Below are positions 1 through 64,000 of a DNA stretch of 64,000 nucleotides, in pieces. The position numbers were made by a program, and so were the translations under genes. Every line of letters begins with the position of its first letter. Position 1 is the stretch's first letter. The DNA is from Octopus vulgaris (taxonomy: Eukaryota), in assembly GCA_951406725.2 (NCBI GenBank), contig OX597825.1:16058001-16122000 (forward strand), in the 5' to 3' direction. The notes beneath the pieces are model-generated. The model had not been told where the DNA came from. It made no database searches and was given only the letters and a program-made list of their open reading frames with translations.

Positions 1-19
1 TCAGACATTCTCATTTAAA

Positions 20-94
20 AAATCATCTCTGGCTAATCGTTGAGAGAACGTTAATGTTGCCTTGGCGGAGGTCTGTGCTCTCTGAGTGCTCTTG
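20..94 (+). mobile_element. 3' end of a non-autonomous Helentron/HINE-like element
   Basis: CTTGGCGGAGGT (61-72) followed by a short hairpin GTGCTC-TCT-GAGTGC and a T-rich flank, the usual 3' layout of this class. The 5' part lies outside the window. Confidence 0.45.
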
Positions 95-370
95 TTTATA
101 ATTTATTGTTGTGGAACTTTTTGTTTGTTTTTGTTTTGGTTTTTTAATGTTTATTTGATGTTTAGAATATTTACCTATGATGGGCTTTATTTTAGAACAA
201 GTATTCTGTTGGGACATTGATTAGAAAAGCTGCAAAAGTGTTAACAATTCAAAGAGGAATTCTATGGCAACTCAAAACATTCTCAGCTTAAAGGCTGCAA
301 TTAACTTCCTTCTGGATAAAATGAATATTGATTTCCATTTTTTATCTTCCTCACTCTACCCTCACCTAAA

Positions 371-565
371 TACACACACACACACATAGTCTCTCTCTCT
401 CTCTCTCTTTCTCTCTATTTATATCTATCGCTCTTTTATGTTTTATATAACTTTCTATTTCCATCTATCTATCTATTTATCTACCTGTCTACCTATCTAT
501 CTATCTACCTATCTATCTATCTGTCTATCTATCTATCTATCCATCTATCTATCTATCTATCTATC

Positions 566-602
<37 letters not shown>

Positions 603-665
603 GTATATATATATATATATATATATATCTGTCTATCTAAATCTCTCTTTCTATCTATTTGTCTA

Positions 666-698
<33 letters not shown>

Positions 699-709
699 GT
701 CTGTCTATC

Positions 710-779
<70 letters not shown>

Positions 780-901
780 CATCTCTCTTATCTATCCATC
801 GATATCTGTCTATCTATCTATCTGCCTGTCTGTTTGTCTACCTACCTACCTACCTACCTACCTATCTACCTACCTACCTACCTACCTATCTACCTACCTA
901 C

Positions 902-971
<70 letters not shown>

Positions 972-1020
972 CTCTCTCTCTCTATCTCTCTCTATCTATC
1001 TCTATATCTGTTTGTCTGTC
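371..1020. repeat. Compound microsatellite (CA)n/(CT)n/(TA)n/(ATCT)n/(ACCT)n
   Basis: Directly visible. It explains the ORFs at 438-1061, 601-1053 and 659-1048. Confidence 0.97.
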
Positions 1021-1394
1021 TGTTCTTTCTTTCTACAATTTCTTGTAGCTTAGAAAATTGAATTTGATTGATTCCCATTCCCAAAAGTAATCTGCCTTTT
1101 TGAAACGCAGTTGGAAGTTTGCCTCTGAAAATGGCTAATTTTATTCAAAGGAAGAATTGTTAGTGCTATTAATGATTTTGTTGTTGTTGATGTTGCTACT
1201 GATGTTGTTGTTGTTGTTATTGTTATTTTTATAACTGAAGTCATTGCTGTTGTAATTGATGATGTTGATGATGATGACGATGATGTGGAAGAGGAGGAAG
1301 AGGTTTTGGCTTTTATGGAATGTTTGTGTGGGTGGAGAAATAAATTGTTCAAATGGATAAGATAATGGGATCAAATTTTTGGAACCAGGCCAGC

Positions 1395-1590
1395 AATCTC
1401 GGGGGAGTGGGGTAAGTCGATTACATTGACCCCCGGCGCTCAACTGATACTTATTTTATTAACCCTGAAAGGATGAAAGGCAAAGTCGACCTTGGCGGAA
1501 TTTGAACTCAGAACATAGAGAGGAGGAAGAAATCCTACTTTCACTTTCACTTTCCCAATATGCTAACCACTCTGCCAGCTCACTGCCTTC
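1395..1590 (-). mobile_element. SINE family B copy
   Basis: Reverse complement of the ...GTTCTGAGTTCAAATTCCGCC..GGTCGACTTTGCCTTTCATCCTTT... core seen in many copies. Confidence 0.8.
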
Positions 1591-2361
1591 TTCATGGATA
1601 AGACAATAGATTCTATCTGTTAGCAGTTTAGGAGTTTGAGGGTTCAAGCATGAAGCAGATATTTCACAGCATCTACAAACAAGAATACTTAATTCTGTAA
1701 GTTCTTCATTTCACTTTCACTTAACTACTGTAACAGGATGGAAAGGTCTGTAACACTGGAAGGGTGCAGCTCTCATCCCTCACATTAAATTATTAATCGA
1801 AGGAAAAGCCAAGACTTGCGAATATCTTCAACAGCATAAATATTTTATTTCTGGATTCGCAATATATACATTCTTCTTCAGGGCGAGTCGGTAGCCTAGG
1901 AGCTCGTCACAGTAGTCATGTGGAGTGAGCCAAATCCTGTCCGTTCAAGCATAGTGTAACAATGCCACGAGGTAGCAGTTTGAGAGAGCAGCTACAACAC
2001 GACCACCCTGTTCGACTGTCAGCATTCGAGAGAGGTCGATACACGGGAAATGTTGCTGCTGCTAGTTTTCTGTGCTTGCGCATGAGAGAACTTCCAGCAG
2101 GCCTCCCGGAAGAAATCCAAACTCTGCGCATGCATGCTGAAGATTTCCAAAATGGCATCACTACACTACTATAAAATCTGCCGGAACTTTTTGGGAAAGT
2201 TTCCTGCGATAGTAAACTACCAACCTTATCCACACTGTAAGGGATTCATCTCTTTTCTGGAATCCTCCAAAGACAGGCTGCACATCAGTCTGTCTCTGGA
2301 TGATTCCAGTAGCATATCAGAAATCATTGACCACAGTTTCCTCCCATCACTTTCGGTCTTT

Positions 2362-2552
2362 CATCATCATCATCATCATCATCGTTTAATGTGCGTTTTC
2401 CGCGCTAGCACGGGTTGGACGGTTCGACTGGGGTCTGGGAAGCCAGGGGCTGCTCCAGGCTCCAGTCTGATCTGGCAGAGTTTCTATGGCTGGATGCCCT
2501 TCCTAACGCCAACCACTCCGCAAGTGTAGTGGGTGCTTTTTACGTGCCACCT
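2362..2552 (-). mobile_element. RTE LINE 3' tail fragment ending in (GAT)n
   Basis: (CAT)n-CGTTTAATGTGCGTTTTCC..GCTAGCACGGGTTGGACGG matches the 3' terminus of the RTE copy at 20176-20825. Confidence 0.8.
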
Positions 2553-3196
2553 GCACAGTTTGCATTTGAATATTCTCAACCAGTAAACATCTTGATATCA
2601 ATGAGCCATTAATTCCTTCTTGGTTGCCATCTTCCTTCCTCTTCTATTTCTCCAAACATGGTTGAATTTGCAAGTGATTCAATCATTTAACTGATAAAAC
2701 AAAACAATTGCATTTTTCTTTAACTTGTTTTCTATCTTTATTTTTCTCTAACTCGAGTCTTTCCATCTTCCAAACTGACACATTAAGTTACCTATCACCA
2801 TTATCATTATCATCATTATTTTACATCTGCTTTCTTATGTTGGCATGGGTTGGGTAGGTCATCACAATGTTGTCTGTGGCAGGATTTGAACTCAGAACGT
2901 AAAACCACTGTTAAGCATTTTGTCTGGTGCAACAATGATTCTGTCAGTTTACCACCTTATCTATTTGTAATAAAATATATATACACTTGTGTGAATTATT
3001 TAATTCTTTTATTTGTTTCAGTCATTTGACTATGGCCATGCTGGAGCACCACCTTTAGTTGAGCAAATCGACCATAGGACTTATTCTTAGTGAACCTAGT
3101 ACTTATTCTATCAGTCTCTTTTGTAGACACACCAACATCGGTTGTCAAGCAATGGCGAGGTGGGGAGGGGGACAAACACAGACACACAAACATATA

Positions 3197-3598
3197 GGCA
3201 TAGGAGTGGGTGTGTGGTAAGTAGCTTGCTTACCAACCACATGGTTCTGGGTTCAGTCCCACTGCATGGCACCTTGGGCAAGGGTCTTCTACTATAGCCT
3301 CAGGCCAACCAAAGCCTTGTGAGTGGATTTGGTAGACGGAAACTGAAAGAAGCCTGTTGTATATGTGTGTGTGTGTGTATGTGTGTATGTTTGTGTTTGT
3401 CCCCTCCCCCCAATATCGCTTGACAACCGATGCTGGTGTGTTTATGTCCCCGTAAATTAGCAGTTCGGCAAAAGAGACCGATAAAATAAGTACTAGGCTT
3501 ACAAAGAATAAGTCCTGAGGTCAATTTGCTCGACTAAAGGTGGTGCTCCAGCATGGCTGCAATCAAATCACTGAAACAAGTAAATGAGAGTAAAAGAG
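3197..3598 (+). mobile_element. tRNA-derived SINE family A, near full length
   Basis: A-box-like GTGG.TGTGTGG, B-box-like GGTTCAGTCCC, internal (TG)n, 3' tail GGTGCTCCAGCATGGC...CTGAAACAAGTAAA. Many copies in the window. Confidence 0.85.
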
Positions 3599-4263
3599 AT
3601 ACATACATACATACATATATACATGTACCGCGGGCTTCTTTCAGTTTCCATCTACCAAATCCACTCACAAGGCTTTGGTAAGCCTGAGGCTATAATAGAA
3701 GACACCTGTTCAAGGTGCCACGCAGTGGAACTGAACTCGGAACCATGTGGTTGGGGAGCAATAGCCTGCATAAACAATTTACTCAATAGCAAGGGTGTGC
3801 TAGAACCGAGTCACTCTGGATTGTGATTGATGGCCGAGTTTTATATATTTATACATGCATAAGTGTGTGTGTGTGTGTGCACATGTGCTCAATGTACCAT
3901 GTGCTGCAACAGGAAGCAAAGGAAATGGTTACACAATCGTATACAATCCCATGGTTTGTAAAGCAAACATCTAAAGTAACCAGAACTATCTGACCTGGAC
4001 CAGTCTGACCAGCAAGCCATAACCAGAACACAAAAGTCAACTACAAACAGTTATTTTCTATGATTTATTGTGTATGGGGGGAAAATGTTATGGAATATAA
4101 AAGAATCAAAAGTCTAAAAACATTATTAATTGCTCTTTTATTTCCTGCAGTAAAGAATGTTCTCGTTAGGAAGAAAACCGTACAGCCATGCCTCCACATG
4201 TCATCATGACCATCATGATCATCACCATCATCATCATCATCAGTCAGTGCCTGATTTCCATAC

Positions 4264-4268
<5 letters not shown>

Positions 4269-4360
<92 letters not shown>

Positions 4361-4377
4361 GTATATATATATATATA
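4269..4377. repeat. (TA)n microsatellite
   Basis: Directly visible. Confidence 0.97.
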
Positions 4378-4918
4378 AAATAAGCAGAAAATGGAGAAAA
4401 CTTTTGATCAACAAACAAACTGACTACCATTGGTTAATTATTTTTTAATGCAAAACTTTAATGTTGCTTGCAGCCGTTTCTGCTACCAATGCCAGTCAGT
4501 ACCTCTAAAGAAACTTGAGTAATTTATACCAGTAGTTATAACGGATATTCTTATCCCTTAGGTGGTTATTCCAACCACTAACTCTACTTACCTATATATA
4601 TATGTGTGTGTGTGTATATATATATATGTGTGTGTGTATGTATGTATATATAATTAATCCTTCCTAGAACTAAGATTGAATGAATATGGTGATATCTACC
4701 AAAGAACACTTATTTTAGTGCTGTTGACACTGCTGGATTGAATGGTACTGCTCAGGTGTCGAAACTATAGTGATATCTGTGGGGCAGCTGATGATGGGGT
4801 TATGTTAGATTGTTGGTATGGCTGTTATTGTATGTGCTGAATAGTTTTATAACACATCCATTTCGTATATATATGTGTATGTGTGTGTGTATATATATAT
4901 ATGCATGTGTGTGTGTCA

Positions 4919-4975
<57 letters not shown>

Positions 4976-5243
4976 TGCATGTATGTATACATGTGAGTGT
5001 GTGGGTGTGTATCATCATCATTGTCGTTTAACGTCCACTTTCCATGCTGGCATGGGTTGGACGGTTTGACTGAGGGCTGGCAAGCCAAAAAGCTGCACCA
5101 GGCTCCAATCTGATATGGCAAAATTTCTACAACTGGATGCTCTTCCTAACACCAACCTCTCCAAGAGTGTAGTGGGTGCTTTTTACGTGCCACCATATAT
5201 ATATAAATATATATACATATATATTTATGTGTATGTGGGTGGG

Positions 5244-5275
<32 letters not shown>

Positions 5276-5794
5276 TGAAGTTAGTTTGTTGCACTTGTAA
5301 TTGCAAAACTGTGGTTTTGATTCCCAGATCAGTGATGTATTGTGTTCTTGAGCAAAATCCTCCATTTCAAGTTGTTCCATGCCATTCTCCTGTGACAGAC
5401 TGGCATTCCGTGCTAGGGGAATGAATGTTGGCCTGCATTTTAGCGGCAATCTAATCCATCTTTGAAGAGCAACGTATTTTGCATATTATGTGTCATATTT
5501 ACTCATGTGTAAGCTACACCCGTAATTTAGGGTTAAGTCTTGGTGAAAAATTTTTTACGCATCTTAGCTTTAGCTTTGCTCCATGTGTAAGTCATACCCC
5601 AGGTTTTTCAGTTAGAACCAACAATGGAATTGTGCAACCTATACACGAAGAGATCCGGTGTATATTTTCTGCCACTACAAGAGCATAACTGTGTGTGAAA
5701 AAGAATCATCACCATCAAAATGAATATATAAATTCTACAACATGCGCGGCAAATTTATTCTTTATGTATGTGTGCATACTTGTGTGTGTCTCAA

Positions 5795-6256
5795 AGTAGA
5801 TGGAACGTATAGAAGTGGGTGATCCAGGAAGACATGGGATGAATCACTGAAGAATGACTTTAGAACACTGAACATTTCAGGCAAGATTACAAAGGGCTGA
5901 GACACTTGGCACCTCGCTATGCTCAAGGAGACCCATACTCCACAGTAGAAGTGTTAAGACTGGTCCCTCTGATTGTGTGAAGTACTTGTGGCAGTGCTAC
6001 ATAATAAGGCCCTTGTGATGTAATGTAAAAGTGCCTATGCAGCACCATGTAAATGCACCTCTGTGGTGCCATATAAAAGCACACAGCATACTCTGTAAAG
6101 TGGTTGGCATTAGGAAGGGCATCCTGTTGTAGAAACTTTGCCAAATCAGACTGGAGTCTGGTGCAGCCCCTCAGCTTACCAGCCCTGGTCAAACCATACA
6201 ACCCATTTCAGCATGGACAACAGACATTAAATGATGAGCATGATGATGATGGTGAT
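5795..6256 (+). mobile_element. Decayed RTE LINE 3' fragment
   Basis: Resembles the G-R-G-R-P-R-K-T-W end of the RT ORF at 14950-15100, then 3' UTR and (GAT)n tail. Confidence 0.65.
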
Positions 6257-7105
6257 GAAATATATATATATATACAAATACATATAGCACAGTATAACTG
6301 CTCAGCTAGAGATGGCGACTTTGAAATATATACTTTTCAAAGTGACACACAGCTACTGATCTCATAAATAGAAAAATTATTATTTCTAACAGTACTGCAG
6401 AGTTAAGATTATTTGCCAACATAATGTGGCAGTTCTGGTTAGGACGAATGTTACTGTTATTTAACTCCAGGATGAAAAAAATAACCCAGAAACCATTGGA
6501 ACATATATATATATATATATATATATATTGTCAGCATCATCATCATCATCATCAACATTTAACATCTGTTTTCCATGCTAGCATGGGTTGGAGAGCTTGA
6601 CAGGAACTGGCAAGGTTAGTAGGTGCACCAGGCTTCCATAGTTTATTTTGGCAAAGTTGCTATGGTTGGATGCTCTTCCTAATGCCAACCATTTTACAGA
6701 GTGCATTGAGTGCTTTTTACATGGCACCATCACCAATGCTTTTTACATGGCACCAGCACCAGTGCTTTTTATGTAGAACTAGTACCCACACCCTTGCTTT
6801 TTATGTGGCACCTTAGTGCCACAGTTCTGTTCTGATGGGTGATGGGTGAGGTCTTCTGTTCTGATGGGTGAGGTCTTCTTGAGCACAGCAGTGCATCATG
6901 GGTCTTGGTCCTCTGTCATTTCCTTTGTAAGGGTCAGTGTTTTGAGATTAGCCTTTAATACTGTGTCCTGTGTCTTCCTGGGTCCCCCTCTTCCACAACT
7001 TCCCTCCACTTTAAGTGATCAATAAAAATGTGCCACTGTGGTACAACATGGAAAACTAGTAAAGAAATCACACAAAGAATGCACACACACACACACACAC
7101 ACCCA

Positions 7106-7145
<40 letters not shown>

Positions 7146-8408
7146 TGCACACATGTATATACTCATATACAGTGTATTTTATTCAGTGCATTGTGAAATG
7201 GTTAAAAGTGACTTGAGAAAGCCATTTCGATTTAAGAAGGAAATAAAATTTCTACAATGGAATTTTCAAATTCCATTGTAGAAATTTACATGTATTTCTC
7301 TTTAACAAGAGAAATCTCTTTTAAGAAGTGGAATCTATCATAAAAGACAGCAACAGCAACAACAACAACAAAAGTGAAAGTGAAAGAATATCTCATCTCA
7401 GTGAGCAGCATGTTCCAAGCGAAGAGAGGATATAAATATGCATGTATGTATGAATGCATGTATGCACGCTCACATGTGGATATACATGTGCACATAATGG
7501 ATTACCTTTCTGTTTCCGACTTTTGAATCCACTCACTAAGCTCTGGCAGGTCCTGTATATCTTTTATCTTTTATCTTTAATCTTTTATCTTTTACTCGAA
7601 TCACTCATCGGACTGCAGTTGTGCGTGGGCACAGCCTTACAGGGTTTACTCAAACAAATTGACCCTTGTACTTATTTTCTGAAAGTCAGTAAAATATCCC
7701 AAGACAATGCTCTTTTACTCTTTTACTTGCTTCAGTCATTTTGACTGCGGCCATGCTGGAGCACCGCCTTTTAGTCAAGCAAATCGACCCCAGGACTTAT
7801 TCATTGTAAGCCTAGTACTTATTCTATCGGCCTCTTTTGCCGAACCACTAAGCTACAGGAACGTAAACACACCAGCATCTTCCAAACCGATACATTAAGT
7901 TACTTATCACCATTATCATTATCATCATTATTTTACATATGCTTTCTATGTTGGCATGGGTTGGTTTGGTCATCACATCAGATTCAGTTCTCATTCAGTG
8001 TTACTGGCCCTACCCTGGATAAGTCAGAGAACTGCATATCACTAATACATTCCACTTTTCACAAACCCTCTACAGCTGAATACAATTTCCAGCACCACCA
8101 ATTTACAGTATTTGAGCAGTACTTTATTTTATCAACCCCAAAGGGACGAAAGGCAAAGGGTACCTCAGTAGGACTTGAACTTAGAACATAAAGAGCTGTA
8201 AGAAGAAATACTACTAAGCATTTTGTCTGATGTGTTAATGATTCTGCCAACTCACCACATTACTAGGGATGTGTAGACAGATTTAGATATCTCTATCATT
8301 TTCAGTTGTAGGATATTCAGACAAAACATATCTCTAGAATTAAGAATTAAGTATAGAATAATTCTACAGGTGCAGCTATGGCTGTTTGGTAAGAAGCTTG
8401 TGTCTTAA

Positions 8409-8824
8409 GGCGGTAAGCTGGCAGAAACATTAGCACGCTGGTCGAAATGCTTTGTGGTATTTTGTCTGCCATTGCGTTCTGAATTCAAATTCCGCTACGG
8501 TCGACTTTGCCTTTCATCCTTTCGGGGTCTATAAATAAAGTACCAGTTACACACTGGGGTCAATGTAATCGACTTAATCCCTTTGTCTGTCCTTTTTTGT
8601 CCTCTCTGTGTTTAGCCCCTTGTGGGTAGTAAAGAAATAGGTATTTCGTCTGCCGTTACGTTCTAAGTTCAAATTCTGCTAAGGTCGACTTTGCCTTTCA
8701 TCCTTTCGGGGTCAATAAATAATGTACCAGTTACGCACTGGGGTCGATGTAATTGACTTAATCCCTTTGTCTGTCCTTGTTTGTCCCCTCTATGTTTAGC
8801 CCCTTGTGGGCAATAAAGCAAATA
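8409..8824 (+). mobile_element. SINE family B (full copy plus tandem partial copy) nested in a family A SINE
   Basis: GGCGGTAAGCTGGCAGAAAC head and B-box-like GTTCAAATTCC. The family A sequence is interrupted near 8400 and resumes near 8832. Confidence 0.8.
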
Positions 8825-8831
8825 AAAAAAT

Positions 8832-9250
8832 AAGCTTGCTTCCCAACCACATGGTCCTGGGTTCAGTCCCACTGCGTGACACCTTGGGCAAGTGTCTTCT
8901 GCTATAGCCTCAGGCCAACTGAAGCCTTGTGAGTGGATTTGGTAGATGGAAACTGTGAAGAAGCCTGTCACATATGTGTGTGTGTATGTGTGTGTGTATA
9001 TTTATGTGTATGTGTGTTTGTATGTATATCTATTTGTGTGAATGTGTGTGTGCCTGTGTTTGTTTATCTGCCATCTGGACAACTGATACTGGCATGTTTA
9101 TGTCCCCGTAACTTAGCAGTTTGACAAAAGAGACCAGTAAAATAAATACTAGGCTTACAAAGAATAATTCCCAAGGTTGATTTCTTCGACTAAAACCCTT
9201 TAAGGCGGTGCTCCAGCATGGCCACAGTCAAATGACTGAAACAAGTAAAA
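8832..9250 (+). mobile_element. SINE family A (body and 3' tail)
   Basis: Same sequence family as 3197-3598. Confidence 0.82.
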
Positions 9251-9911
9251 GGGTAGTCCGATGCAGAACCAAATCTATGGAGCCGAGCATAGAATTTGCT
9301 ACCACGCTGTCAGGTGTTGTACAAGAAAGAAAGGTTACCGTAACATACCAATGACATTACTTCAAATCACAGAGAAATCAGGCCTTTTTATATATTTTTT
9401 TTTTTTTTTAAGCAAATGCAAGGAAGAGAATCTTAACAATATTCCTTGCTGTGAAAAACCAACTTAAAAGAAAGAGTTAATTCCTGTAAATAAATGCAGA
9501 GTGACAGTACTGATAAGGCATTGAAATAAATAAAAAAATAATACGTTTTTGCAATAGAAACAAGAAAAGAAATAGATCGAAAGGTTATTTTATAAATGTG
9601 AAGAAACCTTATTTCTAGATTTTCCGAGAGTCATTCTTCATTGGAATATGATATTTTTGTTCTTTACAATAATAATCATAATCAAAGTTTTATTATATTT
9701 TTTTGGAAAAGAAAGGGCAAAACATTGTTCATAATAAAAATATGATATATTTGTATATACGTCTTTCTAAGTGGATCCTGTGCGTGGGTTTGTACATAAC
9801 CTTACATATATTATAAATGCATGTATGATTTTATATAAACCTAAACCTACGCCTACATACATGACATGCTTGAGAAGACTTGTTCATCTAAGTTAAAATA
9901 AGGCCCTAAAG

Positions 9912-10040
9912 CAGTGGTTCTCAAATAGGGTCCACATGACCCTTACGGGGCCCATGTAAGATTTTGCTGTGAAAATTTATATGCAATACAATGGTTATAC
10001 TTCTCCAATGCACCAAATGTTTTTTTTTTTTTTACAATTA
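9912..10040 (+). mobile_element. hAT (Charlie-like) MITE left end
   Basis: Begins CAGTGGTTCTCAA, a typical hAT/Charlie terminus. Right end not identified. Confidence 0.45.
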
Positions 10041-11304
10041 TAGGCGTAGGAGTGGCTGTGTGGTAAGTAGCTTGCTTACTAACCACATGGTTCTGGGTTC
10101 AGTCCCACTGCGTGGCACCTTGGGCAAGTGTCTTCTACTATAGACTGGGGCCGACCAAAGCCTTGTGAATGAATCTGGTAGACAATGAAGAAAAATAAAA
10201 TTGAGGAAAAGATTTGGAATTATAAGGTGTTTGAGACATCAACTTCTCTTTTTATGAAACCTGTCAGTTGAGAAAATACTTTGATTCATTAATATTGTCC
10301 CTGCAATTAGCAGTAAAAAACTCCCTGTAGGGGGTGTTTAAATTCTAAAAACAACAAACTAGAAAGTCAAGATAATTCCAATGAAATCGGCCAAGCAAAT
10401 TTTGAGGTAAATAAATATGAGGAAAATAAGAATGAGACAGCTGGGCGCAGCAGTTTGGCTGCTGTTGATTTGGCATGGCTGACTGGATATTGATTATGTT
10501 TTGGAGACAGTTCATTTTAGCACTGGAGGCAAAACACACACACAATACGCATGAATGCAGAACTATACACATACAGATAAAACGTGAGGGTGAGAGATGG
10601 AGAGAGGTTTTGCAATTATTTGAATATGATTGGCATGAACATGCTCCTCCCCCTCATACATATAAAGAAATATGCTCACACCCATAATTTGAGAGAGAGA
10701 GAGAGGGGGTGGGGAGAAAAAGTGACTCTACAATTTATTAATTGAGCACATCTGACAGAAACACTTTTTTTTTCTCCTCATACACAGTAAAGGAAATATG
10801 CTCAAACACACAAACTGAAAGAGAGAGAGAGAGTGGGAGAGGAAAGGAATGAGACAAACATTAAAATGTCTGGTGTAAAATAAGTTAGTGTCAAATTGGT
10901 AAATTGGTAATGCCATGTAAGCAGAGTCAAAACAACTATGCCAATGCCAAAATGCTTCATACCCAAAGGAAAAAGCAATGGATTTTGCTGATAGCTTTGT
11001 TTTAAAACAACTTGGATTCTATGCCAAACAAAATTTGCAAATTATTGGAACACTACAAGTTGTTCTGAATAAAAACGATTTTATTTTATTTCTGGAACAA
11101 ATTGTTCAGCACCAGTTGTCTAATCTTCGGTGATGCTGCTTATAAAGAAATGATGCATAAAAAAAAATTATAATAATTATAAAATCATTAAAACAAGATT
11201 TTTAATTTTCCTAAGTATTGATTTGTTTTGACTTGGTACAAAGGTTTTTAAGTATCGGAAAACAACTTAGTTTTTGTTACTGGTCTGGAGCAATTTCTGC
11301 AAGC

Positions 11305-11803
11305 ACCATTTCGAAATTGAAATCAATTTCGATGACTGGCATCCGTGTTAGTGGAGCGCTAAGAGCACCATTCGAGCGTGATCGTTGTCAGAGCGACTAA
11401 CTGGCTTCCGTGCCAGTGGCACATAAAAAACACCATTTGAGCGTGATCGTTACAAGCATCGCCTTACTGGCACTTGTACTGGTGGCATGTGAGAAAACAT
11501 TTGAGCGAGGTCGTTGCCAGTGCTGCTGGACTTGGCTCCTGTGCAGGTGGCAAGTAAAAAACACCATTTGAGCATGGCTATTGCCAGTACTGCGTGACTG
11601 GCCTTTGTGCTGGTGGTACGTAAAAGCACCCACTACACTCTTGGAGTGGTTGGCGTTAAGAAGGGCATCCTGCTGTGGAAACTCTGTCAGATCAAGATTG
11701 GAGCCTGGTGCAACCATCTGGTTCACCAGTCCTCAGTAAAATCGTCAAACCCATGCTAGCATGGAAAGCAGATGTTAAACGAAGATGATGATGATGATGA
11801 TGA
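11305..11803 (+). mobile_element. RTE LINE 3' UTR with (GAT)n tail
   Basis: Colinear with 20340-20825, with internal GTGGCA..TAAAA subrepeats. Confidence 0.8.
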
Positions 11804-11854
11804 CCATTGTCTGTGCTGTTCTACTCTTCTTTGTTAGCTAATTAATAACATGTG

Positions 11855-12170
11855 AAGGTCTGTGGCCTAGTGGTTAGGGCATTTGGCTGACAATTGTAAG
11901 GCTGTGAGTTCAATTCCCAGTAGTGTGTTGTGTTCTTGAGCAAGATTCTTTATTTCATCTTGCTCCAGTCCACTCATTTGGCAAAAATGTGTTGTACCTT
12001 TAATTCAAAGTGCCACCCTTGTCACAATTGGTGCCATACTGAATCTCCTTCAGAATATGAGTAAGTGTATGTGTGTCTATGGAGTTCTCAACCACTTTCT
12101 CATTAATTTCATGAGCAGGCTGTTCCGTCGATCAGATTGACTGGAACCCTCGTCACCTTAATTGACATGC
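11855..12170 (+). mobile_element. tRNA-derived SINE family D
   Basis: GTGGCCTAGTGGTTAGG A-box, GAGTTCAATTCC B-box, then GTTGTGTTCTTGAGCAAG. Related copies near 34300-34490 (-), 55085-55390, 56165-56420 and 63766-63920. Confidence 0.7.
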
Positions 12171-12478
12171 TATAATAACATAAAACATCCTGGGCAAAAT
12201 GCTTGGCAGTATTTCGTCTGTCTTTACGTTCTGAGTTCAAATTCCACCAAGGTCGATTTTGCCTTTCATCCTTTTGGGGTCAATAAATTAAGTACCAGTT
12301 GCATATTAGAGTTGATCTAATTGACTGCCCCCTCCCCAACCTCCAAAAATTTCAGGCCTTGTGCCTAGAGTAGAAAAGGTTATAATAACATAAACGATTG
12401 ACTTTTTACATTTAGAAATCACTTGGCTGTTGGTTCAGTCCTACCCCTCCCCAGTTGTGAATGTACATACATTTGCAT

Positions 12479-12518
<40 letters not shown>

Positions 12519-12809
12519 CCATCATCATCATTTAACATTTGTTGTCCATACTGGAATGGGTTGGTTGGTGTGACCAGAGCCGGCAAGCCAGCAGGGCTGC
12601 ACCAGACTCCACACTGATTTGGCATGGTTTTCTATGGCTGGATGCCCTTCCTAACACCGAACACTTCACAGAATGTGCTGGGTGCTTTTACGTGGCACCA
12701 CACAAGCACTTTTATGTGGCACCACCCAGGCACTTTTACGTGGCACTGCCCTGGATGCTTTACACCCCCAGAAGGACCAGTCTAACACTTCTGCTGTGTA
12801 GAGTGGTGA

Positions 12810-13235
12810 CCTGGCAGAAACGTTAGCATGCCAGGCGAAATGCTTAGCAGTATTGTGTCTGTCTTTACATTCTGAGTTCAAATTCTGCCGAGGTCAATTT
12901 TGCCTTTCATCCTCTTGGGGTCAATAAATTAAGTACCAGTTGTGTACTGGGCTTGATCTAATCGACTGGCCCCCTCCATCAAAATTTCAGGCCTTGTACC
13001 TAGCGTAGAAAAGAATATATAAAGGGTGGCAAGCTGGCAGAAATGTTAGCACGCCGGGCGAAATGCTTAGCAGTATTTCATGTCTTTATGTTCTGAGTTC
13101 AAATTCTGCTGATGTCGACTTTGCCCTTCATCCTCATGGGATCAATAAATTAAGTACCAGTTGCGTGCTGGGGTTGATCTAATCGACTAGCCCTCCTCCC
13201 TAAAATTTCGGGCCTTGTGCCTAGAGTAGAAAAGG
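12810..13235 (+). mobile_element. Two tandem SINE family B copies
   Basis: The family B head and core occur twice, at 12810-13015 and 13023-13235. Confidence 0.8.
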
Positions 13236-13949
13236 ATATTTGTATGCATATGTGGCTACTCATGAATATAGGTGTGTTTTTTTTTTCTTCTCTTGTATTT
13301 GTTTCAGTAATTACACTGTGGCCATGCTGGGGCACCACCTTGAATTTTAGTCAGTCACAAATCAATCCTGGGACTTATTCTATCAGCTTCTTTTGCCAAA
13401 CTGCTACATTACAGGGACATAAGATTACCAACACTGGTTAGCAACACACACACACACAAATACACACACAATACACACATCAAACGAAACTTGGAAATTA
13501 TTGGGAGACTACAAAGCTAATCTGAATAAAAAGAAAATTTGGTTTTATTTCTGGAATATATTGCTCGGCACTAACTGTCTGATCTCCAGTGATGCTGCTC
13601 ATAAAGAAGAGAAGCATTAAAAAAATAAAAATTATAATACGATAGTTATAAAAAGATTGAAACAGAATATTTCATTTTTATAAGAAATCAAGTCACAAAG
13701 ACACGCACACACACAGACACACACACAAACACACACACAGACACATGATGGGTTTCTTTCAGTTTGCATCTACCACATCCACTCACAAGGCTTTGGTCAG
13801 CCCAAGGCTATAATAGAAGACACATACATGCCCAAGTTGGCACACAGTGGGACTGAACCTGGAACCATCTGGTTGGGAAGCAAGCTTCTTACCACCCAAC
13901 CACTCATATATTTGAGGATATATTTGATAATGCATATATGAATATATAC

Positions 13950-14154
13950 TCTTTTACTCTTTTACTTGTTTCAGTCATTTGACTGTGGCCATGCAGGAGC
14001 ATCACCTTTAGTTGAGCAACTCGACTCCAAGATTTATTCTTTGTAAGCCTACTACTTATTCTATCGGTCTCTTTTGCTGAACCGCTAAGTTACAGGGACA
14101 TAAACACACCATCAGTTGTCAAGCGATGTTGGGGGGACAAACGCAGGCACTCAT

Positions 14155-14210
<56 letters not shown>

Positions 14211-14372
14211 ACATATACAACAGGTTTCTTTAAGTTTCTGTCTACTAAATTCACTCCCAGGGCTTTGATCAGCCTGAGGCTATAGTAGAAGACAGTTGCC
14301 CAAGGTGCCACACAGTGGGACTGAACCCGGAACCATGTGGTTGGTAAACAAGCTACTTACCACACAGCCACT
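13950..14372 (-). mobile_element. SINE family A
   Basis: Reverse complement of the family A sequence. Confidence 0.82.
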
Positions 14373-15195
14373 CAATAAGATGTACCCAGTGTAAGCTATG
14401 GACACATAAGAGGTGCAGCAGTATCAAAGGAAGGCTAACTGGGAAGATAGTTTTTGTATGTGGCAGATGCTCAGGAGCGATAAACAATGAAAATGTGCAG
14501 AGAAAAACCTCTGCCATATTCCAGGGAGAAAAACTAGAAGTAGTTGATAGCTTCCGTTACCTAGGTGACCAAGTCAGTAGTGGAGGTGGGTGCTCTGAAA
14601 GTGTAGCTGCTAGAGTAAAAATAGCCTGGGCAAAGTTCAGAGAGCTCTTACCTCTACTGGTGACAAAGGGCCTGTATGACGCATGTGTACAAACAGCCAT
14701 GCTACATGGCAGTGAAACATGGGCCGTGACTGCTGAGGACATGTGTAAGCTCGCAAGGAATGAAGCCAGTATGCTCCGATGGATGTGTAATGTCAGTGTG
14801 CATACTCAACAGAGTGTAAGTGCCTTGAGAGAAAAGTTGGACCTAAGAAGCATCAGATGTGGTGTGTAAGAGAGACGATTGCGCTGGTATGGTCATGTGG
14901 TGAGAATGGATGAGGATAGCTGTGTGAAGAAGTGTCACATCCTAGTGGTTGAGGGAACCTGTGGAAGAGGTAGGCCCAGGAAGACCTGGGATGAAGTGGT
15001 GAAGCATGACCTTCGGACATTAGGCCTCACTGAGGCAGTGACTATTGACTGAGATCTTTGGAAATATGCTGTGCTTGAGAAGAACCGCCAAGCCAAGTGA
15101 GACCATAACCCATGGCCTATGCCAGTGGTGTAACCATCCCACTTATGCGTACCTTTCCTTCTTTGGACAATAAATTCTGCTTGCGAAAACCTGTT
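14372..15195 (+). mobile_element. 5'-truncated RTE-clade LINE: RT C-terminal region (pseudogenised) and start of 3' UTR
   Basis: Frame 14372-15100 reads ..LEVVDSFRYLG..AARVKIAWAKFREL..HGSETW..RRLRWYGHVVRM..GRGRPRKTW, with a premature TAA at 14867-14869. Confidence 0.9.
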
Positions 15196-16349
15196 TAACA
15201 ACAAACAAGATGAGGACAAATAACCATAAAATGTAAATAATGTAAATAATGTACATAATTTCTCATCTCTTAAATATAGAACTGTAATATTCATTTCCAA
15301 TACTCTGCAAAAACATGTTAGGCCTTTGAAAATCTGTTTTGATAACCTCTGTCTTACCCAGGCAAGCATGGAAACATGGATATTAAAATGTTGATAATGT
15401 TGATAACGAAGATAGGGATTAATTAATTTTTTTGTCTTAGTTTGTGTATAAAAGACTTTTTATTTTTGGAAAAATTTTTTTGTATCACTTACAGAATTTT
15501 TTTTTATATTTCATTTGTTTTGTATCTTGGCAACAGAAAATTGGAACAGATTATAAAAGAACGCTTTTGACAAGCAGCCAGTGTCAATGATATATAGAAC
15601 TGGTCATTAAGAGGCAGGGACTGTTATTTTGGTAAGCATTGTTTCTTTATTTCTTCTTTTCTCTCTCAATCTTGAAAAATAAGTCAAGGTTAACAGCCGA
15701 CTTATTGAAAAATTTCTCATTTCGTGTATAACATGCAGTCATTGTTAAAAGCAAAGTCTAATATTCGACAAAATTTTGGTAGTTAAATTGGAAACTTTAC
15801 GAAAGATTAGATATCTCTGCTTCAAATAAAAAGAACACAAACAAAACAAAACAAATTAACACAAAGTAGAACTAAAAATGCCAAAATACGAAGAAAGCTG
15901 TTAAAACAAGTTTCTCAGATCACAAGAGACAGTTTTACCTCTGAGGAGATATAAAGATAAATTCTGAGACTACACCAATTATTTGGTGGGTGTAATCAGT
16001 ATAGGAATCTATATTTTTATTGATTTTTTTTTTTATTATTATTCCATGAAATATACTAAACTGGCTTACTTCCTCCATTTACCTACCAACTTAGGTATTT
16101 ATTGAATTGCAGAAACTGTAAGATTTTGTTTGAAAAAAAAAAAAAAAAAAGTAAATAAATAAATAAATAAACTGTCCGTTTGCTTTCTTCTGGAAATTTC
16201 CACACATTGGGTCGATGCTGCAGATTATTGCTAATATAATTTTAAGATTCTTTCCTTTATCGTTGAGGTGGAAGATTTTGGAATTTTCCAAGATACTCAG
16301 ACACGCACTCATGCGCACATAGTGAAAGCCCGGCTACCAAAGTACCACA

Positions 16350-16418
<69 letters not shown>

Positions 16419-16714
16419 TGTGTGTGTATACACACACATATACATATATAACAAAGGTCCCTTCAAAAATATAACAATATATATATATATTATTACCTGT
16501 TTCTGTGTAGATATATATCATCATCATTATTATTTAATGAGTTGTTCATGCTGGCATGGGTTGGACAATTTGACTGGGGCTGGTAAGCTGAGGGGCAGCA
16601 CCAGACTCCAGTCTGATTTGGCATGGTTTTTACTAGTTTCAGTCATTTAAACAAATCAATCCTAGGACTTATTCTTTATAAACCTAGTACTTATTCTATC
16701 GGTCTCTTTTGCGC

Positions 16715-17105
16715 ACGAGTGGCTGTGTGGTAAGTAGCTTGCTTACCAACCTCATAGTTCCTGGTTCAGTCCCACTGCATGGCACCTCATGCAAGTGTCT
16801 TCTACTATAGCCATGGGCCAGACAAAGCCTTGTGAGTGAATTTGGTAGATGGAAACTGGAAGAAGCCCTTCATTATATATGTGTGCGTATATGTTTGTGT
16901 GTCTGTGTTTATCCCTCCTGCATCACTTGACAACCACTGCTGGTGTGTTTACGTCCCCGTATCTTAGCAGTTCAGCAAAAGAGATCGATAGAATAAGTAC
17001 TAGGCTTACAAAGAATAAGTCCTGGGGTCAATTTGCACGACTAAAGGGAATGCTCCAGCATGGCCACAGTCAAATGATTGAAACAAGTAAAAAGAATAAA
17101 AAGAA
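16715..17105 (+). mobile_element. SINE family A
   Basis: Matches the family A sequence. Confidence 0.82.
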
Positions 17106-17423
17106 AAAGAATTTTGCTTCTGAATCACATCGTTCCAAGTTCAGTCCAACCCTATAGCATCTTGATCATGTGTCTTCTATAGCTCCAGGCTGACCAAAGC
17201 CTTGTGAGTGAATTTGGCTGACGAAAACTTTAAGGAAGCCCATCATGTGTGTGTGTGTGTGTCTTACAACTGCTTTACAACTGGTTTTGCTTTGTTTTAG
17301 CCTTCAAATGACACCACGCTGCTGGCTAGGAAACCAGGTCAACATTCCTCCTTGATCAAAAGGGGGTGATTGGAGCAATATGACATGAAGTGTTTTGCTC
17401 AAGAACACAATGTGTCGCCCAGC

Positions 17424-17463
<40 letters not shown>

Positions 17464-17467
17464 TTAC

Positions 17468-17855
17468 TTTTACTCTTTTACTTGTTTCAGTCATTTGACT
17501 GCGGCCATGCTGGAGCACCACCTTTAGTCAAACAAATCGATCCCAGGACTTATTCTTTGTAAGCCTAGTACTTATTCTATCGGCCTTTTTGCCGAACCGC
17601 TAAATTATGGGGGACGTAAACACACTAGCATCGGTTGTCAAGTGATGTTGGGGGACAACACACCCAAACACACACACACACACACACACATACAATGGGC
17701 TTCTTTCAGTTTTCGTCTCCCAAATCCACTCATAAGGCTTTGGTCCGCTCGAGGCTAAAGTAGAAGACACTTGCCCAAGGTGCTATGCAGTGGGACTGAA
17801 CCCAGAACCATGCGGTTGATAAGCAAGCTACTTACCACACAGTCACTCCTGCGCC
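17468..17855 (-). mobile_element. SINE family A
   Basis: Full reverse-complement copy. Confidence 0.85.
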
Positions 17856-18113
17856 TATACCACACATCCACTCCTATATATATAATAATCTTTTCTACTC
17901 TAGGCACACATCCCAAAATTTTGGGGGATGGGGCCAGTTGATTAGATCGACCCCAGTATGCAACTGGTACTTAATTTGTCGACCCCAAGAGGATGAAAGG
18001 CAAAGTCGACCTCAGCGGAATTTGAACTCAGAATGTAAATGAGTGGAAACTGAACTGGTGCGTGTGTTAGATATTAAGGCATTAAGGCAATATAACTCAC
18101 CCCTGACACAACA

Positions 18114-18147
<34 letters not shown>

Positions 18148-18314
18148 AATGTATTGTTCCATGATGGTAAATTTAACAAAAAAAAAATACTGCATCTGGT
18201 GAGAGATAAATATTATTTAATAAACAACAGAGTATATATTTTTATGAGCTGTTAGTAGCTCATAAAAAAATATAGTGTTTATTAAATTTTATGTATATAC
18301 ATATATATATATAC

Positions 18315-18362
<48 letters not shown>

Positions 18363-18448
18363 GTGTGTGTGTGTTATACATATATATATATATATGCATA
18401 TATATATGTATATGCATATATATATATATATATGCATATATGTATATA

Positions 18449-18524
<76 letters not shown>

Positions 18525-18600
18525 TAGAAAGGCCGATAGCTATATATATATATTTAAATGCATACATATGTATATATAAATGAATATATGTGTGTATATA

Positions 18601-18803
18601 CAGGGTGTCCCTAAAAAGTGTATACGCATACTGAATTGCTATAAAACCAGTGTTTATTAAAGCCAATGTTTATTAGATTTCAATTTCAAAATTTAATAGA
18701 ATCTACAGACAGAATTTGATTTTTATCACAAATGGTTATTTTCAAACTAATGACCATTCTGGTCCAGGCATTGCTGATGATGTGCCACAACAGAATTGCA
18801 GAC
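18601..18803 (-). mobile_element. Tc1/mariner transposon 3' end (TIR and transposase C-terminus remnant)
   Basis: TA|CAGGGTGTCCC terminus. The minus strand reads VCNSVVAHHQQCLDQNGH*FEN, like the C..NG.HFE end of Tc1/mariner transposases. Confidence 0.65.
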
Positions 18804-18869
18804 ATCAAGAAACATAATGTTTATATATGTGTGTGTATTCTCACTCAACTGTTGCCCTCAGTTTGTCAA

Positions 18870-19755
18870 GTATTTCTGGTATCGTACCACAGGACGACAC
18901 TGCATATTGCCAAAGATCCCAGCATTGCCATCACGCTTCAGGACCAGTTACTGCAACAGACTGGGTTTCAAGGGCTCACAGCTTTTTTTAATATTCTCCC
19001 AAAGAGTCTGAGGAACTTGCACAAAGTAGATGATAGTACCAAAGATCCCAGCAATGCCATCACGCTTCGGGACCAGCTACTGCAACAGCCTGGGTTTCAA
19101 GGGCCCACAGCTTTTTTTTATATTCTCCCAAAGAGTCTGAGGAACTTGCACAAAGTAGATGATAGTACCAAAGATCCCAGCAATGCCATCACACTTCAGG
19201 ACCAGTTACTGCAACAGACTGGGTTTCAAGGGCTCACAGCTTTTTTTAATATTCTTCCAAAGAGTCTGAGGAACTTGCACAAAGTAGATGATAGTACCAA
19301 AGATCCCAGCAATGCCATCACGCTTCAGGACCAGTTACTGCAACAGCCTGGGTTTCAAGGGCCCACAGCTTTTTAATATTCTCCCAAAGAGTCTGAGGAA
19401 CTTGCACAAAGTAGATGATAGTACCAAAGATCCCAGCAATGCCATCACGCTTCAGGACCAGTTACTGCAACAGCCTGGGTTTCAAGGGCCCACAGCTTTT
19501 TAATATTCTTCCAAAGAGTCTGAGGAACTTGCACAAAGTAGATGTAGGGTATTTTAAATCAAAGCTGGATCTCTTCCTGCCGAGAGTCCCAGATGAACCT
19601 ACCTCACGGCAAGAGGTGCAAATGAGGGTAGCTATATCAAACTCTATTCGTCACCAAGTGCCACATATTAGAGGAGGCTCTTAGTAATAACAGTGTGGCA
19701 CAAAACGGCGGTGCATCAGCATGGCCGCAGCTCTGAGCTGAAACTAGATAAAAAA
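18870..19755 (+). mobile_element. CR1/L2-like LINE 3' end with internal tandem amplification
   Basis: Reads YCNSLGFKGPQLFNILPKSLRNL..VGYFKSKLDLFL..VPDEP, a typical C-terminus of CR1-group ORF2, then a short 3' UTR with a stem-loop and A-rich end. Confidence 0.75.
18904..19544 (+). repeat. Five tandem copies of a 127-129 bp unit
   Basis: CAAAGATCCC recurs at 18911, 19040, 19169, 19298 and 19425. Confidence 0.95.
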
Positions 19756-20175
19756 AAAAGCGTTTTATTTTAAGTATCCCTATGAAGAAGACTCTAGTGG
19801 TGTGAGGTCCGGTGAATGCAGAGGGTATACCACTGAACCTCTTTGTCCAGTCCACCTGTTTGGTAATATTTCATCAAGGTAAGTTGATGGACTGGCTGAA
19901 TCATTAGCACACCAAACTAAATGCTTAGCGGAATTTCATCCATCTTTTTACTCTGAGTTCAAATTCCACCAAGGTTGACTTTGCCTTTCATTCTTTCAGG
20001 CCCACTAAAATAAGTACCAGTTGTAGACTGGGATCGATGTAGTTGATTTACCCCCACTTTGAAATTGCTGGCCTTGTGCCGAAATTTAAAACTAATGTGT
20101 TACGAAGGTAGACCATTCCATTACTATAGTAGTGTGGATGTGATGCATATTCCTGGAAATAAACCTCACATCTTC

Positions 20176-20820
20176 AAAGACCGAGACTTTTGGAAATATG
20201 CTGTGCTTGAGAAGACCCAGCAAGCCAAGTGAGACCATAACCTCGTGACCTATGCTAAGGGTGTAACTAGCCCACTTATGTGTGCCTTTTCCTTCTTTGG
20301 ACACTAAACTCTGCTTGCGAAGACCTGTTGAGGCAATGGAAATCGAAATCAAATTTGATGACTGGTATCCGTGCTAGTGGAACGCTAAGAGCACCATCTG
20401 AGCATGATCACTGCCAGAGCAGCTAACTGGCTTCCGTGCCGGTGGCACATAAAAAGCACCATTTGAACGTGATCATTACCAGCGTTGCCTTACTGGCACT
20501 TTTGCCGATGGCACGTGAAAAAACATTTAAGCGAGGTCGTTGCCAGTGCCGCTGGACTGGCTCCTGTGCAGGTGGCATGTAAAAAACACCATTTGAATGT
20601 GGCCGTTGCCAGTACTGCCTGACTGGCCCTCATGCTGGTGGCACGTAAAAGCACCCACTACACTCTTGGAGTAGTTGGTGTTACGAAGGGCATCCAAGCT
20701 GTAGAAACTCTGCTAGATCAAGATTGAAGCCTGGTGCAACCATCACGTTTGCCAGTCCTCAGTCAAATCGTCCAACCCATGCAAGCATGGAAAGTGGACG
20801 TTAAACGATGATGATGATGA

Positions 20821-20825
<5 letters not shown>
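20176..20825 (+). mobile_element. RTE LINE 3' end: last codons, complete 3' UTR and (GAT)n tail
   Basis: DRDFWKYAVLEKTQQAK* matches 15050-15100 and the copy ends GTTAAAC(GAT)n. Confidence 0.88.
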
Positions 20826-20877
<52 letters not shown>

Positions 20878-21942
20878 TATATATATGCATACATACAGAA
20901 ATGTATATGCTACTTGATTACTTGATCAATTAAATTTCATTAGTTCTAATGGGTTTAAATCTAAAAGGAAATAAATATATAAGTATCAATAGGTATATAA
21001 GCATGCACACACACACACACACAGATATGCACACATGCTCGCTCACACACACACATATGTTACACATATATTTGAATATATAGATATATGTATGTGTATA
21101 TGCACGCACGCACATGCATGGTCTCATACACATGCACATATATTATGCATATATTTGAATATATATATTTGTGTATACACACACACACATGCATAGATGC
21201 TCACACACACACACACTCTCACACATATATTACACACATATATTTGAATATATATGTATATGTATACACACACACACATGCATAGATGCTCACGCACACA
21301 CACACTCTCGCACATATATTTGAATATATATGCATGTGTATACACACATACACACATGCATGCCTGCTCTCACACCGAGACACACACACGCACATATATT
21401 ACACACATATATTTGAATATATATGTATATGTACACACAGACACACACACACACACACACACATAAACCATTCTACGTTTCCTTTTATGTCTCCTGTTTT
21501 TATTATTCTTTAATACCATTACCAATGTCCTCCTTAATATCATTTTTAACTGTTTTAAATCAAACAATTCAACACATTTATAACGAAACAAAAATTTCTC
21601 TCTTTAATCAATGGAAATAAAGAAAAATTCTATAAATATTGAAACTGTTGGAAATAAAACGCTTTACCGAATTTCTACGAAACAACCCGTGAGGACAATA
21701 AACCAAGTTTTAATGGAACAGCCTTTTATTCCCTTCTCTCTTTCATCCTTTCCTTTCTTCTCCATTCCGTTCTTTGTTTTCTGTTCCATTCTTGTCAATT
21801 CTTTTCAATTCTTTTCTCTAATTACCTATTTAATTCTTCACGCTTATTTAATTAATACTCCCACCTACTTTCACAATCTGGACAGCTTTTTCTTTGGGTC
21901 TGCTGGTACAGAATGCTCTGTGTCTGTGTATGTATATGTGTG

Positions 21943-22015
<73 letters not shown>

Positions 22016-22016
22016 G

Positions 22017-22051
<35 letters not shown>

Positions 22052-22399
22052 CAAATAAGAAAATGGAGAGGATATACAATTGACAAAAGTCAGCCAGTAA
22101 ACATTCAATTATATCTATTTATTAATTGATTATAAACAAGTGTTTAAGAACATTGTTTACATTATTTACATTTGAAGGATATTTCTCCTCATCTTGTTTG
22201 TTGTCTTGGGGAAATTTCAAACCTGGGTACTCATTCGATGTTGTTATCGTTGTTGTTGTTGTCATCGTCATTATTGTTGTTCGTTGTCATTGCTGCCATC
22301 ATCATCATCATCATTCTGGTCACTTCCTGGAATCGAACTCAGAATCTTGGGGTTAGTAGCCTGCACTCTTAACCACTACGCCATGGTATGAATAATGAA

Positions 22400-22473
<74 letters not shown>

Positions 22474-22519
22474 TCGAAAAATACCTTGGGAATGAGAACC
22501 CAGGTTCAAAATTTTCCCC

Positions 22520-22567
22520 TGACACCTGATGAAAGCTGGAGGGTATATCAGCCGAAACGTTGTGTTA
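22520..22567 (+). ncRNA. Minimal type I hammerhead ribozyme (family 1)
   Basis: Stem I TGACAC/GTGTTA, CTGATGA 22526-22532, stem II GCTG..CAGC, GAAA 22554-22557, palindromic AACGTT stem III, predicted cleavage after 22561. Confidence 0.8.
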
Positions 22568-22808
22568 ACAACAAACAAGATGAGGACAAATATCCGCCGA
22601 ATGTAAATAATGTAAATAATGTACATAATTCCTCATCTCTTAAATATAGAACTGTGTTGACATGTTTTTTAAGTATTCAATTGCAATATTGCCATGCAAT
22701 AGTAAGCATTCGGTTAAAAATACGTAGGTACACATCTAGTAGTATATTGGATATTTACTATCCCTTAGATGGTTTCTTAACCTCTAACTCATACAGACAT
22801 ATATACAT

Positions 22809-22867
<59 letters not shown>

Positions 22868-23015
22868 TAAATAAAAAATTACCCTTTAACAGGTAATTTT
22901 TACATGCTAGAAATAGCAGCCAACACGGCCAAAACCACAATTTAAATGCTAGGCCACTGGTGGTGATATTTATAATGAATATTCGCCACCCTATACACAT
23001 ATCTTATGTATAATA

Positions 23016-23088
<73 letters not shown>

Positions 23089-23287
23089 ATATATATGCAT
23101 GTATATATATATATATGTATGTATATGTATATAGCGAGAAGTTGAGGTTATAAGAGATAATGGTGTCATTGAGACCCAAGGATGTCAGGTAATGCTGAAT
23201 AAGTGCTATAGACAGACCATAGTTAAGTTCCAGATTCGGTAATATTGCAAATAAAGGGTTCACCGTTGGTTCTATGTCAGCGTGTGT

Positions 23288-23440
23288 ATATAAGAATTTT
23301 TTTGCGTAATAAGATAAAAAAAACCAAGGCTATATAGATATTAGAGCATTTATAGATAGATAGACCTTCTATCTATAAATGCTCTAATACCTACACAGCC
23401 TTGGTTTCTTTTTATCTTATTACGCAAAATGTTTCTTATA
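23288..23440. repeat. Fold-back inverted repeat, ~73-bp arms with 7-nt spacer
   Basis: 23288-23360 is largely complementary to 23368-23440. Confidence 0.85.
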
Positions 23441-24164
23441 TATATATATATATATATGCGCTGACTACTTTTTTGATGCTTGAAGGAGAGGTGTACATGT
23501 AGGTATTTAACCTTTTAACTAAATTATTCATGTATATGCAGAATCTGTTTATCTGCATGTATATATATATAAAAGTGAAATGTGTGTGTGTGTGCATGCA
23601 CATATGTATGTGTGTGTGTGTATTTACATGTGTGGTATGAGCTTGTGATATTTGCGTGTGTATATGTGGGCGTATATGTGTGTGGGGGTGAGTGTGGGTG
23701 TATATATGTGCGTGTAGGAGTGAGTGTGAGTGTATATATGTGTGTGTGTTGGTGTGGGTGTATATATATATGTGTGTGTATTTATGTGTATGAGCTTGTG
23801 ATATTTGTGTGGGGGGGGTGTACATATCTGCGTGTGTTTATATCTGGTATGAGCTTGTGATATTATTGTGTGTGTGTATTTGTGTGTTTATGTATGAAAA
23901 TGTGACACTGACACACACACACATACACACACACACATACACACACACACATACACACAAATTTTCATCACCATACTTTTTATGCCATTTTTCCATTCTG
24001 CCATATATTGGTGAATCCTTACAAAAGTCTTTCCACTCATCATGGTTCTCTATCTCTCCATCTAGCAACATATATATATGCTATAGCCCCAGGCCAACTA
24101 AAGCCTAGTGTGCAGATTTGGTAGATGAAAACTGAAAGAATCCCATCGTATATATATATATATA

Positions 24165-24317
24165 CTTTATTTAAAGCAGCAGAAAATTCAACAAAATCTG
24201 TTACTCTGAGTTTCTCGTTGCCGTTCATCAGACAGTTTTTGCTAGACTGTCTGATGAACGGCAACGAGAAACTCAGAGTAACAGATTTTGTTGAATTTTC
24301 TGCTGCTTTAAATAAAG
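24165..24317. repeat. Perfect 72-bp inverted repeat with 9-nt spacer, HHR on each strand
   Basis: 24165-24236 is the reverse complement of 24246-24317. Confidence 0.95.
24246..24291 (+). ncRNA. Type I hammerhead ribozyme (family 2); a copy with fuller stem I lies on the minus strand at ~24191-24242
   Basis: CTGT-CTGATGA(24251-24257)-ACG GCAA CGA-GAAA(24268-24271)-CTCAGAG-TA-ACAG. Stem III is ACTC/GAGT with a GUA triplet at 24278-24280. Confidence 0.72.
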
Positions 24318-24407
24318 CATATTACTCTACCACTGGTATTTGAGTACTCTTTTTTCCACCTTGTTTCATATTTATGTGTTTACTCCGGTATATATATATA
24401 TATATAT

Positions 24408-25030
24408 TGGCTGTGTGGTAAGTAGCTTGCTTACCAACCACATGGTTCCAGGTTCAGTCCCACTGCATGGCACCTTGGGCAAGTGTCTTCTACTATAGCT
24501 TCGGGCTGACCGAAGCCTTGTGAGTGGATTTGGTAGACGGAAACTGAAAGAAGCCCGTCGTATATATGTATATATATATATAAGTGTGTGTGTGTCTCTG
24601 TTTGTCCCCCCAACATCACTTGACAACCATTGCTGGTGTGTTTACGTCCCCGTAACTTAGCGGTTCGGCAAAAGAGACTGATAGAATAAGTACTGGGTTT
24701 ACAAAAGAATAAGTGCTGGGGTCGAGTTGCTCGATTAAAGGCGGTGCTCCAGCATGGCCGCAGTCAAATGACTGAAACACGTAAAAGAGTATATATATAT
24801 ATGTATGTATGTATATATTTGTGTGTCTGTGTTTGTGTCCCCCCCCCACCATTGCTTGACAACTGATGTTGGTGTGTTTATGTCCCTGTAACTTAGTGGT
24901 TCAGCAAAAGAGACTGATAGAATGAGTGCGAGGCTTACTAGGAATAAGTCCTGGGGTCTATTTCTTCAACTAAAAACCCTCTAAGGTGGTGCTCCAGCAT
25001 GGCCGCAGTGAAATAACTGAAACAAGTAAG
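24408..25030 (+). mobile_element. SINE family A plus a duplicated 3' half
   Basis: Family A at 24408-24790, then a second 3' half at 24810-25030. Confidence 0.82.
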
Positions 25031-25918
25031 CCACACACACACACACACACAAACATAATGGTTTCTGATTTCAGCAGAGGGTCAACTATTTTGAAGGGAG
25101 GAATTAATTTATTTCTTTACTACTCACAAGGGGCTAAACATAGAGGGGACAAACAAGGACAGACAAACGGAGTAAGTCGATTGTATCGACCCCAGTGCGT
25201 AACTGGTACTTATTTAATCGACCCCGAAAGGATGAAAGGCAAAGTCGACCTCGGCGGAATTTGAGCTCAGAACGAAATGGCAGACGAAATACGGCTACGC
25301 ATTTCGCCCGGCATGCTAGGGAGGAATTAATTGATGCCTTTGACCCCCAGTACTTGACTGGTATCTAATTTATTTTATTGACTACAAAGGAATGAGAGGT
25401 AAAGTTCACCTTGATGGGATTTAAACTCTGTGACACCATCTTAGTAAGGAATTAGTCATTTATCCATCCAAAATCATTGATTATTTTCGAAATTAATTGA
25501 AACACATGAACAGTGTATTTCTATAGAAGTATGTCTAATGAAATGGTTAATCCCGGTGCTATGTGAATTCTGACTTCTGCCATTTCTGGAATTAGTAAAA
25601 ATATTGATTTCTAACATTGTAGAAACAAACAAAGCCAAACTGATTCTCTGGGGGATGAGGGCGGGAGCGATGTAAGCCAAACGAATTATTATCTTTAACT
25701 GGGAAGTGAAACTGGGTAAATGAACTGAGCTGTCTATGGGATTATCTCTTGGTATGCATCACTTATCACTCAAGATATTGATCATCATTGATATTGATAT
25801 CAATCTCTCTGTCTGTATGTCCCTGTGTCTCTTTCTCTCACTGTCTACTTGTCTGCCTGACTGTCTGTTTGACTGGCTGGCTGGCTGGCTATCTGTCTAT
25901 CCATGTGTCTGCCTACCT

Positions 25919-25957
<39 letters not shown>

Positions 25958-25989
25958 TTATCTATCTGTCTATCTATTTACAAATATTT

Positions 25990-26265
25990 GGTCTGATCAA
26001 CAAGTATCCGGATTGTTGCCATAGTAACGAAGCTGAAGCATGCAGAGTCAAGCCACTTGGCGTAGAATGACCTTGAACTCTGCTGTGCATGTGTGCTAAG
26101 TTTTAACGTTCTATCTCACTTCTGCTGTTTACAGCAGTGCTTGAAAAGAAGGTGTGTAGTGTGTGATCATCACATAGACCATGACAGAGGAAGTTGAGCA
26201 GAGAATCTGCCAAAAGCTTGGTGATACATGCTCAGAGGTCTACACAAAGTTTTCAAAAAGTTTCT
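25990..26265 (+). mobile_element. Mariner transposon 5' remnant
   Basis: ATG at 26181 reads MTEEVEQRIC-QKLGDTCSEVY, like the mariner N-terminus EQR..IKFC.KLG with a short deletion. Confidence 0.6.
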
Positions 26266-26409
26266 TTATTCTCAACACAATCAAGATCTTGTGCAACTGA
26301 AACCCATTATACTGTATAGTCCACAAAATCAAAAACAAACAATGCACCTGCGCAAAATTAAAATTATAACATGGCAACAATTTATCCATCACACCATGTA
26401 TATATATGT

Positions 26410-26662
26410 ATAAAGCATATTACTCTACCACTGGTATTTGAGTACTCTTTTTTCCACCTTGTTTCACATCTATGTGTTTACTCCGGTGTAACCCGCTCCT
26501 TATAAAAGTTTGAGCGACTCTGCACAAGTAGGAAGAACAAACAGCTGAAAAAGATGGAACTTTATATCGGTTCCATTCTAGCAAAAACTGTCTGATGAAC
26601 AGCAACGAGAATCTCAGAGTAACAGATTTTGTTGAATTTTCTGCTGCTTAAAATAAAGTATA
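26410..26662 (+). mobile_element. Unit-length (~243 nt) HHR element (family 2), retrozyme-like
   Basis: Terminal redundancy ATAAAGCATA/ATAAAGTATA, flanked by TA-rich tracts. HHR at 26581-26632 with GAAA mutated to GAAT. Confidence 0.75.
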
Positions 26663-26780
26663 TGTATATATATATAGATAGATATATATATATACACATT
26701 ATCAATTTATTAATAAATAGTTATTAACTTAAATTTCAACTCTACATTTTCTTTTCTTTTCTTCTACTAATTAAATATGG

Positions 26781-26826
<46 letters not shown>

Positions 26827-27901
26827 ATATAAGGACAAAATCTATATAAGATTTTATCAAGTAGACAGCATGCAAGATCAATTAATGAAAAAATTAATAC
26901 AAAGTATATAATTTTTTCTTTATATATAAAATACATTATTATATCAAAGGCTATTGCTCTAAGTAAAGCCACATGATACAAGGGGTCTCTGAATTATATT
27001 TGTTGAAGAATTTTGACTTCAGAGTCCCCTTACAGCATGTAGCTTTACTTATGCGTATGTATATATATATATATATATATATATAGGTAGAATTCACAAA
27101 AAAAAAGACAAAAGACGAAGACAGGTGGTGTAGAAAACAAACAGATGTATTAGTGTAACGCTGGGGAAAGTGAAAAAGTGCTGGTGCTTTTACGTGCCAC
27201 CGGCACGGGCCAGGCGAGCCTGGCAACGGACACGAATGGATGGTGCTTTTACGTGCGTTGACGAGAGGCAATTACCTTGAAACTATAGTCCGTATGTAGT
27301 ACTTAGGTCTTCGAGGGAGGATGACCTCCCTTTGCAAATAACACAAGGGCACTGAGATAGAGTCTAAAGTCCATCTGGTGACGTTGATCGCCTGGGGCTA
27401 AAAGCATCAGTAACACCCCACCCCCAGTGGCTAGCCACATTCAGATGGCTAGTACACCTTACGTTAACTTAGTTATCATTATATATATATATATATAATC
27501 TTTTCTACTAGAGGTACTAGGCTTGAAATTTGGAGTATGGGGACTAGTCAATTACATTGACCCCAGCATTTCATTGGTACTTAATTTATCGCCCCCAAAG
27601 AGATGGAAAGCAAAGTTGACATCAGTGGAATTTGAACTCAGAACGTATAAAGATAAAGGAAATGTCACTAAGCATTTCTCCTTGCTGCCATATATATATA
27701 TGTATGTATGTATGTATATATATGGTAAACGATATTGATGATATATATATCATTGGCGTTAGGAAGGGCATCCAGCCGTAGAAACACTGCCAGATCTGAC
27801 TGGGCCTGACGAAGCCTTCCAGCTTCACAGACCCCAGTTGACCCGTCCAACCCATGCTAGCATGGAAAGCGGACGCTAAACGATGATGATGATGATGATG
27901 A

Positions 27902-27941
<40 letters not shown>

Positions 27942-28096
27942 TACTATGAGAGAGAATCCACTATGTGGACGCTCTTACGCTAGATATAGATCCGCAAAGG
28001 GACTCAACCACTAAGAATTGTTCTCAAGAAATAATTTAGCATACCAAGAACGTAAGCGAGCAGGACAAATGAAAAATAACGCAAAAATATAGATTA

Positions 28097-28172
28097 ACCC
28101 CATACAGTTGTTTCACTGTTAATAAATTATGTAATTTTACTGACAGAAATATCCTCGGATCATCAGTGGAGT
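28097..28172 (-). ncRNA. Type I hammerhead ribozyme with long stem II region (family 3)
   Basis: Minus strand: ACTCCA-CTGATGA-(long hairpin)-GAAA-CAACTG-TA-TGGGGT. Near-palindromic ACAACTGT stem III, GUA triplet. Confidence 0.65.
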
Positions 28173-28275
28173 GCGTCATAAAATATAATTTGTCGAACTG
28201 CACGCTACATATTAACACGAGGTCAGAGACACGAGCAGTTCAGCCGATTATATTCACAGTTACATTCAAATGCCC

Positions 28276-28494
28276 AATCCCTCAACTATCGCGGTTGTTA
28301 TGTTCCAAAACTCCCCACGATAGGTGAAAATTTACAAAGTAGAAACAGTACTGTACTGTATATTTATTATTATTATTTTTACAATTTGTGTATACTTATC
28401 TTATTATAAATGCAAAACAACACCACAGAAGAATCAGCGTAAGCCTAAGTAATAAACTGCGATAGGTGAACCGTGATATGGCAAGGGATTACTG
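28276..28494. mobile_element. pogo/Tigger-like MITE (left TIR clipped)
   Basis: AATCCCTCAACTATCGCGG versus CCGTGATATGGCAAGGGATTACTG|TA. Confidence 0.6.
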
Positions 28495-28509
28495 TATATA
28501 TATATATAT

Positions 28510-28544
<35 letters not shown>

Positions 28545-28548
28545 CATA

Positions 28549-28620
<72 letters not shown>

Positions 28621-28873
28621 ATCTTCAACATTTCCAAAGTAGACACTGGAGCATCAAGTTGTCTTTCAAGTTATCAGATCCTTGTCAAACCTTCCAACCC
28701 ATGCAAGCATAGAACATAGGCATTAAATAATTTATTTTTTTTGGCCAATAGAACTTGAAGGAATGTTTTGAAATAGTATTTTACAGTTAGATGCGATTCC
28801 TGATATTATTCCAACCCTTTTAGTTGCCTCCAACAACACACAGAGTTTAAGTGTACCTATTCTAAAAACAAAA

Positions 28874-29043
28874 GGTGCAGGAGTGGCTGTGTGGTAAGTA
28901 GCTTGCTTACCAACCACATGGTTCCGGGTTCATTCCCACTGCATGGTACTTTGGGCAAGTGTCTTCTACTATAGCCTCAGGGTGACCAAAGCCCTGTGAG
29001 TGGATTTGGCAGCCTGAAACTAAAAGCCCATCGTATATATATG

Positions 29044-29078
<35 letters not shown>

Positions 29079-29228
29079 ATGTTTGTGTGTGTGTTTGTCC
29101 CCCTAGCATCCCTTGACAACCAATGGTGGTGTGTTTACATCCCCATAACTTAGCGGTTCAGCAAAAGAGACTAATAGAATAAGTACTAGGCTTCCAAAGA
29201 ATAAGTCCTGGGGTCAATTTGCTCAACT
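28874..29228 (+). mobile_element. SINE family A, 3'-truncated at the Penelope-like fragment
   Basis: Family A sequence up to GGGTCAATTTGCTCAACT. Confidence 0.8.
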
Positions 29229-30158
29229 CTTTCTCCTTCCCTCCTGAGCCGTCTAAACTTCCCTTCACTCTCAACATCCAGAGCCTTTACACGGTGATCC
29301 CTCACTATGAGGAGCTGCGTGCACTCCAGCATTTCCTTGACCTTCAACTCAACCCCCAACCCGACATCGACACTCGTTTGCTGGTGATTTCTACCAGTAG
29401 TTCTCGGGAGTGGCCATGGGAATGAGAATGGGCCCCGACTATGCAAACCTATTCGTTGGCTACATTGAGACCCAAATATTCTCAAGTTTCACTGGTTCCA
29501 CTCCCAAACTATATGACCATTATATTGACGACAGTATTGGTGCGACCCCACTCTCTCGCGAACATCTAGACTCCTTCTTCTCTTTTGTCAAATCGTTCCA
29601 TCCTGCCCTCCACTTCTCCTGCACTATCTCTGACACCTCTGTCTCCTTTCTTGACATTTTGGTCAGCATTCATCACCCCACTCTTACTACCTCCATCCCC
29701 TACAAATGCACAGACTCACACTCATACCTCAACTTCTTCTCCTCCTACCACAAACACACCAAGCTCTCCATCCCCTATTTCCAATTCCTCTGTCTACGCA
29801 GGCTCTGTAGTGACGACCATGACTTTAAGACCCAGTCTCAACTCATGGTTCGCCACTTCATCCTACGTGGATGTCTCCTTCCCACTATCCACACCGCCCT
29901 TGTCAGAGCATGTTCCATGGACCATGCATCTGCTCCCCCCCCTCCGAACCTGCCCTGCAACCTCCCGTTTCCTCTTACCTACCAACCCACCACCCTACTT
30001 CGCCAATGCACCATTCTCCGAGCCTTCCAGCGACTCCAGTTCAACCCCTCCACTTTGGACATCTTCCCTAACCAACCCCTCCCCTCCTTCAAACAAGCCC
30101 ACAACCTACGAGACCTCTTGGTCCAGTGTCTTCCCTAACCCAACCTCCCAACCCAGCT
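29229..30158 (+). mobile_element. Penelope-like element reverse transcriptase fragment (decayed)
   Basis: Motifs FTLNIQSLYTVIPH, AMGMRMGPDYANLFVG, YIDD, FHPALHFS, SFLDI, TDSHSYL..SS.H...K.SIPY.QFL.LRRLCS are characteristic of PLE RT. Internal deletion and frameshift; no GIY-YIG domain retained. Confidence 0.88.
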
Positions 30159-30429
30159 CGTATGTATGTATATATATATATATATATATATATGCGCATA
30201 TACATATATATGTATGTATATATGTGTGTGTCTTTGTGTCTATGTTTGTCTGCCCCACCCACCCGCTATCGCTTGACAACTAATGATGGTGTGTTTACAT
30301 CCCTGTAACTTGGCAGTTCAGCAAAAGAGAACAATAAAATAAGTACCAGGCTTACACAAAGAATAAGTCTTGGGATCGATTTCTTTGACTAAAAGATGGT
30401 GCTCCAGCATGGCCACAGTAAAATGACTA

Positions 30430-30783
30430 GATACATACATACATACATACCTCCATACCTACATACATGCATATATACCTACATACATACATACCTACAT
30501 ACATACATACACGCACACACATACATACATACCTACATACATACATACATACATACATACACACATACATACATACATACATACATACATACATACACAC
30601 ATACACACACACATACATACATACATGCCTATATCCATCAATCCATACATACATACATACATACATACATACATACATACACACACACACATACATACAC
30701 ACACACACATACATACATACCTACATACATACATACACACATACACACACACACATACATAGCTACATACATACATACATACA
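30430..30783. repeat. (ATAC)n/(AC)n microsatellite
   Basis: Directly visible. Confidence 0.96.
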
Positions 30784-30999
30784 GAATCACCATCCATCCA
30801 TTCACTCATTCATCCATTCATTCATTCAATTATTCACTCTCGGTAAAAGTTATCTGATAGTCCTAAAAGGAGAAATCTCTTTTCTTCTTAATGAAGTGTT
30901 AAGATACTTCTTCACCAACAAGACGTATATAAAGGAAATACTATTTAGCTCACCTCTCTCCTCCTTCCTCTCCCTCTCTATATATCTATCTCCCTGTCC

Positions 31000-31985
<986 letters not shown>

Positions 31986-32281
31986 TATGAAAAGACTGTA
32001 GTTTTATTCTCCTACGTCTGGAACTTGCTATTGTGAGAAGACTGCTCTATCGCTAACCATGAGCCGTAATAAGCTGTGGTTTGGCTCAAGTGGGAAAACA
32101 ATTTTCCCTCTATTATATTCTGTTGGATGCGATACCAAGTATGTATTGCTGCTTATTCACTAGAAATCTTGATTAAATCAATCTGTTTTTATTGAAACAG
32201 CAAGACATATTCGGTGTCCAGTGGAATATTGTATAGGAAAAATTGCTTCCCACGTCTGCTAAACTACAGCATATATGCACT

Positions 32282-32315
<34 letters not shown>

Positions 32316-32382
32316 GTTACACATGCATACACATGCACTCACAAGCATATGCACATATACATGATATACTCGCATATGCATT

Positions 32383-32419
<37 letters not shown>

Positions 32420-32442
32420 GTGTGTATATATATATATATATA

Positions 32443-32645
32443 CATGAGGAGGCGCTGAAGAGTTCCTGGCTTTGGTTAAAAGAAAGTACCAGGAGGATCA
32501 GTTAATTATGATTTTATTCAACATATACCCTCCTCAGATTCAAACATTTATTACAACAGCCCTATAAAAGAACTCAGATAGCTGGGCCTCCAACAAGCCT
32601 TTCGTGATAACCTTAAAGCCAGACACTTTTCAGCACCCCCATATG
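32443..32645. mobile_element. Mariner-type MITE
   Basis: Imperfect TIRs GAGGAGGCGCTGAAGAGTTCCTGGCTTT / AAAGCCAGACACTTTTCAGCACCCCC with TA flanks. Confidence 0.7.
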
Positions 32646-32745
32646 TATATATATATATAATAATAATAAATATTAGGGAATAAATCCAAATTTACAGGGA
32701 AAAATCAGATTTAGGATTGAATCCAATTTTATAGTAAAATATAAT

Positions 32746-33028
32746 ATAATATTAATTAGAGACAAAACCACTATTATACAAATCAAACAAAGAAAGACTT
32801 AATCCAATACATAAAAAATTTTATATAAATTAAATATAATTAAGATATCCACTACGATCGTTTCTTGTCATTTCTATTGACATTCATCAGGTGGTTTCAA
32901 GACCTTCTTTGCAAGTTTTTAACTGATAGTAGTAGATATCTTAATTATATTTAATTTATATAAAATTTTTTATGTATTGGATTAAATCTTTCTTTGTATG
33001 ATTTGAATAATAGTGGTTTTGTCTCTAA

Positions 33029-33038
<10 letters not shown>
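32746..33038. repeat. Fold-back inverted repeat, ~114-bp arms
   Basis: 32746-32860 is complementary to 32925-33038 with few mismatches. Confidence 0.9.
32849..32894 (-). ncRNA. Minimal type I hammerhead ribozyme (family 4), intact core
   Basis: Minus strand: CCAC-CTGATGA-ATGTCA ATAGAAA TGACAA-GAAA-CGATCG-TA-GTGG. Palindromic ACGATCGT stem III, GUA triplet. Confidence 0.82.
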
Positions 33039-33097
<59 letters not shown>

Positions 33098-33100
33098 AAT

Positions 33101-33273
33101 TATTCGGTAGCCATGATAAAACTCCAAGTTTTGGATGTCGGGGCAGAAACTGCACCAGCATCTCTTCAGTTATTGGGCCAGATTTTTCGATGGCCCAATA
33201 ACTGAAGAGATGCCGGTGCGAGTTTCCGCCCCAACATCCGAAACTCAGTGTCTTGTCCTATGGCTACCGAATA
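33101..33273. repeat. Fold-back inverted repeat (~80-bp arms, 10-nt spacer) with HHR
   Basis: 33101-33180 pairs with 33191-33273. Confidence 0.88.
33198..33256 (+). ncRNA. Type I hammerhead ribozyme (family 5)
   Basis: ATAA-CTGAAGA(33202-33208)-GATG...CATC-C-GAAA(33240-33243)-CTCAGT-GTC-TTGT. The mirror copy on the minus strand has CGAAA changed to CAAAA. Confidence 0.68.
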
Positions 33274-33754
33274 TGTCACATTTTATATTTACAGATAAAT
33301 TCCTCTATTTACATAATATCAAGGTCTCTTTCATTCTTTTGCTCTTTTACCATTTCTATCAATATATATACATATTTACATAATATTAGGGAGTATAACT
33401 CCAAACTTTCAGGGAAAGATTCAATTTAGTATTAAATCAAATTTCACAATCTAAATATAAATTAGAGAAAAAAAACCATGATAGATCACTTTTGTGATCT
33501 AGTTATATATTTTTAAAAATATTTTTTATTTTTTATTTATGATTAGGTTTATGTCTATCATTGTTTGAATTGCATGATGGTGGTTTTTTTCTCTAATTTA
33601 TACATATATATATAAGACACGTCAGCTAATTATAATCACTGTCTTCCACACATGCAGGTTTGTCCTTTCAGGTGCTGGTGCCACATAAAAGGCACCTGTG
33701 CCACTGCTGTGTTAATGCACCCCCTGCACTGGTGCTGCATAAATGCACCCATGA

Positions 33755-33930
33755 TCTCTCTCTTTCCGCTCAGTCGAAGTTGGCTCTCGGTCACTTGTTG
33801 GCTCAGTGTCCTCCCGTCAGTTCTATCCTGGGCCGCTTCCTTCAGATTGGCCATGTCCATTCCGGTATCACTCTTGATGATGTCAAGCCAGTGGGTTCTT
33901 GGTCGGCCTCTTCCTCTCTTACCAGTGACC
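33755..33930 (-). mobile_element. RTE-like LINE RT C-terminal remnant
   Basis: VTGKRGRGRPRTHWLDIIKSDTG...AAQDR. Confidence 0.7.
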
Positions 33931-34627
33931 CATGATAGTGACACATAAAAAGCACCCAGCACTCTCTGTTTAGTGGTTGGCTTTTGGAAGGGCATCCAGC
34001 CATAGACACAATGTCACAACATACAGTTGGAGTATGGACATCCTTTAGCCAGCTCCATGTCAAACCATCCAACCCATGCCAACATGGAAAGTGCAGACGT
34101 TAAACGATGATGATGATATATGTATATCGCCTGGATCAGCCAAGCTGTCTGGTGCCGAGTTGACTCCACTGGCTGCAGCATTTGCTCCATTCCTCTCGTG
34201 CTCTTGTCATTCTCTTCCACATTGTTCCAAATATTTATCTTAAATCATCTTCCCACCTGATTTGGAGGTCTTCCGAGTGGTCTCTTCCATTCGTTGTGAC
34301 TTAGCAATCTGCCTGATTCCTAGGTTAATCTGTTGCAGGGTTACCCCTTCGCAGCTGAGTGAACTGGAACAGCACAGAAGAAGTGTTTTGCTCAAGAACG
34401 CAACACACCACTCAGCACGGGAATTGAAGCCATGATCTCCCAATCGTGAGTGCAACATCCTAACCACTGGGCCATGTACCTTCGCACACACACGTCTGTG
34501 TGTGTGTGTGAGAGAGAGAGGGAGAAAGAAAGAAAAGAAAATAATGAAGATGTCAGGGAGTAAAAATACCACTTCTCTTCCTTAACAGGCAAATATCATT
34601 TCCATTAATATTTAAGCTAAATGTATC

Positions 34628-34658
<31 letters not shown>

Positions 34659-34676
34659 ACAGACATACACACACAT

Positions 34677-34719
<43 letters not shown>

Positions 34720-35610
34720 GATATGTAGGTAGGTAAGTCGACAGACATACATACGTAAAGATAGATAGATAGATAGATAGATAGGTAGATGGACAGATCT
34801 AGAGATATTGACAAAGCTTAGATTTTGATATAAACAATGTTTGCCCCATGAGCAGGAGATATTTGGCTTCTGTTTTTTCCCCACTGAGTTAATTATTTAT
34901 TTTTCAATCTCAGATTGTTTTTCTTCGCAAATGTGTAATATTCAATACTTGTATGAGTGTGCCTTCGGTAATAAAGAGTCATGCGTCTTTTGCTAGTTTA
35001 AGTACGTATATGTACATGTACACACATACACACACACATGCATATGCACATATGTACCCGCACATGCATGCACACATACACACATACTTTCACATGTACA
35101 CACACACATACATATACAAACACATGCACACACATATACATATACATGCACACACAAACACGCATGTGCATACATACACACATACACACACACACACACA
35201 CATATACATACACATGCATGCACACAAACACACACACACATGCAAGCATGCACACACATATGCAACAGCTTCTGTGTCTTTAGGCTAATTTCACATTCAG
35301 ATTCTAGAATTTTGAAAATTCTTCCAGCACTTCATTGTTTTTCTTATTTTTTTCCCCTCTAACTGACTTTATATACAGATATATACATTCAGTTGAGTTA
35401 TATACATTGTTGTTGTTGCTTGTGATGGTGATGAACGTGGTCTGTGTCTTGTTATTGTTGTTAACCATTGTCATCATCATCATCACCATCATCATCATTA
35501 TTATTATTGCTTTTCATCCCCTCAAAGTTGATGAAATAAGTACCAGTCATGCTCTAGGGTTGATGTAACTGACTTATTTTGCCCCACATATATGAATGTA
35601 TATATATATA

Positions 35611-35943
35611 TATATTTATAAAAAAGAAGTTTGAAAACGCCACTATATAAGATACATTTTAATTTTCTTAGAAATTTTACATGTTTCGGTTCTTCTTGAA
35701 AAAACGAACCTTATCAAAAATATTTTTAAAAGTTTAGTGTAATAAAAAAGTTCATAATTGTTTCTTACTGGTCTCAACAGAATCCACGTGGTTTTTTTTA
35801 GCTGTTTTATGTGTCCGAATGACCAGTGGCTGAAATGGCAGTAGCAGCAGTGACTGTTGGTCGTAGTAGTAGTAACCGAAACATGTAAAATTTCTAAGAA
35901 AATTAAACTTAATCTTATATAGTGACATTTTCAAACTTCTTTT

Positions 35944-35953
<10 letters not shown>
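35611..35953. repeat. Fold-back inverted repeat (~80-bp arms) between (TA)n tracts
   Basis: 35611-35691 pairs with 35874-35953. Confidence 0.85.
35674..35721 (-). ncRNA. Minimal type I hammerhead ribozyme, U3-A8 core variant (family 6)
   Basis: Minus strand: ATTT-TTGATAA-GGTTC...GAACC-GAAA-CATG-TA-AAAT. Palindromic ACATGT stem III. Confidence 0.65.
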
Positions 35954-35989
<36 letters not shown>

Positions 35990-35990
<1 letters not shown>

Positions 35991-36398
35991 TCTTTTTACT
36001 CTTTTACTAGTTTCAGTCATTTGACTGTGGCCTTGCTGGAGCACCGCCTTTAGTCGAGCAATTCGACCCCAGGACTTATTCTTTGTAAGCCTAGTAATTA
36101 TTCCATCAGTCTCTTTTGCTGAACCGCTAAGTTACGGGGATGTAAACGCACCAGCATTGGTTGTCAAACGATGTTGGGGAGACAAACACACACACACACA
36201 CACATACATATACATATATATGTATACATATATATGACGGGATTCTTTCAGTTTCTGTCTACCAAATCCACTCACAAGGCTTTGGTCAGCCCGAGGCTAT
36301 AGTAGAAGACACTTCCCCAAGGTGCCACGCAGTGGTACTGAACTCGAAACCATGTGGTTGGTAAGCAAGCTTCTTACCACACAGCAACTCCTATGCCT
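35990..36398 (-). mobile_element. SINE family A
   Basis: Full reverse-complement copy. Confidence 0.85.
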
Positions 36399-36851
36399 AC
36401 TTGCTTATGATTCTGCCAACTTGCTGCTTTGAGCTAAGACATAACTTAATTTTTATTTATGTTTTACATATTAATTGTTATTTATATTTTATATATTAAT
36501 TGTTTATTTATATTTTATGTGTTTATTGTTTTCAGGTTTCCACATTGATGGCTGCTTGAGTAGATATTTGAGAATATGGAAGGACATCTGTGTCATAAGT
36601 ATAAATATAAACTTTGATGGAAGTTTTGAATCAGATATTTATAAGTAAGCTTCTTTTCCATTTTTGCTGTTGCTGTAGTTGTTGTTTAGTATCATGTTAG
36701 CCCTTAGTAAGCAGAGCACAAATTTATGATCAAAGACATTCCAACCATGGCCGTCTAGCTTTCAACAAGCACAATTCGTCTAGGACTTTTTTAACATCGT
36801 AGGATATGGAAAGAAAGAGATTTGACTGTTATTTCTACTGTTGTAAGACTT

Positions 36852-37325
36852 TGGAGTGCTGTTTTGACCATGCAGCCAGTGGTTCTTAGCCACAGCTCCC
36901 CTCCTCACCGTGGTGGGGACGCTGGCAACGGGTAGTGTCAGAGCTATGCCGTCGGGAACTTCGGTTCCTGGTAGGGCCACCCAAGGCGGATTGGTCTGAC
37001 ACCGAGCAGTATTAGGGCCACAACCCGGCAGACGGGGCTCTGGTGAAAATCCTCGGAGTGTCTGTTTCGGCAACCGGTGGCTCCTCAGTCGTTCTGTCCC
37101 TGCGTCTGCAGACAATCTGCAGCAAACAGGATGTCTCTACATGCGGGATTGTTGGGGACCGCTTGTGAAATCCACATAATCCCACGAAACTTCTTCCATG
37201 GTACAAGAAGCCGACTCAACCCACCCAGGGTGAATGTCGCCACAAGTACAAGTACAAGTAAGTACAGCTCCCATGGTTGCATGTGGCCCTCAAGCATCAT
37301 TCCAGTGGCCCGCGATGGTTTTCCC
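36852..37325 (+). mobile_element. GC-rich 5' UTR of an RTE-clade LINE
   Basis: CCTCACCGTGGTGGGG...GAGCTATGCCGTCGGG...CCTGGTAGGGCCACCCAAGGCGGATTGGTC resembles the conserved 5' motif of RTE elements (BovB/Expander type). Confidence 0.6.
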
Positions 37326-37522
37326 TCTTTAGATATCTTTTATCTTTTACTTGTTTCACTCATTAGACTGCAGCCATGCTGGGGCACCACCTTGAAGAAA
37401 CTTTAGTCAAATAAATCAACCCAATTACTTAATATTTTTTACAGATCCTGGTATTTATTGTATCAGTCTCTTTTGTTGAACTGCTAAGTTATGGGGACAT
37501 AAACACACATACACACACACAC

Positions 37523-37562
<40 letters not shown>

Positions 37563-37862
37563 GGGCTTCTTTTAGTTTCCATCTAACAAATCCACTCACA
37601 AGGCTTTGGTCAGCCCAAGACTATAATAGAAGACACTTACCCAAGGTGCCATGCAGTAGGACTGAACCCGGAACCATGTGGTTAGGAAGCAAGCTTCCTA
37701 CCACACAGCCACACCTGCACCATTCATGTAAATTACTGCAATAAAATTGATGAATTTAATTACCATCTTTGAGAGAATACAGGCTGAACTCTACCAAAAG
37801 GTATTATCTCAAAGACAAGAATCACCCCAGGTCATCTTTACAAGTTGGACCTTAATCAAATG

Positions 37863-38288
37863 TTTTACTCTTTTACTTGTTTCAGTCATTTGACTGTGGC
37901 CATGCTGGAGCACTGCCTTTAGTCATGCAAATTGTCCCCAGGACTTATTCTTTGTTATTGTCCCTTTTGGTCCCTTTTGCCAAACCGGTAAGTTACGGGG
38001 ACACAAAACACACCACCATCGGTTGTCAAGCGACGTTGGGGGGGACAAACACAGACACACAAACATATATACACACACACACACATATATGTATATATAT
38101 ATATATACACACACACACATATATACGATGGGCTTCTTTCAGTTTCCATCTACCAAATCCACTCACAAGGCTTTGCTTGGCCCGAGGCAATAGTAGAAGA
38201 CACTTGTCCAAGGTGCCACGCAGTGGGAATGAACCCTGAAACATGTGGTTGGTAAGCAAGCTACTTACCACACAGCAACTCCTGCACC
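37863..38288 (-). mobile_element. SINE family A
   Basis: Full reverse-complement copy. Another lies at 37335-37720. Confidence 0.83.
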
Positions 38289-38902
38289 TAATGCACTAAA
38301 AAGTAATTTTTTTCTTTGTTTATGCGATGTTGTTATTATTGTGCATCAAATATGCTTATATGTTTTTATTTTTTTTGCCATCAAATATGGTAAATAATTT
38401 CTTGATTTAAAGAACAATAATTCCATCATTCTTTTATGCCATTATGTCTATTTAACAATAAATATTTAATCCTTCAGTGTTCAGATTACTCTGTCAAATG
38501 CAAAGTTTATGTATTCACATTATTTTCAAGTAATCAGACATTATTTCATAGCTTTGGGATTTTGAAGGTGTGATTGTCTATTTTTAGAATTACATTGCAG
38601 GGTAGGTGTGAGAGGCCAAATCTAGCCAGGTTGAACATAAAACATATTCTACATGTTTTATGTGGCTGGTTTAAATGATAAATAAGTTAAAGAAATTCAA
38701 TTAAAATCATCATCATCATCATTTAACATCTGCTTTCCATGCTGGCATGGGTTGGATGGTTTGACTGAAGACTGGCAAGCCAGGGGACTGCTCCGGGTTA
38801 ATGAAATTGATGAAGAACAGTAAAAACTAAGATGTACTTGCATAGCAAGTGACTTGATCTGAGACTGTATGCTGAAACAGAAACAATTGCAGCATGGAAG
38901 AT

Positions 38903-39302
38903 TACTCTTTTACTCTTTTACTTGTTTCAGTCATTTGACTGCGGCCATGCTGGAGCACTGCCTTTAATCGAGCAACTCGATCCCGGGGCTTATTCTTTTG
39001 TAAGCCCAGTACTTATTTTATCGGTCTCTTTTGCCGAACCACTAAGTAACTGGGACATAAACACACTGGCATTGGTTGTCAAGCAGTGCCAGGGGGACAA
39101 ACACAGACACACAAACACATAAACGCATATATATATATACATATATATGACGGGCTTCTTTCAGTTTCCGTCTAACAAATCCACTCACAAGGCTTTGGTC
39201 GGCCCAAGGCTATAGTAGAAGACACTTGCCCAAGGTGCCATGCAGTGGGATTGAACCCGGAACCATGTGGTTGGTAAACAAGCTACTTACCACACAGCCA
39301 CT
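38903..39302 (-). mobile_element. SINE family A
   Basis: Full reverse-complement copy. Confidence 0.85.
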
Positions 39303-39524
39303 GTTTATGTGTCATTTAAAAAACACGCAAAAACCGTTAGATTCACTTCAGCATTTAAATTTAATTTGTGTCAAAATATTTTTGTTGCTTTGATGCAGCA
39401 CAAAATTTTGTCAGTGAACAGGTCACAGTGTCAAAGCGACAAATATATTTTGATACAAATTAAACTTAAATGTTGAAGTGAGTCTAACGGCTTTTTTGTG
39501 TGTTTTTTAAATGGCATATAAACA
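39303..39524. repeat. Fold-back inverted repeat (~91-bp arms)
   Basis: 39303-39393 pairs with 39431-39524. Confidence 0.87.
39409..39455 (+). ncRNA. Hammerhead-like fold, G3-C8 core variant, decayed copy (family 7)
   Basis: TGTCA-GTGAACA(39414-39420)-GGTCAC..GCGAC-AAAT-ATAT-TT-TGATA. The GAAA box is not intact in either arm (left arm reads CAAAA). Confidence 0.5.
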
Positions 39525-40016
39525 CCTTCCGTGCTACAGTAAAAATTAAATCATGTTATATGGTACATTATTTGTCCTAATCTTATTATTGATTGTTTGG
39601 CTAAAACCTTCAAGGAGGTGCTCCACCTTGGCCACCTTCCAATGACTGAAGCAAATAAAAAGTAAAGAGTATAGTTTATATATATATATATATATCATCA
39701 TCGCTAGAGTTTATATATATATATCATCATCGCTGGTGCAGCCATCTGGCTCACCAGTCCTCAGTCAAATCGTCCAACCCATGCTAGCATGGAAAGCGGA
39801 CGTTAAATGATGATGATGATGTCATCATCATCATTTAATATCTGTTTTCAACACTGGCATAGGGTGGGGCGGTTTGACCAGAGCTGGCAAGTTGGAGACT
39901 TGCATCAAATTCCAGTCTGATTTGGCATTGCTTCTATGGCTGGATATTCTTCTTAATGTTTTATATATATATATATATTAATTGCAGTGTACAGTGTTAT
40001 ATATCCATTATGGCTG

Positions 40017-40099
40017 ATCTTACAAATTGGTTTCACACTAGGAGTTCAACAGAGTGTTAGGTAACTGTATGGTTATGTAACCTTGCACTCATCAGAGGT
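40017..40099 (-). ncRNA. Possible decayed type I hammerhead (family 8)
   Basis: Minus strand: ACCT-CTGATGA-(~52 nt)-GAAA-CCAATTTG-TA-AGAT. Near-palindromic stem III, but stems I and II are weak. Confidence 0.42.
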
Positions 40100-40265
40100 A
40101 GCCATTATGAAATGAAATATGGTGACTCTGTATATATGCCGCATGTGTCAGCTAGCTTATATGAAAATAAAGAACTATTTTGTATTATAATATTCAACTG
40201 TGTCTCATCTGTCTGTTCTATTCCTCAGTTTACTGCTGTCCTGATGGCTGGGTCCATACCAAGCC

Positions 40266-40579
40266 ATGAAAATGCAAGATCTCCATGTTGTAGGACGCAA
40301 CTCTGACATTCCAACCCATCACCATCAATACCGCAACCGAGAACTTCTGGAAGCCGTTCTGCAGAAGAAGGACGGTGAACAAAACAAAAGCGAGACAGGG
40401 TCACGTATCTCAGCTCTCATCAGCCGCCAAAATGGCAACTTAAGCCGTCCGTCAAGCTTCTCTCGTCGAAGCATCAACCTGTCCCGCCAAAGTCTTACGG
40501 AAACTCAGTCACATGACTCGGAGAGTGACTTGTTCAATGAAGAACGATGTTATTCAGGGACCGAAAAAAGCATATTCAG
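40266..40579 (+). CDS. First coding exon of an unidentified host gene (exon 40229-40579; Ser/Arg-rich, probably disordered N-terminus)
   Basis: Pyrimidine tract and CAG acceptor at 40226-40228, in-frame TGA at 40242-40244, GCCATG start at 40266, 104 codons of non-repetitive GC-richer sequence, CAG|GTAAAT donor at 40579/40580 (phase 2). Confidence 0.72.
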
Positions 40580-41497
40580 GTAAATTCATAAAATTTTTTA
40601 TTTCATATTTTATGTTGTGAAATTTGGGTGGGGGTGTAATTGTTTATCAATTTAAAAATATATAAAAAATCTGAAAGTGAATTCTTACTGAGGCACAAGG
40701 CTACAAATTTAAAGGTGTGGGACGAGAGAGGAATAACTGTTATAATATTCACATATTTATGAAGACAATAAGGTTCTTAAACCTGGAATCAAAAGTACAA
40801 AGCAGATTTGGTGTTCCAATGCATATTTCTTGTTCTCCAAAGAAACCCATATCTTTTTTTTTGTCAATATATATATTTTTTATTTATATAGTAAATGCAT
40901 TTTAAAGTCTTTTGTTTGTCATAATTCTTAGTATGGAAGTATTTTATTTACTGTATTTCACCCCGGGGCAAACATCTTTCTTGTTGAGTAGTTAGCAATA
41001 GTAAGGGCATTCAGCTTCAAAAATTATATTCTACCTCTTGTGTAAGTATCCAAACTTCTACTTACAATCTACTTACATTAACATGAAAAAGAGAATGTAA
41101 GGAAAAAGAAAAAGAAAAAGAAAAGAGAAATTGATGCAGAATTAATCTCTCTCAATTCCAAGTTGTATCTGAATAAGAATTCCCAAATTTCACATTCTAG
41201 AACTATCAGCCCTACTATCAGAATTTTTATCTGAAGAATCAGATCTTCACTAAAGAGACAATTCCCTGGGTTTAATTGATCAGTACATTCATAAAAGATG
41301 TCATTGCAAGTCAAATACTGCAGTAACTGACCTATCGACAACGTATACATTAAGTATGATACATAGATGGCTTTTTTAATTTAATACTGCCTCAATTGCA
41401 TATAACAGATTCTTATTCAGTTAGGTGGATATTTGAAACATCAGTGGATGTTTTATTCACTGTTTCCAGTATCAGAGACGATGAATTCTTATGAGTA

Positions 41498-42010
41498 CCG
41501 TAAATCCTCGAGTATAGTCTGTCCTTGAGTATAATACACAGGGGAATTTTAGGGGGCTGTACCTCTGAAAGACCTAAACCTTGTGTATAATACGCACCCC
41601 TTCTCTAACTTGAGTCAAGGAGGTCTATATAACGTCCTTGGTTTGTAAAAAGGTATACGGTAACGTCCTTTATTGTTATTGTATATATAACATAATGCAA
41701 ACGTGTAGCTTTTTTGTGCATTTTGTTTGCAGAAAATAAAGAAATAACAGTAATAACATTTAATAAATGTTGCTTACTGCATGTTATGGATGATTCTTTT
41801 ATGACTTCATTGCTTTCAGGCTTAGCTTAAGGTATTTTCGCGCCTGACATCACGAAATGTGTCTGAATAAACATTGCCGAACAGCAAAATAGAGACTCGG
41901 ACATTGCTTAGAAAATAATTTTCATTTTTAACCTCGTATATAGTATGCACTAGGGATTTTGACCTTTAAATTTTGGGGAAAAAATGCGGATTATACTCGA
42001 GGATTTACAG
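41498..42010. mobile_element. pogo/Tigger-like MITE with TA target duplication
   Basis: TA|CCGTAAATCCTCGAGTATA ... TATACTCGAGGATTTACAG|TA. Confidence 0.88.
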
Positions 42011-42362
42011 TATGTGTCATTGAAAAGGTCCAAAACTGCTGAAAGGCATCTGGCTTTTGATGCATCTCGGTGAATTTTCATCTCCTTCTAAAACTACAGC
42101 TTCATAAAGGATTTCCAGACAAATACTGCAGTAACTGACCTATTAATAGTATGTGTATGCATTAAGTATGATACACATGTGACTATTTCAAAGTTGGTTT
42201 ATGTATAACATATGCTATTTCTGTCGTTCCCATGGCATTTTTGTTGTTGGGATATCTGTTGGCTTTCTGACCTGCCCAATATCAAACTTCCACTCAGGTG
42301 TTTCACTGGACTTGATAATCCTGGTGGCACCCTTATCCTCCCCAGGATATGGGCATCAAGCT

Positions 42363-42595
42363 GGCGGCGAGCTAGCAGAATCGTTAGCACGCCGGGCGAA
42401 ATGCTTAGCAGTATTTCGTCTGCAGTTACGTTCTGAGTTCAAATTCTGCCGAGGTCAACTTTGCCTTTCATCCTTTCGGGGTTGATTAAATAAGTACCAG
42501 TTACGCACTGGGGTCGATATAATCAACTTAATCCATTTGTCTGTCCTTGTTTTTCCCCTCTAAGTTTAGCCCCTTGTGGGTAGTAAAGAAATAAG
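42363..42595 (+). mobile_element. SINE family B, full length
   Basis: GGCGGCGAGCTAGCAGAATCGTTAG head, GTTCAAATTC B-box, and a central GCCTTTCATCCTTTCGGGG..TAAGTACC block resembling the Meta domain. Confidence 0.83.
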
Positions 42596-43064
42596 GATAT
42601 GGGCATCACTGGTTCTTACGGTTCTCATCTGCTTTTCACAATTTTTGGTTCTTTAATCCTGCTGAGAACCCACGCCATCTTTTGTTTAATCACCAACCAC
42701 TCAGCTATTGGTAGATTGTACTGAATTACATGGTTACTAGCAACAGGCTTCCAGCAGTTTGTGATGATGGAATTGGTCTTTACCTGACAATATCAAAATG
42801 TCCAAAAGTATTTGGAGCACCCCACTCCTCTGCCCTGTACATTCCTATCTACCTTGTACCTTGAACATCCAAGGCCGATATTTTGGAAGAAATACTAAAC
42901 ATTTTGAAATAAATACACTTTCCACCGATACCGAGTTCATTTCTTGGCGTCATTTTCTCTTCCCACCCGGTACCGTTCTTTTCTCGACCATTTCATTTAT
43001 TAATGACTTAGTCATAAGACAAAGAGCAGTTACCCATGCCACTTTTTGGGCCTCCAACACAGGT

Positions 43065-43570
43065 GGAAGGAAGGAAGGAATAGAGGGGTGGAAGGGGAGG
43101 AAGGAGGGAAGGAAGGAAGGGAAGAAGGGAGGGAGGGAGGGAGGGAGGGAGGGAGGGAAGGAAGGGAGGGAGGAAGGAAGGAAGGAAGAGAGGTAGGATG
43201 GAAGGAGGGAAGGAAGGGAGGGAGGGAGGGAGGGAGGAAGGAAGGACGGAAGGAAAGAAGAAAGGAAGGAAGGAAGGAAGGAAGGAAGAAAGAAAAGAAG
43301 GGAGGAAGGAAGGAAAGAAGGAAGGTGGGAAGGGAGGGAGGAAGGAAGGAAGGAAGGAAGGGAGGAAGGAGGGAAGGAAGGAAGGCAGGAAAGAAGGAGG
43401 GAAGAAAGGAAAGAAAGAAGGAAGGGGGGAGGGAGGAAGAAAGAAACAAAAAAAGAAAGAATCAAAGAAAGGAAGAAAGAAAGAAGGAAAGGAAGGAAGA
43501 AAGAAAGAAAGAAAGAAACAAACAAACAAACAAACAAACAAAGAATGAAAGGAAGGAAGGAAGGAAGGAC
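43065..43570. repeat. (GGAA)n/(GGGA)n polypurine tract
   Basis: Directly visible. Confidence 0.96.
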
Positions 43571-43964
43571 GTTAATCTTCAAACTAGAGACTTGGTGTAA
43601 AAATGCTTGCAAACAAAAAGTCTGCTAAAGACATCCAAGCAGACGAAATAATGCTAAGCATTTCGCCCAACGTTCTAACGTTTTTGCCAGCTCAGCTCGC
43701 CACCTTAAAGATTTTTGATGATTGATGATGCCATTGATGTTCCTCAATAACCATGGGAAGGACATGAACAAAGAAGAAATTCCAGAGGGAAGATGTATGG
43801 GGAAGGAGGACTGGGTGTATTGGTTTGTGCAAAGTATGGTATGAATGGATTGGACACAGCATGAATGATGGGAGGAAGAGAATGAATTGAATGGGGCAAG
43901 AATGCCTGACTAAAAGTGACATGGGGCCAGCCAGTTCTGAGAAGCAGAGACCATTTTAGCAGCG

Positions 43965-44252
43965 GAAGAGGAGGAGGAGGAGGAAGAAGAAGAAGAACAA
44001 GAACAAGAAGAACAAGAGAAAGAAAAATGAGAAGAAGGAGGAGGAGAATGAGAAGAAGAACGAGAAGAAGAAGAAGAGGAAGAGGAGGAGGAGGAAGAAG
44101 AAGAAGAAGAAGAACGAAAAGAAGAACGAGAAGAAGAAGAAGAAGAAGAAGAAGAAGAGGAGGAAGAGGAAGAAGAAGGAGGAGGAGAAGAACAAGAAGA
44201 ATGAGAAGAAGAAAAAAGGAGAAGGAGAAGAAGAAGAGAGAGAGAGAGAGGA
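43965..44252. repeat. (GAA)n/(GGA)n polypurine tract
   Basis: Directly visible. Confidence 0.96.
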
Positions 44253-44598
44253 GACAGCATACCCATAGGTTAGATGTTGAAATGTGTCTGTGAGTGAGTT
44301 TCCTTTTCTAAAGTAATAATTAAGGTCATTGCTACCCACAGCTCACTTACAGTAAGTGGGTAGTTTCTAATATCTTTAATCTTTCTCACAAAGATTAATA
44401 TTTATTCTGCATCAAGATTAACGGTGACAACATAGATTACTAAATACCTTTCCTAGGGACACAACAAAACATCTGCAACAATCTGGCTAGAATAGGAATT
44501 CACAACACATAAGAGGCAGTAGTTTCTTGCCCCAATCACTTGAATAATTTTGTATTTTCATCTCTGGCAAACTGTTTCTGCCACTCTTTACATCTTTA

Positions 44599-44696
<98 letters not shown>

Positions 44697-44824
44697 AATA
44701 TATATATATATATATATCCCCTACTTCTTCGCTCTCCTGTGTGACCCTTCTGTCCAGCAGTCGCCATGATAGATTGGTAGCCACTACACACATTTTTTTT
44801 CTCTCCTTGTTTCTTTCTGTGTTC

Positions 44825-44860
44825 CTTTCTGTGGAAGAGAGTAGGCTCGAAACATTAAAG
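44825..44860 (+). ncRNA. Hammerhead-like minimal fold with non-canonical core (family 9)
   Basis: CTTT-CTGTGGA-A-GAGA GTAG GCTC-GAAA-CA-TT-AAAG. A6 is replaced by U and there are further mismatches. Confidence 0.4.
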
Positions 44861-44974
44861 ACTTTTTCAATTCCTGAGCGTTATACTAATACATCTGTTT
44901 GTTTTCTACACCACCTGTCTTTGTCTTTTATTTTTTTCATGAATTCTCCCTGTGTATATATATTTGTTATCGAG

Positions 44975-45295
44975 GCATCATCCAGTCAGGCTGATTGCCC
45001 GGGCCAGCCTGACTACCTCTCTCCATCCCACCGAATCTTCCATTAGTGTTTTTAGGTCTTCAAATTGGAATCCAATATCTTCTGCAAGCTGTTGTATATG
45101 CATATTCCATGGTCTTCCAGCCGCTGTGGTACCATGATTTGGTGTCCACAGCATCACATTACTTACAAGTTCTTTACTTCTCCAATAGTGGATAGCAAAC
45201 CTCAATCTCCGCACTTGGGTGGTTGATGAGAAAGTTGGTACATTCCCATATAACTTGTGCTGTTGGGTGCTCCCTCCAAGAGCTGTTGAGCACTG
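44975..45295 (-). mobile_element. LINE RT C-terminal remnant
   Basis: RRLRFAIHYWRSKELVSNVMLWTPNHG..GRP....QQLAED.G.....LMED..GWR. Confidence 0.7.
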
Positions 45296-45558
45296 CATCG
45301 TGCCAATTGCACGTAAAAAGCATCAACCGATCGTGGCCATTTCCAACCTCCCCTGGCACCTGTGCCAGTGGCACGTATAAAGCACCCACTACACTCACGG
45401 AGTGGTTGGCGTTAGGAAGGGCATCCAGCTGTAGAAACACTGCCAGATCAGACTGGAGACTGGTGCAGCCTCTTGGCTTCCCAGACCCCAGTCGAATCGT
45501 CCAGCCCATGCTAGCATGGAAAATGGGCGTTAAACGGTGATGATGATGATGATGATGA

Positions 45559-45599
<41 letters not shown>

Positions 45600-45910
45600 C
45601 TTCTATTCTATTGCTGCTACAATGGTTTGTCCTCTTATGTTGAATCTGCTAGTTGCATACCACCTTCACTCAGTCTTACACCATTTCTTCTCTTACCACA
45701 CCCACTGTGTCTCTCTCTCCTCCTTACACTAACTTCTTTCACAATCCTTTCTCCTCAGAACTTTAATCCTCTAGAATTTCCTCTCCTCACTCAAGTTTTT
45801 CTTTGTAGACGTTGACTTACAAAACGATTAAGCTAAACATGTATTACAGCAATCTCAGCAGAGAAATCCTATAAAAGTCTTATCCACTGCTCTACTTCTT
45901 CTGACTAAGG

Positions 45911-46242
45911 CATAAAATAAATCCAGGCTCAAGATGACATAAAATCATCCAAGCTCAAGATTATATCAAAGATATGCAGGCTCATGATGACATAAAAATG
46001 CCTATAAGAATACAGGCTTAAGATGATATAAACCTTGGCTCACTTAAGATATCAACCTTAGCTCAAGATGGTATGAAAAATGCAGGCTCAAGATCATGGA
46101 AAAAATGAGGGGCTTAAGGTAACATGAAATAATCCAGGTTCAATATGATGGCAAAAATGCAAGCTAAAGAGGACATAAAACCAGGCTCAAGATGATATTT
46201 AAAAAATCCAAGCTTTAGGTGGCATAAAAGTGCAGGCTCAAG
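45911..46242 (+). repeat. Degenerate minisatellite, ~25-30 bp unit (AAAATGCAGGCTCAAGATGACAT-like)
   Basis: GGCTCAAGATG variants recur about ten times. Confidence 0.75.
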
Positions 46243-46492
46243 TTCAATTTAAAATCAACCTGTGTTTGACAGTGTCAAGAACACATTTAAGTTTGATGAT
46301 TTCAAAGCTGTATATGTATCTAACAAACCATCCTGACTGTGTGTGTTTGGAGTCCACATCATTGTCATCCCTTCAACACAAGCCAGCCAGTCTCTTTTCT
46401 CTGTATGATGTCCTCACTGATATTATCAAATATAGTTTGGACTGATTTTCCATCATAAATGGAGCCACTAGGGTTATGTTTTGTTTGTTCCT

Positions 46493-46784
46493 TCTCAAGC
46501 TACACCTGGCTCATAAGGGCCAGTTTCCCGGTTTTCTTGGCGCATATGTTCCCCACCTGGACGGGACGCCGGTCCATTGCAGGTGAGCTGCAAGATGCAG
46601 GAGAAAAGAGTGAGAGAAAGTTGTGGCGAAAGAGTCAGCAGAAGTTCGCCATCATCTTCTGCTGGAGCCGCATGGAGCTTAGGTGTTTCGCTCATAAACA
46701 TACACATCGCCCAGTCTGAGGTTCGAACTCACGATCCCTCGACCGTCAGTTTGCTGCTCTAACCACTAGGCCATGCACTTCCAC
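46493..46784 (-). mobile_element. tRNA-derived SINE family C
   Basis: The minus strand starts GTGGAAGTGCATGGCCTAGTGGTTAGAGC with B-box GAGTTCGAACC. Related to 51960-52405. Confidence 0.75.
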
Positions 46785-48196
46785 ACTGGGGTTAGACAGA
46801 AGTGATGCTAAAAGACATGAAAGTATTACAGTCTTCCATTTCCAAGGTAAGCAAGTCTCTACTCTGGGATGCATCCTATTGTGATATTTCCTCTAGGGGT
46901 AACCTGAGAGGACCAGTTTCAAATCCAGATCTTGTCACCTGATAAATAAAAGACTGACAGCTGACGAAATGCTGGCTGCTTTCCGATAGGTTTCTTTTGA
47001 AACCTGTTGCAATAAAGTATCCAAAGTTCTGGGCCCTCAAAACCATTCCACTACTCAGTCTGTTCGGGATAGAGATGAGCTCTGTGAATTTGAATGCCTC
47101 CATCGGACATCTCTTTTAAATTTACCATTTTGTCCTGCTGGGACTATGAAACTGTTGTGTGAACACCCCCAGACGATGACGTAGACTATCCCAATACGTG
47201 GATATAGAGGGAGAGGTCTAGACGTCAGAGTAGACCAGAACAGTGTAGAGTGGAGTAGATTTGAGTAGTAGAGGCATCCGAACATGCGACATAACAGTGG
47301 GGTAGTAGACAAGACTAGAGTAGAGAACAGTTTGAGTAACAGTCAAAGAGTAGTCGAGCAGAGTAGCTTTGAGTAGAGGTCATCTGAACGTGTGACATAA
47401 CAGAAACATATACATGACTTGCTGTAATCTAATAAGATATTCTTCATAAAGAGACAAAAACAAAAAATAACCAAACATTTATACAATAAGACAATCTAGA
47501 AGTGTTATTCCCATTTCCTCAGTAATAAACAGAACTGAGAATTTAATCTCTGATAGCCATATAGAATCAAATATTTTCTGTATTGGGAATAAAAGTGTGA
47601 TTTGTCCAATATCCAAGGATATTTCAAGACTATTAAGCCGTTTGTTTATTCCTTATCTATTGAAGTATTAATAACAAATTGTTTAAATGCAAAAATTCTA
47701 TTTTTAAGATTGCACCATTATTCTTTAATTTTTATTTATTTATATTTTTTTTTGTTTATTATCCCCTCTCACTTTGTTTCTATAATGTTTGGACTAAATT
47801 GCATGGCAGCAGTATTTAGTTTCAAGTTCAAATTCTAACAAAACTGTCAAAACCAGTCATTCAGCTTCAGTTAATTAGAATAAGCAACCGGCAGTAATAT
47901 ACTGGGGGTAGAGTGGAGAGAGATTTGGTAGAGGTGGATTGGGGTGAGAGGGGTGAACGAATTGAATTGGTCTTACGTCACTGACAAAAATTGGTTTTGT
48001 GTTTAGTTGAAATAATATCACATGATGTCAAGAAAAAGAAAGCACCAACTCCCATGTACACACATGCATGTGCACACACACACATACACACTCACACATA
48101 TGTATGTATATGTATATATATATATGTATATGTACGTATATATATATGTAAATATATGTGTGTGTGCGTGCGTATGTATGTATGTATGTATGTATG

Positions 48197-48244
<48 letters not shown>

Positions 48245-48475
48245 CACACATTTCTTTATTCTTTTACTTGTTTCAGTCATTGAAGGGTCTTAATCGGACA
48301 AATCAACCCAGAGTTTATTTTTTTTTAAGCCTGGTCTCTGTTGGTCTCTTTTGCCGAACTGCTAAGTTATGAGGAAGTAAACACACCAAGACCAGTCATC
48401 AAGCATTGATGGGGGAACAAACACAAACACAGAGACACACACACATAAATATATATACATATACATATATATATG

Positions 48476-48509
<34 letters not shown>

Positions 48510-49303
48510 TATATGCAGCAGGCTTCTTTCAGTTTCAGTCCACCAAATCCACTCACAAGGATTTGGTCAGTCCAAGGCTACAGTGGAAGATACTTGCTCA
48601 AAGTGCCACGCAGTGGGACTGTGTACCATATCTATTCACAAGGTGTTAGTCAGCTCATGGCTAAAGTAGAAGACACGTGTCGCAGGTGCCATGCAGCAGG
48701 ACTGAACCCAAGACCATGTAAGTTGGATTGCAAACTTCTTACCACACAGCCACACCTGCATATGTTGTAAGTTCAATTCCCATCAAGACCTACTTTTCCT
48801 ATTTTCTTGAGAATGAATATGAGGCCTTGTAATTTTAGTAGAAGGCGGCTCTAGCTTTTCTATTAAAGCACCCCACAATCTCCTGGATTAGCTGCTTTTC
48901 TATGGCATGAAGTCCAAACTCACCTAGGCAGGTTAAATGTCGAACACCTGGGTAACAAACCAGAAATTTCTCTCTCCCCCCACCCTGCACACACACATGC
49001 CACATAATCTTATTTCTTTATTGCCTACAAGGGGCCAAATATAGAGGGGACAAACAAGGACAGACAAAGGGATTAAGTCAATTACATTGCCCCTAGTATG
49101 TAACTGGTACTTAATTTATCGACCCCTGAAAGTCAACGTGCCACATAATCTGATGACTGTTGACTCCCCCCAGAGTTCATCCACACTTTGACAGATCTTT
49201 CTTTTCATCCTGTTGGGTGTCCAAAAGCCACCCTGCACCCCAAGTAGGCTTGATGGTATTGCAGGTTGTACTGGGTTACATGTTACCAGAGTATATATAT
49301 TAA

Positions 49304-49510
49304 CCCTTTCGTTACCAACCCAGCCAAAACCGGCTCTACCTCTGTAGTACAAATGTCTTGTTTTCATAAGTTTTGCATTAAAATATACCACCAAACCTTA
49401 GTCGCAATTTATGTTCCTAACACTAGCTGAATGATAACTAAGTTATTTTACTAAATTCTTTGTTGTATTTGAAATAATTGAAAGAAGCACTAAATACAGT
49501 AACGAAAGGG
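49304..49510. mobile_element. piggyBac-type MITE
   Basis: TTAA|CCCTTTCGTTAC ... GTAACGAAAGGG|TAAA. Confidence 0.8.
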
Positions 49511-49741
49511 TAAAGCAGATACAAGTGGCAGTAGTAGTAGTAGTAGCAGCAGCCGTCCAAGAATTTGGACCTGGAGATCTCCATTTCCAGCGACTTCGAG
49601 GGCCACCTCCTAGTGGTGTCGGGCGTCAACGAAGAGCCCTCGACTACAACAAGACGACCAAAGTTTTTTTTCCAAGATCTGGGATCTCCCGCCCCTAAGC
49701 CCTAGACAATCACCTAATCACCCTTACCCATCTTGTTGCTT

Positions 49742-49860
49742 AACAACAACAACAGTAGCAGCAGTAGCAGTTGTAGCAGCAGCAGTAATGGTAGTAGTAA
49801 CAGCAGTAGCAGTGGTAGTGGTAGTAGTAGTAGCAGCAGCAGCAGCAGCAGTAGTAGTAT

Positions 49861-49905
<45 letters not shown>

Positions 49906-49988
49906 CAGCAGTAGCAGTAGTAGTGGTGGTAGTAGTAGTAGTAGCATCAGCAGCAGCAGCAGTAGTAGTAGTAGTAGTAGTAGTAGTT

Positions 49989-50019
<31 letters not shown>

Positions 50020-50033
50020 CAGCAGCAGCAGTA
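49742..50033. repeat. (AGT)n/(AGC)n microsatellite
   Basis: Directly visible. Confidence 0.96.
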
Positions 50034-51959
50034 GATTTATTTTTCCTTGTCTTTGTCTACAATGACAGCAATTAGAACTGAATCCATTAATCACAAACCT
50101 CGTTAGCCTTTGTGTAATAATTCATAAACCAACATTAGTGTAATAATACTTTTTTTTAATTTTTCCCTCCTCCTTTAGTTTTTAGTTAAGTTCTTTCTAA
50201 ATGTTCGAGTAACACCATAACAGGAACAGAGAGATTGATGTTAGAGAATTCAAATGGAAAAACTTTTTCCTTTCTCTTTTCTTTCTTTTTTTTATTCCCC
50301 CCCCCTCTCCCCGTTCCCATTATTTTCGTTTTTGCTGAAATATGGCTCTTACCATTTTCTCAGGTCAAGTATAAAACAACATCTTAAAATACCAAACCAC
50401 AACGAACATCTAAGCGTTCGTTCGTACTAAATGGATTGACATATTCCACGTTAAACAGAAGTGACATTTCGTTTTGGCTTTTGTTATCTTCTATTTAGAA
50501 TGTGTTCAGACCGCATGCAAACATCCTGTTGCCTATTGATTAATGATCATTCCATAGTTTTTCTCTCTGTAGAGTCGAATGTTATGATTTCCCATTTGCC
50601 AAACCGCAGAAAACTCATTCTTCAAAACCAAAATAGTTTTGTGTTGTTACAAATCAAAAAAACACTTAAAAATTATTGATTGCCTTTTAGCCTATTTTAC
50701 TAATTGGTATAAACTGTATTTGTGTTTGAATTAGTTGAATTATGGTGTAAAATGATTTTTAACAAAGCTCATTGGTGTCCACTACAACTATCATCATCAT
50801 CATCATCATTATCATCAGCATCATCATTTAATGTCCGTTTTCCATGCTGGCATGGGATTGGTTGGTTTGACAGGAGCTGGTATGGCTGGGAGCTGCACCA
50901 GGCTCCATTGTCTATTTTGGCGTAGGTCTCATCACTGGATGTCCTTCCTAATGCCAACTACTTTACGGAGTAGTTTACAGGCAGTGAGCTGGCAGAATCG
51001 TTAGCACACCGGCCGAAATGCTTAATGGTATTTCGTCCATCTAGGGCAGCGAGCTGGCAGAAACGTTAGCACACCGGGCGAAATGCTTAGCGGTTTTTCA
51101 TCTGCTGCTACGTTCTGAGTTCAAATTCCGCTAAGGTCGACTTTGCCTTTCATCCTTTCGGGGTCGATTAAATAAGTACCAGTTACGCACTGGGATCGAT
51201 GTAATCGACTTAATCTATTTGTCTGTCCTTGTTTGTCCCCTCAGTGTTTAGCCCCTTGTGTGTAGTAAAGAAATAGGTACTTTACAGGGTGTACTGGGTG
51301 CTTTTCCCAGGGCACCAGACCCAGTACTTTTTACATGGCACCAGCACCCAGTTTAAATAACTTACTATTTTTGTAGATTTCGAAGGGAAATGGCAATAAA
51401 ATTGCCCTCAAATTACACTTCCATCACCATCATTGGTGTTTTACAACAGTTTTTCCATGCTTGTATGCATTGGACAGTTTTTCTAGATAGTATTCTATGG
51501 TTGAATGATGTCCTTCTAATCACCAATCTTTTTTATTCACCTCTTGTAACATGCAAGGGTGTAAGTGTGTCTATTCCAAGACCAAGACATGTACAATAAC
51601 ATCAAATCACTCTCTACCATAAAAATAGAGGACACTATGGACAATGTAATTCAGCCATCCATTATTTTTGCTCACTATTCCTGATGGTGGGTGGAGGTGC
51701 ATGGCTTAGTGGTTAGGGTGTTAGACTTTTGGGACACCCTGTACTTCGTAGATATCAGAAAGGCATATGATTGCATGCCAAATGACATACTGTATACAGT
51801 TTTACACAAGTTTGAGATAAATGGATGCCCAGAAGTTTGCTGTGAAATCCTTATATGATAATGTAATTGTAGATTTTTTTTAAATAGCTTACTCAGAAGA
51901 GGAATGGCAGTATTTATGACCATTTTCTGGGCCTCTGGGACTGACAGAAGGATGAAAGA

Positions 51960-52405
51960 AAATTGATCCTCAGCCCAGGGATCTAACCTGAATGATTGCG
52001 ACTGAAAGTCAGCCAAGCAGCAGATGCTGTTGCCGTTGAGCGAAACGGTCTTCGTCCCAGAGCTTGCAAGACGGGAGAAGTCCGAAACATGGTCCTTCGC
52101 TATTCGTAAGACCCACAGAAGAGAAAGCAGGTCAACCCCCGACACCGAGAGCATCGACAGATGGATGAATGCACATCCAAGCTCAGCGGTTGCATAGGAA
52201 GTCGGGGACAAGAAACAGGAAGAAAGAGTGAGAGAAAGTTGGAGCGAAAGAGTACAACAGGGGTCGCCACCACCTCCTGCCGGAGCCTCGTGGAGCTTTA
52301 GGTGTTTTTGCTCAATAAACACACACAACGCCTGGTCTGGGAATTGAAACCGCAATCCTCCGACCGTGAGTCCGCTGCCCTAACCATTGGGCCATTGCGC
52401 CTCCA
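51960..52405 (-). mobile_element. tRNA-derived SINE family C
   Basis: Minus-strand head GGAGGCGCAATGGCCCAATGGTTAGGGC and B-box GGTTTCAATTCC. Confidence 0.75.
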
Positions 52406-52855
52406 CTGCAGATGCTGCTGGTACTCCATGTGATGGATAAAGTTTATCAACTTAGAAGAGGCCCCACTCCAGATGGCTGGATGTGATTGGAGAAGATCGC
52501 CAGAGGTTCGATATCACCTTGGAGGATGCAGAGGGGCTGGCTCAGGACTGCCAGTGATGGAGACCACTGGTGAACCTGGTCAGCTCTATGTATGATGACA
52601 CCTCTGGGACCACTAACCTGGGATGACCTGAACCCCATCAAGCCAGAGCATCAAGCAGGCTTCCACATAGTTTCCACCTACAAAATTTTATTCACAGGTC
52701 TTTAAGAAACCTAGATGTGGCTGTGGGCATTAAGAAGCTTGCTTCCCAAACTACATGGTTAAGGGTTCAGTTCTATTCCTTGGCACTTTTGGCAACTGTT
52801 TTCTACTTTAGTCCTGAGCTGACCAAAGCCTTGTGAGTGAATTTGGTAGATAGAA

Positions 52856-53087
52856 GGCGGTGAGCTGGCAGAAACGTTAGCATGCTGGGTGAAATGCTTA
52901 GCGTTATTTCGTCTGCTGCTATGTTCTGAGTTCAAATTTTGCCAAGGTCGACTTTGCCTTTCTTCCTTTCAGGGTCGATTAAATAAGTACCAGTTTCGCA
53001 CTGGGGTCGATATAATCTACTTAATCCGTTTGTCTATCCTTGTTTGTCCTCTCTGTGTGTAGCCCCTTGTGGGTAGTAAAGAAATAA
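52856..53087 (+). mobile_element. SINE family B nested in an older family A copy
   Basis: Family A sequence breaks at GGTAGATAGAA and resumes at AGAAACTGTG. Confidence 0.8.
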
Positions 53088-53910
53088 GAAACTGTGTGCA
53101 AGCCTATCACACGTGTGTGTGTGTGCGCGTGTACGTACATGCATGTCAATGTGTGCATTTCCTTGCCTTGATATCATGTGATAGTTGTAAACCCAAAACT
53201 GCACTGTTACAAAGTGAAATTCTTTACTATACAGCTACACCTGTGCACATGTCTGGAGATATAAGACAGGATGGTCATAACTAGAAATACTCTGGTCACA
53301 AATTCTGCTTGATTAATGCTAGTTTTGGAGATAACAACATCAATTCCAATTTAGAATATTTCCCATTCCTGTTTAACACAAACCAATGTTTTTTCCCCCA
53401 TTTTTTTTTTTTTTTTTATGGCACTCCACTAATTTAAATAAATCGGAGGAATTTTTCCTTTTTAGAGATTTTTAGTATTCTACAAGATATAAAGTCTGAA
53501 TTGGAAATGGATTTTCACATCTTTATACACAAAAGTTACGGCATCAGCAAACACATTTCGAAAGAAATATCTGTTTGTCTTTTTTTTTTTAGTTTAGAGA
53601 CAAAAATTGATTAAATGGGAAAATATATCAATAAAAGATAAAATATTGTTTTCTTTTAATCTTTAACAAAGTAGTCGCATCATGTTTTGAGTGAAGAACT
53701 TGATTTTCTTAGCTTCTCTCTCTCTCTTTCACAAACACACACAAACACACGCAGAATTTTATCACTGTTTATTCTTGTACCAGTGGTATGTTATCAACAA
53801 TGATGACAGTTTTCTTAATCACAGAAATTGTTTTCCAATCAGAAAAACAACGGGGTTTTTTTGCCATAATGTTTTCTACAAATATTTATACACTCTGTTG
53901 AATGGTTTAT

Positions 53911-54310
53911 ACTCTTTTACTCTTTTATTTGTTTCAGTCATTTGACTGCGGCCATGCTGGAGCACCGCCTTTAGTCAAGCAACTCAACCCCGGGACTTAT
54001 TCTTTGTAAGCCCAGTACTTATTCTATCGGTCTCTTTTGCCGAACCGCTAAGTGACGGGGACGTAAACACACCAGCATCGGTTGTCAAGCAATGCTAGGG
54101 GGACAAACACACACACACACAAACACACACACATGCACATATTATACGACAGGTTTCTTTCAGTTTCCGTCTAACAAATCCACTCACAAGGCATTGGTCG
54201 GCCCGGGGCTATAGCAGAAGACACTTGCCCAAGATGCCACGCAGTGGGACTGAACCCAGAAACATGTGGTTGGCTAGCAAGCTACTTACCACACAGCCAC
54301 TCCTGCGCCT
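53911..54310 (-). mobile_element. SINE family A
   Basis: Full reverse-complement copy. Confidence 0.85.
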
Positions 54311-54463
54311 ATGTTTATGTTCAGATATTTTCAAAAAAGAGGACAATACGAGAACCGAAGACAAAACACTCCTAGTATTCACTTGAAATGTATATGCATG
54401 TATACATACATGCACATATATGTGTGTGTGTGTGTATGTTTATGTATGTATATGCATTATAAA

Positions 54464-54672
54464 CAGGGTGTCCCAGAAGTCGCTTACCATTCTGGTTTTC
54501 ATTTAAAGTAATTAAAGCATTTTACTTCATTACATTTTTTCTGCATGTTTTATTGTAGAGGGTGGTCAATTTGAGCATTTGTTACGATTAATTTCAACAA
54601 AGTGTTTTTGAAATCAATAGGGGTGTATTCTTTTAAAAAACGAGGATGGGGCGTGACTTCTGGGACACCCTG
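54464..54672. mobile_element. Tc1/mariner MITE
   Basis: TIRs CAGGGTGTCCCAGAAGTC / GACTTCTGGGACACCCTG|TA. Confidence 0.85.
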
Positions 54673-54826
54673 TATATGTATGTATATATATATATATATA
54701 TTCTGTTGTGTCTGGGGAGAGTCATTCTCTTTTTGTGCCTTATTATTTGACACACTCACTGGTAAAATTTCCACTTATTTCTTATTTTTATTTTCTAAAG
54801 TTTTGCAAACCAAATCCAAAAACGAA

Positions 54827-54875
<49 letters not shown>

Positions 54876-54876
54876 C

Positions 54877-54953
<77 letters not shown>

Positions 54954-55386
54954 CAGATAAGGAAATCATTGATACTCAAATGCAGAATAATGCTGACAGA
55001 ACAGCAGGAGCAAGATAAAATATCCATATTTTGCAGAAAAATTTGTCAGCAGCCAGCCATGAGACTTGAACTCACATCCCTGTGAGGTCATGATTGTGAA
55101 GTTGTGAATTTAATTCCCAGACTGAGCTGTGTGTTGTGTTCTTGAGCAAGGCACTTCATTTTACGTTGTTCCAGTTCAGTCATCTGTAAAAATGAGTTGT
55201 GACGTCACAGGTCTCAAGCTGTATCGGCCTTTGCCTTTCCCCTGGATAACACTGGTGGCGTGGAGAGAGGAAGCCGGTATGCATGGGCGACTGCTGGTCT
55301 TCCATAAACAACCTTGCCCGGACTTGTGCCTGGGAGGGTAACTTTCTAGGTGCAATCTCATGGTCAGTCATGACCGAAGGGGGTCT

Positions 55387-55425
<39 letters not shown>

Positions 55426-55913
55426 TAGATAATGTTATCTTGTTTGGATGTAAGAATTACTCTGCAGTTTTTTGAAAATGATACTTGCCATTCCAACCCA
55501 CTTTTAGTTTTAATTCAATTACTCTCATACACTCAAGTGTGACAGTTAAACACTTCATCCTTCTACTCATTTTCATTTTACATCCACTGTCACTCATTTC
55601 TACTGTCAATCACTAACTCTCTCATTGTCTCTTGATGACCTACTACTTCTACACTCATTGTGATGGCAAATATGTACATATAGCTAATTATTATTTGTTG
55701 ATGTTAGAAAGAAATGTGTTAAAAATAATTTATTCTTCTGAATGTTAATGAAAGTTTCAGACAATTAAGAAAGTGACTCATTAAACACAGTTTCTAATGG
55801 TGAATAAATAACTTATTTGAAGTATCTTACAAGTGTTGGAATACATATTAAACGACAAAAGTTAATTGTTTTACTTATTAGTGTAATATGTAATATTTCT
55901 GAAACAGCTTTAA

Positions 55914-56134
55914 CCTTTTAGCATTTAAACTGGCCATAACCGGCCAAAAGTATTCTCCCTGTTTTATGTTCAAAATGGCCAGATTTGGTCTCTCACACCA
56001 ACCCTACAATATCATTTAAAAAATTAACAGCTACCTCATCAAAATCTCAAAGCTACAAGATAATGCATGATTAGTTCAAGGCAATGTGGATGAAAAAGCA
56101 TTAATTTTGGTAGAATAATGCGAACAGTAAAGGG
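55914..56134. mobile_element. piggyBac-type MITE (decayed reverse copy at ~38470-38690)
   Basis: TTAA|CCTTTTA ... TAAAGGG|TTAA. Confidence 0.65.
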
Positions 56135-57189
56135 TTAAGCAGTCTTTATTTCTATACATGTGTGATGGTGCATGACCTATAGGTTAGGGTGTTGCACTCA
56201 CAATTGCAAAATTGTAGTTTCACTTCTCAGACTGGGTAGTTTGTTGTGTTCTTGAGCAAAACACTTCATTTCACATTGAGTTGCAATCACTTTGATATCT
56301 GACGTGTAGTGCAATTTGCATCTGTACAAGGAATGACAATTTGACAGATGGACTGAGCTAATGGATGGTACAAACGTTTTGATCACTATAAACAGATCAT
56401 CTATGCAGATTATTCAAAAAGAAGTTGTTGAACCTTCGTCTGTCTTTATAACAGAATGACCCTCCATTTTTGTTCATGTACCTTCTTTGTAGCTCCAATC
56501 CATTAATTAATTCATACAGAAAATTTTGTTTGGTTTTATTAAGAGAAATTTTTTTGTTTATTATATTACGTGGCTCCACCATTGCCTGCGCTGGTGCCAT
56601 GTAAAAGGCATCCAGTCCATACTGTGAAGTGGTTGGCATTTGGAAGGGCATCCAGCTGTATAAACCATACCCAAACAGACACAGTAGCCTGGTATAGTCT
56701 TCTACTTGGCTGGCTCCTGTTAAACTGTTCAATCCATGCCCGTATGGAAGGCGGACTTTAAACAATGATGATTATGACCATCATCATCATCATCATCACC
56801 CTTATCATTAAAGTAATACTTACAACTTAAGCCCTTCGCTCTCTTTGGTACTTAGCCCACCCATGACTTATCTCTCCTGTTTTCAACTCTGCGCTGTCAT
56901 TTCCTCACCCAGGTTTTGCTGGTTTTGAATTGTCAACAGGTTAGAAGTTCAAGTTGGTGTTATGACTAAAGTGCCATATTTTTGGCTTTGCACAGGTTAT
57001 TGTTCTAGAGAATGTCTGTCAAAGCATAAGAAAATTAGAAGTTTGTTTTAAATGTAATTCGATTACAAAACGATAGTGTGATCTTAAGATGATAATGAAA
57101 GGTGTTTGCTATGATTACATTTAAAAATACTTTTGACAATGTTTACAGATTAAAATGTTTTGGAGATTACATAGACAATATTTTTCATA

Positions 57190-58190
57190 AGATATGAGCA
57201 GTTCCCATGTGCACTATTTTTTACATTTCTTCCATTTTGGGATTTCCTGGTATGTGAGATAGGTAGCAACCAGCTCCTTTTGTTATCATTCCTAGGGCAC
57301 CTAAACCAACAGGTATTGTCTTAAGGTTCCACATTTTACCAATTTTTATTTCAAGGTTTTTATACTTGCTGAGTTTTTGGTAGGTCTTGACAGATGCATT
57401 TATGTTGATTGGGACAGTCATATCAATGAGCAGGCATGATTTTTGTTTGAAATCCTTCAATGTAGTGTCTGGCCTATTTGCATCTATCTTTCTGTCAGTT
57501 TGAATGGTGAAGTTCCAATGGAGTGAGATGTGGCCATTTTCAAGCTCTGGAGGTGGTTTGTGTTCCCACCAGTTTTTATCATGGAGCAGGTCCAGGTCTT
57601 TGCAAATTACCCAATGAATATATTGTGCCACTCTATCATGCCTGTTGAGGCACAAGAAGGCTGCACATGGAGACATCATCATCATCGTTTAACGTCTGCT
57701 TTCCATGCTAGCATGGGTTGGATGATTTGACTGAGGACTGGTGAACCAGATGGTTGCACCAGGCTCCAATCTTGATCTGGCAGAGTTTCTACAACTGGAT
57801 GCCCTTCCTAACGCCAACCACTCTGAGAGTGTAGTGGGTGCTTTTATGTGGTACTGGCAACATGATAAATTATTTCATTTTGCTGCTTACATACATGGCA
57901 TATTGGGCTACTTCCATTCTTAAGTTGTTGGCCTGGTAGCTTCTTGTAGGTAGCCATTGATCCTGTGCTGCTATGATAAACCCTTCTGTCTCTGCTTTTA
58001 AGCCAGAAGATACTAACCATTGATGGGTGAGGGCTTTGTCAACATCAACGTGATTTGCATTCTCACTATTCAAAGTCAGTGTAGTTTTCCATGATCTCAT
58101 ACTTACAGACATGAAGTTTTGCAGAATAGGTGCTATTTCATGAATTTCCAAACATTTCTCAATCCAGCTATGAGGCAGACTATCAAAAGT
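57190..58190 (-). mobile_element. R4/Dong-like non-LTR retrotransposon C-terminal fragment (restriction-like endonuclease), interrupted by an RTE tail at ~57675-57850
   Basis: [22 protein letters not shown]; RHDRVAQYIHW; W.F.IQTDRKIDANRPD; LID..VP; K..KY..L; IPV.LGALG. Confidence 0.85.
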
Positions 58191-58289
58191 TTTTTTTATA
58201 GTTTATCCATATATATACACACTCACACACATATACATACACACACATATATATATACATCATATATATATACATATTTACACATATAC

Positions 58290-58360
<71 letters not shown>

Positions 58361-58369
58361 TATATATAT

Positions 58370-58400
<31 letters not shown>

Positions 58401-59782
58401 CATATATATATACACACATGTACATACACACTCATGCATGCACACACATATATGTATATATACCCAGGCTATTATCATCATCATCATCATCATTATACTG
58501 TAATATATTCTGATGTGTCATGATTTCCTCAAAATTCATCTTGTTTTTTTTTTATCGTAAATTTATTATTACCTTTCTTTGGAGATGTTTACCAAATACA
58601 GAATAGTTGTTAGCTTTGTGTTGCCTGATGAAAAATAGATATATAATCAAAATATTTTTTAGCTATACAGATTTTGCTTTTCCCATTTTTTTTAGTAAAA
58701 AAAAACAACACTATATCATCCTTATGTGTCTCTTCTCTTTTTAAGTCCGTAGGATGTGAAGAAGATTTGATTATTATTTCTAACAGGGTTAGTGTCTGCT
58801 TAAAGGCTTCCAAAACGAAATACCCAGTCACTCATATTTCTAAAGCAAACATTTTCCTTTTTCCCATTTATGTAAATCAAAAAAGAAACATTTAATGTAT
58901 TTATCATATATCTTTTTTTTTAACTTGTGGCCCATTTTTTTAGATCTTGGTACTTACTCTGTCGGTCTCTTTTGCCAAACTGCTAAGTTATAGGGAATTA
59001 AACACACCAGCACTGTTGTCAAGCAGTGGTGGAGGAACATACTCAAACACATGGACACACACACACACATACATGTATCACAGGCTTCTTTCAGTTTCCG
59101 TCTACCAAATCCACTCACAAGGCTTAATTTATTGACCCTGAAAGGATGAAAGGCAAAGTCGACCTTGATGGAATTTGAACTCAGATCATAAAAACAGATG
59201 AAATACCACTAAGTATTTCACCCAGTCTGCTAACATTTCTTATTTCTTTACTGCCCACAAGGGGACAGACAAAGGGATTAAGTCAATTACATCGACCCCA
59301 GTGCGTAACCGGTTCTTAATTTATCGACCCCGAAAGGATGAAAGGCAAAGTTGACCTTGGCAGAATTTGAACTCAGAACGTAATGGCAGACGAAATACTG
59401 CTAAGTTTTTCGCCCGGCATGCTAACGTTTCTGCCAGCTCATTGCGTTATTTTGTTAGAAATATCATGAAAAAGTTAAGACAGCAGACTAGGTGTAGGTA
59501 CCAGATGGCCATGAGTTCAAGCATTTACTGAAACCGTTGTACTTTTTTATTTGGGCAGGGTACATAACTCTATTTGTCTCAGTCCACCTGACTGATAAAC
59601 AGATTTCACTTATGCTGAGTTTAATTTATTGATTCGTTGACTGATTGGTAGATTGATTATTGGTTGACTTAGAATTTAACATTAAAAAAACAAAAAAGAA
59701 TAAATTGCTACAGTTAAATCCATGATGACATGGGAAAAATTAATTAAAAACAACAAAATAAATATGCAACAACAAAAACAAC

Positions 59783-60313
<531 letters not shown>

Positions 60314-60904
60314 GTTACAAGAATTTTTAGGATTGGTTTCGGTACTTTATTGATTAGTTTCAGAAGCTATTTTTAACATTGCTGACATTTGCTTCAAATA
60401 TGAGATAAAACATCATTTCATGATATGGTGTGGGGGGGGGGGGTTATATTTGCTTGTTTGTTTTCTTTTTTTTTTGTTTTTTTTTTTGTTGTTTTTTGCT
60501 AAGTTGAGCAACTTTGTGATGGACCAATTAAAAAAATAGAAACAGAGCTATTAATCAATAAAAATATATAATTGAACTGTGGAAGTATGGTTTCAGTTTT
60601 ATAGATTTGCTTTTAAAATATTATTTCCATTGAAAAATAATGTACGACTGATGCAATCACTGCGTGTTTAGGTATTGATCTGTTTTCTCTTGCTCTTGCT
60701 TCTCTAGTCATCTATCTGTTTTATACGTCAAACTTACTATTTGCTTGCTTCGGTAATGCACCCACGCGCTGAGTCACTTATCTGACCATTCATCACTTTT
60801 TCACTCTCTGACTCTAACAGAAGCATAAAGTATGAATTATCTTTGCTGCCAGTGCTTGATGTAGAATGGATAAAAGTTCAGGAAAGTATTTTCCATAGAT
60901 ATCA

Positions 60905-60970
60905 TGTGGATTTGGTAGATGGAAACTGATAGAAGCCTATCGTATATATGTATATATATATATATGTATG

Positions 60971-61029
<59 letters not shown>

Positions 61030-61107
61030 GTATATATATGTATATATATATATGTATATATATGTATATATATATATGTATATATATATATGTATATATA
61101 TATTATG

Positions 61108-61178
<71 letters not shown>

Positions 61179-61415
61179 GTATGTATGTATGTATGTACGT
61201 GTGTGTATATGTTTGTGTGTCTTTGTCCCCCCAACATTGCTTGACAACTGATGCTGGTGTGTTTATGTCCCTGTAACTTAGCAGTTCGGCAAAAGAGACC
61301 AATAGAATATGTACTAGGCTTACAAAGAATAAGTCCTGGGGTTGATTTGCTCGACTAAAGGCGGTGCTCCAGCATGACCACAGTCAAATGACTGAAACAA
61401 GTAAAAGAGAGTAAA
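60905..61415 (+). mobile_element. 5'-truncated SINE family A with an expanded internal (TA)n
   Basis: Family A body and 3' tail around a ~260-bp microsatellite. Confidence 0.8.
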
Positions 61416-63109
61416 GGGAGATGCAGGTGTGGTTCCTGGCTTTGAAGCTTGCTTTGCAACCCTGTCGATTTGGGTTCAATCCCAACTAAGCTAAAGCTTG
61501 GGCAGTGTCTTGACTTATAAACCTTAATATAATTTGGTAGTACACCATGGTTGTCAAACAAAATACGGTGTCCCTACAAGCAATAAATATGTTCAACTTG
61601 AATCTCCATCAGTTCTGTGGCCAATCAAATATTTACTAGGCTAACATGATACATATGTATTAGAGTTGATGTGATCAAATAAACCTTTGAAGGCAGTACC
61701 CCAACATAGCCGTAAGTACCTGAAATCATTAAAAGAATAAAATTTCTGAAATTCTTATAGTGTTCTCTCTGTGTCTATGTCCTGATTCTGTTAGAAACTA
61801 GGGACTTCAATGAAAATGTACTTAATCATAATTGTCATCATCATTTTAATGTCCTCTTTCTCATGCTTGCATAGACCAGATTGAGTTTATTGAGGCAGAT
61901 TTCTTATGGCTGGATGCCCTTCCTGTTGCCAACACTAACCTGTTTCTGAGCATGGTAATATTTCCTCATAACTAAATGCAATATAACACCAAAAAAAAAA
62001 AAAAAACAGATGATGAGGAATAATTTCTTGTAAAAGACAACAAAATCTTTCCTCAGGAAAATAGCAAAAAAAATGTTAAGAGCAAATCAAGCAAACAGCT
62101 AATTGACAAAATTACACATCTCTGGTGCCACACACTCTCTGAAGAAGTTGGAATGCTACAAAAGCTGTTAAGTTTAGAATATAAAGAACTTGCAAAAGAT
62201 AGACTGCTAGTAGAATTAAAATTAAAACTTTATATCAAACTTATAAAATGATACCCTCAAAGTGTTGACATTTTTCAAAATCAGATATCTCAAAAATGCT
62301 TACTGGTGCATTTGGTTGCATTCAAACTCAGTTTGAGAAGTAGTTAAGCAAATAGGGTCATGGAATACCCCATTCGACCTAGCTTGAAAATATTTCGAGT
62401 TTTATTTCTTTAAATTATGTCTTGTAATTATTGCGTTTTATTATATATTTTTAAATTTCTGTCAATATCTGTGGGTGTGTGTGCACACATATATGTATGT
62501 GTAGCATATATGTGTGCACATGTTTGTGTGTGTGTGTATATGTATATATATGTGGAGGCGCAATGCCCAGTGTGTAGGTGTGTGTGTGTGTGTGTGTGTG
62601 TGCATGTGTATATATAAAAATATATGTGTATATATATATGTGTATATATACTCTCTGTGTCACGCTGAATATCCCCGAGAACTACGTTAAGGGTACACGT
62701 GTCTGTGGAGTGCTCAGCCACTTACACGTTAATTTCATGAGCAAGCTGTTCCGTTGATTCGGATCAACCGGAACTCTTGTCGTCGTAACCGACGGAGTGC
62801 TTCCCATATATATATATGTGTGCGTGTGCATCTTTTTTTAATATTTTCCTTGTTTTGGTCATTGGATTGTGGCCATACTGGGGCACTGCCTGGAATATAT
62901 TTACCCTTTGAAATCCTCTATACATCCTTCTATATATTGTATAATATCTCTCACCCAGCCTCACCACCACCTTCATCATTTGTAGATGTTCACCATTTCT
63001 TTCTTTGATGCCTTTAACGAAAGTCTGGCATATTTTTTTTTTCATCTCTTTGAGCTCGTGCGGCTAATAAAGAGAACTTCATCACCATCAACATCATTAT
63101 AATAGTAAT

Positions 63110-63430
63110 GGCAATAGTGATGGTGGTGGCAGTTGCGATGGTCACTGTGGTAGTGATGATGGTGTGATGGTGGTGGTGGTGGTGGTGTGATGGTAATGGT
63201 GATGGTGGTGGTGGTGGTGGTGGTGGTGGTGGTTGCTGTGGTAGTGATGATGGTGTGGTGGTGGTGGTGGTACTGGTGATGGTGTGATGGTAATGGTGGT
63301 GGTGTTGGTGGTGGTGGTGGTGGTGGTGGTGGTGATGGTGTGATTGTGGTGGTGGTGGTGATGGTGTGATGGTAATGGTGATGGTGGTGATGGTGGTGGT
63401 GGCGGTGTTGGTGGTGGTGTTGGTGGTGTA
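63110..63430. repeat. (GGT)n/(GAT)n microsatellite
   Basis: Directly visible. Confidence 0.95.
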
Positions 63431-64000
63431 ATTATGGCTATGATGATAAGGAGATACAAGATGGTGGTACCCTCAAGGTTATCATTAACATTGACATGTT
63501 TAAGACAAGTGAGCTGGCAGAACCTATTAAACGCACCTTACAAAATACTTAGCGGCATCCCGTCTGTCTTTACGTTCTGAGTTCAAATCCTGCCAAGGTT
63601 AATAATTGATAAAATAAGTAAATAAGTACCAGTCAAATATTATGGGGTGGAGCAGGGGGACTGATGTAATTGACTTCCCCTCCCCTCAAAAACTGCCGGT
63701 TCTGTGCCAATATTTGAAACTATAATCATGGAGATGTTAGACATTACAGTTCTTAGTGTTGTTTGAAGGCGCATGGCTCAATGGTTAGAACATCGGGTTT
63801 ACAATTGTGAGATAGTGAGTTCAATTCCCAGACCGGGGTGTGTGTTGTGTTCTTGAGCAAGACACTTTATTTCACGTTGCTCCAGTTCACTCAGTTGTAG
63901 AAATGAGTTGTGACGTCTCTATCCTTTTATTGTTTGGCATTTCTATCCCCATTTCAAGTTCTGTTTGTAGTAGTAGTAGTTGTAGGAGTGGTAGTAGTAG

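Follow-up and report, generated by a model that had tools for sequence, protein, structure and literature searches.

Penelope-like elements (PLEs), in their published layout, carry an inverted and 5'-truncated pseudo-LTR, a tail on one arm only and a palindrome at the junction between the arms (PMC3846280; PMC8557442), and solo Penelope units lacking pseudo-LTRs are also on record (PMC2377424), as are internal microhomology deletions in the Penelopes of Adineta (PMC3846280). For the anole Poseidon element PAc, in vitro work has described two internal start sites of reverse transcription with the tail lying between them, and AT-rich target DNA (PMC11167929). Minimal, dimer-type hammerhead ribozymes of PLEs were reported by Cervera and de la Pena in 2014 (PMC4209133), who also proposed circular templates for these elements, and an origin of retrozymes from PLE ends has already been put forward (Li et al. 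2026, bioRxiv 10.64898/2026.07.22.740005). PLEs are abundant and recently active in Octopus vulgaris, with 31 families and 336 recent insertions (PMC13282606); the word "ribozyme" does not occur in the main text of that 2026 repeat paper. Our literature search returned no report of a hammerhead-bearing PLE or retrozyme in octopus, a result that covers search listings and the papers cited here; the supplements of the hammerhead papers may list one.

The window analysed here is the whole stretch of 64,000 nt from O. vulgaris, which is AT- and microsatellite-rich. An earlier note had read the segment near position 26410 as a circularly permuted hammerhead monomer of about 243 nt, copied from a tandem or circular RNA of that size. 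We compare this segment (copy B) with a related one some two kilobases upstream (copy A). The two are most likely insertions of one high-copy PLE family of the octopus genome that would include a coding body.

Anatomy of copies A and B

The features of the two copies are as follows.

24165–24245, minus strand: inverted arm of copy A, a 5'-truncated pseudo-LTR with an intact hammerhead (core 24231–24202), tail absent, CTAG palindrome at the inner junction
24246–24389, plus strand: direct arm of copy A, intact hammerhead (core 24251–24280) plus a 72-nt tail, ending in (TA)n
26396–26409, no strand: TA-rich target tract on the left of copy B, with its counterpart on the right at 26659–26698; the two share a 10-mer
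26410–26487, plus strand: block X (the "tail") of copy B, with which the unit begins beyond the short 3' end site; identical to 24312–24389 at 76 of 78 positions
26487, plus strand: right end of X, the long 3' end of the family, with loose (AT)n ends behind it
26488–26564, plus strand: block Y, putative start of the element body, with an ATG at 26554; rare in the family (depth 203–8282 times below that of X)
26563–26564, plus strand: join of Y, the body start, to the body end, a 2-nt TA overlap with loose ends in run contigs; candidate deletion or template-jump point
26563–26658, plus strand: pseudo-LTR portion of copy B up to the short 3' end (AATAAAG), behind which the TA tract begins; 3 differences in 81 nt from the inverted arm of copy A, which has the same end
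26588–26625, plus strand: minimal type I hammerhead of copy B, with stem I at 26588–91/26622–25, core at 26592–98 and stem II at 26600–07
26609–26621, plus strand: remainder of this hammerhead, GAA(T) at 26609–12, palindromic stem III at 26612–20, predicted cut after 26621

Copy A is a PLE insertion of textbook layout: its pseudo-LTRs are inverted, only one arm carries a tail, and the target is a TA tract. Over 72 of 72 nt the two arms do not differ, and the CTAG palindrome marks the point where they meet; the left arm ends in AATAAAG followed by (TA)n, and the right arm runs 72 nt further, to 24389, before (TA)n begins. The inverted hammerhead arm at 24165–24245 was missing from the earlier note. 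The TA tract that contains copy A lies between 24070–24152 and 24405–24560, which are two copies of a very common dispersed repeat with about 20 matches in the window. Two small hairpins, 24303–24317 and 24322–24347, appear in both the minimum-energy and the centroid folds; the former has the short 3' end at its base, an arrangement reminiscent of the stem-loop at which reverse transcription starts in the anole PLE.

Copy B comprises residues 26410–26658. The permuted order described earlier was borne out: block X (78 nt, 2 differences) lies 3' of the hammerhead in copy A and 5' of it in copy B. The offset from 26410 to 26653 does measure 243 nt, and for copy B alone this unit has a GC content of 37.4%. 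Between X and the hammerhead side lies Y, the 75-nt middle part. The exact terminal redundancy amounts to 6 nt (ATAAAG), and the TATAT that follows most likely belongs to the target tract, since in the inverted arm of copy A the same AATAAAG end gives way to (TA)n. All three ends present in the window for copies A and B adjoin TA tracts. At its 5' end copy B begins at the short 3'-end site; the unit contains about six ATA/TAT clusters, of which this is one. A 10-nt target-site duplication around copy B was considered and rejected: the 10-mer is present 83 times in the window, and in 7619 of 58860 trials (13%) randomly drawn cut points in TA tracts gave a match of 10 nt, so that the 10-mer shared by the flanks is at chance level.

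Elsewhere in the window, a retroelement frame at 14348–14869 has its closest named matches in proteins of Octopus bimaculoides (70% identity) and O. vulgaris (82% identity), and a 129-nt tandem repeat with an open frame across it is present in 5 copies at 96% (18910–19544). Further self-palindromes of 90–270 nt lie at 23287–23442, 33051–33319, 39302–39524, 39764–39878 and 18206–18296, and some of them may be inverted PLE ends.

The hammerhead motif

Three copies of one hammerhead-like motif are found in 24160–26662, two in copy A facing outward and one in copy B. The motif consists of stem I (CUGU/ACAG), the core CUGAUGA, GAAA, a palindromic stem III and UA. Stem II has only 2 bp, closed as CG-GCAA-CG with a GCAA loop, and is flanked on each side by an unpaired A. 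The presence of a hammerhead in copy B was upheld, as one member of a minimal type I motif family supported by a structural descriptor. This descriptor found 4 cores in the window as compared with a mean of 0.04 (maximum 1) in 100 locally shuffled windows, which places the motif beyond chance. The hammerhead of copy B itself falls outside the strict form of the descriptor owing to its GAAT at 26609–12.

The change from GAAA to GAAT had been recognised before, with the suggestion that this copy is probably inactive, and a further lesion, a stem II G replaced by A at 26601, can now be added to it. Both lesions are rare in the family: in all four sequencing runs compared, A at 26612 accounts for 99.5–100% of the depth and G at 26601 for 95.8–99.8%. 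Judged from these bases, the ribozyme of copy B is probably inactive.

Searches of Rfam gave no match at the gathering score, and at E≤10 none of the 25 matches belonged to a hammerhead family; they consisted solely of hairpin look-alikes of the copy A palindrome and of microsatellites. The hammerhead is unstable as a folded monomer (+1.6 kcal/mol), and self-pairing of the palindromic stem III is calculated at -7.4 kcal/mol in copy A and -5.4 kcal/mol in copy B, a combination in keeping with the minimal hammerheads of PLEs that act as dimers (PMC4209133), apart from the missing G10.1-C11.1 pair. Single-strand folds of the hammerhead regions are not better than those of shuffled sequences (z of -0.19 and 0.46), and a 243-nt circle folds only slightly better than its shuffles (z of -1.7, 200 shuffles).

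A second, unrelated hammerhead occurs in the window at 32739–33046 (core 32890–32853, minus strand), with a 5-bp stem II flanked by an A on both sides and with a palindromic stem III. The inverted repeat around it terminates in (TA)n, making this another PLE-type insertion laid out like copy A. Of two further hammerhead-like cores on the plus strand, that at 33202–33252 passes the strict descriptor and that at 22526–22561 the loose one only.

The family in public sequencing runs and its putative body

Part of the stretch is contained in 20 of the 24 listed sequencing runs, which fall under three organism codes, with none of them on record as RNA. Contigs were compared for four of the 24 (X1, X2, X5 and X8), in which 8666, 2837, 2904 and 418 contig records fit, respectively. 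Such numbers of records identify the family as an abundant, diverged repeat. The summed depth of the bins covering X and the hammerhead reaches 10^5–10^6 in X1, X2 and X5 and about 10^4–10^5 in X8, and the depth of Y relative to X given above was taken at 26491–99 in the four runs. No family motif was matched in metagenome (two scans), viral or prokaryote collections.

The run contigs show a very abundant repeat in which the hammerhead is followed by X and X by (AT)n. Position 26487, with (AT)n behind it, is the main 3' end among those listed and was seen in 74, 81, 72 and 11 contigs of the respective runs. The hammerhead segment is joined to X in every run compared, a joint that on the coordinates of copy B goes back 243 nt; it is the hammerhead-to-X order already present in copy A and is no proof of a 243-nt ring. 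Four contigs of X5 contain a perfect inversion at the same CTAG as copy A, with a loose end before 26578.

The join between Y and the hammerhead side of copy B was crossed by none of the 32 pieces listed for inspection out of 14,927, contigs being a form of record that drops rare variants. Nine of the 32 touch Y and six reach 26562–64 from Y, and pieces 8, 14 and 15 continue beyond 26562–63 with 53, 57 and 109 unlike letters, respectively. Loose ends before 26563–64 share one common consensus in all four runs, and loose ends behind 26564 are found in two (X2 and X8). Y continues into other sequence in three runs, and in all four the sequence upstream of the hammerhead side is not that of copy B. 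From these other neighbours on both sides of 26562–64 it follows that the family unit would consist of X, Y, a body of some length and the hammerhead region. The unit of 243 nt proposed before depends on this very join and found no support in the comparison. Two short motifs taken from the run-on and upstream letters have no match in the window.

Summed depth over 26536–62 differs among the runs. In X1 it lies at 33–35 thousand, 95 times that at 26491–99, as compared with 0.35–1.33 times in the other three. The rise in X1 could come from contigs bridging the join of copy B, from short contigs of another repeat or from alignments carried on into the natural upstream sequence of the family, in which patches similar to the end of Y can be made out by eye. 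In X8 the depth is flat at 162.3 over the same interval and one contig carries 45 loose letters behind 26564, a pattern consistent with one contig that turns off into the body without branching.

Four contig variants have extra letters at 26499–26509, a stretch of pyrimidines with AG at its end that lies 5' of the ATG at 26554. This insert, recognised by eye from matching depth values, is possibly the acceptor of a 5'-UTR intron as in Penelope; it is missing from copy B and from the commonest variant in X2, X5 and X8.

The sequence known beyond each side of the join amounts to 30 letters. The frame of the ATG at 26554 stays open through 30 run-on letters in X2 and X8, and three of five differences fall at third positions, a weak indication made by eye. 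A peptide search with the frame of 19 codons in which Y ends returned no relative, which is a weak test. An open reading frame starting at the ATG of the hammerhead and passing through X and Y was rejected: it stops at codon 30 in copy A and at codons 10, 34 and 40 in copy B, its profile gave three matches, all to unrelated repeat proteins, and the T of this ATG is C in 3–65% of the depth. No reverse transcriptase or GIY-YIG frame could be linked to the A/B family, and the peptide searches were empty. A frame fragment of a PLE-type reverse transcriptase lies on the plus strand at 29401–30138, with about 50% identity to reverse transcriptase proteins of 430–930 residues, and ends in a TA tract; it was rejected as the family body, as no link to the A/B family was seen.

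Origin of copy B and relation to known elements

Copy B is probably a damaged, internally shortened unit of a longer PLE-type element, the body of which was cut out at a TA microhomology. The family unit would exceed 243 nt and would be made up of the tail (X), the body start (Y), an unseen body and a 3' region that carries the hammerhead, of the minimal, dimer type. A PLE endonuclease, which we infer by analogy with the in vitro behaviour of the anole PLE, would cut the TA tract, and reverse transcriptase would begin the cDNA inside the RNA at either a "short" site (equivalent to 26658) or a "long, with tail" site (26487), using a tandem or permuted RNA as template. The majority of copies would stop within 100–180 nt, part of them as inverted pairs like copy A. 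Copy B would then represent a single unit, bounded by the short site at either end, that lost its body at the TA overlap at 26563–64, either through a template jump during insertion or through a later microhomology-mediated deletion, and two point mutations may have hit its ribozyme afterwards. The tail-first order follows from the tandem or permuted layout of any PLE unit and needs no small circle, and the figure of 243 nt would follow from the deletion that joins body start to body end. Since a single PLE unit already reads tail-first, the permuted tail is no signature of a circular RNA. On the DNA side, the outcome that the earlier note had itself set against its circle, copies that are terminal repeats of longer PLEs, is largely borne out.

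The matching start and end of copy B point to a template of unit length, tandem or circular, or to a site-specific cut, so that of the tandem or circular RNA proposed earlier a template of some length is plausible and the length of 243 nt is what lacks support. This identity of sites, with its 6-nt redundancy, and the depth rise in X1 count against the deletion reading. They speak instead for a 243-nt non-autonomous unit, born once by deletion from a PLE and then spread through a tandem or circular RNA that paired hammerheads would cleave, in which copy B would be one full turn, a nascent non-LTR retrozyme. Its size and GC content of 37% suit retrozymes (PMC7229834), and the 2026 preprint derives vertebrate retrozymes from PLE pseudo-LTRs (10.64898/2026.07.22.740005). 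We nevertheless regard this origin as doubtful, given a join that none of the listed pieces crosses and that has other neighbours on both sides, a hammerhead that is minimal and not canonical, and a circle that barely outperforms its shuffles; the tandem arrays that it would lead one to look for are also missing, none of 243 nt being found among the 100 tandem-repeat rows of the window. If it were true, copy B would record the birth of a retrozyme in a cephalopod, a PLE enzyme having copied the 243-nt unit for exactly one turn from start site to start site, and would be direct evidence, at the level of the genome, that the RNA template was circular or tandem and that the route leads from PLE to retrozyme; the organism behind run X1 might then possess an amplified subfamily. 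Should the 243-nt join prove recurrent, the use of circular templates by PLEs and the origin of retrozymes from them would become testable at this locus.

AT microhomology with the target could also have produced the matching ends by chance, the short site being an AT-rich stretch well suited to joining a TA tract. It would also account for these ends in a quite unlikely reading in which the family is a longer non-autonomous element without a coding body, either a PLE-dependent SINE-like unit or a larger retrozyme unit, or in which copy B is what two separate deletions left of a copy with pseudo-LTR, body and pseudo-LTR. A coding body has indeed not been seen within the few letters known beyond the join, but the open frame of the ATG at 26554 in X2 and X8 argues to some degree against a non-autonomous element, and two deletions are less economical than one. 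It is very improbable that the join is an assembly error or that the motif is no hammerhead at all. Such doubts might be raised by the microsatellite-rich surroundings, the silence of Rfam and the atypical stem II; they are answered by the scarcity of descriptor cores in shuffled windows, by the same A-flanked stem II in the unrelated hammerhead at 32853–32890, and by the position of the join at a TA overlap within non-repetitive sequence.

We return to the reading of copy B as a shortened PLE unit for the comparison with described elements. Non-LTR retrozymes (PMC7229834; 10.64898/2026.07.22.740005) share with copy B a type I hammerhead, a nominal unit of 243 nt, a GC content below 45%, a unit without a coding frame and a likely PLE origin. 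They differ from it in their head-to-tail tandem units, from dimers to multimers, which are absent from the window, as the join is from the listed contigs, and in their hammerheads, which are described as canonical (PMC7229834), whereas that of copy B is minimal, with 2 bp in stem II and a positive folding energy. The Naiad PLEs of octopus (Naiad_Obim and Naiad_Ovul; PMC8557442) have the host and the preference for insertion into (TA)n in common with copies A and B. However, four motifs from the window have no exact match in the supplement of PMC8557442, in which line breaks could hide one, the printed Naiad ends look different, and Naiads lack canonical hammerheads.

The closest agreement is with the pseudo-LTRs of endonuclease-bearing PLEs. 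In these the type I hammerhead is minimal, stem III is palindromic and A9 is followed by an unpaired base (PMC4209133), and like copies A and B they are mostly solitary truncated copies or inverted pairs with an optional tail on one arm, two defined 3' ends, heavy 5' truncation, AT-rich or microsatellite targets and internal microhomology deletions. Differences concern the tail, of 72 nt here as compared with 30–40 nt in published PLEs, and stem II, where copies A and B have 2 bp with an A on both sides and lack the G10.1-C11.1 pair of the minimal PLE hammerhead consensus printed in PMC4209133. On these structural features we would assign the A/B family to PLE pseudo-LTRs and would not file it as a non-LTR retrozyme; the likely reading is an ordinary one, that of one more PLE family with a minimal hammerhead.

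Follow-up and report, generated by a model that had tools for sequence, protein, structure and literature searches.

A hammerhead-like motif with a G3-C8 pair in the pseudo-LTRs of a Penelope-like retrotransposon of Octopus vulgaris

A short segment of the Octopus vulgaris genome carries what looks like a hammerhead ribozyme in which GTGAACA stands where CTGANGA is expected. It lies at 39303-39524 of the window, by which we mean the whole stretch of 64,000 nucleotides that was analysed (contig OX597825.1, positions 16,058,001 to 16,122,000 of the forward strand). The original prediction saw in this box a swapped catalytic pair, G3-C8, and a natural family that standard searches would miss. The locus raises the question whether such a family exists, which genetic element carries it, and whether a hammerhead with this pair can be expected to work.

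The element in the window

On re-reading the plus strand, we found all hammerhead parts named in the original prediction at their place. The element to which they belong is larger than the segment first flagged and spans 38830-39538, with the following features:

38817-38830, no strand: left copy of a target-site-duplication-like 14-mer, 13 of 14 letters identical to 39536-39549
38830-38900, minus strand: outer portion of the inverted arm, including the one-sided tail, where the reading frame of a Penelope-like element (PLE) starts, 87% to the natural copy L048
38901-39301, no strand: unrelated ~400-bp interspersed repeat inside the inverted arm, not part of the element
39302-39393, minus strand: inner portion of the inverted arm, truncated at its 5' side within loop II, with the 3' half of the hammerhead only and G12 lost
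39375-39380: palindrome AATATT, in the left arm
39394-39538, plus strand: sense arm of the pseudo-LTR, finishing at the short tail-less end, 88% to L048
39407-39457, plus strand: minimal type I hammerhead motif, with N17 = U at 39450
39407-39413, plus strand: 5' strand of stem I
39414-39420, plus strand: GTGAACA box, with G3 at 39414 and C8 at 39419
39421, plus strand: extra G
39422-39426 and 39436-39440, plus strand: stem II, GTCAC and GCGAC
39441-39444, plus strand: positions 12-15.1, AAAT where GAAA is expected
from 39451, plus strand: 3' strand of stem I, TGATA
39511-39538, plus strand: start of the PLE frame, an ATG and the codons after it (MAYKHLP...), truncated at the short end
39536-39549, no strand: right copy of the 14-mer, which pairs with the left copy at 38817-38830

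The window element represents a fold-back copy, now decayed, of a pseudo-LTR (pLTR) from a Penelope-like retrotransposon. Its arms match at 39318-39393/39431-39506 (76 nt, 87%) and at 39302-39333/39493-39524, with a predicted folding energy of -124.2 kcal/mol. The fold-back of ~91 bp described at the outset stands as regards pairing (about 92 bp), but not as regards extent, since the element reaches from 38830 to 39538 and its left arm is split by the ~400-bp repeat. The latter accounts for 26 blastn pieces within the window, itself included, and 11 others among those listed are at 73-90%.

Relative to the family described below, the window copy has changes at 10.4, 12 (G>A), 15.1 (A>T) and 1.4, as well as at two loop positions. 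G12 is absent from both arms, as had been noted, position 12 being A in each, and the decay of a CpG that was suggested for the loss of G12 fits, other CpG letters of stem II varying likewise in the family and in contigs. The type I order of the family, with stem I closing the motif and stem II starting from G10.1-C11.1, is broken here: for the window copy one long hairpin is predicted, and not stems I and II, which are predicted for two intact copies. G12 is the general base of the hammerhead (PMC8495972); because it is lost, together with A15.1, and because the copy folds as one long hairpin, the window copy itself is likely dead, a fossil.

Several other segments of the window deserve mention. 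A decayed reverse transcriptase (RT) fragment of a very abundant Neptune-like PLE lies at 29401-30138 (plus strand); as a candidate parent of the element it was rejected, as it belongs to this other family and has no link to the element. A canonical CTGATGA ... GAAA motif, decayed and having a short stem II, is present at 32890 (minus strand). The motif at 35717 (minus strand), with those at L379, L075, L071, L104 and L024, represents at least three hammerhead-like families with U3-A8 cores. Frames at 14348-14869, 33636-34013 and 57221-57688 resemble pieces of non-LTR retrotransposon proteins, as judged by eye.

The G3-C8 family and its retrotransposon carrier

Searching the genome with the element yielded 3,100 first-look candidates, the best 40 scored being 82-88% identical. 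In 30 aligned copies the order is stem I, GUGAACA, G, GUCGC/GCGAC, GAAA, AUAU, U, U17 and stem I. The proposed natural G3-C8 family is real and its motif is not a product of chance: a 43-nt stretch that holds both GTGAACA and CGAAA, boxes that also co-occur in the family consensus, has 935 exact copies in the genome and none in the control (15 of 30 fetched loci of this stretch share flanks and represent one insertion carried inside another repeat). This larger carrier repeat of nested inverted pieces has spread one fold-back copy (L033, L040-L042, L047, L049-L052, L054-L062). Inward-facing motif pairs 2.7 kb apart, considered as element ends, were rejected, being such a hitchhiking copy inside another repeat.

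Fixation of the core was assessed in 76 arms whose loci had been selected by the tail or by an anchor downstream, not by the core, after 24 hitchhiker arms had been removed from a total of 181. G3 and C8, whose fixation was at stake in the prediction, are nearly fixed (49 of 50 and 49 of 51 readable letters), as are G12 (55 of 58), A13 (58 of 60) and U17 (62 of 62). The extra G follows A9 in 51 of 51 arms, the palindrome AAUAUU takes the place of stem III and U16.1-H17 is kept. Instead of CUGANGA, 142 of 151 arms from loci not picked on core letters have GUGAACA; a Watson-Crick 3-8 pair is possible in the family, and U4, G5, A6 and A9 are kept. When letters 3 and 8 were allowed to vary in a less strict pattern, 2,458 matches were obtained (control, 0), most of them belonging to a younger subfamily with another loop II, and G3-C8 is found in 96 of the first 100 matches listed. 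The same core was recovered from all four public runs from four organisms: in contigs at least 85% alike to the family, no other letter reaches 5% at core positions 3-9, and CpG letters of stem II vary. G3-C8 is present in young and in older lineages whose ORF DNA is 82-87% alike, the young copies being 97-99% identical and ORF-bearing, and it has been kept over 13-18% ORF divergence while loop II changed.

Stems I and II form the minimum-energy fold of family copies (z -2.3 and -2.1). The AAUAUU duplex accounts for only -0.2 kcal/mol, and the dimer is predicted without stem III. That standard searches miss the family holds for the CUGANGA pattern, but the blank in Rfam is not due to the swap. 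Rfam gave no match in the window at gathering score and no hammerhead on an intact family copy at E up to 10; it missed two canonical minimal hammerhead controls alike, and its silence is thus uninformative on the swap. On other stem II sequences, G3-C8 was matched 75 times versus 79 in the control, i.e., at chance level, and four such candidates that were inspected have no clear stem I or family.

Going beyond the original prediction, we found that the element is a PLE pLTR with an autonomous parent, reached through motif pairs 2.5 kb apart. The family is the pLTR of an endonuclease-bearing PLE, young and present in thousands of copies. The parent unit of about 4.26 kb consists of a pLTR, an ATG ~90 nt after G3 (~55 nt after the cut site of the motif), an ORF of ~1,050 aa in long copies, encoding RT plus GIY-YIG at its C-terminal end, a ~1-kb microsatellite-rich 3' UTR and the next pLTR. 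A 994-aa open frame (L308) matches Pfam GIY-YIG at E 1.6e-5; the RT domain is weak, RVT_1 being recorded below the cut-off (E 0.0017) and only in the related family B. The parent frame has 233 homologues, two of them named as RT-domain proteins, and carries a cysteine motif in the RT-EN linker. A related frame is 98.6% identical to a protein recorded under the name O. vulgaris. At four loci (L329, L341, L343, L345) the ATG and tail of the pLTR continue into the RT/GIY-YIG frame, and at L310 the motif occurs twice, 4,261 nt apart on one strand, flanking a frameshifted ORF. No frame intact from ATG to stop was found among the copies examined.

Longer copies have the RT C-terminus and GIY-YIG about 1 kb upstream of the motif. 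Of 6,248 candidates from a protein search, 118 matched, ~30 of these at 97-99% identity and with no stops over 350 aa. Among 99 rows for the 3' end of the ORF, in which some places are counted twice, 76 have G3-C8 downstream, 20 are without a readable core and three have another one. A genome search with tail peptides returned 14,930 candidates, with no long frame in the 150 scored and with 16 longer frames that ran into target DNA; a profile search with the same peptides gave four matches, one being a 167-aa protein that repeats the pLTR-to-ORF reading. Parent and Neptune-like family of the octopus genome are 22-25% identical. The parent may resemble members of the Nematis clade.

In short copies the second arm is inverted and truncated to varying extents, and only one end bears a tail, of ~60 nt. 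Altogether, the family has partial tandems forming pLTRs, an inverted 5'-truncated copy and the one-sided tail. Out of 51 fold-back copies with a tail, 27 reside in TA runs, and 17 of the 24 others have 9-14-bp AT-rich target duplications (control, 2 of 552 mismatched pairs). The endonuclease-bearing Neptune and Nematis PLEs (Craig et al. 2021, PMC8557442, and preprint) share the single ORF with C-terminal GIY-YIG, the cysteine motif in the RT-EN linker, partial tandems, the inverted 5'-truncated copy, the one-sided tail and microsatellite targets; their tails measure 30-40 nt as against about 60 nt here. The accessible text of the O. vulgaris repeat annotation lists active Penelope-like families and makes no mention of hammerheads (PMC13282606).

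Another observation is a tandem run at L344 (1741-2970), with about seven 170-190-bp units, each with a G3-C8 motif, beside an ORF start. Such a run is, as judged from its sequence, a natural setting for motif dimers. Compared with non-LTR retrozymes, ORF-less tandem repeats from which small circular RNAs arise, the window copy consists of one fold-back whose parent is coding, and L344 is the one short tandem run.

The 5' ends of the copies bear on which RNA was copied. The family's usual 5' edge lies 20 nt before G3 (26 of 76 arms), and the sense arm of the window element starts there, at 39394. No peak of 5' ends was seen at the cut site among the 76 arms; two start there, both explained by microhomology. 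Upstream of the cut site the motif is complete in nearly all copies, which points to uncut RNA as the template. In long copies (L271, L310, L318, L336) a run resembling a branch point and a 3' splice site, such as a retained 5'-UTR intron of endonuclease-bearing PLEs would have, ends exactly at the usual 5' edge, and short copies may derive from RNA processed there. No splice joint at this edge was present in contigs of the four public runs and no common upstream exon among 11 short copies. The public-run contigs, putatively RNA, extend over the pLTR and portions of the ORF and show neither ends nor strand.

Relatives and ancestry of the 3-8 pair

Family B, a young PLE 56% identical to the parent at the amino acid level (L315-L317; G000 C16, C1, C8), carries at the same place as the G3-C8 motif the core CUGAUGC (A9C, C3-G8), the extra G, GAAA and U16.1-U17. 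Its stem II, GUCAC/GUGAC, represents a change on both sides, and its stem I is different and bulged. A metagenome relative (L392; 42% aa) has CUGAAGA, the extra base, GAAA and a palindromic stem III; the metagenome scan gave three loci, one with a 3' motif. An older sister family (437 candidates, best 40 scored) is homologous beyond the motif and through the tail, at a score of 106 versus 55.8 +/- 5.4 (maximum 75.5) for 500 shuffles. Loop II, stem III and the spacer have changed in it; the two stems are retained, as are the extra G, GAAA and U16.1-U17. Its letters 3/8, readable in 28 of 39 arms, are U.G (11), C-A (9), C-G (5), U-A (2) and U-U (1).

Besides the G3-C8 family, a descriptor with free 3/8 letters, run on 1.44 Mb of fetched DNA from which loci picked on these letters were left out, found 25 cases of C3-G8, six of U3-A8 and five sister copies with U.G, C-A or U-U (reversed control, one match). 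Four old relatives with a 6-bp stem II (L179, L262, L263, L264) have C8 opposite A3 (three) or C3 (one), in a search that barred G3. Within the G3-C8 family, G3.G8 occurs in 8 of 151 arms at six loci, several beside ORF pieces, two loci partly duplicating each other. We rejected G3.G8 as a basal intermediate, as the two tree-placed copies nest, with weak support, among G3-C8 copies. The Neptune-like family of the same genome (11,759 candidates, intact frames of ~1,070 aa) has A6U (CUGUUGA) in all copies beside intact frames (L084-L086). A Watson-Crick 3-8 pair is present in each of the four families seen here that are linked to an ORF and have young or intact frames, namely the G3-C8 family, family B, the Neptune-like family and L392.

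C3-G8 is likely ancestral and G3-C8 derived, because family B, L392 and the sister family share the scaffold with a related motif. Given the unpaired 3/8 states in relatives, the two letters may have changed one after the other and not as a coupled pair.

The motif has much in common with the minimal type I hammerheads of Cervera and de la Pena 2014 (PMC4209133): location in pLTRs, type I order, G10.1-C11.1, GAAA, an extra base between 9 and 10.1, a palindromic stem III for dimers, U16.1-H17 and pairs on opposite strands 100-700 bp apart. It differs by G3-C8 in place of C3-G8, an extra base G (published consensus H), a longer stem I (7-8 bp) and the weak AAUAUU stem III. Rows of Fig. S3 of that study have C3-G8, U3-A8 and one U3.G8; G3-C8 is absent from the motif rows covered. 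Natural 3/8 covariation is shared with the core variants of Perreault et al. 2011 (PMC3088659), which in the portion consulted names U3-A8 only and does not deal with minimal PLE motifs. Six word forms of the G3-C8 core are absent from the text of 11 supplement PDFs of that study, as distinct from sequences given only in figures. Natural U3-A8 and engineered G3-C8 are thus already in print, and a natural G3-C8 was not found there: our literature searches, in which Lünse et al. (RNA Biol 14:1499), the survey that covers most PLE hammerhead variants, Przybilski and Hammann 2007 and Nelson and Uhlenbeck 2008 figured as references only, returned engineered cases only.

Activity, mechanism and meaning

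The G3-C8 motif is not a new kind of ribozyme. At the family level it is probably a real hammerhead variant, slow and assisted by dimerisation or by protein. The explanation we favour, with a probability of roughly 55%, is that intact copies self-cleave slowly after U17, probably only as dimers or helped by the protein of the element.

This explanation leans on the anole Poseidon element PAc (Frangieh et al. 2024, PMC11167929), in which AT-rich DNA is nicked by the PLE protein, which initiates reverse transcription at two positions near the start of the ORF, giving rise to the tail. Uncut RNA is the main template there, and the hammerhead does not cleave unless the protein is present; cleavage is lost in the single mutants C3G and G8C and comes back in part in the C3G/G8C double mutant. 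Catalytic mutants left PLE insertion in vitro unimpaired, cleavage being dispensable for it (PMC11167929). Rescue of G8C by C3G was also reported in PMC8495972, and a G3-C8 variant was more active without C17, which the source gives as 'data not shown' (PMC3884650). The octopus family shares with engineered PAc the swapped pair, the PLE context, a tail between two early-ORF starts of reverse transcription and AT-rich targets (PMC11167929). In the octopus the swap is natural, fixed and present in thousands of copies, and the ATG lies past the cut site, whereas in PAc it is inside stem II.

Window-type copies would accordingly arise, by analogy with PAc, through target-primed reverse transcription of uncleaved RNA. 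Two starts within the first ~30 codons would leave a tail at one end only, which is what the copies have; the inverted, truncated second copy would arise by the same route, short copies being 5'-truncated products. Two motifs would pair via AAUAUU and form stem III, either in tandem transcripts or in trans. G3-C8 would hold position 8 in place, with its ribose acting at a reduced rate, and U17 would avoid a competing G3-C17 pair. Since the relatives have U17 too, it would be a permissive background and not an adaptation.

Alternatively, the motif may be hammerhead-derived and non-catalytic, its fold serving as a structural or protein-binding signal of the 5' UTR next to a likely 3' splice site and the start codon, with positions 3 and 8 drifting and the G3-C8 pair accidental. 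We regard this as possible, short of an even chance. Unpaired 3/8 states are indeed spread among relatives, but Watson-Crick pairing is retained in all four families seen here whose linked ORF has a young or intact frame, and U3.G8 is also found in the published list of PLE hammerheads, in Saccoglossus (PMC4209133). A9C in family B, A6U in the Neptune-like family and the very weak stem III would suit a non-catalytic signal, yet U4, G5, GAAA, U16.1 and H17 are all retained in the G3-C8 family, whose pair has outlasted the divergence of the ORF despite the change of loop II. From work on other PLEs, one may add in its favour that insertion in vitro is independent of cleavage and that no RNA ends were recorded at the anole site (PMC11167929), and that Naiads multiply without canonical hammerheads (PMC8557442).

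Very unlikely, in our opinion, is a fully active hammerhead that works in the cell at the speed of canonical PLE ones and cuts tandem transcripts to unit-length or circular templates, a model proposed in PMC4209133. The tandem motifs 4.26 kb apart on one strand and the short tandem runs of the motif-bearing arm (L344) would provide it with substrates, but nearly all copies hold the whole motif, so that uncut RNA was the template; moreover, rescue by the swap is only partial in print (PMC11167929, PMC8495972) and minimal PLE hammerheads cleave poorly even as dimers (PMC4209133). That the element is a MITE or another palindromic DNA repeat, resembling a hammerhead by chance, is scarcely credible despite the long fold-back, the thousands of short copies and the lack of an Rfam match, which canonical controls lack too: instead of equal terminal inverted repeats, a short fixed target duplication and a transposase partner, we found unequal arms, varying truncation points, a one-sided tail and 9-14-bp AT-rich duplications, relatives bear a canonical core at the same place, and the link to the ORF, which makes the sequence the 5' end of an RT and GIY-YIG element, refutes it.

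Returning to slow, assisted cleavage, a broader and rather doubtful extension is that PLEs tune their ribozyme down without losing it. Three ORF-bearing families in one genome, unrelated or only distantly related, would each have kept the fold and fixed a different core change that lowers the rate (G3-C8, A9C and A6U). Uncut RNA would be the template for copying, and cleavage would be wanted only late and under control of the element's protein.

The role of PLE hammerheads is described as an open question (PMC8557442, PMC11167929). The 3-8 pair was proved by an artificial swap, and a natural swap, fixed in an element that was mobile until recently, would demonstrate that living systems can use the alternative. 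Searches by the CUGANGA pattern would undercount hammerheads by thousands within a single genome. Furthermore, the clade offers natural alleles on one scaffold (C-G, G-C, G.G, U.G and C-A), and the near-intact coding parent makes cleavage rate and copy success directly comparable between them. If the tuning of the ribozyme holds true, nature would provide a test case for it in the G3-C8 family, which has been mobile recently and has its own unpaired intermediates in the genome.
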